DNA of 64,000 nucleotides. Origin: Yuukianura sp. NJ FZ-2021 (taxonomy: Eukaryota). The position numbers and the translations under genes were made by a program. A model generated the notes under the pieces. It did no database searches, was not told the origin of the DNA, and saw only the letters and a list, made by a program, of their open reading frames with translations. Location of the stretch: NCBI GenBank assembly GCA_046563655.1, contig CM102287.1:2976001-3040000 (forward strand). Direction: 5' to 3'. Each line of letters starts with the position of its first letter. Positions within the stretch are counted from its first letter, which is position 1. Shown one piece after another: positions 1-64,000 of this stretch.

Positions 1-871
1 CAGTGGCAGTACAAGAGCGTTTTGATCTCTGAGAAAACGACGGCAAGTGAACTTCTGGATGTTCTGTTTCGTTTCACTTCCAAAACCGTGGAAGATGTTC
101 ATTTCTATGCGCTCCATTTGGTATGAACGGCTCATTTCAAAAAACTTCAAATTTTTTGAAAAAAAATTTCAAAATTTCAATTTTTTTTAGGAAACGAAAG
201 ACCGCCGCAGGCCGCTAGCGTGGAACGAATGTATCGTGCCAGCAAGAGATGCAGCAGCAGCTAGTCAGTCGACTTCCGAACAAGTCCGAATTGTACTCAA
301 ATCTCAAGCAATTCTGCCATTCGGAAGCATTCGGGAACTTCCGACGTCAAATTTTGCGACAAATTTTCTACGCACTTCGACTTTGTCGCTTTACGACAAC
401 GTAACTCCGCCCTCTCCTCCTCCCGTCCCATTCGAACCTACCTCAGACACAAGTCCACTCACTCCACCACAAATGGAAACTAATACCTTGGTAAATTTCC
501 AAAATTTCGAAGTATTTCGTAATTAGTAATTCAGGTAATTCGTAATTAGTAATTCGTAATTGTAATTACAGGGCCGACTCCAAATGAAACTACGCAGACG
601 CAGCAAATCTCTGTCAGACAGTCTCTCCTCGGCATCTAATTCTCCAACGTCGTCGATTTCTCCGACAGAATCTTTTCGCCTAATTTCAAACTCCCGCGTA
701 ACTCCGAATGCCCGCGTCCCTCCGAATTCAAATTCTCGCGGGGTTTACTCTTCCCCGTTCAATTTTCCCACCATAACAGAGTCAGTTCTGGCCACTTTGT
801 CTAGCAAATTCGGATCGAGCAGTCGATATGGAAAGTACGATCTGTCAGTGTCAGAGGCATTTTTTGTTTGA
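1..871 (+). CDS. 3' part of a gene encoding a probable Ras-association (RA/ubiquitin-like) domain followed by a Ser/Pro-rich tail; 5' end lies outside the window
   Basis: Exons 1-120, 191-490 and 572-871 join in frame with GT-AG phase-0 introns. Translation QWQYKSVLISEKTTASELLDVLFRFTSKTVEDVHFYALHL|ETKDRRRPLAWNECIVPA resembles the RA-domain pattern (YKSV.IS..TTA.E...F.L.E...R.L...E). It ends ...SEAFFV*. AATAAA near 1080. Confidence 0.6.
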
Positions 872-1413
872 AATTTCGAAAAAAAAAAAAAGCTGAGGGG
901 TTAGAAACTGCTGTTCTAAAAAGTGTTTTCTAAAGTGTTTTTCTAAAAACTTTTTTTTAGATTCTGTCTTCTATAGGTTCTAAGATATACATTTTTAAGC
1001 TTCTGGTCAAAGCAAATGATCCATGTCAATCTAATTAACATATGAAAAATCTCCGTTTTTGTCATAAATATCAAAGTTTAATAAAATATTTACTAATCAA
1101 TCATGTACAAAACCAATTTTGAAAAAATTTGGAAATTTTGAAACTTTTTTTGAAGAGAAAATTCTATCAAAAGTTGGAGCGATGTTCAAAGTTTAAAGTT
1201 TTTTGACAAGTCATGTCATTTTCTTGCCAGGTCAAAGGTGACGCTTGTGTTACAACATTTTGTTAGTCAATATTTTCACGAAGCAAATCAGTTTTTGATT
1301 TCAAAAATTGCGTAATTTCTTCAACTTTAGAGAAAAACAAACATCACATGCTTTGATGCTTGATTGTCATCAAAGGACATAAAAGTTAACTAAACTTTAA
1401 ACTAGTTAACTAA

Positions 1414-1894
1414 TGATGCAAATCTGCACGAGGTCAAATTGGCACTAAGAATTTCCAAGGTCAAAGGTCACGCTTACACGCTTTTCAGACGTGGAGCTAC
1501 GTGGAATCCGTTTCCGACAAAGTCTGTGGATTAGTCAAAACAGTCGTTTCTAAATAGTAAGTTTAAAGTTAAAGTTCAAATGAAAAGTTAATGTTAATTT
1601 AAATTTTATGTGTAGTTTGAATTAATCTTTGGAAATTTGAGCATGATGGGATGATGGAAAGATCCGCTTGGAGTTGCGTCATGTCACGCCTTCCTTGATA
1701 ACTCATTTTTATGAAACCTAGTTAAAGTTAACCATGTTCATAGTTAACTTCACATTTAAGTTTTGTCATGAGTTGACACTTTATCTAATCTGTCCACTTT
1801 GCTACTTGCTGTGCTTTTGCTGCTCGATCCACTTCAAAAAGTTGAAAATGAAGTGATTCTGGTCAGTATAAAACCAGGGCAGAACGAGTTAGTC
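1414..1894 (+). promoter_or_regulatory. Putative PSAT promoter: C/EBP-ATF (AARE)-like sites, TATA-like box and Inr-like motif
   Basis: TGATGCAAA at 1414, TGATGGAAA at 1652, TATAAAA at 1867 and TTAGTC at 1889, upstream of the ATG at 1962. Motif matches only; the TATA-Inr spacing is a little short. Confidence 0.35.
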
Positions 1895-1961
1895 GGTCCT
1901 TTCAAAACTTTTTCAAGTTTTCAGAACAACTTTTGTTGTTTTCAAAAAAAACTTCCAAAAA

Positions 1962-3974
1962 ATGACTCTCACAACTGAACAAATTGTTCCCCAGGGGGAG
2001 AACATCCACAAAAAATCAGAGCAGTACATCATCGAAAAAGACACGCAAAAACAAATCTCAGTTGCTGAAAATGAAGATTTCATTCTCTTCGGAGCTGGAC
2101 CAGCCAAGTTGCCGAAGGAGGTACAAATTCACAAATTTCCAAAATTCAAAACTTCAAAATTTTGAAAAACTTTAATTTCAAAATGTTTTGTCCAGGTCCT
2201 TCGCAAAATCCAAACTGAACTGATCGACTACGCTGGAACTCATCAAAGCATTATGGAAATCAGCCACAGATCACCAGAATTCATGGCTGTCAACAACGCA
2301 ACTATTCAAAAAGCCAAAGATTTACTGTGAGTTTCAAAAATTTCAAAAAGTTTACATTCTAAAATTGTCATCTTTTGAAAAATTGTTGAAAAATCATCGG
2401 AAATTTTCAAAATAGAACAAGATAAAAGATAAACTTAAAATTTCCATGAATCATACCACGACTTGATCACGCCATGCAGAGGTCAAAGGTCAAAAAACAT
2501 TACATCACTTGTTTGCTTGGCCCACTTCTCTTTTTCATTTTTATCTCCTTCTTTATCGAAAAGCCACACCTCCGAAAACTCAAAATTTCAAGTGTTTTCA
2601 CACTTTCGAAAAGTCAAAATTTTGAGTATTTTTTTGTTTACTTTTCCAGGAATATCCCAGAGAACTACAAAGTGTTGTTCATGCAGGGCGGTGGGACTGG
2701 CATGTTTTCAGCCATTCCGATGAACTTGATTGGGAAGACGGGTAAGGCTGACTACGTGGTGACTGGGTCGTGGTCAGCCAAGGCAGCGAAGGAGGCGCAG
2801 AAGCATGGAACAGTCAATGTAGTTTATCCCAAACAATCCACGTATGGCTCCATCCCCCACGAGGACTCGTGGAATCTGGACCCAGAAGCAGCCTATGTCT
2901 ACGTCTGCGCTAACGAAACGGTCGACGGAGTGGAGTTCCAAACGATTCCAGAGACTCATGGAGTTCCTCTCGTAGCTGACATGTCCTCAAACATCTTCTC
3001 CAGACCCATCGACGTCGCAAAGGTAACACGCCACGCACGTTTTATGCTAAAAATTTCTAGGTCGAAATTGAATTTCTGAAAAAAAAGTTATTGCTTTCGG
3101 TAGAAAGTGTGGAGATAGATGGTTGACCTTTGAACTTTCGTTTTTTTTAGTTTGGAGTGATTTTCGGTGGAGCTCAGAAGAACATTGGGCCGTCGGGAGT
3201 GACGATCGTGATAATTCGTGAGGATTTGATGGGGAATGCCCTTAAGTACACGCCAACAGTCTTTGACTTTGCCACCATCGCCAAGGACAACTCACTCTAC
3301 AACACGCCACCAAGCTTCGCGTAAGTTCACCCAACAAATTTTGACCTCGGTTGACCTCAAAGCCGCAAATGCTGACCCACTTTCAGTGTTTCTCAAATGC
3401 TGACCATGCACAGTAGAAAAAAAGTCCAAGTTTTGAGACAAGAGTTGAGAGGATTTTGTGTCTCAAAATGAAGACTTTTTTTCCACTGTGCCCTGTTTCT
3501 AAATGTTGAAATGCTTTCCCAGTTTGAAAATGTGTTTGAAATGTTGATGTGAATAATTTGAAAACGTGTTTGAATGTGTTTGACTGTAGGATCTACGCGA
3601 TGAACCTGGTGTTTGACTGGATCCTTGCTAACGGAGGTGTTGAGGAGATGGAGAGTCGTGCGTTGAAGAAGAGCAGTTTGCTGTACGAGACGATGGACAA
3701 GTCGAATGGCTTCTACATAAACAGTGTCTCCCCAGAGTGTCGGAGTCGCATGAACGTTGTGTTCCGAATCAAGAATTGTGAGGAGCTGGAGAGTGCCTTT
3801 GTGAAGGAGGCCAAGGCCCAAGGGCTCCTGGGACTCAAGGGCCATCGCTCAGTCGGAGGCATAAGGGCCTCCATCTACAACGCAGTGCTCCCTCAACATG
3901 TCCAGAAATTGGTCGATTTCATGATCAAGTTCCAGCAAAAACATCAAAGTGAAAAGGGAACTGAAAAGTGCTAA
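1962..3974 (+). CDS. PSAT1: Phosphoserine aminotransferase (PLP-dependent, class V)
   Basis: Exons 1962-2120, 2196-2326, 2650-3022, 3151-3320 and 3590-3974, all GT-AG and in frame. Hallmark motifs [56 protein letters not shown] (PLP Lys), [20 protein letters not shown]. Confidence 0.97.
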
Positions 3975-4279
3975 GTAGTCGATGGAATTGTAATTAAAGT
4001 TAATTATAAACACAGTTAAAGTTAAACTACGTTCTCGTTATTATTCTAAACACTTTGCTATAAACATAATTATTGTTTTTCTTTCTAAACATTAAACACA
4101 AAACGCTTCAGATAAACATTATAAACATAAAGCGTTCCAGTTTAAACATCAAATTCCAAAAAACAAAGTTTTTAGGTGTAAAGTGGTCTGAAAAGCTGAC
4201 AAGCACAAATTTTTTGGAAATTTTTGAAATATCACGCAATTTCCAAATTTTGTGAAAATCGAGGTCAAAAGGTCAAAAA

Positions 4280-4791
4280 ATGAGCACGAGGTCACCTTGT
4301 CCGCTGCTGTTGCTGGTAGCTGCTATGATTGTTCAATTAAGTGGATTTGCGTGTAAGTTTTTAATCATAAAAAGTTTATCAGGTTGACCTCTGTTTGACC
4401 TTTGCAATTTTTTTTGAAAGACGCAATTTGTCGAGTGGACAGATCAAATGAAGTGTGCTTGGGAGCTTTCGTCAATCTTTGCACAACACACAAGATGAGT
4501 CGATCTTTGCGGGCAAGTTGCAGCACAGACTGTCTCAAGAGATTCTGTGACGGCGGTGGATATGACATGAACTCATGCTGTTCGTGGTTTAAAGATGCCT
4601 GTGACCTTGACCAAGGTCAAGGTCAATCAGAGGTCACGTGTGAGGGGAGATACAGCCATGATAGATGCAGTTCCCCCTTGGGGCAGTTCAGTTGTCCACA
4701 AGAATGTAACCTTTGTCCCACTCAAGTACGCTCGTCACTACATCAAGTTAGAATTCGTGGAGTCAAATCGTCTAAAACAATGTACCTCTAA
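4280..4791 (+). CDS. Small secreted Cys-rich protein with two ShKT-like six-cysteine modules
   Basis: Exon 4280-4352 encodes the signal-peptide-like MSTRSPCPLLLLVAAMIVQLSGFA. A phase-1 GT-AG intron leads to exon 4421-4791. Module 1 is C-x8-C-x7-C-x12-C-x3-C-x4-C; module 2 is C-x12-C-x8-C-x8-C-x3-C-x2-C, ending CPQECNLC, typical of ShKT C-termini. Confidence 0.65.
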
Positions 4792-5237
4792 AACAAGCAC
4801 TTTTCGTTCAATTTTGAAAATTCCATGGAAAAAAAAGTTTCAAATAAAATTTCAAAATGTTTTGGTTTTTCCAAATTTCTATACTACGATTTTCAAATTT
4901 AGTCGACGAGTACAGGAAATGTCCCTACTGACGCCGACTCCTAGAAATGAGTCGTCGGAAGTGCATAACCGGTGGGTTATTTTTGTGACATGGTCTATTG
5001 ACCCCGTGACCTCTTGACCTAAATTTTGAAATTTCAAGAGTTTCTGGAATTTTGGGTTTTGATGAATTCCACAGTGAGTGTCATGTGAAGGTAAACCGCA
5101 ACTTAAAATAGCGTCACTGCAGGAAGTACAAGAAAAGTACAAAAGAATTTAAATTTTTGCAAATTTTAGTAACCTTTTTAGCAAGAAAAGCTCCAAAAGT
5201 CGTAATTTCTGAATTCCTGGAAAAAATTTCTGTAGAA

Positions 5238-6195
5238 ATGTCACGCAGTTTAGCATTTTTGCTTTCATTTTTTGTTTTTTCAGTGAAAAGTTTTGTTTTG
5301 TTTGAAAATTCGACAGTGACTTTCCCCACGCCACTGGAAGAGTTGAACAGAATCAAAAACGAATGTAAAGCAAAAGGAATTGGCGGATTTGACATAGCAA
5401 AGGTAACTAAAAGCACTTTTCAAATTTCAAAATTTCGAAAAAACTGTTTTCAAAAATTTTCTAAACAGGATAATTATCGAAGCTGTTTGAACAAAGCCGG
5501 ACTCGAAGAAGAAGACGCTATTGAAGGAGCGGGAAAATTTTCGTGTAAAAATCTTCCAGAAAAGCGATTTTGTTGGAACGAGCTTGCCAAAAAAATTGAC
5601 GCATGTTTTCCACAAAGAGGTCAAACGGTGACCTCCATCTACAACACTTTCCTCATCACAAATTGCAAATATGAAGGTAAAAATATGAAATTTCAAAAAA
5701 GACAACTTTTTTGCAACTTTTATTTAGAATTCTCAAAATTTTGAATCTTAGAAATTCTACACAATCTGAGCGCTTCGGGAAAACTTTGTCCTGTTCAGTC
5801 GACAGTGAGCAAGTTCTGTCTGGACCATGGAGCCATGACCTCAGCTGACCTTTGCAAGTAAGTCTTTGCACAAAAATCAAAATTTTGAAAGTTTTTTGAA
5901 ATGTGAAACTTTTTTTTTGCGAATTTTGTGAATTAGAAGCTTCACAGCACAGAAACTGTGTGAAGAAAGTGATCTGGCGACATGTCAACATGCAGAGCAC
6001 AAGGAATTGCTGCAAGCACATTTGCAAGAAATTGGCGAATCGCTGAATTGCACTCCAACCGCGAAAAAACAAAGCGGTCAAGTCGTCGACGACAAAAGTT
6101 CGGCGGAAAAAAATGCGTGGATTCTCAGCTCACTTTTCCTTTTCGTCACTTTTATCACTATTATCAAAAACTTTCTTGTCTGTTTTCATAATTAA
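5238..6195 (+). CDS. Secreted, probably GPI-anchored Cys-rich helical protein (loosely reminiscent of 27-kDa haemolymph/DUF1397-type proteins)
   Basis: Exons 5238-5402, 5469-5676, 5752-5857 and 5937-6195 join in frame. Hydrophobic N-terminus MSRSLAFLLSFFVFSVKS, spaced Cys, and C-terminal small residues plus hydrophobic tail (KSSAEKNAWILSSLFLFVTFITII). The family assignment is tentative. Confidence 0.7.
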
Positions 6196-6655
6196 ATGAA
6201 TTATAAATTTTATAAATTATAAATATTAGGAATTACAATTTTTATAAATTATAATTTTATAAAAATTCGACACAAAGATGTTAGAAAACAAGATTTCCAT
6301 GGAAGACGCGCTCGTGTAGAAATTTTAGGATGCGAATTAGTTCCACTCTTGAGCTTGTAATTGTGACCCAATTTCTAACGAATTTTGAATTTACATTTTG
6401 ATCTGGATTTTGCCAGTTTGCAAATTGGATTTTGAACAATCCAGAATTTTAGAGATCCTGCTTTGGCATAATTCAAAATTTCGAAAACGCATTTGATTTC
6501 TTTCCAGAACTAAACTTCTTCATTAGTTAGTTAATTGCAGTTAACCTACTCGCCAACCTTCATTAAAAAGTTACTGAACCACCGTTTTCAAATTATCTTC
6601 CAATTTCATCTCGATTTTGAACTTTTTTTTTCAAAAGGACGTAAAAGTGAAAATT

Positions 6656-7222
6656 ATGATGGTGAAATTGGTTTTCTTGTTGGTACTTTTCTCCATAAAA
6701 GTTAAAGGAGAATTAGTTACAACTGTGGCACCACACACAGAACCAGGTAGGTCAAAAAGTGATTTTTCGAACTAAAATTTTCGAAATTCAAAATTTTATA
6801 GTTTTTTTTTACTAAAGTAAAGTACTCGAAATTTCAAATTTTTATAATTTTATTTTACTTTTTCAATAAAGGAGATGCGGAAAAACAATGCTTTTCTCAT
6901 ACACACTCGATAGATCCAAAATGCAAAGGGCTTGTAGACGATCTTACGGGAAATAACACTTGCAAGTAGGCAAATTTTGCTAACTTTTTTCAAATTTTGA
7001 ACCTTTTTTTTCTTTTCTGAAATTTTAAAATTGTTCCTTAGGTACCTTACGTGTCGGAAGGCTAAAATCTCTACGTGCCTGAAAGATCCAAAAGGAAAAG
7101 AGAAAGCTCTGAAGGAAGTGCAAGAACAAATGAAAAAAATACCGAAATGTGCTGGCGCTGGAATCGCTGCATCGACGCTGCTACTCCTCATTGGATTTTT
7201 CATGCACAAAATTCTTACGTAA
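6656..7222 (+). CDS. Small secreted, probably GPI-anchored six-Cys protein; likely related to the C-terminal half of the upstream gene
   Basis: Exons 6656-6746, 6872-6965 and 7042-7222 join in frame: MMVKLVFLLVLFSIKVKG...KQCFSHTHSIDPKCKGLVDDLTGNNTCK|YLTCRKAKISTC...PKCAGAGIAASTLLLLIGFFMHKILT*. Confidence 0.7.
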
Positions 7223-7436
7223 ACGCAAATTTAACAACGTAAATGTAAATTTACCTTCGTAAATGTAAATTTACGTCAATCTAACCAAGTAGGTTGAAGT
7301 AAAGTTACCCTAACATAATGTACCTCACTGCTAAGCACAATTAAATTCCAAGTTTCAAAAAACGAGTTTGTTTTTGGACATTATTTTATTTGCTTAATTG
7401 AAATATTCATATTATTATAAATATTATTCATTTTCA

Positions 7437-8941
7437 TCAAGCTTGTATGCAGCCTTGGTTCACAAGGAAGTCCCTCACTGCATATACTTTACTGTAAACA
7501 CCTAAAAAAATAATTAATGATTAAAATAAGTTAATTAATTAAGTAGTACTGGCTCAAACTGCAGACATACCTGGAAATCCTGGTCTTGCGCATCTAAAAA
7601 AAAGTTTTCGGTTAATTTGAAATTCAAAGCAACACCATATACTTCTACTTGAATTAATTGAGCTGCTAACTGCGAATTAATTATTGGCATATAATTAATT
7701 TATAATAAATTAATTCCAGACAGTAGCCTTACCCTGCTCCCCACGAAACAATTCCAGCTAGAGCACCATTCTGCACCAATGGACCACCACTGTCACCTAA
7801 TTAACAGTTTAATAAGGGTTACGATGGTTACACATCACAAGGGTTACGATGGTTACACATCACAGAGGTTACGATGGTTACTGTTACCTTGACACGAATC
7901 CTTGCCCCTTGCACCGGCGCACAACATTGCGTCCGTAAGTGCTCTGCCGTAGGCCCTGCGACAAACGACGTCGCTCTGAACAGTTAGTTCTGCATATAAC
8001 AAGTCGCGGGACGATGAACCTCTCTCCCTTACTTTACCTATATTAATTATTATATTAATTAATTGTATTAATTAAATAATAAAACAATTTAAATAAAATG
8101 GTCACATGGCACAATGTAAACCTTACCCCAACCGGTGATGATGGCAGGTCCATTGGGAGTGGGAGCGACCTTGGTGACATTGACAGGTCGAGTATTGGGG
8201 GTAAAGGTCAAGGGGTCACGGGTGACCTTGAGCACTGCAATGTCATTGTTGTACCTGGCTCCTTGGAAGTACTGCGGATGAACCACGGCAGAATCAACTG
8301 CAGTCCAGCGACAGTTCACATGCAGATCGGTACAACCACTCAAAATGTATAACCCACTTGTGGATTGTTCATAACTAACAAAATTAAAACTTATTTTATT
8401 ACTATTTAATTACTTTTTACTAATATTTTAATCTTACACATCCTTGACGCAGTGCTGAAATTCAAAAACAAAGAGTCAGAATTCTGGTTTATGGACAGAA
8501 CTTGGACAAAATTGAAGGTCAATGATCTGGACTAAGGTTGAGGTCAATGACCTTGACTAAAGCAAAGGTCAATGACCTGGACTAAATTTGAGGTCAATGA
8601 CCTCTGGTGACCTTACGGCTGCAGTGACAATGCAAGTACTAGAGATGATGGATCCTGCGCAGAATTGGTAGTAGAAACCATTGGGCGATCTGCCTACAAG
8701 AGCAACTTGGTATGGAAATTGTCCAGCTTTGGCTTTTATTCCTCCAACCACTTTCCCATCCAATCGTTTTCCAGAAATTTCAGGTTCAGGGTCATCGCAA
8801 ACTGGAAATTAAGCAACAATAAATTTGTTTGGAACTGCTTTTCAAAATTTTGGAAAACCTTGGAGAAGAAAAATTGTGCTTACCACATGAGTTTATGAAC
8901 AAGAAACAAAAAAGGAGAAAGTGGATTTTCACTTTTTCCAT
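7437..8941 (-). CDS. Trypsin-like serine protease (S1A), paralogue A
   Basis: Eight exons (8941-8884, 8801-8617, 8454-8438, 8374-8127, 8037-7888, 7796-7733, 7593-7571, 7501-7437). Signal peptide, K|VVGG activation site, TAA|HC, NDIAVL, KDSCQ|GDSGGPL (Asp189 trypsin specificity), VSWG, C-A-R-P-G-F-P-GVY. Confidence 0.93.
7815..7881. repeat. Intronic minisatellite, ~26-bp unit (GGTTACGATGGTTACACATCACA), about 2.6 copies
   Basis: Direct repeats are visible in the trypsin A intron between the DSCQ and GDSGG exons. Confidence 0.85.
8516..8603. repeat. 25-bp tandem repeat x4, each unit with an AGGTCAaTGACCT IR-1 palindrome
   Basis: AGGTCAATGATCT at 8516; perfect AGGTCAATGACCT at 8541, 8566 and 8591. 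Confidence 0.9.
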
Positions 8942-9253
8942 TTTTTTTTTCGAAAATGTAAAATTTTATGCTCGTGTTGCGTTGCAAAAACCAAATGCAA
9001 AGAACAACACCTTGACCTTGTATTAAGTAAGGAAGAGAACCACAAGAAATATGGAATGTGCTGATCAATGTTAAATTGTAAATTAAATATTCTGAATTTT
9101 AATGACGCACTATTCCTCAGAAAAAGTGTGGCAAGGAATTTAGTGAATTTTGAAACTGATGATGTCAGTGATGGAAAGTAACAAACGAATTATAAATTTT
9201 GATTTCATGTTCAAAAATTAAAAAACTACAATTAAAAACTCATTTCTTCCAAA

Positions 9254-11016
9254 TCAAATGCAGTTTTGTTTCTTGAGGAAGTCAGTAAAGTAGGAAACTT
9301 GAGTGTAGACTCCTAAAGATCCAAAAATCACGATTACATCAAAATTTTGAAAACTATGTCATCGTTCTTTTTTAATTCAAATTTACCTGGATATTCTTTT
9401 CTGGCACATCTAAAGAAGTTGAAATTTTGAAAAAAGAAAGTTATGAAATTAAAAAAAAGTGTAACTAAAATTCTTAAAATCGAATCAATCGTTTTAGGCT
9501 AAATCTTACCCGTATCCCCATGAAACAATGCCAACCAACTTCCGCTCAGTTCCAGAACCAGCCACAAGTGGACCACCGCTGTCACCTATGTCAAGGTCAA
9601 GGTCAAAGGTCAAATTCAAGTCTGGATTTCAAACCTATAGTACTAATAGTAGTTTTTACCTTGACATGAATCCTTTCCACCCTGATCAGATCCTGCGCAG
9701 ATCATGGAATCAGCGATTTCCTTTTGTCCATACTTTGCTCGACACTCAGCGTCAGTAATAACAGGGACTTCCGTATACAGCAAATTGTCTGACAAATCAC
9801 CCATTTCCTCCATTGTTCCTGCAAAAAACATAATAAAATATGATAAAATATAGTATAAATATATGAATACATAAATATATTTAAAAGTATTTGAAGTTTC
9901 TCAACTTACCCCAACCAGAAACAGTGGTCAAAGTGCCTGCCGGTGTCTGGGCTTTGTCCTTGGCCACTGGAATAGCCTTAAGTTGGTCCGTGAAGGTGAC
10001 GAGGTTAACTAATTTAATAACTGCAATGTCATTGTACACAGTTGAAGAGTCGTAGGCTGGATTCACCGTGATTTCTTTCACTGCAAGTGCAGTGCCGTCC
10101 AGCGTCAAAGATCCACCTACAACAGACAGCGACCCGGCACTGCGACTACAAATACAAAAAAGTTAAAATTAAAAAAAAAATCGAAATTTTGACCTTGATT
10201 TTTAAATTTTTTGATTTTTGATAGGTTCATCCTCACCCTTCGGCACAGTGCTGTTTGAAAAATCAAAAAAGAAATTCAGTTATGATTTAATTACGAACAG
10301 ATCCGAATGATGAAAGCTCGACTCAAGTTAAATTCAATTGGAAGTTAAATGAAGTTAAAATCAGTTAAAAATCAGTTGAAAGTTAAATCAGTGGGTTAAA
10401 ATTAAGTCAAAATCAGTTAAAATTAAGTTGAGATCAGTTACAAAAGGTAGTCTAAATTATTGAAAATCAGTGAAATTAAAACTTACAGCAGCAGTAAATT
10501 CGGAGTTATGACATAACCTCTTACGCCATTTTAGTATAAATGGTCGCTCTAGCAACGTTGGCAGCAGTTACAACACAGTTACAAGTTAAATCAGTTAAAA
10601 TTAAGTTAAAATCAGTGGAAATAGGTTAAAATTAAGTTAAAATCAGTTAAAATAAGTTAAAATTGAACTTACACCAGCAGTTACAACACAGTTATGTGAA
10701 ACTAGAGTTCCGCCGCAGAAGTGATGATAGATTCCAGTGCTTTGTGATTTAGTTTGGAGCGATACTTGATACGGCAACTCTCCTTTTTTCGCAGCGATTC
10801 CACCCACGATTCTGTCACCATCCTGCGCATGGAATCTCAACTGAGTAGAAAGCGATTCTGGAAGGAAAGCTCCAAGTGCTGAAAAATGTTCAAATTTTGA
10901 AACGAACTGAAATTTTGAATGAAATTTTGAAAAATTAAGAATTTAAAATTCAACTGACCTAGTTGTGGCACAAACCAGAGCACACCCAAAACCAAAAACT
11001 TTACAAAATGTTGCAT
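9254..11016 (-). CDS. Trypsin-like serine protease (S1A), paralogue B
   Basis: Eight exons (11016-10959, 10878-10673, 10250-10237, 10145-9910, 9818-9660, 9585-9510, 9409-9387, 9312-9254) with the same intron positions as paralogue A. R|IVGG, FCGG, VTAG|HC, NDIAVI, KDSCQ|GDSGGPL, VSWGYG|CARKEYP|GVYTQV. Confidence 0.93.
10325..10668. repeat. Degenerate AT-rich ~10/20-bp repeat (AAATCAGTTA / AAATTAAGTT) filling trypsin B intron 2
   Basis: Many imperfect copies of aaatcagttaaaattaagtt. Confidence 0.75.
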
Positions 11017-12801
11017 GATGAGAAGAGAGATGCGTGGATTGAATTATTTTTTTTATAATTCTGAAATTTGATTAATGTCAAATGGAGAAGCAACGTAAAA
11101 TCTTCGAAAAAAAAACTTTCGAAAACTGGTTGAAACTTAAGAAAAAATGGAATGGTCACGAGAAGCTGCAGCAAAGATTAACGGCGAATATTGAAATGGA
11201 ACTTTTTTTTCAAACAAAAGTTCTACTTTGTTCTGAACAAAAGGAAAAATTCTAAAAACAAAAAATTCCCCAAAATTTTAAATTTAGAAAAGGATTTTCT
11301 GCTTTTTAGTACTAAAGGGAAAAGCAGTTTCAAACAAAAGGATTTCCGTCGCGTCGTTAAAACTTTTCAGACACACTGCACTTCAGTACAATTTTTGAAA
11401 TTTTAAAAAATGACTGTTCCTTTGTTCAAAATTTTGAATAGCGTCAGAAACCAAGACGTGTTTAATATCCATCATTTTTTGTAACACTTTTTCAACATTT
11501 TCTTTTAAGTTTACAACTAAATTTCTCAAGTTCTAAAAAGGTTTTTTGAAAAAATCTAAAGGGACTGTGTGTCATTTCTCTTAAACTAAACTCTGGGTTG
11601 ATCTTCATCTTTGCTTTTGGAAAATTTGACAAGTTTCATTTAGTAAATGCATCTTAATTAATATTAGGTTGAAAAAACTTAATTATAATAATATAATTAA
11701 TAATATTAATTATAATTAAAAATTATGTTGTAACAAACAGCCTTTGGACGACCATGGGGAGGAAGCAGCTTATACAAGATCAAAACTATACTTTTTTACA
11801 CTCAACAAAAAATATTTGAAAAACAAAACAAGAAAATGTGGCGAAAACCAAACGGAAGCTCCAGAACCCTCTACTTGATTTCTCTCTTTTAACTTTAAAT
11901 TAATATTAAATTTAAATTAACTTAATTAATTACAATTAATTTCTCATTAACTTTACACATCAGATAAAGCTTCCATGTTTTATTTTAAACCCGGACAAAG
12001 AAATTGACACCCAAACTTCAACGTTTTCTGGTCAACATAAAAGATAACGTGTACCCATCTAGTCAACAAATTCGGGTCAAAAAGTCAACATCAAGGGTTA
12101 ACAAATTCTGGGTTAACTTTAAACTTTTACCAACAAATTTGGGGTAAACTTGATGGTATTTTCTCAATTTCGGGTCAATTTTAGGGTTTAGGGTTAACTA
12201 ACCTTGATTTAGTCCAGGGTTATGAATTCCGCCCCACCTAGTGATAGAAAAATTAAAACTAATTTGTACAGTTTTCTTATAAAAAAAAACAAATAAATGT
12301 GGAACTTAAAATAATTCTGAGGACAATAAATTTAAGTTACTGTTAAATCATATGTATCTTTTTAACTGTAAATATTGCAACTGAGGATGGAACTTATAAT
12401 TATTATATAATTAATCATTAAATTAATTAATTAAACTTAATTCTGAAACCAGATTACTGAAATTTTAGTAGTTACTGCATAATTTGTGGTATGGAAAACA
12501 ATCCATTGTCAATTCTCTATCAAATGCAATCTCATGGCCACTCATTCAGTCTCACTTATAAACAACAAAAGCTTTCAACGCTCTCTCTAACACATCCTGG
12601 GTTAACTAACCGTTAAAGTTAGCTTAATTAAGCCTAACGTTAACACTACTTTAAGTTAACATACGGAAGATTTTTGTTTTACAATTTACAATTAACCCAT
12701 TAAGCCTAACCATTTAAAACCCCTAATTCCCATTGCTGCTAAAACTTAATTTGTTTTGCCAAAAAAATTGAGAACGTTCTTCATCAAGTAAACGGGTTTT
12801 A

Positions 12802-13058
12802 CAGTCCGTTTCAAACTTTTACTCCGCGAGGGGGCGGAGCTTACCATCCTAAATGGGCTAAGAAACCCAAATGGGTTAATGGGCGAAGAAACCCAAATGG
12901 TTAATGGGTTAACTACCCCAAATGGGTTAACCATCTCAGATCTCAGATGGGTTAACTGCCCCAAACGGGTCAACTACCCGAATGGGGTTATTCACGTGGT
13001 TCTTTAGCCCAGTTCTAAGCCCCGCCCCCTCAAGAGTCGCAAAGTTTGGAACAGACTA
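12802..13058. mobile_element. Non-autonomous DNA transposon (MITE), Tc1/mariner-type by its TA flanks
   Basis: Left end TA|CAGTCCGTTTCAAACTTT...GAGGGGGCGGAGCTTA matches the reverse complement of the right end, TA|TAGTCTGTTCCAAACTTT...GAGGGGGCGGGGCTTA (imperfect TIRs of about 60 bp). TA on both flanks; internal CCCAAATGGGTTAA repeats; no transposase. Confidence 0.75.
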
Positions 13059-13196
13059 TAGAGCTGAGTTGTGTCTAAAGTTTCCGTAAGTTTTACGCTC
13101 TTAAGTTATGCCCTGGAGGGTTCTAAAACCTTAACTTTTAAGAGGTGAGGAGAGGGGGTTTCCCCCCTCAAAAAAAGCCCTCTGCGTAAAAAAAAC

Positions 13197-15683
13197 TCAT
13201 AATTCTAGTCGACTGATGATGTCTTTCACACGGTTTAGGAATGGAGCAAAGTGGACTGAGTTCGCCTCCTGCATCGCCTTCACTTCATTCATGTACTTGT
13301 CAATTGTATGTATATTCGGTGGTTCATGACTGCCAGGAAGCGGGAGCGTTGCAAAACTCTGGGCCAAAACACTTCTCAGCCTGTTTAGGTTTTGACTCAA
13401 CATTTCATTCTGCACTTTCTGTTGACGCATTTCGTGTTCCATTCGCTCAATCTCTGCTTGCATTTGTTCAACATGCTTCTGGAGAGTTGCATTTTGTTCT
13501 TCCAGTTCCGCTGCCGTTTTGCGAAGAGCTTTCAACTCCAATTCACGGGCTGGACAAATCATCATCATCAGAGTGAGAGCAAGAAAAAAGAACACAAAAA
13601 AATATTGATTAGGCACTTTTCTCCTCCAAACGACTTTCTTTTTGAGCAATAACAATATTTTATGACTGTCCAAAATGGTATAGGGGCTCAAGAAATTTTG
13701 GTTTTAGGTTTTCGAAATTGCACTTTTCGCTTGAGTTGAAAATCTTCAGCTCGCCTCGGTGAGCAGAAAGGAAACGACAAAAAAAATTAAGGAAATGGAA
13801 AAAGCCTGTTTAATTAAAAACCTTTGTTTAATTTCCTATTCACACGGCACGACGACGCTTTCTGAAAAATAGAGCGAACGCAAATTTGCGAACGAAAAAA
13901 AAATGACAAAGAATTTAAGTTGTGAATTTCGGATTTTTTTTAGAACAAAGGAAGTGTGAAACAAAAACGTTCATTCAATTAGTTCCTCAGTTCTGGTGCC
14001 AAAAAACACAAAATCAAAATTTTTGTTCGAAATTTAAAAAGTAGCTCATGCCAAAATTTAAAACAAAACAAGTCGTTCTTTTCAAAATCCAAAGTGCTAG
14101 ACCATTCAAACAAAAAAATGTCATGCCCGCGTGACAATGAAGGAAAAATATTTGCGATTTAAGTTATTACTATACAAAGTGAAAGTCTTTCCAAGTTATT
14201 TCAAAAGTGGGGTAAATACAAAGTTTGAAAATTTTTTCAAACAAAACGGAAAATTTTGAATATAAACCGAAAACTTTGAATTTTCAAAATGTAAGAGATC
14301 CAATTTCTTGAGCCCTTCACACCAATATTCTAAAAATTATAACTTTTTAGTTTGAAAAACGATATTGCAAAGTAAATGGGATGATAAGCAAACGAACCTT
14401 TTGTATGGTCGAGAAATTCCTCTGTAAATATGGGGATTTCCATACCCGTATTGTCATGGTTCATGTGGGTAGCACGGTTGAGCATGCTCATGCCACTGCT
14501 TCCAGGAAGATTCCCAATTGTTACAACAGTATGAGTTCCTATGCCAAATGAACTATTGGCTCCAGAAATATTCATGTCCAGAGGACTACTCTGCTGTTGA
14601 GCTGCTCCAGCATGAATCACTTGATTCTTCTTCTTCCGCTTAGCAGAAGACTTGAAGTTATCCGTTTTCTTGAAAGCGCTCATCTCCCGCTCATAGTTCT
14701 GTTTGTCCATCTCAGCTGAATCCAAGTATTTCTAAAAAAACGTTTTTCAAATAGAGTTATACACAAATAAACACTGCTCATTTAGTATAGTAAACGTTTT
14801 CGACCAATCAGCGATCTCCTGCAGTGATTCCCGCCAAATTTCAAACGTTTTACCTGCTTGGTTTCTCGATCCATGTTGTTCCATTCCTGGGCCAATTGTC
14901 GAATAATCTCATAGAAAGGCATCTCCGGGTACATGGATCGTAACTGGTCACGTCGCTCTCTCATGTAAACGTAGTAGCCTAGAAAAAAAAACGTTTTTTA
15001 GCAATTTCAAAACGTTTTTCAAAAATGTTCGATTTCTGAATGTTCTGATCTTGAACCTGAGAATCTACGCTGCTTTGGAGTGTTTGGATCTGGTTTTTTG
15101 TAGACTTTTTTGCGTGGCCAAGTTTTCTTCTTGACAGGAGGTGGATCTCTTTGCTGGAGTGTGCCTGCCTCAGTCTTGACCTCAATGACCCCTTGGAAGC
15201 CGTGACCAAGTCCAGATGCACCGTCGGAACTGCTGCCCCCACCTTGGCTCGAACTCCCGCCACCAGAATTGACTTGACTCTGAGATTGATTCGGATGGGC
15301 TGGAGGTGGTTGCTGCTGCTGAGCGGACATATTGCTGGGAGTCTCATTGTGATGCTGCTGCTGCTGAGCATTATGTTGTTGTTGTTGTTGCAGTTGCTGC
15401 TGTTGTTGTTGCTGTTGCTGCTGCTGGGACTGGGGAGGCATCATGTTCTGCTGGATGGTGTAGGGCTGATGATAGCCATTGGGATTCATCGACATGTCCA
15501 TTATGGGTGCATTAATGTTCATGCTGTTCAAGGTACACAATCCCCCTCTCCCTCTGCAAAAAATCCAAAAAGTACATTTTAGACTTGGAATTTCGAAAAA
15601 AGTTATGAAAAGTTAAATTACCCTGAATGATCATACAACATTTCATCAAACCTTGGAACTTTTCGAAATGGACCAACAACCAT
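13197..15683 (-). CDS. HMG20A: High mobility group protein 20A/B-like (BRAF35/iBRAF family) with polyQ N-terminus
   Basis: Exons 15683-15622, 15553-15057, 14978-14854, 14731-14398 and 13549-13197. HMG box DPNTPKQ...GYYVYMRERRDQLR...PFYEIIRQLAQEWNNMDRETKQ|KYLDSAEMDKQNYEREM, the HMG20 signature IPIFTEEFLDHTK|ARELELKALRK, a coiled coil and LPLPGSHEPP. The start codon is uncertain (in-frame ATGs at 15683, 15641 and 15522); A versus B orthology cannot be resolved. Confidence 0.9.
15351..15426 (-). repeat. CAG/CAA coding microsatellite (polyglutamine) in the HMG20 N-terminus
   Basis: Encodes QQQQQQQQQQQLQQQQQHNAQQQQ. Confidence 0.9.
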
Positions 15684-16768
15684 TTAGCAAAAATTAATCT
15701 CGAGCTATAAGCTATCAAAATCCCTCTCAAACCTGTCACTTTCTGTCCGTCTAGTTCGTCTTCTTCGTCACTGGCAGTCAACTAAACTTTGTGTGTAAAA
15801 ACTTCAATCAATCACAGTAATCGTCACTTTAACAACTCTCAGTCAGGATAAAGTGGAGGGAGTAACTATTCAACTTTTCTTTTATATTGGACTATCAAAA
15901 TACGTCACCCTCCCACCAACCCCAGCTTGAAAACGTTCTCTTGTCCACGTAATACAATCCCTGCCCTGACACTGATACCTTTGACGGACGGTCACAGCAT
16001 GACCTGTCAAGTACCCCACGTCTGCCCTCCGCATGGCAGGTGAGCTAAAAAGTAAATGACACTTTTTCCTATCGTACTGGAAACTGGACTACTGGACATC
16101 CAGCACAGCGTGATGCACGCATCCGAAATTGCATTTAAAAAATCCCTGTCCAGAAAATTCATTCATTCCGTTCATTCTGTCATGCAATTTAAAATGTACT
16201 GACATTGAGCTGGTCCTGACCTTGGAGAAGACGTTACACGATTGCCAGTCGTCAGTCACCTTCTTGAAGAACAGGAAACGTTCCTGGGCAGGACGAAACG
16301 ACGAGGTGACGATTACCGGAAGTTCGGAGTAAATTTGCGCCTGGATTTGGGGCTCTAGGACGAAGCCACTTTGGAGTCCATTATCCAGGGCGGGGGCAAA
16401 GGTCACAGAGGTCACTTTTCGTGGAATCGGTGACTGTTGAGCTATTGTTGGTTTAAAACGTGGTTGATAAAAATAGGACAACAACAATGGACTATGTTAT
16501 TAAAGTGTGTTCTTTTAGATATGGTGGCTATAGGAGCTATGCATGCCTCTATAATGGCTGCTGTCTCTCAAAAGCCTAAAGAATATGGAGACAAAATAAC
16601 AAAAACACCAACACTACCCACCCACCCACTCGCTGGCCCCTCCGGATGGTCCCCGCAAAAATCAGGGCCGTACCACACTCATCATGTGCCTAATTTACAT
16701 GTTGACAAAGTTAGCCACAAAATAGTTGTGTTTTACTTCTTCGTGTCAAGCAAATTTTCTGATACCCA

Positions 16769-17012
16769 AGGGACTTAGCAAGGTCTCGTTCACAGTAAAA
16801 ATTTTTATAGTCAGGGGACTTACCAAGGTCTCGTTCACAGTAAAAATTTTTATAGTCAGGGGACTTAGCAAGGTCTCGTTCACAGTAAAATTTTTCATAG
16901 TCAGGGGACTTAGCAAGGTCTCGTTCACAGTAAAATTTTTCATAGTCAGGGTAGTTAGCAAGGTCTCGTTCACAGTAAAAATTTTCACAGTCAGGGGACT
17001 TAGCAAGGTCTC
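16769..17012. repeat. 45-bp minisatellite, five full copies plus a partial copy
   Basis: Unit GGGACTTAGCAAGGTCTCGTTCACAGTAAAAATTTTTATAGTCAG; AAGGTCTC recurs at 16780, 16825, 16870, 16915, 16960 and 17005. Confidence 0.95.
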
Positions 17013-18290
17013 TGAGGCCCGATTTCCGCTTGTACTAGCCGGCCCTGATGCTAATTGCCTCATGGCTTCACCGTGTGAGTGGAAGCGTCTATGGTGAGCT
17101 ACACCCTTTTCTTCATTGATCCAATTTTGAAAATGGTTATAGCGTCGTCTACACCCTAAAAAGCCCGCGCTTATCCATATCCCGAACATAAACATGGAAC
17201 AATATGCAATATAAACTATAACACCATAATATAACCATTACATAACATAACAAAATATATTCATAGCATCATAGCTGCATTCCAGCAGGTGAAACTGCAT
17301 GACAGCTCCAATTTGCAAACACTTAACAGCCAATTAATTGACAACTTAAATTCCTGCACTTATTCTTCTCACTTTTAGTGGCCCTAGATCTTAATCCACA
17401 ATTTGAAATTTCCAAATCACTGCATTGCCTTCTCTTATTGTGTGCAAAATTTTGCTAAAAACTGACCTACCTCAAACTCTCTCTTTTATCACACATCTCC
17501 ACTTTAGCAAAAAAAAATTGCAATTTTTTTAAACGCAGTTTTTTAGTTTTACGCAAACTTTTTTTTGAAAATTGAGTGATCTGTAGAATAGGAAGTTGAA
17601 CTTCAACTTTTGTTTTTTGCAAAAATCTTCCCAACTTGTCTTCACACCTTGAGATCCAAACACACGTGACCCAAATTCTTAATTAACTTTCACTTCTTGG
17701 CCTAATTAACTTCCACTTCTCAAAATTCAAAAATTCTCTTTCGTATTGCAAAAAATTTCAATTTTTATGGAAAACATTAATCGCCAACTTCAAAATTTCG
17801 AAAACTCAAAGGTAATCCAAAACAAACCTGCAGAACAACTTTAAATTAGAGAAAACAGAATTTATTTCCCTGTGCAACTGCTAAGCTCGTCTTTTTCGTA
17901 GACTCTAAAAGTAATTGCATTTACAATTAAAACTAAAATTAAGTTAATTGGGGAACACGAGCTTCTAGGTGTGAAAAATCACACTTCGACGCACTTAAAA
18001 ATCAAAGTGTTTAGAGAGTAATCAAATTAAAAGTTAAAACTAAAATTAAAAGACAAGAGTTGCATTGAGGAATAAACTTACGTATTTTTGATATAAATTA
18101 TGAAATGCGGTTAGGTGAATTTTTTAGATGAGCTTTTTCTATTGCATTCGTGAGTTCTTTCTACTATTTTTTGGATTTGCAATGATCCGTACACGGTTTT
18201 ACACCGTACTTTTTATGTTTATGGCAAGTTATGTTGTTGTAGCACTCCGTTTTTGATTGTCTCCAGGTCAAAGGTCAAGAGAGTTCAGCT

Positions 18291-21200
18291 TCAGTCTTTT
18301 TCCTTGTCCTTGTCTTTCGTCAGTTGAACATTCCATGCACAGACGACTCGGTCGAATCCAGAAGTGAACAAGTTGCATTTCGGATCGTCCAGCCAAGTTG
18401 AGGAAGTTACCATTCGACGATGTCCCTTTTAAAAAAAACAAGTTTTCCAAAATGTTTACCAAAAGAGTTTTCAAACATGTTAAAAAGTGGAGTTTTAAAA
18501 AGTTAACCTGTCGATTTGAGCGAGGCAGACGAGCAACGCGTTGTCCAGCTAAATCAAAAATCCGAACATGTCTGTCATCATGTGGAACCGCAATTAAGCC
18601 GGAACTGGACAGCGAAATCCGATTCACTGCCGAATCCAACCGAATCGTAACGAGCGAGGCTCGCATCTAAAAATTCGAAGTTTAAAAACTCAAAATTCAG
18701 AATTTCAAAAATTTTCTCAAAAGTCTGTTCTAGAAATCAAACGTCAAACTTACGTTTCGAATGTCCCAGACTTTAACAGTTCTGTCATCTGATCCAGAAA
18801 CGAGTTTCTCTTCTTTCGTGAACGCAGCACTCGTGATGTTGCTAAAAACCAAAGCAAAATTAACATTCATTCCAACTTTCTTTGTGTTTCTGAAATCCCA
18901 GAATTTCAAAAGCCAATTGGATAACTTACTCCGTGTGTCCTTGAAATACTGACACAGAATGACACGGACTTCGCATGTCCCACCTAGAACAACCGAAATT
19001 AAAAAAAAATGATTTTGATTTTTTTGTTGAAAATTTCTGAAATTTTACATTCGAAATGTGCAATCCTTGGATGTCGTAACGACCAGTTTCTGAATGGGGT
19101 GTGTCGTGGCATAGCTGAGTTCTTGATCATGACCAGAAAAAGTTTGGAGTCGTTCTCCTGTCTGTGTGTCCCACAAAGACGCTGTTCGATCCCACGACGC
19201 TGTGATCAGTTGCTCCCCACCTACAAAGTTAATTTCAATTATCAATTGATTAATTAAAGTTAACAATTAATGTGGACTTACCCGCCAACCAATCAGCAGC
19301 GATCACCACCGATGTATGTCCACTCAAAACGTGAGACGGAGTACGCAGAGTTGCTGCCAGTCCAATCGGCCCATCAACTCCATCGTCGTACTCTTCTTTT
19401 TCTGATGACTCAATTTCTTCTTCTGATGAAACGCCACGTTGGGCCTGCAAAAATATCAACACTATTCAAAATTTTCGAACCAATTTTGAAATTTTGAGTT
19501 TTGAATCAAATGCTACCATTTGCTCCCATGCTACTGATGCTTGCCAGATATGAGCAGTGTTGTCTCCTGAAGCAGTTAAAGCCAATTCACGAGTGGGATG
19601 AAATCGAATTGAATTGACTGACCCCGTGTGACCTTGGTATCGCAACAAGCAGCGACCGGACTCCACTGCCCAAACACCTAAAAAAAATCAATTAACGAAC
19701 GTTAAATTAACCAATTACTTTTAGTCAATCAACAATTAAGCTCAATTAATCATCACCTGCTTTATGATCTGCCGATGCCGTACCGATGACGGGAATTCCC
19801 AGAGCAGATTTTGAAGCTGGAATGTTCAAAACACAAAGATTAAATTAAAGCAACCTTTCCAAAATTTCAGTTTCTTAGAAAAATTTTGAAAATTTTTTGA
19901 AATGGCGACGTTACATGCAATGTCCCAGATTCCGTCTTTGTGTCCAGCAAATTCCTTTTGAAGTCGACATGAAACCGTGTTCGTTTTGAAACTGGACACG
20001 ATTCGGTTCGTCTGGGCTTTCAAGCGTAGAGCCACTTTTTGCTGACCTGGAATTCCACTGACTGCAGGAAACAATTGACTCGTGAATCTTTAAGTATTAC
20101 TAAAAAGTGCACTTTTAAGCTGACCTTTGCCCTTGGCTGTTTTGCCACTACTTGGATGAATGTCTCCCGATGGACCATCTACTCCATCAAAAGAAACAAA
20201 AGGCTGAAACGACTTGTCAATCGGAGTAGTGCCAGCGCCAGTATAAACTGAGTTCTCTCGGTATTCAAGCAAAGTCTGATCCAACTTCTGACGTACTGAA
20301 AACGACATCAGAATTAATCAAACTAACTAATTAACTAATTAACTAAAACTTACGAGACATGTTCTCGAGGTATATCGTTTCAAACTCTTTTTCAATTTGG
20401 TTGAACAGGTCGTTCAGACGATTCTGAAGATCCGGTGGGAGTTGGGAGTCTCCTTTCTCTGGAAATTGAAATCCAAAGATAAATCAACACTTAATTAAGT
20501 TAGTTAAAGAATCGCTAAAGTATGATTTTCTACTCATGCTAGAACGTTTCCGCAACGATTTTTTGTAAGGAACGTCGTGCTGCAGTGGCATTCTTGATTT
20601 GACACTGTTGTTGTAGATGTAGGGTAATGGCGGCTCCAGAGGATTTCCTGGACAAACAAAAAACACACAAAAGTTTCCTTCTTTTAATTAAGAAACCAAT
20701 AATTAATATTTTTAGATAAGCTGTTAATTGATTTACCAACGTCGTCGTAGTCGTAGGGCGACAGCTGATCCGAGTCGAATTGATCTACAAAGCAAAGTAA
20801 TTGTAGTCATTTCAAGTTGTAAAAATGAAGTAAACAAGTATTAATTAACCAACCTTTAACGATTAACCTAAAAATTTAATTTTCTAAACTGAAAACTTCA
20901 ACTTGTCGTCCTTAGGCTCCGAGCAGTAGTCTAGTGGGTGACTCTTTTTCGTTAAATTTAATTATTTACACATTGAGTTTATGAACTCAAGCAATTAATC
21001 TAAAATTAGCACACTCCATACGTTCCACTACATTGAAAGGAAAACACAACAAACATGACATTGGTGACACTTTCGCTTTCTAACAAGAAAACAAGATTCG
21101 CATATTAAAATTGAGATTTTTTGTTGAATTATTTTTGTTTGCAAAATTTGAATTTTTTTGGAGATGAGTTTTTCCCGCCAGAAACAACTGATAACAGAAA

Positions 21201-21427
21201 TGGGCGGGAAATGGAAGACAGACGCGTTTTTTGAAAAAATAAAACCGAAAAAGTCGATTTTCATACGATTTTATACAACTTTTGACCACTAAATTAATTA
21301 ATTGGCACCACTTTTAACGAAGATGACTCAACTTACAGTTGATGACATGGGGGTTGCCAGTGTAGGTCATCAAGTCAGAATTACTACGTTTTCTTGCCGC
21401 TGCTGCTACACCTTGTTTCCATTCCAT
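18291..21427 (-). CDS. WDR37: WD repeat-containing protein 37
   Basis: Multi-exon gene. [33 protein letters not shown] matches the WDR37 N-terminal coiled coil. Also [130 protein letters not shown]. The 5' exons (21427-21337, 20784-20737, 20647-20534) are less certain. Confidence 0.93.
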
Positions 21428-21866
21428 TTTCACAAATGACCACAATTTATTTCCAAACACCATCTTTTGGCCAGTTTTTGGCGCGAACTTTAAAAACGTT
21501 TTTCGGACGAAAATTATTCGTCGCTCTTTTCACTTTTGACTTTTATTTACTTGTGCTTGTAACGTTATTGCGGGTCAAGCATCTAATACTTCAAACTTTA
21601 GACAAAAAATTACCGTTTCAATTGATTTGGTCCACTTTGACCTTTGACCCGGGTCATCATTAACATCAAACAAAACAAAAAAGCGTTACATATTCGGTAG
21701 TCACGGTATTCTTCACTACCAAAGTGCTCATCATTTAAACTGTTCCGGAGCGAATCACGGGAGGCTGTTGGAGGAGGGTTTATAAAACGTTAAAAATTCG
21801 ACACTAAAGTAAGCAATTTACGTAAATTTTACGTATTTTACAATTTACGAAAGTGCTAAACTTTAG
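21428..21866. promoter_or_regulatory. Probable bidirectional promoter region shared by WDR37 (-) and daughterless (+)
   Basis: The two start codons diverge (21427 and 22335). A short candidate 5'-UTR intron for da lies at 21809-21866 (GTAAGC...TTTAG), leaving only a few hundred bp for both promoters. Confidence 0.5.
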
Positions 21867-22334
21867 AAGTTGTGTCCGTGTAGTGGTGCTCTCTGTCCAT
21901 TTGTTGATGTGTTCTCCCCTTCTGTTTCTGCTGTCCCAAAAGAAGGTGGCCAAAACCAAAATGGTTGCCAGCTGATCCGAGCCCCCTTCGACTCAAATGG
22001 TTTGGGTTTGCGATGAATTTCGCCTGCTTTGAGAGAAGATGAGGACAAGATCTTCCAAATTCATTTCATTTCAGTTTCATCTTCAGCCTCTTCCAAAAGT
22101 TACCAACTTCCATATCGTCAACATCAAAAAAACAACACAAAAGAATCCTCCAATACAAAGTGTGTATCATCCAGTCACTTAAGTTGACTTTCAAGATCAG
22201 CAGTTCTGTGTCGTAAACACTACGTTTATTGTCGTTTGCCAGTGTTGTTGTTGTGCTGGAAGTACTGGACAGTCTGACTGAGGTCAACTGTAACAAGTGA
22301 CCCCTGACCCCTTGGATACACTTGATTGTCCAAC

Positions 22335-25331
22335 ATGGCAGCCAGTGACGATGAGCCCATGCACCTCTACGAAGTCTTTCAAAATTGTTTCAACAAAATA
22401 GCCAACAAGCAGCCAGGTAACTTTTCAGTTTCATTTGGACACATCAGGAGACCGTTACATTCTGAATTAACTAAAGTAATCAACTAATTAAGTAATCGAT
22501 TAATTGACGTTTGACTTAAGTCTATCCTTTGTTCCTCTGGTCAAGGAAGGGCGATGAATGGAAGTAGACGGATTTTTACTTTTTGTTGTAAACGTTTAAT
22601 TTACGTTGTTGTTTAGTTTAATTGCGGGTAGTAATCGAGTAATCATTAGGGTCATCTGTCATCATCTACCGGTCAGTAATCGTCCAGAGTAATCGAGGTA
22701 TAACTGGATGTTTTGCTGGATTAGGATCTCGTCAATCGTCGAGATGTCTAGCTAGCATTAGTGAGTGACCGTTACTCCTTGGGAATTTGTAATCATATGT
22801 TCTTAAATTATGTCAAAATATTATGTTTTCAGTATCATTTTTTAGTTATGATTAACGTGGACGTGTGATTAACTTAATTAAGTTAATACTTGATTAATTT
22901 ATAGGCAGGTCCAGTTGAGAGTCATTTAGAAGTCAATCAGATCCTAAATCCGAGTATTTGAGTTTATTACGTTTTGCAAAAGAATACTTAATTGTGCATT
23001 ACTAATTACTAAATGATTATCATTTTATTTACACTGGGATTCGGCATCTAAACTCCAAAGCTGGATACTGATTAACTGACTAGCTGATTAGCTGATTATT
23101 TTATAAGTTCTTAGTATAAGTAATTGGCAGAGTCAATTGATTAGTTAGTGGAGGAGATGTAGTTGGACAGGGAGTGTTTGGGAAGTTAACAAGTTAAGTG
23201 GGGGTTTGCTGTACTTTGGGCAGTTCCAGTGCTAAAATTTCTGAAATTTCAGTCCTGAAATCTCTGAAATTTCAGTTCTGAAACAGTTTCCATTGTTTTC
23301 CTACAGTTTACATGGAAGTTTCCTAAACCAAAGTTTTCGTGATGGAATCGATTGAACTGTTCAAGTTTTTTGACACGGTTTTGGTCAGTGATGTACTGGG
23401 TCAAATCTTATCCGAAGGTACACAAACTAGTGTTGACGTTTTAAAAGTTTACGGTCAACTTGAAACTAAAATTTCCATTGTTTTCGTTACTGAAAACAAA
23501 AGTTTACGACTATTGACAGTAGATGAGGATAACAATGACACAAGATACACTCTAAAACGTGACCTTGGTCTCATGAGGCCATTGTTGACCTAACCTACTA
23601 ACTATAACTATATGTTCGGCTAACTAAAATTTTTGGTCAAAGTCAAGGTTAGGTTGGCTGCAATTTGTTTCTGGGTGAAATTTCCCAGAATTCAGCATGA
23701 ATTTCCCAGAAATCCCGAGTTTAGTGATTAATTGGGAGTGAAGAGCGGAGTTTTGCGTAAACATTACTTGAAACCTGTTCCTAATTAAACGAGATTAATG
23801 TATAATTATTAATAAATTGTTAATTAATGCTATCTTTGTGTTTTCAGGTGAGAAGTCTTCTTATCCGTCACAGTACTCTGGAAGTGTGGAGAACAATGGG
23901 ATGATGTCTTCGTACAGTGGGAATTACATCGAAGAAACTTTCAGTCCAGAGTCGCCTTTCTTTCCATTTACTGGATCCAGAAGGTTACCCGCTCCACCTC
24001 AACCCACCGGAAACTGCAAGAGGAAGAAAGAGGTCAGATTCGAAATTTCAAAAAAAAAAAAAGTTCAAAATTTCCATTTTGTTGCTGTACTTACACGTCG
24101 TCTTTGTCTTCATTCTAACTTTTTCATCCCGAAGAAAAGATTTCGCGCCACTCAACAAAAATTCAAACCCGGAAACGCTTCCAACGGCTCGCAAAAACGC
24201 AGTTGGGAAAAATTCGCCATCCGTATAAATATAAAGCGAAAGTTCACAAAATTTCAAAAATTTCAACAGTAAAACTTGCGGATTTGGATTATTTTCGAAC
24301 TGGTGAATATCCGCTCTGAATTTTTTGGAAGCGGGACCGACAGTTCGGAATTTCAATAATTTCCAAACAAAGCGATCAACGTTGGTTTGTTTATTTATGT
24401 GTTTACGGTTGGGATTAAAGCTCTCTCTGTCAGTTTTCAGCGATCAGCGACCCACTGTAGACGCTTGGAGCTTCTAAATTTTAAAAAAGGCGCTGAATAG
24501 CGTAAATTCTTTACAAAAGCTATTGGATTATTAGTTCACTTTTGTTTGGATTTGGAAAACTCTAAATACGCTTTGGTTATTTTGGACCAAGAGAGAGGAA
24601 GGGGAGGGAGCAAAAGCAAACACGGAGATTTTGAAAGTCTTTTCTTTTGAATTGAGATTCTCGCTCTAGAATGTTTTTTGAATGTTTTTGAAAAGAAACA
24701 AGGGAGAAGAAGAGTGTTGAAATTGTAATTAGGCCTTTCCTTCTAAATATATCACGAACATTTATTTATTCTTCTCATCATTCGAGAGGCATACACGGAG
24801 AGGATTGATGATCACAGTCGAGAAGATGCGCAGAGAGACAGTTTTTAGCATTTTTTAAGGCAAGAGCAGAGAGAGTAGAGATTTTAAGTTGTTTACATTT
24901 GTAATTAGCAGGTAATTCCGTCATTAACACTATTTTTCTACATGAGGACACACAGACTCACGGTTTTACACATGTAGGAAAAATGTAACTGCTCATGTTT
25001 GTTGTGTTTTCGTGCATGAAATCACAAAAAGTTTAATATGAGGTTTTGTTTTAAAATGTTTCTGAATTTAGCATTTCGGATTTTTGGTGTCACGTTTTTT
25101 GAGTTATGTGGAAACGTGAAAATAACGTGAAAATACGCGAGTTATACGGGAAACACGCGAGTTCTACGTGAATACACGCCAGTTATATGATGTACTTCCC
25201 GGCGTGATTTACATTTTTAGTCAGTTACGGTAAAAAATAGTTTGATTAAATTTCATTTTCTTTTGTGTTTTGTGTAGATGTTGGATCCTTCAATAGACCC
25301 GGGAGATGGACATGGACAACCAAATTGGGGG
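22335..25331 (+). CDS. da: Daughterless / class I bHLH E-protein, 5' coding exons only; the bHLH exons were not seen and presumably lie beyond the window
   Basis: Exon 22335-22416 encodes [27 protein letters not shown], essentially the insect Daughterless N-terminus. It continues in frame through exon 23848-24032 ([10 protein letters not shown]...[10 protein letters not shown]...CKRKKE, NLS-like) and exon 25278-25331 ([18 protein letters not shown], phase-0 GTAAGT donor). Confidence 0.88.
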
Positions 25332-28300
25332 GTAAGTACACAAAATTTTGAAAATTTTTAGCTTAATTTTTTTTTGGCAACACAAAACCTCCGTTTTCGA
25401 AATTCCGGAAGTTCAAAGCGTGTGTTCCGGGAAATTCTCGAAGGACAAAGAGGTGTAGAGGTGAAAAAATTTGCATGGGAAATGGAAATGGTGTTAGAAT
25501 TTAAAAAAAAAATGAAAAGTTTTCATTTTCTAAGAATTTGTGTTATAAAGGTGACTTGGCTTTTGAAAAATCTAAATTGGTCACTTCCAGGACAAAAGTA
25601 GAGTCCCACGCTTCTGAAGCGTAAAAAAATTTCGCAATACAAAAAGTTTAATTTTTCGCAACTTGACTTTCCGCTCTTTGTTAATAAGTTCCTTAAAGAC
25701 AGGTAGAGTTGTGGGTGCTAGGTGCATAAAATTTGCAATTTTTCAAAATTTGCAATTTTATAGTCTCGGAGTGTAAGGAGATGGAAGAGATAAAGCAGGA
25801 AAAAGTTGTAGGGACGGCTTTTCAGGTACTTTTTCAAGACAGGTGAAAAAAATATACTTGGCCTAATATTGAACTTTAACTTATGTTTTTCGTTTTTTCG
25901 ATTTTTTTTTTTGCTAAAAAGAATTATGAAAACAAAGGGAGATGCTGCTGGACTTGATGAGATAATGATAGTTATTGTTTCATCTGCCTTGAGGAGTTTT
26001 AGTTTTTCAGTTTGTCTCAAAATGCCCCAAGAAACTTCAGTTTTTTGCAAGGAATTGCGTGAAAATGAATCATATTCCGGTTTATGGAGGGTTCAAAAAG
26101 ATGGGAGATTATGACCCCAAAAAGTTTAAGACTTTTAAGGCCATTGCGATTGCGTGTTTGTTTCAAAAAATGACTTTTTTGAGTTTTTGATGTAATTGTA
26201 AAACTTGTTTTTTTTTTTAAACCTCTTGAGAGAAATAATTGTAGAATTGTAATTTTTTTTTGGTAACTTCCGCTGTCTACCAAAAAGTACTTGAAATTTT
26301 TTGGAGAAGAAACGTGTAGTGTGTCGTGCAAGATGAAATTTTTTTAGAAACTGAAAGGGTTTTGCTTTTTTCTAAAAAGTAATTTTTGGTGTGTAATTTG
26401 GGCTTAACTTTCGCTTTTTGAGTAATTTTGGTGTGTAATTTGGGCTTAATCGATGATTTCGATGTGGATATTTTGAAAAAGAAGCCTGAAGCGAGGAATT
26501 TGGAGAGATGCGGGAGCACTTTTTGAAAACTAATTTTTCGAAAAGTTGGAAAAGGTTATGTTTTGGTTAGTTTTTGAAAATGTGTTTTTGTTAGATTATG
26601 AAATTAGGATTGCTAGGTTTGGAAGTTAATAATTATGAAGGTGTTATTAGTGGTATTAAATCTGAAAGTTTCTGGTGAAAAGGAAAAGTTAAAATTTTGA
26701 TTTTAAAGGGGGCTGGAGATGAATGTTTACAACAAACAGTGTTTCAGACATTTTCACCTTGCGGCTAAAAACTAAAACTGAAAAGCAGGAAAGTTAGGAG
26801 TTTAGAATTTTGGAGCAGTGTGTGTGGAAAAGTTTAAAATTTTGGATTTTGGCAATTGTTTGATGGAAAAGGCTCAAACGCTAAAAAGTTTTGGCGGGAA
26901 AGTTGTGCACAAAGGAAAAGTTAAGTAAATTTTGGCCAATTTGGAAAAATCAGGTCAAAGGTTGCGTTTTAAAAAAAATTAAAAGAGGAAGTTTTTTTTT
27001 TCCAAAGTTTTTGTTTTGTAGCTTCCGGGCTACAAAAACTGAAGAGCCGAAAGTAAACTACGCAGATTTGCAAAATTTTCGACTAACCTGATTTCAAAAA
27101 GAAGAGTTGAGACTTTTTTTCGAAAAAGTTTTTTGAAAATTTCAAAATTTGAAAGAAAAGATGGACGTTTAGGAAATAATTTTTTCCTGGTTAGGAGAAA
27201 GTCGTGTTTGTGTGAAAGTGAAAATCGTAGTTTCTTGGTTATTGGAGAACATTGGTGAAAAGTGGATGCGGTTGTAGGGAACACAAGTGAAAATTTTCGT
27301 TTTTTGAATTTTTTTTTGAAAAAGTGACTTTTTGGTGGTTTTGTGAATTGCGAGGGATCTCAATGTGACGGTTGGGCTTGAATTATAAGATGTCTCTTCT
27401 TTCTCCTGGAATATTTCACTTTCACTGGTTTCTTTTTTCCCTCAATCTTTTATTTTTCCTAACACAACCTCTGTGTGTAGAGATCTCCTTCGGATAACAT
27501 CAAAGACGTGCTCGATATTCAAATCCAAGAAAGTAATACGTCTTTTCCGCTTTTTTTCCGTTTTTGAAAAAAAAACGCATTTTTATTACAACCTTTCAAT
27601 GGTATAAATTTTTCTTTGGCTTCTTCTTCTGTTACTCCTTCCCATTTGGATTTTAGATCTAAGCATATAAAGTGTTGATGTTCTCGTTTTTACTACATTC
27701 TTCACATCCGGGAAAGAAAATTTGACTAAAATTTTTCGAAAAATGTGACAAAAGAATTTTTCTTCTTCATTTTCACTTTTAACGATGTTTTCACTCATGT
27801 TCAATCGTTAAAAAAAAGTTTTTGATAGGAGTCTGCTTTCGAACTTTGCATTTTTGAATTTTTTTTTGGAAATGAAAGTCTTTCATTTGGAATGTCGGAA
27901 ATAAGTTGTTAGGATTTTTTTAAATTTCGAAAAATTTTAAATTCTACAAATTTGAAATTGTGGTTTTGGATTTGAAGGCACGTGGCGGTGGGTTTTTTGA
28001 TTTTTTTCTTTTGGTTTTATAAGAAAGTTGTATTCCTTGAACTGCATTGTAGTTTTGGGATGAAGTGGAGCTAAATTGTGAAGAATGAGGTTGAAGTGGA
28101 CATATGTGTGTGAGGTCTTTTGTTTTTGGGTGAAAGTGGTTTGGTTTGAAGGAGTCCTTGAAGGGCTCACGTCCAAATGTAGGGCACACGCGCACAGGAC
28201 CACCGTCAAGGTGCAGGGTACTTGTGGTTAATTGACAAGGTGTGGAGGCTACTTTACTTTCTGGAGCAGATTGAATTCGGTTTTAATGTCAAAACGGGAC

Positions 28301-31300
28301 TTTTTTAAAAACCATTTGAAGGGGGTACTTAAGGGAGTTTTAGTGGAATGAGGAAACTGGGTGTGTGGCAGGCGGTGGGCCCTTAATTCATTTTGATCCT
28401 TAAAGATTATAACGGGACTTGGATTTTGTCTTAAACTGTTTTTCAAAATGAAAAAAAAAATGAAGATTTTTTGAAGATGGGTTTAGGTTTCATAAAAGTG
28501 TCCAACTGGATCTTCAAAATTGAATGAAATGATGCTCCACTGGGTTTTTTGAAACTGTTTTTGAAAATTTGTTGGCTTTTTTGAAAACAATGCTTCGTTT
28601 TTGAAATGATTAAAGCTGTCTGGGGATTAGTTTACCTCAAAAGAGGAAAAAAGTAGGTGAAGTTCAGGAGAAAATGAAGGGATGGGCATGTGGCGTATGC
28701 GAAGATGTTTAAGGGCCCCCTTGTCAGATTCAATCACAAGTAGTTAAGGGCCCCCTGTCGGACAGTGTTAAAGGAAGGAGTAAATTTTTAATTTTCAAAA
28801 GATGTTTTTTGAATTGATGAAAGAAAAATTTACCGTTTCTGTTTTTTTCACTTTTTGGTTTTGTGAAGATGATGAGCAGACGGTGAGCAGAAGAAGATGA
28901 AGTTTCGGAAGGGCGGGAAAAAGCCGATTATTCAAAAAAGTACTAATTATAAGTAAGATGAATAGCATAAGGTCAACCGGAAGTGGGAAAATTTCAAAGA
29001 AAAAAAACTTTCAAAATTTTAGTTTTTCGAAAACATTTATGAAATGAGGTGTTTCGCTTTTTCAATAATTTTCGATTTAGTTTTTGTTTTGTGTTTGTAA
29101 CGCTTGACTTGTGCTTGATTTTGTTCATTAGGAGGTGAGTCACTAGTGTTAGGAAAGGTTTTTTTTTTGTTTTGAAAAAGCCCGGGTAGTACGCTTGATT
29201 TTGAAATTTTGAAAGTTGGAGGGAGTAACTATTTGGGAGCTAATTGGAAATTAGGCGAATCGGTTTCTGATGAATGAGGCACGAGAGGCGTTCGAAATGC
29301 TGATTTCTGATTGGTGGATTCCTTTTTTTTAAAACTTGTTCTAAACAGCATGTTCTGAACACAACTTATCGGTATCGGAAGGAAGCAGTTGGGATTTTAG
29401 CGGGAAATTTTGAAATTGGAGGCATGAAGCGTGTCACCGCTTAACCAAAAAAATGTTTGATTGATTGATCAAATTGCAAGGGAGATGACATGAGAGGCAT
29501 GACTAGGTTCAGGTTGATTGACTAACATGAAAATTTTGAAAACTTTTTTGAAATAATGTTTTGTTTTGAAAAAATATTGAAATTTTGAGCATGAAATGAA
29601 TGTTGTTGTGTTTGGTGCAGTGCTGGTGGCAGTGTTTGAGTTTAGACTTTAGTTTATGGTAGGCTGTACGCTGAGGTACACGCTAAAGGCTTACACGGAA
29701 AAAGCATTTGTTTTTTCTCGGTAAGGGCAGGTGTGTTGGGGAAGTTTTTTTTTTCGGTTTTTACTTTTTTCGTTTTTTGTTTCGTTTTTTGAAAGCCACG
29801 CGACCACATTTACTTGTTCGAAAAAGCACTTTGAACAGAGCGAGCGAAAGTTAAGAGAGACAGGAGAGTCAATCATGCAGTTTTTTGGAGGGAGAGATAA
29901 AATAAAGTTTAGAATTTATGTGAATTCTGGACGTGTCCAGGTACACGACTGCGCAGAAGAGAAAAAAACGTGACAGTTTCTGCGCAGGATGAAAGAAAAA
30001 CATGAAATTTGTATCGTGTTTTTGAAAAAAGGTGAAGCATTTCCTGGATTTTTGTCATAATTGCTTTTGGAGGTTGAAATTTATGAAATTTTGGTAGGTG
30101 TAAACTGAGTTGCAGAAATTCGTGAATGAAATTTGAATTTTTTGGCACGAACTTTTGTTTTTTGAATTTGAAATTTTGTGTCCAGGAAGTCCAGTGCAAT
30201 TAATTAGCAGGGGAGAGTAAATTAAAGTGTTTTAAGACAGAATGAATTTGTTTGGAGTTTCCATAAATGGAACAGGATTTCAGTTTTGGAAATTTTAAGA
30301 CTTTTTTTTTTGAAAAAAGTTTTTATGGTAAGACGAGAGTGTGACAACGACATGATTTTTGTGTGTTTTGTTCATTTTTGAGTATGTTTTTGTGGTTTTT
30401 GCGTGAAGCAATTAGGGAAGCAGGCACTCCTTGCAAAATGTCACTTTTTGAAAAGTTGGCTTGTTTAGAGACTCGAAATTTTGGTTTTTAGTTTTTTACT
30501 TTTTTTGCAAAAAGTAAAGTGTGTAAATCAGGAGACAGACGAAAACTTGGAATGAGTCAAGGAGTGGCGTGCGTGTGGGGGTTAATTTCTTGAGTTGTGT
30601 TTGGAATTTGGAATTTTTTGGCCGTTATTTTTGTAATTTTGAAATTGAAATGTTATTTTATGAAGTTTTTGAAATTTGAAAAGATGAATTGGATTGAGAA
30701 TGATGTTGGAGGAGAAGTGCGTCGTGTCGTTTGCTCCCTTCGTTTTCATCCTACGCCTACCGTATGTTGTCCGCCTTAACGCAAAAACTGGGAGTTTTAA
30801 AAACAGACAAGAAGTCAATTTATGGCTGATTTTAGTCGTTGAACATCAAGAAAAAAAAAAAAACTTGGTCTATTACTGCCGCTTTTTCGAAAAAAAATAG
30901 TTGATTTTGAAAAATCTATTGGAGTTAGGGATTCTTAAAAAAATTTTCCAATTGTGGAAAAATTAGAAAGAAATTCTGGATTGTGCGAGGTTTTGAATTT
31001 TAGAAAATGTACAGATGACATGAGCCATCACACGTCAGAGCGTTAAGGGCTCTGCGTTCTAAGGGGTCCATTAAGGGCTTTGTCTTAAGTGTTAAGGGAA
31101 GCCGATTGCAAAAAAGTATGAAAAGTCCGAAAATTCTTAGGTGCGTCTTTTCCTCTGAAAAGTCTGAAAATTCTGAGCTGCCTTTTCCTCTGAAATGCCA
31201 GAATTTCCTGCTTTTTTCGTCTGAAAAGTCGGAATTGAGCTTTTTGGAAGTCGGAGTCCCTTGGTTTTTGTGTCCAAGGGGAGAAGATTAAGTGTTCTCT

Positions 31301-34300
31301 TTGCAAGATGGTGGTTGGTGGTGGGGGGACTTAAGCTGGGGGAGGGGGGACTTAAGGACAGTGGGATTATGTAACGGAATTAAGTGTTGTGAGTGTATAA
31401 TTAAAAGATTTGGAAAGTTCTTTTGTGATTAAGAATTAAATCTTTGGAAGGGGTGAAGGTGAGAGAGACTTAAGGGTTCAATAGACTGGGGTCAACGGCA
31501 GGAACAGGCCCTTAAGGGCTACTGCTCCCTTGATTCCTTGATTGAATTGGATTTTGGAAATTTAAAAAGTAGGAACTTTCATTTTCGTTAAGGGCTCCAA
31601 GATTATACTGGAGGGAGAGCGGGCGAAGATGAAATAAAAAAGTGTGCCAGAGACAAAGGGAGGGAGAGAGGACTTTATTTATAGATTGAGCCCTTCGTTT
31701 CGTGGAGGGAGCCCTTTGAAATGAAAATGGAAGTGAGGAGGTGGAGGGGGACTTGAAGGGAGTTTTTTGTGGAGGGGCCCTTGGGACTGGGAATAAGGGT
31801 AAGACCGTGGTAATTGGGCTAGACAAGACACTGTTGTGTGTTGGAGAAGAGAAAAGTACGGTGGAGGGATGATGTTAAGTCCCCCCCCCCTCGCAGCTCC
31901 CCCGCTAAGGGGGGGGGGGTACTTGAGGGGTGGGGGAGGAGAAGGTAGGAAGATCTGTTAGATGTAAAATAGAAACGGTTTTCAAGGGCTCCGAAAAAAA
32001 ATTCGGAAGATGAGAAAACCGTTAACTTCCTGTGTAATGTTGGATTTTGAATTTGAGTTTTTGAAAATTTTTAAATTATGAAATGAAGGTGGGCGGACCG
32101 GGATTTTTACAGCGATTTCCGTGTTTCAATTTTCAGCCCTTTGAATCGATTTTTAGAAGATTGTTTGAATGAGAGTTTCGAATGATAATGAGAAAAAAAG
32201 TGGGAGTTTTTTGAAACCGGGATTTTTTGAATTTTAAAACAGATTTTTATGGTTAAGTGAAAATGAGAGAAGGTTTCCGGGAAAAAGTTGAGGGTGAAAA
32301 GTTGACGAGGGGATGTTTGAGGGATGATTTTTAAGATTTTTGAAAATGAGGGAGACAGTAGCTTTCAATTTTGAAAATGTGCTTTGAAAAAGTAGGGTTT
32401 TGAGTTGAAAAGTTTTTTGAACAAGATTTTTAGGTTGACTTGGAAAGAGGGTGGGAGGATATCAGATTTCCAAAATGATTTTTTGAACTTCTAAGGGTAC
32501 CCATCTTGGCTTTACTTTTTGGAGCGATTTTTTGAACTAGTAATTTCAAAATTTTGAAACTCGACTGACAAAGGAGCATTTACAAACTTTTATTTTTCGT
32601 GATTTTTTTCTGGGCGTTTTTGAAGGTATTTGTGTTCGGCAGTTTTGTTTGGCAAATGACAGATTTTTATGAAAATGTTTTTTTTTTTGAAAAGTGACTC
32701 AAGCATGGCCATTTTCTGGTTTTCTTTGGACAAGTTTTTGAAAAAGAAGAAAGTAAAGTGTTGAATTTTGAATAAAAAATTGAAATTCTAAAAAGAAGTT
32801 GAGATTCTCACTTTTCTGTTGGAGAAATGTGAATTTTTAGAGGAAGAGGAAGAATAGGTAAGTTTTGAAAATAGTTTTTCTAAATTTTCAAACATTTTGT
32901 GTGTGAGTGGAGGGAGTTTTTTTAAAAAATGGAAAGTGTGTGAGGTGCTTTTATAAAAACTTTTTCTTTACGTGCATAGATTGGTTATGGATGCTGATGA
33001 AAGTCGTAGAAGGGCCAAACACCCCCATTTTTCAAAAAAAGAGGGAATATATGAAAAAATTCTAAAAAGGTTTTCGTTTTGGATTCTTCTTTTATTTTTT
33101 GTGCTTTTTCAGAGGTTTTATGAAACATTACTTTGTGCTTTTTGAACACATTTGAACAGTTTTTTGTGTGTTTGGGGTTCGAGGTTTTCATATTTGAGTG
33201 GAGCAGGAGATTTTTCAGAGGCTATTTTTAGAAACAGGAGTGCAGTGTCCCTAAGTTGAACTTTTTCAGTTGGAGGAAACGAAAATGTAAAGCGAAAAAT
33301 TAAAATTTTATGCTCAAAGACAAAATTTTGGAATGAAAAGTTGAAATTTTAAGGTTTTCAGAATAAACTGAAATTGAGAATTTTGCGGAATGTGCAGAAA
33401 CCTGGAACTGCGAATTTGGAGAATTTTTAGGAGAATTTTCCTCGAATTGAAGATTTTTCTTAAAGGTGGCGATTTTTCTCAATTATTGTGACGCGTTTTC
33501 CTAAATCTGACGATTTTTCTTAAATGTGCCGATTTTTTTTCAAATGTTACGATTTTTTTCAATTTTCCAATCATAATACAAAGCCTGTTGATTCAGTATG
33601 GACTCTGAGCATGCGCAGAGCGAAGAAATCCTGCGTCGATCCTTGAATAGTTGAATTGTTGTAGGATTTGTAATTTTAAAGGGAAGAATTGGGGTTTTGT
33701 TTAAAGCGAAAAGCCTGAACCCTTGAAATGTTTATATTTTGGAGCCCTTGGCTTTAGGTTGGACTGTTCCAGGGTCCCTTGAAGGGCTCCCGTGAATTCT
33801 AAGGGATGATGATCATGGTGATGATGATGATGAGGGAACCTTTTTTCAAACTTTTCAAAATCTCCCTCCATCTCTCTTGCACTGTAAAGCGTTCCCCGGT
33901 CGGTGATTCGGTGGGTTTCTTCTCGTTTCTTGTTGACTGACTTCCGAAATGAAGGGAAGGGGAGAAGGGCCCCTTTTCATGTAAGGGCCCCCGTCCTCCT
34001 AAGGGCTACTGCAGTGGTGGAGCACTTATGATTCAAACTCGGCCGACCGAATAGTTCCCCCGAGAGACTTTTTTTGTGTGGAAGTTGGTGGTTTGGAGTC
34101 CCTTATACCTTGTACCCTTGGAGCCCTTAAAGTCCTCCCTTTGTATGGAGTTGTGTTTTTGAAAAAGGCTGTTTTGAAAAGTGGAACTCAGAATTGATCT
34201 TTGGTGGAACGGAAACACTTTACTACGCTCTCTGTCAGATTTTTTGAAAAGAAAAAGTGAAAAATCGAGGTTTTCAGTGACGATTTTCCGATTTTCAGTT

Positions 34301-34412
34301 GAATATCATTTTTGAAAGCGGCCATTTTTGAAAGTGTACATAGGTGTGTGAGTTTCGGTTTTTTTTTCGGATTCGGTTCGTTTCAGTTTTTTTTCGAAAT
34401 GAAGTGACTACT

Positions 34413-34757
34413 ATGCAGCAACAAGTTTTGGAAGTGACACGAGTTGAGGATTTGGAATTGAGGTCGCCGAGGTCAACTTTGGATTTGGCGGGAAGGAGAG
34501 ATATGTCTGTAGGTGGTGGGTCCGGAGTGAGATATGGAGGTGGGGGTGGATCGGGAGACATGTTGGACAGGAAACCACTTCTGATTAGTGCTAACAACAA
34601 CAATCACTTGATTGATGGTGGGACTATGGTGGGGCCAAGTGGGTTCGGTGGAGGTGGGGCTCAAAACATGTTCAAAATGTCGGAGGATGCATTATTCGCC
34701 CTGTCAAACGGAGATCACGCAGCGGCCTTTGACCTCATCTTTGCCACGGCGGCACAG
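34413..34757 (+). CDS. Isolated Gly-rich coding exon; candidate alternative first exon of da
   Basis: ATG at 34413 opens 115 codons with coding-like composition in an otherwise low-complexity region, ending ...AAFDLIFATAAQ at a phase-0 CAG|GTCAGT donor. Confidence 0.55.
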
Positions 34758-37700
34758 GTCAGTATTTTTTGAAAATTTAGAAAAAGTGCCATTTTTAGTC
34801 ACTTTAGACACTTTTTGAAGTCTTAACTATGGATGATGGGTGACATAATGGTGGAAATGAGTCAGCGGTTGGTGAAATTGAATAATAAGTAGAGTGGGAA
34901 TTGAGTTAAGTGGGAATGTAATTTGCAATTGAGTTAAGCCGTATCCTCGTGTCTCGTCACTATTTTAGTTGTGGATCAATTCCCAAGTCTTAGTTAAGGA
35001 GATGAGGATGACCGTGTTTTTAAGCTGTGTTCAAGGTGAAGTTTTTGAGAAGATGTGACATGAATGGTCAATGTAAAAATAGGGTTGGAGCCTCTTCGAT
35101 TCTAGGCGCCGAGATAATAGAGTCGGCGGAGAGTAGCGGATGAATCATCTTCATTAAGTTCCTTTTTTAAAGAGATTCTTGAAATGCGAGTTTTCGTAAT
35201 TTCGGGTAAGGAAAACTTGTAAAACGGATTTTGAAGGAGTACCGGTTTGTTTACAACGAGCGGAGACGGAAACCTGAGTTGATTTTGAACTGAAAAGTAA
35301 TTGGTTCGGTACAAATGTTTTGGAATGGAGTCGAACTTGGAATTAGAAAATTGAAAAATTAAAAATTAGTTAAAAAAATTTAAAAAATAATTTTTTAAGA
35401 AAATTGAATGTTAAGTCCGGTTGTTCGGAAGTTAGTTTCGTTTCGTTTCGTTCCGGACGGTAGGTGGGGTGCGCAGGTATGTTTTTTTTTGTAATAAATG
35501 AAGGAAATTGGAGAATCTCTTTTCTTGAGTAATTTAGATTGTGGACTTGAACTAGGACAAAGGCCGAAGAAATTTCTGGATAAGTTAACACGTTCTTCAA
35601 TTAAGTGCCCGACCAGGATAACGTGAAGGCATGGTCCGTTTTTGGTTTAAAAAAAACTACTTTGAAAAAACTTTTTAAAAAAGTATCGGTAGAGACAAGA
35701 TGATTGAAGAGAACAATGGACTACGAATTTTCTGGACATGTTTGAATATGTAAATTTGGAAAAGCGTTTTTGGATTTGTGACACAGGCAACATGGAAGTA
35801 ATTGAGGTTTGAAAAATTTTAATTTTTTGAATTTGGAATAATACAGGTTTTGGGATGCTAAAAATGTCGAATTTTTAATACAATTCGAAAACGGGTTTTG
35901 GCTTTTTAGAAAAAATTTTGATTGCTAAAGCGTGCAACAGGTTTGGATTTTTTTAGTTTTTGACAGGAGACGAGCATCTGCTCATCTGCTTTTTTTTTTG
36001 AAAAACTAGAACAGAATTTTTCCTTTCTCAAACATTTAGTGGGAAAAAGTTTCTCCGGTTTTCTAAAAATTCGACGAATTTTAGTTTCTGAGGAAAATTA
36101 GACAAAATTATGATTTTTTGACAAAAAAGGGACGTCGATTTTTTTTTTAATGAACATGTAGCTGTAGAGAGAGTTTTTCTTCTAAAATTGAATGTTAGAA
36201 TTCTATAGAATTTCAAAAATCGCGATTTTTTGTGCGATTTTCTATTTTTGACTTTATATGTTTGTTTTTTTTTCTTTCTATAAAGTCATTTTTGTGTCTA
36301 ATCGGAATGATTTTATGAAGTGGCTTTTTTTCTGACGTTGCTTTTGTTTGAAACTAAAAAAGTGAAGTTTTGCTTCGGTTTTTGGTGAAAAGGATTTTGA
36401 AAGTGTGAGAAGTAGAACAACTGGAGGAGTTAAGGGGGAGACTGAAACCATTTTGAGACTTTTCTCTTCCTTTTAGTATTTTGTGTGTTTCATTTTATTG
36501 GAAAAATAGTTTTTTCGTATAAGGAGTCATCAACGATGGGAAATAGAAGAACATTACTGTGCTTTCACTTTAAAAAAAATCTACCAAATGGATTTCTTTT
36601 AGTTTAGTAGGAAAAAATCGAAGTAGCGATTTTTTTTTCTTGGGGAAAGGTGAAATTAAGTTGTTTGTTGGTTTTAAGATTTTTTTTTTCAAAGTTTTTC
36701 TTAAAGTTGGCGTGTTTGAAAAACTAAAACTTGAGGATTTTTTGTACTTTATATTATAGGGTTCGTTTTTTCTTCTTTTGGTGTGTGTTAGGAAGTCATC
36801 GGTTAGGTTTTTTGTTAAGGTAAATGATGTTGGACGTAGTATTTGTTTTCTTGATTTTTTTTTCGGTTTTCGTGTTTTTTTTTGAAGGATTTTTGAAAAT
36901 TATGGTTTGCTCATCTCTGATCTGTGGCGGTAGTGTTTAAAAGCGTAAATCGATTTCCGTGCTCAATTCCAGAAAATGTTCATCCGGCCACTTTTTCTTT
37001 GAAATGATACGGAAGAAGTTAATGACTGGAGAACATGCTACAGTAAACTACTTGTGTAAAGGAAAAATGGACAGGAAGCGGGAGTTTCAAAAAAAGTTTA
37101 AAAAACGAATTTTGAAAAGCGGAGAATTTTAAAGAAAATTTTAGACTTTGGGTTTTGGAAAAAAATGGAGCGGTATGGATTATGAAAGGATTTTTTGACA
37201 AGTGGCGACACCCACTTGACACTTTAACTTTTTGTGATTGTGATTTGCGTTTGTCGGTTTGAGCTGCGTAATGGCAGAATTAAGCATGCGAAAAGATGAC
37301 TTTGGGCAGAGTCTGCGCAGATGAAGAAGATGACAGATGAGGCTTAAGGGTTTTACGCGGGTGATTTTGAATTTGGAATTATTTCGTTTTCTGCATGACG
37401 GGAGATGATGAGGTCTTAATAATTTTGGGAATTGGGATTACATAAATAGATTGTTGGTGGAGTGAAATGACGAAATTTTGGCTATTCACAAACTACGGTT
37501 CGGTGAAAGTGAAAAGGATTTTGGCGGGTGGATGATTTCGAATTTGAAAAGTTTAAAAAAATGGAACAAAGAGATGAAACGGTCCCTTTTGATTTGAAAT
37601 TGAAATGAAATTGAAATTGAAGTGGTTTCGATTACGAGCTTTTGAAAAATCTGAAAAATTGACAAGTTTTGTATCAGATTTTGCAAAACCTGGAAAGTTT

Positions 37701-40700
37701 TTGGCGATGAAAGTTTGGTTTTTCGGATTTTTTGCTAAGGAGTGTTTGTTTAGTGAATTTTGAATTTTATGTTTTTGGAAAAGAGGAAAAGGGGGACAAA
37801 AGTTGGAAGTTTTTTGAGTTTTTGAAGATTTTGAGAAGGTTTTTGGTTGTTTTTGGCTGAACCATCTGCTTGAATGGGTTGAATTTTGTGCCTTTTGAGT
37901 ATGAATTTGAATTTGAAAGTTGAAGTTTTTGGAGTTTGGAGTTTGTGTAAGGTTGATTATGCATGGACTTCCAACTGACGCTCTCCCGTATTTTTACACC
38001 TAATCATACGTGACCTGGTCCAGGAAGAGAGAAAAGCGGGAAGTTTGAATTTGGGAAGCGGAGAAGTGTAATCCTTGGTGGACTTGGAAGTTTGAATGTT
38101 GAGGATGGAGGCGGACGTGGATGGGAAGCGAGATTTTGGATGTATTCGGGATGAAATTGTGAAGGAAATTATGGTCATTGTTATGATTATGGAGGGAGTA
38201 AAGCGGAGGAGGAGGGAGTAATACCCGGGACTTTGGGAGGGAAGCGGGTGACCGAGAAGCGGAAAATTTGGGATTTAATTTAATCTCCGCCAAATGTAGT
38301 TTAGTGCAACCCAGGGTGGGGACTATAGTTGAAAAGCACCCCTCTCTACATTCTCTTTGTTTTCTACTTTCACCAAAAGTCACAGTGTTTATAAAATTTT
38401 AAGTTCTCAATTTCAAAATTATAATTTTCTAACATTTGTGGATTTCAATGTTTGTAAAATTCAAAATTTAAGTCTTGGTTAGGCTGGGATTTGGTTTCTT
38501 AAGGTTGGATTTTGGGATGCGTGAAAGATGATTTGTTGTGAATTCAAGGACGTTTTGAATGAATTAGTGAGGGAAGGGGTAAGTTTTTTTGAAAAACGAA
38601 GATTTTGAAAATTTTGTTTTGAATTTTGGAAGTTGTTTTTGATTTTGAGGAATGGTGAGGATTGACTGTGATATTGGAAGTGGTGGGCACCTGGTGAGCG
38701 ACAGTCCCTGAAGTCTCTTGTCCATTTCCTTAAGTGCCCTCACTCCTCTGGGCCCTTGAATGTTAGGTTAGCCTAACTTGAGCCTAACGTTAGGCTAAGA
38801 CTAGGTTGGACATAGGGGGAGTGAAGGAGTTAACCTAATGGAGGATGGATGAGGAAGACGGTGTCATTAGAGGCAGAGGAAGGGAGATCAACATGAAAAA
38901 GATGGAGAGAGCAGATGGACTTTAACCTTAGTCATTCCTTCTGCCATTACTTACTTGTATTTTCTGTAGTTACTCCCGCCAGCGGAACAGTTTTCGAAAT
39001 TTCGACAATTCTAAAAATTAAATGCAATTTTTAGAGAGAGTAAAGTGAAGAAAAATGATTTGCGTTTGAGTTATGAAATGCGTTAGTTACTCCCTCCAGT
39101 TCAACGTTTACGAAATTTTGTTTTGTGAAAAATGTAACGGGATTTGAATGAGGAGCGGAGAAAAAAGAGTTTGTAGAGAAAATATTTTTTGAAAGGAGAT
39201 TTTGAAATGGTGAGATGTGAATTGGATGACGCGGCTTGTTTTGAATTTTGAATAATGTGTTTGTTGAAATCGTTTCCTGTTTGGAGAGAGGGAATTTTTA
39301 AAAAATTGTGTTCTGAGAAGGGAGGGGGACTTGAAGGGGTTGCGAAGCGTGTCAAGTGGAATTTGACCTGGAAAAGAATCGAATTCAATTCAGTTTTTTA
39401 TTTTCATTTGTTTCATGATTTTCTACTCTAGTAAAGCTTATTTTTTGGAGAAAGGAAAGCATAACGTAAACTCAAGAGTTAGTTTTGTTTTGAGATTGGT
39501 TACCTTTGGGACTTTTTTGGTCCGTTGGTTTAACAAGAGATGAAGAAATGAAATGAAATAGGATTTGGAAAAGCAAGGGTTGTGAAAGTGGTCTTTGTTA
39601 TTTTTATTCCCAAGTTCACATGTTGGTCTTTTTATGTTAGCCTAACATTTAGTTGTGCTAAGCTTTTGTTGTTTTTTGCCCATTTCTAGAAGGATTTGAA
39701 ACAAAGAAAATAAGTTTATTTACTTTTTTTTCTCTCTTTCTCTCTTTTTTTTTTGAGTTTGGTTTGTATGAAAAGAAAATTTGAGGAGAGTAGAGTTTAT
39801 GTTTTGTTGTACTTTTTGACTAGGGTGAGTGAATTGGTTCTAAGGTTGAAGTGGAAAGAGTTAGGCTATGTTAGATTTTTTTTACATTAGGTTTTTCAAC
39901 TCTCTTTTGTCCCTGGAGACTGACTTTTGAAATGGATTTTGAGTGGACCAGTGGCATTAAAATGAAAAATTTGGTGTCCAACGTTACAGAGTCTCCCTAA
40001 ATCCCACTTTTCTGCTTGAGTAGTTGATGACGAAAGTCTCAAAGGAACAGGAGAAAGTGAGGCTTTTTGAAAAAAAAGGAGCGGGAGAAAGTCTTTTTTT
40101 GAAAAAAGAGCGGGAGAAAGTGAGTCTCTTTTGAGAAAAGAGCGGGAAAACAGAGATCAAACTGCCCCAGAAGCGAAATGAGGTTTTGTAAGAGTTTTGG
40201 GTGAAATTGGAATTGATTCTGTTTCAGGGTGATTCATGCTTTTTTCAAAAAGCGGAAAACAAGATGAAAAAGTGAAAAAATTTGGCAAAAAAACGAAATG
40301 GGATCTGCGAAGAATTGAAATTTTGGAGGAGAAAGTGGGTGGGAAATTGAATTTTTGATGGAGGTTAAAATTGCGGTGGGAAAATTCTTTTAATTACGCA
40401 AAAGTTTTTGTGGGGGTTTGAATTTAATGGGGTGAAATAAAAGTAAAAGTTTTTAATTGGGCTGAATGAATTTTGATGGGATTTGAGAAGAAGAAGAAAG
40501 TGGGTTTGTTAGGCTAAGAAATTAGGTTTTTGGTTAGGCTATGAAAATTAGGTTGGTTAGGCTACCCCACCCCCCTTTAGGTTGCTTAGGATAACCCCCC
40601 CCCCCACTATTTGAGGGGGGGGGGTGAGGTGAGTCTTTTGTTCCTAATGGGGAGGAAGATGGGTGGAAGTGAAAGTGAGTGAAAGTGTTTGTGGAGGGAG

Positions 40701-43700
40701 AGGAGTTGGAGCGATTTGTTTGAGTGACAGAGCCAATTAGAGTAGAAAATTCAATCCTGACTTGGAACCATCGCTGGAACGCTGGTAGATTGGGCGCTGA
40801 ATCGCTGGAAGGAAGTTTAGTATGGTTGTATTTCTATTAGAAAAGGCTTTTCTTTCTTTCTCGACTTGAAATTACCCATTGAAGAGGAGAATCTTGTTTT
40901 GAGGGAGAGACAGAACGATTGCCATTTATTTCTTCAACTCTCCTTCCTTCAATTTCTTGCTTAAGTTAGGCTAACGTAACCTCAAGTTGGGCTCTTTATG
41001 GACAGATTTTATTTGGGAAGAAAGAGCCATTTATTTTACTACTGGAGGAGTTTTAACTTTTCGGGAAATACTTAGAAATGCCCGGGTTTTTGGGGCCGGG
41101 AGCAAAAAATCGGAGTTTTCATTTAAAGTGTCTCTTAAATCCCGCGAATTCAAAATTAGGTGCAGAAATTTCTGTTTTCCTGGAAAAGTGAAAGTAGGTG
41201 GACAATTTTTTGGTAAAAGTAAAAGTTTTGAGGATTTTTTTTTGATAAAGGTAGAAATTTTGACAAATGTCGTTTTAATAAAAATTTTTGTGTAAAGTCA
41301 TGTGGATTGGGTTCCGGTTATGGAGGAGGTCGAGGTGTCGTAAAATTTTGAAAGTGAAGAGGATTTTGAAAATGTTAAATTGTAAATTTTTTTATGCTTT
41401 TTGGTTCTAATTTGGTGTTTGAAGAAGTCAGTTGAGTTTGGTGTGAAGTTTAGTGTCACTTTGGTGAAGTTCTAAATTCAGAGTCTTTGTCTTTGTTTGA
41501 TGTCCTTTGTGCTGATGATGAGGGACAGGGAGCTGTAAAGCCTAACTTACGTTAGGTTAACCTAACATAAAGCAGAGGAGTTGTAAAAAGTTTTGGCAAA
41601 AGGACTTACGACTTTATATTCTCTCCGCGTTGTGAAATTTATGAAAGGGATTTGGATTTTGCGTTAGGATTTGTCTCCCCAACCTAAAAGTTAGCCTAAC
41701 CTTAACCTAACCAAAATAAGGAGACTGTTGAGTTCTAAATGTTTTATGACCTGTGATCATTATTAGGTTAAGGCGGAGAGGGAATTGAAATGTGCGGGAA
41801 AAACTTAGGTTTTCAAAAAAGGAAAAGCTAAACTGAGGGATGGAGAGAAACCAATTTCGTTTTTATTTTTATTAGCACTTTCTGTGACTTGGAGAGAAAT
41901 GGGGTGGAATGAGCGGGAGAAATTGAACTGTTGGAGGGGAGGGAGGGAGGCCTCCTCCTCCCCTCCGGAGGGGAGGAGGAGGGAGGAGGTGGGGGCGGAG
42001 TGACATGAAACCTAATCAAAGATTAGGGAGTTCTTAGGGGAGAAATGTCATGTTCTAAGTTGTCTTTAGGAGGGATTAATTATGGGCACGGAGAAAGTCG
42101 ACTTTCTCCTTCCGTTTCCCGGGAAAATTCAAATTCAAAAGGAATTTCAAAAGCTCCCGCCGCTTACTTTCACTGGAACGGGGAAAGCTCAAAGGATTTA
42201 AAACAGATCTTAGAGGATTTGGGTGATTTTAGTTTGGTAAAGTGACTTTAAGCTCCCTAACTTGATCTAAAAGCTTAAACATTCTTAAGTCTTAAGACTT
42301 AAAAAACGGAGATTTTCGAAATTTGATTACTGAAGATTAGAAAGTTTTTTCTTAGCGTTTGAGAAAGTTTTTTTTTAGTTTGATTTTTTGAAAAGAGGAA
42401 AATGAGCCTTGAAATTAATTGAAAGAAAAGCTTGAGATGACTTTTCAATCTAATCTACCGTAAAAAAAGATTTTTTCAAAATTGGGGGATGAAAATTTAA
42501 AAAATGGATTTTTTTTAATTTGAAAAGGAAATGGGAAATGACAAAAGTGGGATCGCTGGAAATGAGAGGAAGATGAGACATGACTCTTAATTGAAAATAC
42601 AAAGAGATTTTGGAAAAAAATCTTAACATGGGAGCGTAGATTTTAAAAAATGAAAGAAAATTTGAAAAAAGGGTGAGCTGTTCCTTGAATTTTGATTCTT
42701 TTTGATTTTTGGTAGGATGGTATTTGGAGATGATCTTTGTTCTTTAGGTTTTTTGGTACTTTTAATTTTAATTTTCTGTGTGTGGCGTTGACTGTTTTTG
42801 AATTTCTATTTTGTTTTTGTCTCGATTTAAGAAAAAATTTCACTAAGAATTTGTCATTTTGACAAACAAAAAGTGTAGAACAGGAGAATAGTTTTGGATT
42901 TTTAAAAAGTTTTTTTTTCCTGTATTTGTGTTGGTCCTTGAGATTGGATTTCCGGTTTTGACGGTTTTGAAATTAGAATTTCTAATTCACTTCATTCGCA
43001 ATTGGAGATTTTAATTCTTTTCTTTCCTCTTTTTAGTTTTTGTTCTTTTGTTGAAGGATATTCGGCCCACATTTTCTTGTTTTTTGTTTCTTTTTTTCTA
43101 TTTTTGAGCAGGAAGAGATCAGAGAGGTTTAATAAATTTTGTGAATGGAAAGGTGTGGAGTTAACCATGTTTGGACAAATTGGCGTTTCAAAATTTTAGT
43201 ACAAAAAAATCATTCTGTCTGGAAATTTAAAAAAAAGTTCTCCTCATTTAAAATGCGAGAAATCGGATTTCGAAATTGGAAATCAGTCGAAAAATTTTTC
43301 AGAGTTTAGCTGGATTAGAATTTTTTTGCTCTTTAGTTATGTCTGTGCGTCGGGGAAGCTTAAAAGGGCCGATTTCTAAAACGGGAATTCTGAATTATTT
43401 TGTTGTTTCATGGAATACGTAATCCAAAATTTGAATTGTGTTATGTAAGTTTTTTCATGTGTTTAGATAGAAGTTAAAATTGTGTGTTGATGTGTACTAA
43501 TGAAAGTTGACGTGTTTTGTTATAAAATGGTGTGGTTGTATTTTGCTAATTTAGTGTCTAACTAAAGATGAATAATTGTCCATATTTGAGCATATTTAGG
43601 AGGGAGAAGAGGAGGAGGAGTGGAATTGTTGAAGCAGAAGGGGTTAAATCATCCAAATAAATATTAAATTACGTCCATTCTACTCAGCAGGGAGGCAACT

Positions 43701-46700
43701 CAGCTTTATTAAACTCAATTTCTACATCTAAAAGCAGTCAACTGAATTGTGGAACAAAAAATATTTAGTGGGTTTCGTACTAACATTTTTTGCATTTTGT
43801 CTAAAAACGAAGGAAACCAAGGACAAAAGGGAATTAATTTGGAAGTTGAAGTATGGAGAGGCCAATGGTCTCTTTATGGACATTTTGTCTTTTTGGAGAA
43901 ATGATTTATTTGGGGTGGTAGAGTCACGTTAGGCTAAAAACCTAACGAGAACAGGAGTTAGGTTAAGGGAAAAAATAGCCTAACTGTTAGGCTAAGGATT
44001 TATGGGTGTGAGAGAAAGAATTTCCCACGTTAATCAAGTCTTAAAAGAGAAAAAAAGAAAAGAGGGCTATCAATTTCATGGTGTCAATTGAAATGAGGCT
44101 GGCCCTTTTACGCGCGGAAAAAGATGAGGTTGACAGTTTGAGAAGATGAGATGTTAGGTTATTCTGGAAGATGAAATGTTAGGCTAAAGTTAGGTTTTTA
44201 GGTTGAGATTAGGTTGACTTGACACTTTTCTTGGGATCTGGAGATGAGGGAAGACTTTTTGGTGTGACATGTAAAGCGATCAGAGTTGATGAGGATTAAA
44301 TTTTGAAAAACTTTTTTTTGAAGATTTTTGAGACAGAGACGAGCGAAAGATGAAAAATTCAAATTGTCAAATAAGGATGGAGGGGAGTGGGACAAAGGGA
44401 AAACGTGATCCGTTTCATTTGTTGTGCTGTGTGAATTTTTCGGAGCGGATCGAGAGAGGGGGACTTTTTCGGATCTGGAGCGGAGATTCGGAGTTTTGAG
44501 AGGAAAAGGCGGGCATTAGCATGAGAAGAGGCAAAAGTGGTCCAGATCCAGCAGAGTAGAGCAGGACTAATCATTGTAATGGAGAAAAAAATGAAGGAAG
44601 ATTTGTTAGAGAGAGAGCAAGGGCTTAGGCCATCATGAAAAGAGAGGAAAATTTGAAACGGGATGGAGCGGGTTTAAGTTTCAATTTTTTGGAACATAAA
44701 AACTCCCCCTCCTCTCTCTCGACTTGCATCTTTTCCCTTTCAACTTTTTGAAAAATGGGCAATGGAGAATGTAATTTTTTTGTGGAGTTTTGCGCCAACG
44801 CGATGTTGGAGCAGAGGAAAGGCTTTGACACGAAATGTAATGAGAGAAATGTAATAGGTTTAAAGCGGAGTTTGAGGATTTTGAGGGATTTGAAGGGAGG
44901 TCAGAGGTTAACTTTTGAATGTTTTCAACTTTCTGGCTTTGTATTTTGTTCGAAAAAGTACAATTTTTCTGGAAAAAGTTCTGTTTTGGGCTGTTACATG
45001 CAAATAATCGACTGATCAGCTGTTGGTAGACAGGCATGCGAGAACTTGTCGGAACTGTCGGTTTTGAGTTAGAAATCGTGGATGAAACCCAAATTTTTTG
45101 AAACGGCGGGGAAATTTAGAATTTTGGCAGGAATTTTGCGAAGTTTTGTACATTTTGTGTAGAATGAGCAGGTGAAAGTGTGTTAGTCGGTGTGTTTTGG
45201 GGTTTTGTGAGACTGTGGGCACTTGTTGTCGTCAGCTGAGCATTCCGACGCACCAACTGCCAAACGCATAGCACCAGTTGCGGCTTTTACAAGGTCTTTG
45301 ACACGACCGAGCGCCAACGGTGGTGCAAGCATATTGAGTCCATGTGCTTTTTTTCAGGCAGTGTTGTTTGAAAACAACAGAAGTGCACCTTTCCGTTGCA
45401 CTTGCAGCGTCTGGCAGCAGCGTTTTTGGGTGTGATGCACTGAAAAAGAGGCGAGTATGTGTGTGTCTGGAACATATGTGAAGGATTTATGTGTGAATTG
45501 GTGTTTGGGAAGGAGTGAAAGTTTGTGCAAATGTCTGGAAACTCTCCATCTGCATGTCCTAGGTCACTAACAAGGTGCTAAAGCGGTTTAGTTTAAGCAG
45601 TTTTGCAAAAACAGGCGACAGGTGAACTTGTACAGAGGAAAAAGGCGAAAAGAAAGTCAGAAACAGCTGAATTCCGAGAAAAAGTGTTTGACGGCAATCA
45701 GCTGTTGAGGTGCAAGAGTCTAAAATGCGCAAGTAAAGTTGAAATGACGTAGAAAATGTTGATTTTTTTACGTCTTTTGCGGTGTATGAAAAAGTAAAAC
45801 TGTCACTTCTGTTTTGCGTGCAAACTTCTTTTTTGAAAAGATTTGCTTGCAGAAAGTTGAAGTTTGAGTAGATTTTTGGTAAAAACCACTTTGGAAGTGT
45901 TTAATTTAAGGGAGGAGGCGTTTTTTTTGAAAGAAGGTGGGAGATTTAATTTTGTATTTTGAAAGTTTAAATTGTGTTTCCTCGTAAAAATGAAGGAAAA
46001 TAGTAATTCCAAAACGAGAAGTTTGTGAAATGAATGAAATTCAGAAAACAGGAAAAAGTTGAAGAGTTACGTGTAGGTTTTTATGGGTATTAAAAATTAG
46101 CAAAACAATTTCAAAATTGGCACAAAAAATGTTTGTGGTTTAATCCCACTTTGTGGTTTACTTTAAACATGTCAAGTAAAAGAGCAGAGATTGAGATTAA
46201 TGTTTTTGAAATTTAAAGTTCCAGCTTCTTTTTCTTTCATTTTGGCAAAACCTTGATGTTTGAGGTTAGTGAAGATGGATTGTTGTTTTAAATTTTCAAA
46301 ATCTTGAGGAATTTGAGCTTTGTGTGAATTTTTTGCCTGAGGACACATTTGTAGTCATTGGCCAAAATTTTTGGTTTTTAGAGTGATGATGTCGTCATTG
46401 TTTAGAAAATGGAAGACTAATGAGTGACAGTTCAGAGAATGTTGCCCTCCCATTTTTCTTTTTTGAACTTCTTGTTTTGGCGCGAAAAAAATGTCGAAGC
46501 TTTCCTATTGGTTGATTTTGAACTCAAAAGAAAGAAGTGTGAGTAATTATTTTCAGGAGAAAAAATTTTTTGTTCGTTTTTTTCAAAGAGATTTTTGGAG
46601 TGTACTAATCAATGTCAATGGGATTGGCAGACTTGTGGTTTTGAAAAGGTTTAAGTAATTTTGGAAGAAGATGAAATCAGAGGAGATGAATTTTGAGAGC

Positions 46701-49700
46701 CTAAAAATAGTTTTGCTCCTCTTTTGAATTTTAGCGGGAGGGAAAAGAGTGAAATGGCGACGGAAGATGAAGAAGTCGGTTTGAATTAGGGTGATGGTTA
46801 TGGGCGTGTGTTTGGAATGGAACCACCACCAAAATGGCTCTTTTGTTCTGCTTTTTACTTCTAAATTTTTAAAAAGAGGAGAAAAAAGTAGAAAAGTTAG
46901 ACAAAATCAAAGAGGAAGGAGAAAAAGAGATGCTTTTTGAAATAAATTGAAAGAAACATGAAAAGATTTTGGCACAAATTGTAAAAAAAGGAAAGGAAAC
47001 GGAACGATCTCTCTCGGAAAGTATAAACAAAGCGGAGGAAATCAATCTCAAACTGTGCCAAAAAATGTAGGAAAAAAAGTTAGGTTTTTGTTTAGAAATT
47101 TTTTTGATTTTTACAAGGAAATAAGAGTTGTAAAACAGTTGAGTGTTTGACAAAAGGAGAAAATGACAAAATTTATTGTCATTTCTCTTCTTTTTACTCT
47201 TAAAAATCAACTTTTTCGGAGAAAAAGTCGAATTTGAAACAGTGTTGAGATATAGAGTGAAAATTTTCTCGACCGAAAATTTTTGCCAGGAAGAGAAAAG
47301 AATTCGAAAGCTGCTGGATTTTAGTTTCGTAAAATTTGAGGTTTTCTAAAAATATTTTGATAGTTTAATTACTCCCGTGTTGGAAGATGACTGTTTTTTG
47401 TTGTTTTTTGAGTTTTTCTTTTATGTTTTGAGGTTTTGCCTGGCGAAATTTTGATGCCAAATTTCTGGAATTCATATTCTACCGTGAAATTTCAGATTTA
47501 CTAAAAATACACTTCGTTTTTTTTTAACTTTTCCTTGTTATGGAAGTTGAAGTCATTTCCGCGTTGTTTTCTTTTCCTTTTTTCGTTTTTCCTTGTCTTT
47601 CTATTCGTTTTTGCTGAGGAGTTTGAGTTTTTATGAATCCGTTTTTCTGGTTGGACTCCTGTAGCGGGAAAGAATGGACGTAAAAGACAAATAACATTTA
47701 AGACAGATTACTTTTTACTGTTTCTAATTTGTTCTTTGAGCTGCAGAAAGTTAAAAAGATGGAGAGAGCGGGAGGAATTGAATGGAAGGAAAAGAGCGTA
47801 AGATGATGAGTGTAATAAAAGAAGAAAAAAAGAAGTGAAGAGCAGACGGTTTTTATATCTTATTATTTCCGCTCTCTGGAAATGACTTTATGTTCACTTC
47901 TTAGTTTCTTTTCCAAAAGTCTACAAAATTATAGTCTTCTACCAAATCCTGTTTGAATTTTGAAGGAAAAAAGTCTGTTCACTTTTTTGTGAATTTGAGC
48001 CTGTCTGTTTAGTAGTTTTAGAATTTTGCAGAGAGAGAAACAATGGAAGGAAAAAATGGAGATGTGTCTTTTTATTATGGCTTTTTTGGTACACAACAGT
48101 TTCAAAAACGAGAAGTTTATGAGTTGGAAGCTTAAATTTCATTTTGGTTTGGAGGAAGTTGAAATGAAATGAAAAAAAAATATTGTTTTGTTTGTTTGTT
48201 CAAACAGAGTTTTATGATTCACAACTCAAAATAGAATTTTTTCAGTTTTTTTTCTTGAGATTATGTTTCGTACCGAAAATTCTGTTTAGTGCGAAATCCT
48301 GGACTGAAAGCAGAATTGTCCATTTTTTGACAATTTTTATATTAAATCTTACTTTTTGAAAGCGGTTTGCTCAGAAACAAAATTTTGGAAAGAGTTTTTC
48401 GAAAATCGGTTTGAAATGTAGAAATTTTCGTGAGATGTGGAAGAAATGGAACTGCGAGAGACTGGAAGAGAAGATTGAAAGTCGAATATTGTGAAATTTC
48501 GGATTGAAAATTTATGTTTTCATAAAAATTTGAACTTTTCGGGAGGGAATTTGAGTTTTCTTGGATAGTGGAGTGTGAAGATGAATAAAATTTGGAAAGT
48601 GAGAGTAGAGATGAATCTGTGAGAAGAGTGGAAAAATAAGTTTTGTATTTTATTAGAAAGGGAGAAGAGAAAGCCTGAAAAGTGAAAAGTTGAAAACTTT
48701 TGTTATAAGAAGAAGATGTTAAAGAAGAGATCTTTTGGAGGGAAGTTGGAGAGTGAAGTTGTAAAAGAGTAGACTTTTTATTTATAATTCAAGAGAGGAT
48801 CAACAAAAGAAGAGATTCTGTAGTGCAGTTGAGTCTTAAAGGATCCTCCTAATGTCTTGTCCATGTAAACTAACGGAGGAAAAGCAAATAAATAGACAGA
48901 AACAACGCTAGAGCAAACCAATTCTTCTACTCTTAATTGCGTCAGTTCTTTTCAAAACAAAAGTACCGGAGTCGACGCTAAAAACCGATTCCGTGAAACC
49001 GATTTCCGTTATTTTAATGTCCACGAGAGTTGGATTAAAGGCCGATTCGCAATATTTTGATGAAGGCGATTCGCGTGAGTTGTTAATTTTTTTTTAGGAG
49101 GTTTGGAGTTTCGGAAAAATTGTTTCACGGTTTAGCGCCGTTTGAATTTTACTTGTGATGAATACCGTTATGGAGTTCTGCAGTTTTTAGTTGCGTTTTC
49201 TTTTGGCCCACCGAATCCTCACTATTGTTTGAAATTCTTTTTTTTTGTTTCGTGTATCGTTTCGTTTTCGGAATTTCAAACTCGGAACAGACCGATGGGG
49301 TTTCGGTTTTTTTTAAAGTTCCCCCTTCTTCGTGTCCCTGCTTTCGAATGTTGTTTAAATGCTAAGGTTTTTGGATGGGAGACGCTGATAAATTAATGAG
49401 GGGAGCAAAGGAATAAAAATGGAGAGTAATTTGGTGTAATGTCTCCGAATTGTGTTCTGCTCATGTCGTGAGTCCACTGCCTCTCAATTTATTTTACACA
49501 TAAGAGAGTTGCAATTTAGGGGAATTGACGCCGGGAGTGGGATTCGAACCGGCGGAGATGGATGAACCGGAAAATGGAGGGAGGGAGAGACTGTGTGTGA
49601 CCTTACTTATTTTCACTTGTTTCGAGGTCTTTGTGAAAAATGTTTCTGTGAAGGAAGCCAAAGCTTGTGTCCCTTGGGATGTGTTCTAACCGAAGCTACT

Positions 49701-52700
49701 TACTACTCGCATGTCGTGTCTTGTTCTTTTCTGTGTTCAAAATGCTGAAAAAAGTGAAGGAGAGAAAGTGCTTTTCCGCTACAAATTTTTTAGAAGAGGG
49801 TAATAGATTTTTTAGATTTTTTTTTCTGTGGAAAATGCATTTTTTGAATTTTGGGATGATCGTAATAGGGAGAGCGGGAAAACTTGGATGCTGTAAAGAG
49901 ATTGGATGATAAAGAAGATTTGTGAGGGAGGGAACGAGGAGTGTCGATTTGCTAATATCGAAAATGAGGTTGAAAAGATGCAATTTGTTCTCCCTCATGC
50001 TATTGTTTTTTCAAGGGGTGGGATGGGGAGTGGTGAAATTTACGGAAAATTGCGCACGGGGTGGAGAAAATTGAAAAAAAATTAACGAGAAAATGGAAAA
50101 TTAGACAAAAAGTTTTTGTAGAAATTAAAATTAAAAGTTTCGGTCATACGGTACGGTTTTGCGCCGTGAATTTTTTCGTGGAACGGAAAGTAGTGACCGG
50201 TTTTTTTGTGTTTCAAGGTTTTTTCTTATTTTGTTCTGAGAATTGTTGAATTTGAGCTAATTTTTTAGTAGTGGACTAATTGGAATTAGAAGTGCAATTT
50301 GTTTCAATTTGTTCATTTTGTTCTGTCAAGACAAGTTAAGCAGTAAAAAAGACATTGTTTTTTTTTCCTCTTTTTGTGTAAGTTGGAAGAGGAGGTTAAA
50401 CGAATCAAGTTGACAGATTTGTGCGTCTCGGATAAAGATCTTGACTTTTACGCTTTTTGTTCCTTTGTCGCGCCAATTTCAACTTTGATGTCACAAAGAG
50501 ACTTGGAAATTAGAGATTTTCGTTGTACTTGATTGCTAAAGTGGAATTTGGATTACGCTGAAACTTAAACTCCGTCTTTTGAATTCGGTCCCACCCTCCC
50601 ACCGCCAATTTTTCGAATCGTGAAAACTAATTAATTCCAATGGACTAATTTTGAATTCTAAAAATTATGAATCTGTGGGCGGGAGAAGTAATGATAATTT
50701 TTTTAATTTGAATTTTTCAGTTTCAGAAAAGTTTTTAAAAAAGTTTTAGAAGAAGTTTAAAGTGCTTGGATGAGGTTTCATGGTCTACTTATCTGGAGGA
50801 TTGATCAAGATAGAGTGATCGGTTAGTGTAAATCATAAATTTAATAGATCTCGAGTAGGAGGAGGGAATTTTGAAAACGTTTTTTAAGAAATTTAAAATT
50901 AGAACAGAAAGTAGAAGCCAAGTTGGAGCACGGAGGTTTTGAAATTTGAAAAATGGAAAACACTTTAAAGTTAAAAAGAGTTGATGTGCGGAAGGAGTCA
51001 AAAGGGGAGACACGGGGAGGCAATTATTTTGATAAAAATGATCTAATGGACTTTCCATTTCTCAGACTCTAGTGCTAATGGATTCTGGAACAAAAAAGTA
51101 GTTTTAAAAAGTTAGAAAAGAGTTTTTAGAAAAAGTATTTGAATAATTCTGACTTGGTAAGAAAGTTATGAAGCGGCGAAAACATGAAACTCTTCGTGAA
51201 ACCCAGGGTTTATGAAAACATGAAAAGTCTAGTTTTTTGCAGAAGTTGGATGATGATTTTATGAATATTTTTGGCCCAAAAGTTTTTGGAATTGGAAGCG
51301 GAAGGAGGTTGAAGTTGTGAGAAATAAGTTCCGACTCAGTGAGAAATAAAAATGAGCCGTTGAGAAAATATTTTGGCATGAAATGGAACATTTACAAATT
51401 TGTAATGGTTCAACATGCCATTTTACATGAGAAAAAGAGTTAGAAAAAGTGCCAGTTAAGTTAAGGAGAGGCTAATAATGGACTAAAGGAGAAGATGCTG
51501 CGACGTGGACCAAAAATTTATGCTGGGGGAGCAGTTTTAGAGAAGTTGAGAGACATTACATGGTCGAAGGAGTGATTGAGATGAGGACTTTTGCTGAAAT
51601 TGAGAAATGAGTAAGTGGGAAAGTGCGGAATTCTGACATGGTCTGGGGAATGGGCAAATAAATTTTGACTTTTTAAGAAGCCACTTTTCCGGAAAATTCG
51701 CAGCATGATCTAAACTTCCCACTGTTGTGAATAAACGATAATCTAAATGAGCCGGTTGTCCTTCAAACGGAAAATTAACATGGCTCCAACGAAAAAATTA
51801 GTTTTTGAAAAAAATTTTAGCATTAAAAGTGGCAACGGGGCGTGCGAAACGGAATTTTATGAATTTTCGTGAAACTTGGAATAATTTCGCGAAATTTTCG
51901 AATTCACGGTATACAAAATTTCGCAGGGTTTGCAAATTGTGAAATAGGGGGAGTACGACTTGTGAGAAACGTGAACTATGAACGTGAAATTTGAATTCGT
52001 GGATTTTGGATTTAAGAAATTTAAGTGGCGAGAAAGTGGAATTCGCGGATTTTGGAATTCGAGATTTTGAGAAAAATTCTTTCCGAAACATTTTTTCACC
52101 GTTTTTGTGGAATTCGGCAAAATTGTGAACAAAATTTTAGTTTTGGCGAGGAAACAGGAAGGAACTGCGTCGATTTTGATTGAAATTGACCAGAAGTGGA
52201 TGAAATTTTTTTGCTTCCAATGTTGACTATAAGAGATGATGAAGGATTTTTTTCGGTTGAAGTGAGGAGGGGAACAATGATGTGATGATGTGTAGGTTAT
52301 TGGTTGAAGTTGACCAGCCGAAGGCTCATGATGGTTTTTGGATTTTTGTGGACAAATCTCTGAGAGATTTGTTATGATTTATGGAGGAGGGATTTCAAGG
52401 GCGAATAATTTCTCGGACTCTGCAGATTCTTAGAAGAGGCTAGCTTAAGTAGAAACCTTGAACTGAAAAGAGGAAGGAATGTTTTCTCATCCGTCATCTT
52501 GCGGAGGTTTCATCTTCTAACATTTTTTTGGCTTGGGCGTTAGGTTTTTGGTGTTTAGATGAAAAGAATTTGAGAGATCAGAGAGGAAAAGGCGGTGGGA
52601 TTGAAGTGAAAAGGAGGAAAAATCATTTGAGATTTCTTTTGAAGTTGGTGGAAAGGAGAAATGGAGCACTCTAGACACAGAGTGAGAGATCAATTTGTCA

Positions 52701-55700
52701 CTGCAGAGATGAAAAGACGCGTAGTCAATAAAAATGGAACTGGAAATGGCTTATCGCGTGTGACATGACCTCAGCAAAGCGTGACCTCTGACCTCCCAGC
52801 TCCAATTTATAATTCAAACTTTCAAAATCTTCGAAATTAACGAAAAAGAGGGAATTTCAAAATGAGGGAAGTGTGGATTTGTTTTAGTGTTTTGGATTTT
52901 GGCTGGTTTTTTAAGTTATTCGTTGACCTTTGACCTCGTGACCTCTTTAGAACTTTTTTTTGATACCCCGAAGCAATTAAGTTGAAGTGTTTAGGGTTTA
53001 GTTGGCAAGTGAATGGATTGTGCAAAAGTGCAATGGAGTGTGAATCATTTGGGAAGAAATGTGCTTGGCAAGTGGCGGAAGTATTTGCTGCCGCGTGTCC
53101 GTCTGGTTCAAACGTGTGGCAGTTTCAAAAAGCTAAGATTTTTTTTGAAAATTTTAAAATTTTGAAAACAGAAGTTGACCAATGTGGTTTTACACTTGAG
53201 CTGTCGGGGTCATGACATATGTGGATCTTAGTGGGCAGAAAGTGGGCGCTTATTAGGCTAACGGTTAGGTTGAAGTTAGGCTAAGCATTATGTTGAAGTT
53301 AGGCTAACATTCATGTTAGGTTGAGTGGACGGCAGCCGGTTCTCATCTTGTGATTGTTTACTTTTGAAGAAATTGAACTGACTTTTGGATTGAGAGTTCA
53401 GCTGTCCCTTCAAGGGGCCACGCCATGTCAACGAGCCCTTAAAAATTGAGCAGGTATGGATTTCAGTTTGGATTGGAGGACTTTAAGTGCTAGTTTTTAG
53501 AAACTACACAAAAAAGACTCAAATTTTGAAAACTGTTTTAATTTGGAGTTGAAAGTATTATGGCGGGAGGCCTTGAAGGGCTCGGTGTCAACCATGTGTG
53601 TCACAAGCGGATGTGGAGCATGAATCAAGGGCTCCCTTCATCAAGGGCCCCCCTTTCCTTAAAAGCGAGAAGATCCACTTCCGGTGGACGGGACAAAAGA
53701 AAGTGGTCGCAGGGGACATGAGGGTCAAGGTTTTTGATGACAAGAAAGGATGGAGTGATTAAGAAAGTGAGCGGAAATAAGGATTAGGTTAACATAACCT
53801 AACTTTCATAGCCTAGTTGTATTGTAATCAGAGGGATTTCAAGGGCTCCCGCTTTTCCTACAGGGGTACTTAAGGGCTCTCTTGCTGTTGCTCATGAAAA
53901 ACAAAGGAAGATGAAGCTCGAGTTGCGGAACGTGTGGAGGTGGGAGGCGAAATTTGATATTTTTTAAGAAAACTGAATTGGAAAAGAGATTTCGAAATTT
54001 CAAGTTCAAAATTTCCTGTTTTTAGCTTTCGAACTTGCGTTTGCATGCAAGTGATTCAAACTGTGTCAGGATTTGAATGTGAGTTTTTCTTTTGTGATTT
54101 TGGAGAGTTTTGTGTAGGATTAGGAGAATTTGAATTTAAAAAAAAAATGAGTTTTTTGTTTGATTGAGGAAACCACTTGTGCAAAATTTGAATTTGTATA
54201 AAGTGATTTTGAATTTTGAGAAAAAAGAAAAAAGTTTTGAAATGTGGAATGATGACAATTGGATTTGGATTAGAGATGAGATGAACAATGGGAGTAGAAA
54301 TGAAAAAAAGAAGTAGAGTTTGTAACTCAATTTGAAGTGAAAATTTAAAATTTAATAATAATTTTTTGTGATCTGGTAGGAGGGAGAATTTGGATTTATG
54401 ATATTCTGGGCCTAGTTCTGTTGGAACAAGGCACAAAGGTTATGAAGCCTCTTTGAAAATATGACATTTCCTCCATTCTACAACTGGGAAGCGGCAAGTT
54501 TTGAATTTGAGTAGAGAAAGTGCTTGGAACACAGTTCAGTTTCATATGCATTTTATATTGCATTTCTCCTCCCCTCTTCTGCACTAAACCTTATGTGTTT
54601 TCAGGAATTTCAGAAAAAGTGGCGAGATTTAGGAGAAAGTTGAAAAGTGGAAAAGGCAAGTTTTGCAAATTGCAAAGACAAAAAATCGGAGGGAAGACAA
54701 AAAATTAGAGAATTTTGAAATTTAGTTTAGCTTTTGAAAAGAGTGAGGGATGATTGGCCTTTTGTGTTTTGGTGAGAATTTGACTTGTGAATTGGTGAGT
54801 TTGGATGAAAGTCAAGAGAAAGTGGAGCTTATTATGCATAACCAACAGGATATCTCTGGCAGTACTTTGGAGGGAAAGTTTGAAACAACTTTGAAAGTGA
54901 GAGAGAGTAGGAAACACTTTCCTTTTGGAATTGTGAATTGTGAGAGAGGGGGAAATTCATGTCTATCAATTTTCACTAAGCCTCTCTCCTAACTTTCTTC
55001 TAAATTTCCGTGTTCTGCTCTTTGTCTCACTTTCTACCATATCCAGAGAGCAGAGCAGCCCCATAACTTTGAATTTAAATCTTCCCGCTTCTCCCTTCTC
55101 TTACTTTCTCCTCTTTCCTCCTCCAAACTCACTTTTCACGGCTATGAGCACAGGAGCTGAAAAGGGAGAAAGTGAGGAAAGTTTGGAAGGCGACCAGAAT
55201 AGGTAATGAGAAGACCTTGTGAAAATTTCAACTTTCCAAAGTGGGAGGAATTTCCGAATCTTTTGAAATTTGGAGGTATGTGGTTTGGTAAACTTTGAAA
55301 TTTTGAATTGTGGATTTTGGTTTTTCGTGATTTGGAGGAATTGGAAAAACCGATGACGGTGTCCGGTGTAATTATAATGTTTATGTGATTAAACAAACAG
55401 TTCAATTGAAAATTGAAATTTTTTGAGACGAAATGCAGTTTTGTTGGTTTAGAAATTGTTTTTTGAAAATGTTTGTTTGAAAAGTAGTAATTTTGAAATG
55501 TGAAATTGAATGTTTAAGTGTTGAGTAAATATGGAGGAGGAGGTGAAGACAGTTTCAAATTCAGATGTGAGGGTGGAGTAGAATGCAGTTTAATTGTTGG
55601 GTTTACCTAAATATAGAGTGCACTTTAATTGTAAAGTGCAGAATTTTGAAACTAATTTTTGAAAAAGTTTGTTTAGAAATTGAATTTGAGCAAGTTGTTG

Positions 55701-58700
55701 ATGGGAGAGGGAGAGGCGGTTTGAATGCGCAGAATGATCGTGTCACTTGCTTTGACGAAGAAGATGATTAAGCTCATCAACCACTTTTTGAAAAAAAAAA
55801 GTTTTGCTTTTTTTAAAAATTACTTTTGAGATGTGTCATTTGGTTTTGTCACAAGAAGCAAATGAAGTTCTCACACTTTTCAAAATGAAATAACATCCTT
55901 ATGAATTCTAATTTTTTTCAAGTTTGCAATTTGATCTTCACTTACACAAGTGAAATGATGATGACTTTTTGATGCTGAGAATTTCAACGAAGAAAAGCAG
56001 AGGAATTTTTCAGATTTTTTTTTAGGCTTTTTAGGAATATGAATCTCCGCAGGTTGGATTTCTGTTCTGTAATAAAATTTTCTTGGAAGTTTTTTGAAAC
56101 TTTTTTATTTTTGAAAAGCTGTAGGTCACGGTAAAGTGACCTCTACTTGTAGTTTACTTTGTGGCGGAAGTAAACGATTTTGTTCTTTGGTGTTTCCGCT
56201 TCTTTTGGCTTTTGAAAATTGGAGCGCGGATATTTTTCTTATTATTTTTCTTATGAAATATGACCTTTTCCTGCTCTTTTTTTCTTTTCTCTCTTTTTTT
56301 CTTGTGCCCTTTGGAGATTTTGTGAAAGAAGTCTAACTGTTTGGTTTGTGGAGAGATGATGTGTGCTTTCTCCTTAACTTGAGACTTCCCTCCTCTCTCT
56401 CTTCCGTTTCTTTGTCAACTTCCACTTCTTTCTTAGAGGATGTGTAGTACCATATACAATGACATTTCCAAATGATCCATAGCTCACAGTCTCCTTTTCT
56501 CTCGTTTTCAACAAAAAATAAGAGCAATCTTATCCAATTCCGCTCAATTTTCCAAGTTTTGGGAGAATTTTCGGAGTTATTGAAGGATTTTGCTTTGGGG
56601 TTCAATTTTTACCCGGTTTTAGATTTTTGTCAAACGAAAAGACTAGAGAGACGATTTGATTTTTGTGGAAAAGATCAAACGTTTTGGAATTTTTGAGAAT
56701 GAATTTCACGCCGTTTAGAAAATTTCGCGGTGAAATGTTCGAAATTCTTTTTTTGGAACGAGCAGTTCAGTTAGGGGAATTCCATATTTTGGATTTGGTT
56801 GTGGATTGAGGATTTTTGAATTTGAGTTTTTTGAAAATGACTTTTTGAAAAAGTGTGAATAGCTGAAATTTTGGAAATTGGAATTGAATAAAGTGGAATG
56901 ACTTGAGGAATGGAGTAATTTAATGAGGGTAGAATGGGGATTTAAATGGGGGATTGTTGAGTGGAACTTTTTCTTTAAATTTAGTAAATACAATAATATA
57001 AATTTATATTTATTTTGCAAAGTTTTTGTTGTTGCGGGAGAAGAATGTTGTTCCTAATGGACTTCCATTGTGTCCAATTCCATTCTGGTTCTCTGTGAAG
57101 TTAGAAATGACAGTTGTTTGGTGAATAACCGCAGTGGTTTCGCATGAGAGAAGTTCTGAGGCCGTTGACTAGCGTTTTGTGATGTAATTTAACCAGTCAC
57201 TTAATTGAATCATTAATTAGATTCGAGTTAACAGTACAATTAACTGTTTTTTTAGTTAAATAAACTTAAGAACTTAATTTGGTAATTTTGTGGATATCTT
57301 GACTATGACGTAACTTTTTGTTAGTTTTGGTGATGAGTTATAACCTAGAATTAATTGTGATGATCTTTGGCAATTAAAATGAGTTAAGATGAGGATTAAT
57401 TAAGGTGGAAATTAATTATTGGGTTGTTAATGTAAGGGTGGTGATGAAGAATGTTGAATTTTGAGATGAAGTGTGAGTGGGCGGGAGGACTTGATGAGCT
57501 TGATTTGCAGCATGGCGCTAACCGAAATTTGCATATTTGCGAATTTTGGGGTGCAATTTTCCTACCTGTTTTCATGTAAAAGTTAACAAAAAAAGTCTTA
57601 ACAGACGAGGAGACGCCGTTTCTGTGACCCTCAAATTTCAAAATTTGTGTAGGTAGAAGGATTTACCTTTTCAGGGTTCAAAAAATGACCCGAAGCAAAA
57701 ATAGTTTTTTTTTTTAAATTTTGGACAAAAAACGAACTACTTTGTAGTTCTTAAGTTTTTGGAAGCTTAATCCAATTTTCTAGGCTTCTGTACAAGGCCG
57801 AATTTCCTAATTTTGGGTTTACACTTTTGGTCTAATTAAAATTGGGCAGAGAAACAACAGCTTCTGCGTCCCTCTCCATTTGTTGATTGAGTTAAGTTTG
57901 TTACGTTAATTCAAGTTAGGCTGGCTTGGCTATGTTTTGAAGCAAGTAGTTAGAAAAAGGCGCTGCTTTTGAAGCAGTGTTGTCCATGTCAGAGTGAATT
58001 TTGTGCGATAGAAGACGGGCGTTGGTGTGACTTTGAGGGAGGTTGACATTTGATGGGATTTAGGATTCTGTGAGGTCTCTTCAGTTTAGGCCAAGACTAT
58101 GTTAAGAATAAGTTTTTAGTTAAGGTGATTTACGACCTAGGTTAGGTTTTACATTTACATTAGGATGGTTACATTGTTTTGTTTGTAAAAGGCCAAAATT
58201 AAAGAAGTTATAGCCTTTGAGGTTGTTGAGTCTGAGGAAAGATTAGAATCTTTTTTTGGTTTTTAGTCACGATGAAAAGTGGTGGACGGGGAAGATTTAT
58301 TGACGATTTCGGCTTTTTGGCGACAGTTTTCGCCCACCTACAAGTCGGCTGTTGCTAAAAGACGCTTTTTTACAAAGTTGTTTCGCGGGTCAACTTAAAA
58401 AGTTGACCTTGAAGGCTAAGAAGTTTATGAGTGGACGGGTGGGTGATTTAATAAATGGGTTTTGTGAAAATTGCTAATTGGAAGAAATTGTGAAGTTGTA
58501 AAAATGTTTAGTTTTTTTGGCAGATCCTGCTTGTTGAACGGTGTCAAATGAAGTGTAATTGGAATGGTTTGGAGAAATTTTGAAACTTTGTGACTGAGGA
58601 GGAGGTGGGAGAATGGGAGAGTTCTTGATAATAATAAAAAGTTGAGATGAAGTGTTTAAAATTTAAATTTTGGAAAAATGTAGAGGTCAAATTGATACTG

Positions 58701-61180
58701 TTCGATTGTTTTTTGTGGTTTGTTGGGTTAGTGTGACTAGTTGTAGTGGGTTGAAAAGTGATAGATTTATTATCAAGGTTTTCATGAATAACTTTTGCGA
58801 AATACTAACGAAAAACGTAAAATTGAAAGTCAATTTTTTCATTTTCGAAAAAAAATGGAAGTTATCTACTAAAATCTTGTTGAAAACCAACGTCAATTAT
58901 GCAACAAGGGACTTTTTGTTAAGTAAATCTGTGACAAATTCACGCACAAATTTTCTCTGAAAATTCAAAATCAGGAAGAATTTTCGAACATGGAACTGTT
59001 TTTTGAAAATACCGCGAATTCGCAATTTGAACACGAAAAACTTTGGGTGGCGTTTTAGATCGATTACGAGTTTTCGAAATGTTGATTTTGGAAAAGGGAC
59101 ATTTTTTATGAAATTCAAGACAAAAGTATTGAAAGCGATTCGTAACTTGTTGGCGAAATCTAGAGTTTATGACAGGTGAAAGGCTAGGTCAAGGAAGAAA
59201 AAGGTCAGGAATTTTTGAAAAGTTCTTCTTTTTTCAAATTTTATGTCTTTTTGCACGGTTTTTTTTGAAGTGTCAGAAATGTCATTGTTCGGAAGGTTTA
59301 GGAATTTTGGCCAAGCTATTTTCGTTGCTTCCCTGTGGAGTTTTTGTGCTTTAGCAGGTTCACCGGTCCTTATTTTTTTTTTCAATGTTCAAACTGATTC
59401 TCTTTTTTTAAAATTGATGTTGAAGGGCTCTGAGCACTTCTAAGGGTCCGCTCAAGGGCTCTCTCTTCATTCGTAACTTTTTTTTGAATTTTGAAAAGAA
59501 TGGTTTTGTGGCCTGAAGCGGTTGTTTTTCTGGATGTGCCAGACAGTCTGTTGCCAAGTCCGACAATTTCTCTTGTCCTACCTAACTGGAAGTTAGGACT
59601 TTTTTTTAATAAGTTTTTACCTTCAAGTCAAGTGTGAAGTGGAAAAATTCTTTAGTTTTTGATTGGTTCTTCTCACCTGAGGAGCCACTGTCAGAAGGAC
59701 ACGGAAAATGTTAGGGTAGAGAAGCTGTTAGGAGCTTAAAATCCTTGGTTCCTTCGATTTTGAAAATTTTAGACCCGAATTTTGATTTTGAGTGAATTTT
59801 TAAGAACGTTTTTGATTAAAAACACAACTTTTTTGAAATTTTGAAACCAAAGTTGCGACTCAGTTGTGATTCACTGTTTGTAGACTTGAGTAATTGAAAA
59901 GTAATTTGCAAATCAGTTTTTTTTCTTCAAAAACGAGTTTTTTGGAAATAGTTGACTTCAGTTCTGCAGAAGTTGTGTGACAGGGTTCTAAACTCCGAAG
60001 ATCAAAAGTCAAAGTAGATTTTAAAGTGGCCACTTTAAAAACCTTGTGTGTATTCAGGAATTATCATTGTGTTTCAAAAAATTCAAAAAGTGGTCGAACT
60101 GAAAAGTGGGGATTAACTGGTTACAAAAATTATTTGTAAATTGGAATGAAATTTCCAAGTGGAAGTTTGAAATCCTGACAACTTCAAATTTCGAACGGTG
60201 AAAGTGACGAAGACTCTTCAAAAAAAGCTAAATTTGGAATTGTGTAATACTTGAAATCAAAACGTGTCCAAAAAAAAAAGTGACGTGCGGAATCATTTTA
60301 GGAGTAACTTTTGTATGATTTCGAGATAAAAATTTTTTGAAGTGTGAATTCCTGGAAATCTGATACTGTGTTATTAGTTCAAAAGTTAGCATATAAAACG
60401 TGCAGTTTTTTGGAAAGTGCCAGTTCCTGAAGTTGGAAATTTTGTGAATTTGATGCAAATTGGAGCAGTAGTGTACCTGTTGTGATTAAGTTTTTGAAGT
60501 GGATGACTTTGTCATTTTGTGAAAATTTGTTGTGATCAGGTTGATCGCTGGATACTTGGGAGTATCGCTGGAGTTTTTAGCAGCGGGTGGTTGTTCCCTA
60601 ACTGCGGTTTTTGCAAATTGCGATGAAACAGACTGAGTCAACAGAGGAATAATTGAAAGTGGATCGATTTGAAAGTGGATGAAGATGGATGGAGTTTTGG
60701 CATAAGTGGGGAGGCATTAAGTTATAGTTACTCCCTCCACCACCGAAAACCCCCCGCCTGGAACAGAACGGAATTTGTGCACAGTTTGTGAATTGTGATC
60801 CACTAATAAGTGGGTCTTTCAGAACCTAATTTCTGACGAATCAAGTTCAATTGTTGGAAATTTTTGGCAAAAGTGGGGATTTTTTGGACAACTGAACTGA
60901 TTTTCTCCAGAATTTGTGGCAAAAGTGGAGATTTTTCAGAGCGTGAAGTGATTTTTTGGAGAATTTTTGTTTGGTGAAAGTGATTTTTTGACGAAGTTTT
61001 CTGGAAGTGTGACTTTTTGAAGAATTTTTTGGCTGAAGGAGAAAAAGTGTTAATGAATTTGTGAAACTTTTTTTCTTTCTTGGCCGAAGGAAGTAACTTT
61101 TTCGGTTTTTATTGAAAATTTTGGACAAAGTTTGGAAACAAAAAAGTTTTTGTGTGTGTGTTTTTTTTGGAAAAGTGAAG

Positions 61181-61783
61181 ATGAGTCAGTGGACGACACC
61201 GTATGGTTTGGTCGTTGGGGGCAATGGTGGGACGCAGTTTCGGCGGTGGGGCCAGAGTCCCACCACACATAATCTTATGAATGGTGGTTATCAGAGCCAC
61301 CAAGGTGGGGCGAGTGAAGCGGGAAGTTCAAATCTGAGAAGACTTTTGTGTTCGGACACTGTAGAAGATGGAGGGGGTTTGGGAGATAGTGGCTTTGAAG
61401 ACTTTGGAGCAGAAGGTGCGGAGCAGGGAAGTAATGAAGGTTCATTTGGTGGGTCAATCGGTGGGTCAAATGATGTGCAACAACAAAGTGGCTGGACACA
61501 CTCACACCAGCCTCCATCATCATTAGTCCGGAATCCATTACCCATGACACCCACCACTTCTGCCCAGAATCATATGAGTTTTGGAGGTGGGGCTTTGAAT
61601 GGTGGGTTCGGTGGGGCACGACCGGTAATGGGACGACATCATAGTTACGACGGTACACCCCTAACAGTTGCTGCGCTGGAAGAACGGATTCGAATTGCTA
61701 AGTTTGGAAGGCAAGCGATTCGGACCGAACCGATTTCGGAACCAACCACTCCCACTTTTAAAAACGAATTTAATTTAAACAAG
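61181..61783 (+). CDS. Isolated Gly/Ser-rich coding exon; candidate alternative first exon of da (or first exon of another gene)
   Basis: ATG at 61181 opens 201 codons (MSQWTTPYG...NLRRLL...RHHSYDG...EPISEPTTPTFKNEFNLNK), part of the longest ORF in the window, ending at a phase-0 AAG|GTACAA donor. Confidence 0.6.
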
Positions 61784-64000
61784 GTACAAAATTATCAAAA
61801 TTTGGGTCAGTGAATTCTCAATTTAAAATTTTGAGTTTTTCGAACAAAATATGAAAAGTGAAAAATAGTGAAGTTACCTTGAAGTTAAAATTTGAAAGTT
61901 TGAAATTTGATATTATGAATCCGAAATGATGGATTTGTAATTTAAGAAGAAATTTGACTTTTTCTGTTCTTTTCTCTGTTTTTTGAAGAGAGGGTTGGAT
62001 TGGATGTTAGTTGTAATGGAAACGACATTAGGTTTTGAGGCGGGAGGAGTCGTTAGTCGTAACTTTTTGAAAAGTATAAAAAAGTAAGGTGGAGAAAGTG
62101 GCTAAATTGTTCTTTGATGTTGAGAAAGTAGTAAATAATGATGGAGACAAAGTGAATGTAAGAAGGTGGATGACAGGGAGGAAATGTATGGCTTTCCGGT
62201 GACACGACCAACTTAACTTTCTCCTAATCTCTCTTCTCTTGTTTGCTAATCCCCAACAGGAATTTCAAATTTACAGAACGTACATTTTGAATTTTGAGTT
62301 TTCCTAGTCTTCTTCCGTGCTTTAATGAATTTCTAACTGTTTTTTGTTTCTTCCTGATTCGCATTTCTGGAAGGTAATTTTTAAAAAGCGGGATTCAATT
62401 TGTCATTTTGAAAAAAAGTAAAATTTTCGTGACAGCATCTGCTAAACTTTGAAATTTGACAGGAATTTGTAGCTTTTTTTTAGTAGAAAATCAAAATGGG
62501 CAGGAATTAGAGTTAAAGTTTTCAGGTGCATTTTGAAAAGCAGTTTTTAACTAACTTTTGCTTCCGGTTAATGATTGCTTGTGTGAATTGGGTCGCAGGT
62601 CAAACACCCAAGGGCTTTTTTGGACACTTTTGAAAAAAAAAAAGTTTCGAAATTTTTTGTTTGAGTAGGAATGATTGAAATTGAAATATTATTCCGCCTC
62701 CATTGAGGAACCCAAAATGGGATTGTCAGAAGAGGGCAATTCCGTTTCATGTTTGACAGTATTTTGTGTATTTTTGTGAAGAATCGGAAGTGAGACACAA
62801 AATCCGGTGGATGGGCAGGGCGGAAGAGTCAAATAGGCTCAGCCTTACACGAATCATTCATGAATATTTCATTTTTGGAAAATGAAGCCAACGAATACCT
62901 TAGAACAGGAACTTTTTCCAAAAAAGAGTTACAAAGTTCCGGATCCTAAATGGCAAAATTATGCTTTCACTACATTTTGGTCTCGTATGATTGAGTTATA
63001 TTACAAACTTCATTTTAATCTAATTTACATCCCGCACTTTCTCTTTTCCCGCTCCACATAAACTAAACGTAAACTTCAAAATCCGAAATTCCGAAAAACA
63101 TAAGCCTTACTTCAAACTCCGAAAATCTGAAGCTGAATAAGTTCAAAATTTGATTAGGCAAAGTCCAACATCCCACACTTTGCAAAAATCAAAATTTTTG
63201 CTTAAACTTAAGTTTCGAGATTTAAAAGTTAGTCTGCTTTCACTTTTTCTTGTTTTTGTACAATTTGATGTACAAAAACTTGTGTTTTGTTTGAAAAATG
63301 TTTGGGGGGACGTAAGTTATTAAGTTTTGAGAAAGTTGTTGAGTAATTGTTGTGACTGAATTAAGTGTAAGCTGAGAAGATGTGTTATGAGGGAACAGAA
63401 TATGGTGAGTAAAGGAAGAGAAAGTTAGGTTTTATCCTAGTTGCGGAAGTTAGGATGTTCCATAGAGTTGGTAGCCATGTTAGGCTATGCTAGAGAACTT
63501 TAGTTTTTAGGAGATGGAGAATGTTTCCTGGTAGCATATGTTTGGAATGGCCAAAACCAAGAGTCCAATTGCCGAGGTTTGGAAGGACTTTCTCCCTCTC
63601 TTGAAACTCAACTAACTACCACTACTCTCTCCTGTGTCTTCTTCATTTCATCTTCTCCAAAAACTTTTCCTCTACAGTCTTCTGTGCAAGGATGAAATTT
63701 TTGGGTTTTTTCGGGAGGATATGATGACAATATGGGGAATAAAGGGAGGTCGGTGGGACGTGGGTTAAAATATGGAAGGGGTCACATTTCTTTTTCCTAA
63801 GGAAGAATTCGGGTGGCGCAGGAAAAAAAGAAGGGGTTAGGATATGTTCTAAGACCCACCGGATGTCACAGTGGTTCTGGAGGGCTAGCTACGATGTCAG
63901 CAGTCTTCTGCTTTTTAGATTTTGAAAGTTTTTGAAAAAGTGCTAGAGGGTGATTTCAAATTTTGTTTAAAAAGGAGAGATTTGTTTGGGAAAAAATGGA

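Follow-up and report, generated by a model that had tools for sequence, protein, structure and literature searches.

The catalytic histidine of two tandem trypsin genes lies on predicted microexons of 14 and 17 nt

Two tandem trypsin genes on the minus strand of the window (7437-11016) encode the catalytic histidine, His57, on exons of only 17 nt in gene A (8454-8438) and 14 nt in gene B (10250-10237). The window is the whole stretch of 64,000 nt that was analysed (contig C5:2976001-3040000 of a 98.7-Mb genome in 22 contigs), and its numbering is used throughout. The set of proteases in the genome, and the one protein match with a name, indicate an arthropod. Both exons lie exactly where a preliminary description of this DNA had placed them, bounded by AG and GT, and both are confirmed as parts of a genomic gene model. 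They are probably constitutive, motif-coding microexons of a known kind, left between two close introns in a very intron-rich gene family, and not switches. This reading is built on the gene structure, the reading frame, and the intron map of the family, and under it constitutive inclusion, intron definition, and enzymatic activity would be expected.

Each gene consists of eight exons. The seven introns occupy the same positions in both, and all are of the GT-AG type. In gene B, exon 1 (10959..11016; 58 nt, phase 1) contains the ATG and the hydrophobic leader, and exon 2 (10673..10878) carries the propeptide, the Arg/IVGG activation site, and Cys42, ending in phase 0 with Thr-Ala-Gly. Intron 2 (10251..10672; 422 nt) leads to the microexon (10237..10250), which supplies His57 and Cys58, and is entered in phase 0 and left in phase 2. 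The remaining exons provide Asp102 (exon 4, 9910..10145; 236 nt), Asp189 (exon 5, 9660..9818; 159 nt), Ser195 and Gly216 (exon 6, 9510..9585; 76 nt), Cys220, on a second microexon (exon 7, 9387..9409; 23 nt), and the coding part up to the stop codon (exon 8, 9254..9312). Gene A follows the same plan, with the ATG and the hydrophobic leader in exon 1 (8884..8941; 58 nt, phase 1), and the propeptide, the Lys/VVGG activation site, and Cys42 in exon 2 (8617..8801), which ends in phase 0 with Thr-Ala-Ala. Its microexon (8438..8454), with His57 and Cys58, is likewise entered in phase 0 and left in phase 2, and is followed by exon 4 (8127..8374; 248 nt) with Asp102, exon 5 (7888..8037; 150 nt) with Asp189, exon 6 (7733..7796; 64 nt) with Ser195, a second microexon with Cys220 (exon 7, 7571..7593; 23 nt), and the coding part of exon 8 up to the stop codon (7437..7501).

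When the microexons are included, the spliced translations give complete frames of 269 aa in gene A and 276 aa in gene B, which are identical at 109 of 227 aligned residues (48% protein identity). Each product has a hydrophobic leader, a putative signal peptide on the grounds of its hydrophobicity, and a propeptide that ends in Arg or Lys ahead of the mature N-terminus. In both genes, exons 2 and 4 score above the Pfam cut-off for PF00089, exon 2 corresponding to profile positions 1-41. The triad His57-Asp102-Ser195 is complete in both translations, within the motifs TAAHC, DIA, and GDSGGP, with Gly replacing the second Ala of TAAHC in gene B, and both translations also contain Asp189, Gly216, and Gly226, the residues named for the trypsin pocket in PMC2678069. 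Pseudogene status is ruled out for both genes by the presence of canonical splice sites everywhere and by the intact frames. As part of the same account, and with the same probability, genes A and B would be tandem, active S1A trypsinogen genes, the activity being predicted from the translations. No near-identical protein was found in the protein libraries for exon 2 of gene B (two of 26 candidates matched, the best at 63%) or for its exon 5 (seven of 11 candidates matched), and for its exon 4, none of the 150 matches listed of 189 exceeded 48% identity.

The frame itself constrains what can lie between exons 2 and 4. The TAA and TAG with which exon 2 had been described as ending are the residues Thr-Ala-Ala (gene A) and Thr-Ala-Gly (gene B), and not stop codons. 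Given that exon 2 ends in phase 0 and exon 4 opens in phase 2, the intervening segment must be 3n+2 nt long, and the lengths of 14 and 17 nt, correctly described as not divisible by three, are both of this form. Stop-free, frame-restoring AG-GT segments of up to 60 nt number nine in gene A and seven in gene B, and exactly one in each gene, that at 8454-8438 and that at 10250-10237, opens with the codons of His and Cys. The two microexons differ in length by one codon, with the phase and the His-Cys pair being maintained. Our own spliced profile aligner, run with a profile composed of P0001 and the ORFs of 86 other regions, none of them from the window, placed both microexons with single-base accuracy, under generic as well as trained splice scores. 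When the microexon and the intron on each side of it were dinucleotide-shuffled, a frame-restoring segment of the form AG-His-Cys...GT arose in 23 of 5000 cases for gene A, and again in 23 of 5000 for gene B, which rules out a chance AG/GT segment as the explanation. Read-through of either of the flanking introns is ruled out by stops. The two exons are thus microexons as predicted from the DNA, that is, internal exons of no more than 27 nt with canonical splice sites, which complete the frame.

The intron map of the S1A family places these exons in context. A PF00089 profile search of the genome gave at least 174 matches (150 of the 304 candidates were scored, and 150 matches were listed), and the family set comprised the 86 regions around the listed matches outside the window, together with the window. 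The 109 gene models obtained were reduced to 103 unique models of at least 100 bits, 102 of which span His57, and to 94 S1A models once copies more than 90% identical had been collapsed. These models are predictions, among which one clear error was found, and the search is most prone to miss genes split into very short exons. The earlier statement that the TAAHC motif is as a rule encoded without interruption holds only loosely, as 36 of the 94 models have an intron inside the five codons. Across paralogues, introns occur at nine different offsets around the His57 codon, from -6 to +5, which suggests repeated gain or sliding of introns in the most conserved motif.

Two of these positions are common. 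An intron lies exactly ahead of His57 in nine of the 94 models, and 23 have a phase-2 intron 8-26 nt downstream, counted from the first base of the His codon. In vertebrate S1A genes, the exon boundary after His is also in phase 2, a few codons past His-Cys. Both introns are found together in three models (gene A, gene B, and L078b, one of a pair of tandem genes in another S1A region), with 2.2 being expected. The mapping of intron positions across the family that had been proposed earlier therefore shows the two common positions coinciding about as often as expected. The His57 microexon of L078b is 14 nt long (C2:6929389-6929402; L078:4522-4535) and is preceded by another microexon, of 25 nt (L078:4415-4439), the pair spanning C2:6929282-6929402. 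The paralogue L117 has its His on an exon of 26 nt.

Short exons of other kinds are also present in the family. Internal exons of at most 27 nt occur in 17 of the 94 genes, and the 23-nt Cys220 exon is flanked by the same two intron positions in gene A, gene B, and the paralogue L071. Lengths divisible by three are found in four of 23 exons of up to 27 nt vs. 75 of 229 exons longer than 51 nt. The introns have a median length of 87 nt, and 94% do not exceed 250 nt. Internal exons of up to 17 nt are nevertheless fewer than random intron placement would give (11 of 328 vs. approximately 40), as are those of up to 27 nt (29 of 328 vs. approximately 61), and an intron no more than 15 nt upstream of the His is combined with one 8-26 nt downstream in four of the 94 models vs. 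10.2 expected (Fisher p=0.004, with genes that are not independent). This scarcity of short exons and of close intron pairs indicates either that the arrangement is not cost-free or that the search misses such genes.

Searching the genome with exon 2 of gene B gave 28 matches, 27 of them inside the window or the 86 regions. A loose pattern for the end of exon 2 matched 362 times in the genome vs. 395 in the control, with no signal. The two microexon patterns gave one and ten matches in the genome (two and eight in the controls), of which only the exon of gene A lies in an S1A gene, the 14-nt pattern being too strict to match gene B or L078b. In the metagenome scan, none of the 597 candidate stretches matched exon 4, and six of 435 matched exon 5, all distantly; one of these six is intronless, three have a contiguous motif, and two do not cover the motif or are not modelled at it. 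A gene in the L085 region, with a model devoid of His, was considered as a fourth His microexon and rejected as an aligner error, since its His-Cys actually opens a long exon.

The relationships of the three genes point to more than one origin. Genes A and B are sisters in the FastTree analysis (0.89; 106 rows) and in a 26-row tree (SH-aLRT 89), and in a 41-row tree, A, B, and L112 are not separated. L112 has neither of the introns around His57, and L122 contains the same five residues as the microexon of gene B inside an exon of 516 nt. The grouping of A and B with L078b was rejected by the AU test (p-AU 0.0003; quick tree, LG+G4, 26 of the 106 rows, for a group set by trait after a first tree had been seen), and the microexon of L078b appears, on the strength of this p value, to have arisen separately from that of A and B. 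L078a, the gene in tandem with L078b, shares the intron ahead of the His, and the next exon, of 147 nt, has the same four opening residues; in L078b, the exon that opens with those four residues is cut at 14 nt. This comparison indicates that the microexon is the remainder when both introns are present, and the pair provides a clean, small case of how the gain and loss of introns can create or remove a microexon. The trees obtained here do not tell gain from loss, and the order of these events is inferred.

The probable course of events would then be as follows. In the common ancestor of A and B, two introns would have lain 14-17 nt apart, the first in phase 0, directly ahead of the His57 codon, and the second in phase 2 and a few codons beyond His-Cys, as in many S1A genes, with the DNA between them becoming the microexon. 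We infer that practically every productive transcript contains this microexon, and that its short flanking introns are most likely recognised across the intron, in which case the length of the exon would matter little. These introns measure 162 and 63 nt in gene A, 422 and 91 nt in gene B, and 82 and 90 nt in L078b, and PMC8378409 describes intron definition as the default where introns are short. RNAs in which the microexon is skipped or an intron retained, if they are made, would be unproductive errors.

The preliminary description had gone further, and proposed that splicing of the microexon could act as an on/off switch. Its premise holds, given that skipping the microexon removes the catalytic His and shifts the frame, leaving products of 82 aa (gene A) and 126 aa (gene B) with early stops, which lie 479 and 377 nt, respectively, ahead of the last junction, far enough upstream to suit a mechanism in which decay of the skipped RNA turns the trypsin off in some tissues or stages. 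The switch itself finds no support, however, because a frameshift results from skipping any one of five of the six internal exons, and skipping the sixth costs the enzyme its Asp189. In silico, the skipping of any internal exon ruins either enzyme, so that lethality does not single out the microexon. Other observations also weigh against the switch. The microexon is absent from close paralogues, and three cases in 94 are explained by two common intron positions coinciding. The flanking introns are short and the exon lengths are not multiples of three, and the exons skipped in animals are disproportionately 3n and flanked by long introns (PMC6142364). There is no UGC in the 25 nt ahead of the microexon in either A or B, and no excess of UGC was found ahead of small exons in the exon models of the family (five of 29 vs. 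46 of 299). A UGC near the 3' splice site is a mark of SRRM4-type microexons, and digestive trypsins are already under transcriptional and zymogen control. In favour of the switch, the donors of the microexons in A and L078b are weak, the arrangement seems to have arisen at least twice, and a 9-nt motif-coding mini-exon of potato invertase is reported to be skipped in the cold (cited in PMC3340406 and PMC8483784). On this evidence, regulated skipping is very unlikely.

Among the closest known systems is the 9-nt mini-exon of the plant invertases (Glyco_hydro_32N), which encodes the DPN of the beta-fructosidase motif, and in which, as in A and B, a few bases supply a core motif of an enzyme. 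Motif-coding microexons of plants are described as usually included and as often missed by annotation (PMC8831610, PMC3340406). The invertase mini-exon differs in being 3n, in its conservation throughout the family, and in the reported skip induced by cold, whereas those of A, B, and L078b are non-3n, restricted to three of the 94 family members, and variable in length. The 4-nt exon of MPC1 (PMC9929638) and the constitutive class of Drosophila (PMC8042270) are, like the exons of A and B, short and essential for the frame; the MPC1 exon relies on strong exon-defining elements in its introns, whereas A and B have short flanking introns. The neural microexons dependent on SRRM3/4 share the length class of up to 27 nt (PMC8378409), but are mostly frame-preserving and tune neural proteins, whereas the exons of A and B, at 14 and 17 nt, depart from the frame-preserving length expected of that type, shift the frame if skipped, lack the upstream UGC, and belong to secreted trypsinogens. 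In the human tissue kallikreins, His, Asp, and Ser are located on coding exons 2, 3, and 5 (PMC3707919), so that these genes, like A and B, spread the triad over separate exons, with an exon boundary between His and Asp; in A and B, by contrast, an added phase-0 intron ahead of His57 isolates His-Cys on an exon of its own. No paper on a His57 microexon was found among the matches listed in searches of the open-licence literature.

The strength of the splice sites was scored with a crude matrix derived from 205 donors and 208 acceptors. The microexon donor scores 0.3 in gene A (16th percentile), vs. 3.6 for the upstream donor, and -0.1 in L078b (10th percentile), vs. 2.5 upstream, and equals the upstream donor in gene B. 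By the same matrix, the microexon acceptor is stronger than the neighbouring one in A, where it reaches the 85th percentile, and in L078b, and weaker in B. In Drosophila, the 5' sites of constitutive microexons are stronger than those upstream of them, and of 411 internal microexons, 283 (68.9%) show some skipping and 128 are constitutive (PMC8042270).

Decoy donors are found in the upstream introns of both genes. In gene B, the region 10440-10700 (minus strand) contains a tandem duplication of the end of exon 2 and the start of intron 2, with an exact repeat of 20 nt (10562-10581 and 10675-10694), the second copy being split by approximately 70 nt that are apparently flanked by an 8-nt direct repeat. 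As a result of this duplication, positions 10524 and 10486 are decoy donors. In gene A, most of intron 2 is made up of a 25-nt tandem repeat (region 8500-8624), several copies of which have weak donor-like sites. Such decoys would favour a reading in which the microexon is meant to be constitutive but slowly or leakily spliced, with a sizeable, unregulated share of the transcripts retaining introns or using decoys. Retention of either flanking intron introduces a stop within a few codons and would halt translation there, and the microexons of plants often have detained flanking introns (PMC8831610). Against this, the microexon sites of gene B are of average strength (33rd and 47th percentiles), and such leakiness is given a very low probability.

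Gene A has, in addition, a weak alternative donor at 8611 (8606..8611), 5 nt inside intron 2, which, when joined to the acceptor of exon 4, is predicted to give an in-frame protein devoid of the His. A catalytically dead isoform, a decoy resembling a serine protease homologue, could be produced by this path alongside, or instead of, the active form, as the path is open, in frame, and costs only 4.4 bits, and the donor at 8611 scores much like that of the microexon itself (0.2, at the 14th percentile, vs. 0.3). Human kallikreins, for example, have many annotated isoforms without triad residues (PMC3707919). The much stronger donor (3.6) located 5 nt upstream nevertheless argues against its use, as does the fact that donors opening with GTCA, as at 8611, are only 19 of 419 in other models. 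Trypsins have a disulphide between Cys42 and Cys58, and the bypass would leave Cys42 unpaired. Gene A also keeps His-Cys behind its strong acceptor, and gene B has no comparable path, as a single-intron bypass that stays in frame would have to combine an acceptor within exon 4 with a donor no higher than the 9th percentile. A dead isoform is, like leaky splicing, quite improbable.

Regulated splicing of the microexon in either form, whether through skipping and decay that silence the trypsins or through donor 8611 toggling active and dead forms of gene A, is unlikely. Regulated and leaky splicing taken together amount to about one in five, in view of the scarcity of short exons, the weak donors, the decoys, donor 8611, and the precedent of the potato invertase. 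If regulation does occur, the separate 14-nt His exon of L078b would represent convergence on one control point, and the demonstration of regulation would establish a splicing switch on the catalytic residue of a protease, of a kind not found among the matches listed in searches of the open-licence literature.

The microexons also matter for annotation. The risk of mis-annotation raised in the preliminary description is supported by simulation with our own aligner, in which masking the microexon yielded full-length, in-frame models without His, at a cost of only 4.4 bits in gene A and 20.6 bits in gene B. In plants, wrong gene models are documented to result from missed microexons (PMC8831610), and a survey of the family files sequences without TAAHC as inactive homologues (PMC4676143). 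Given the in-frame bypass at 8611, mis-annotation as an inactive homologue is plausible. Counts of active proteases and inactive homologues in intron-rich arthropods depend on finding TAAHC, and if an exon of 14-17 nt is missed, an active trypsin passes for an inactive homologue, without a frameshift to betray the error.

A number of minor observations were made in the window and in the family. An ORF at 3540-3971 of the window (plus strand) matches the C-terminal part of aminotransferase class V (PF00266). From 24000 to 64000, the plus strand shows a skew of G over C of 0.2-0.4, sustained over 40 kb, with GGGG occurring 94 times on the plus strand vs. 29 on the minus strand, and there are few long ORFs, two of which were scanned and had no Pfam match; this region probably represents the long introns of one large gene on the plus strand. 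Near-identical S1A copies are found far apart or on different contigs (L078, L108, and L109; L105, L106, and L107; L113 and L114), with branch lengths of 0-0.02, and may be either recent duplications or assembly redundancy. In the third gene of L085 (C3:3634277-3643262), an insertion of approximately 1.3 kb in the intron ahead of the His exon has, by eye, terminal inverted repeats of 20 nt and an 8-nt target duplication, and looks like a non-autonomous element of the hAT type.
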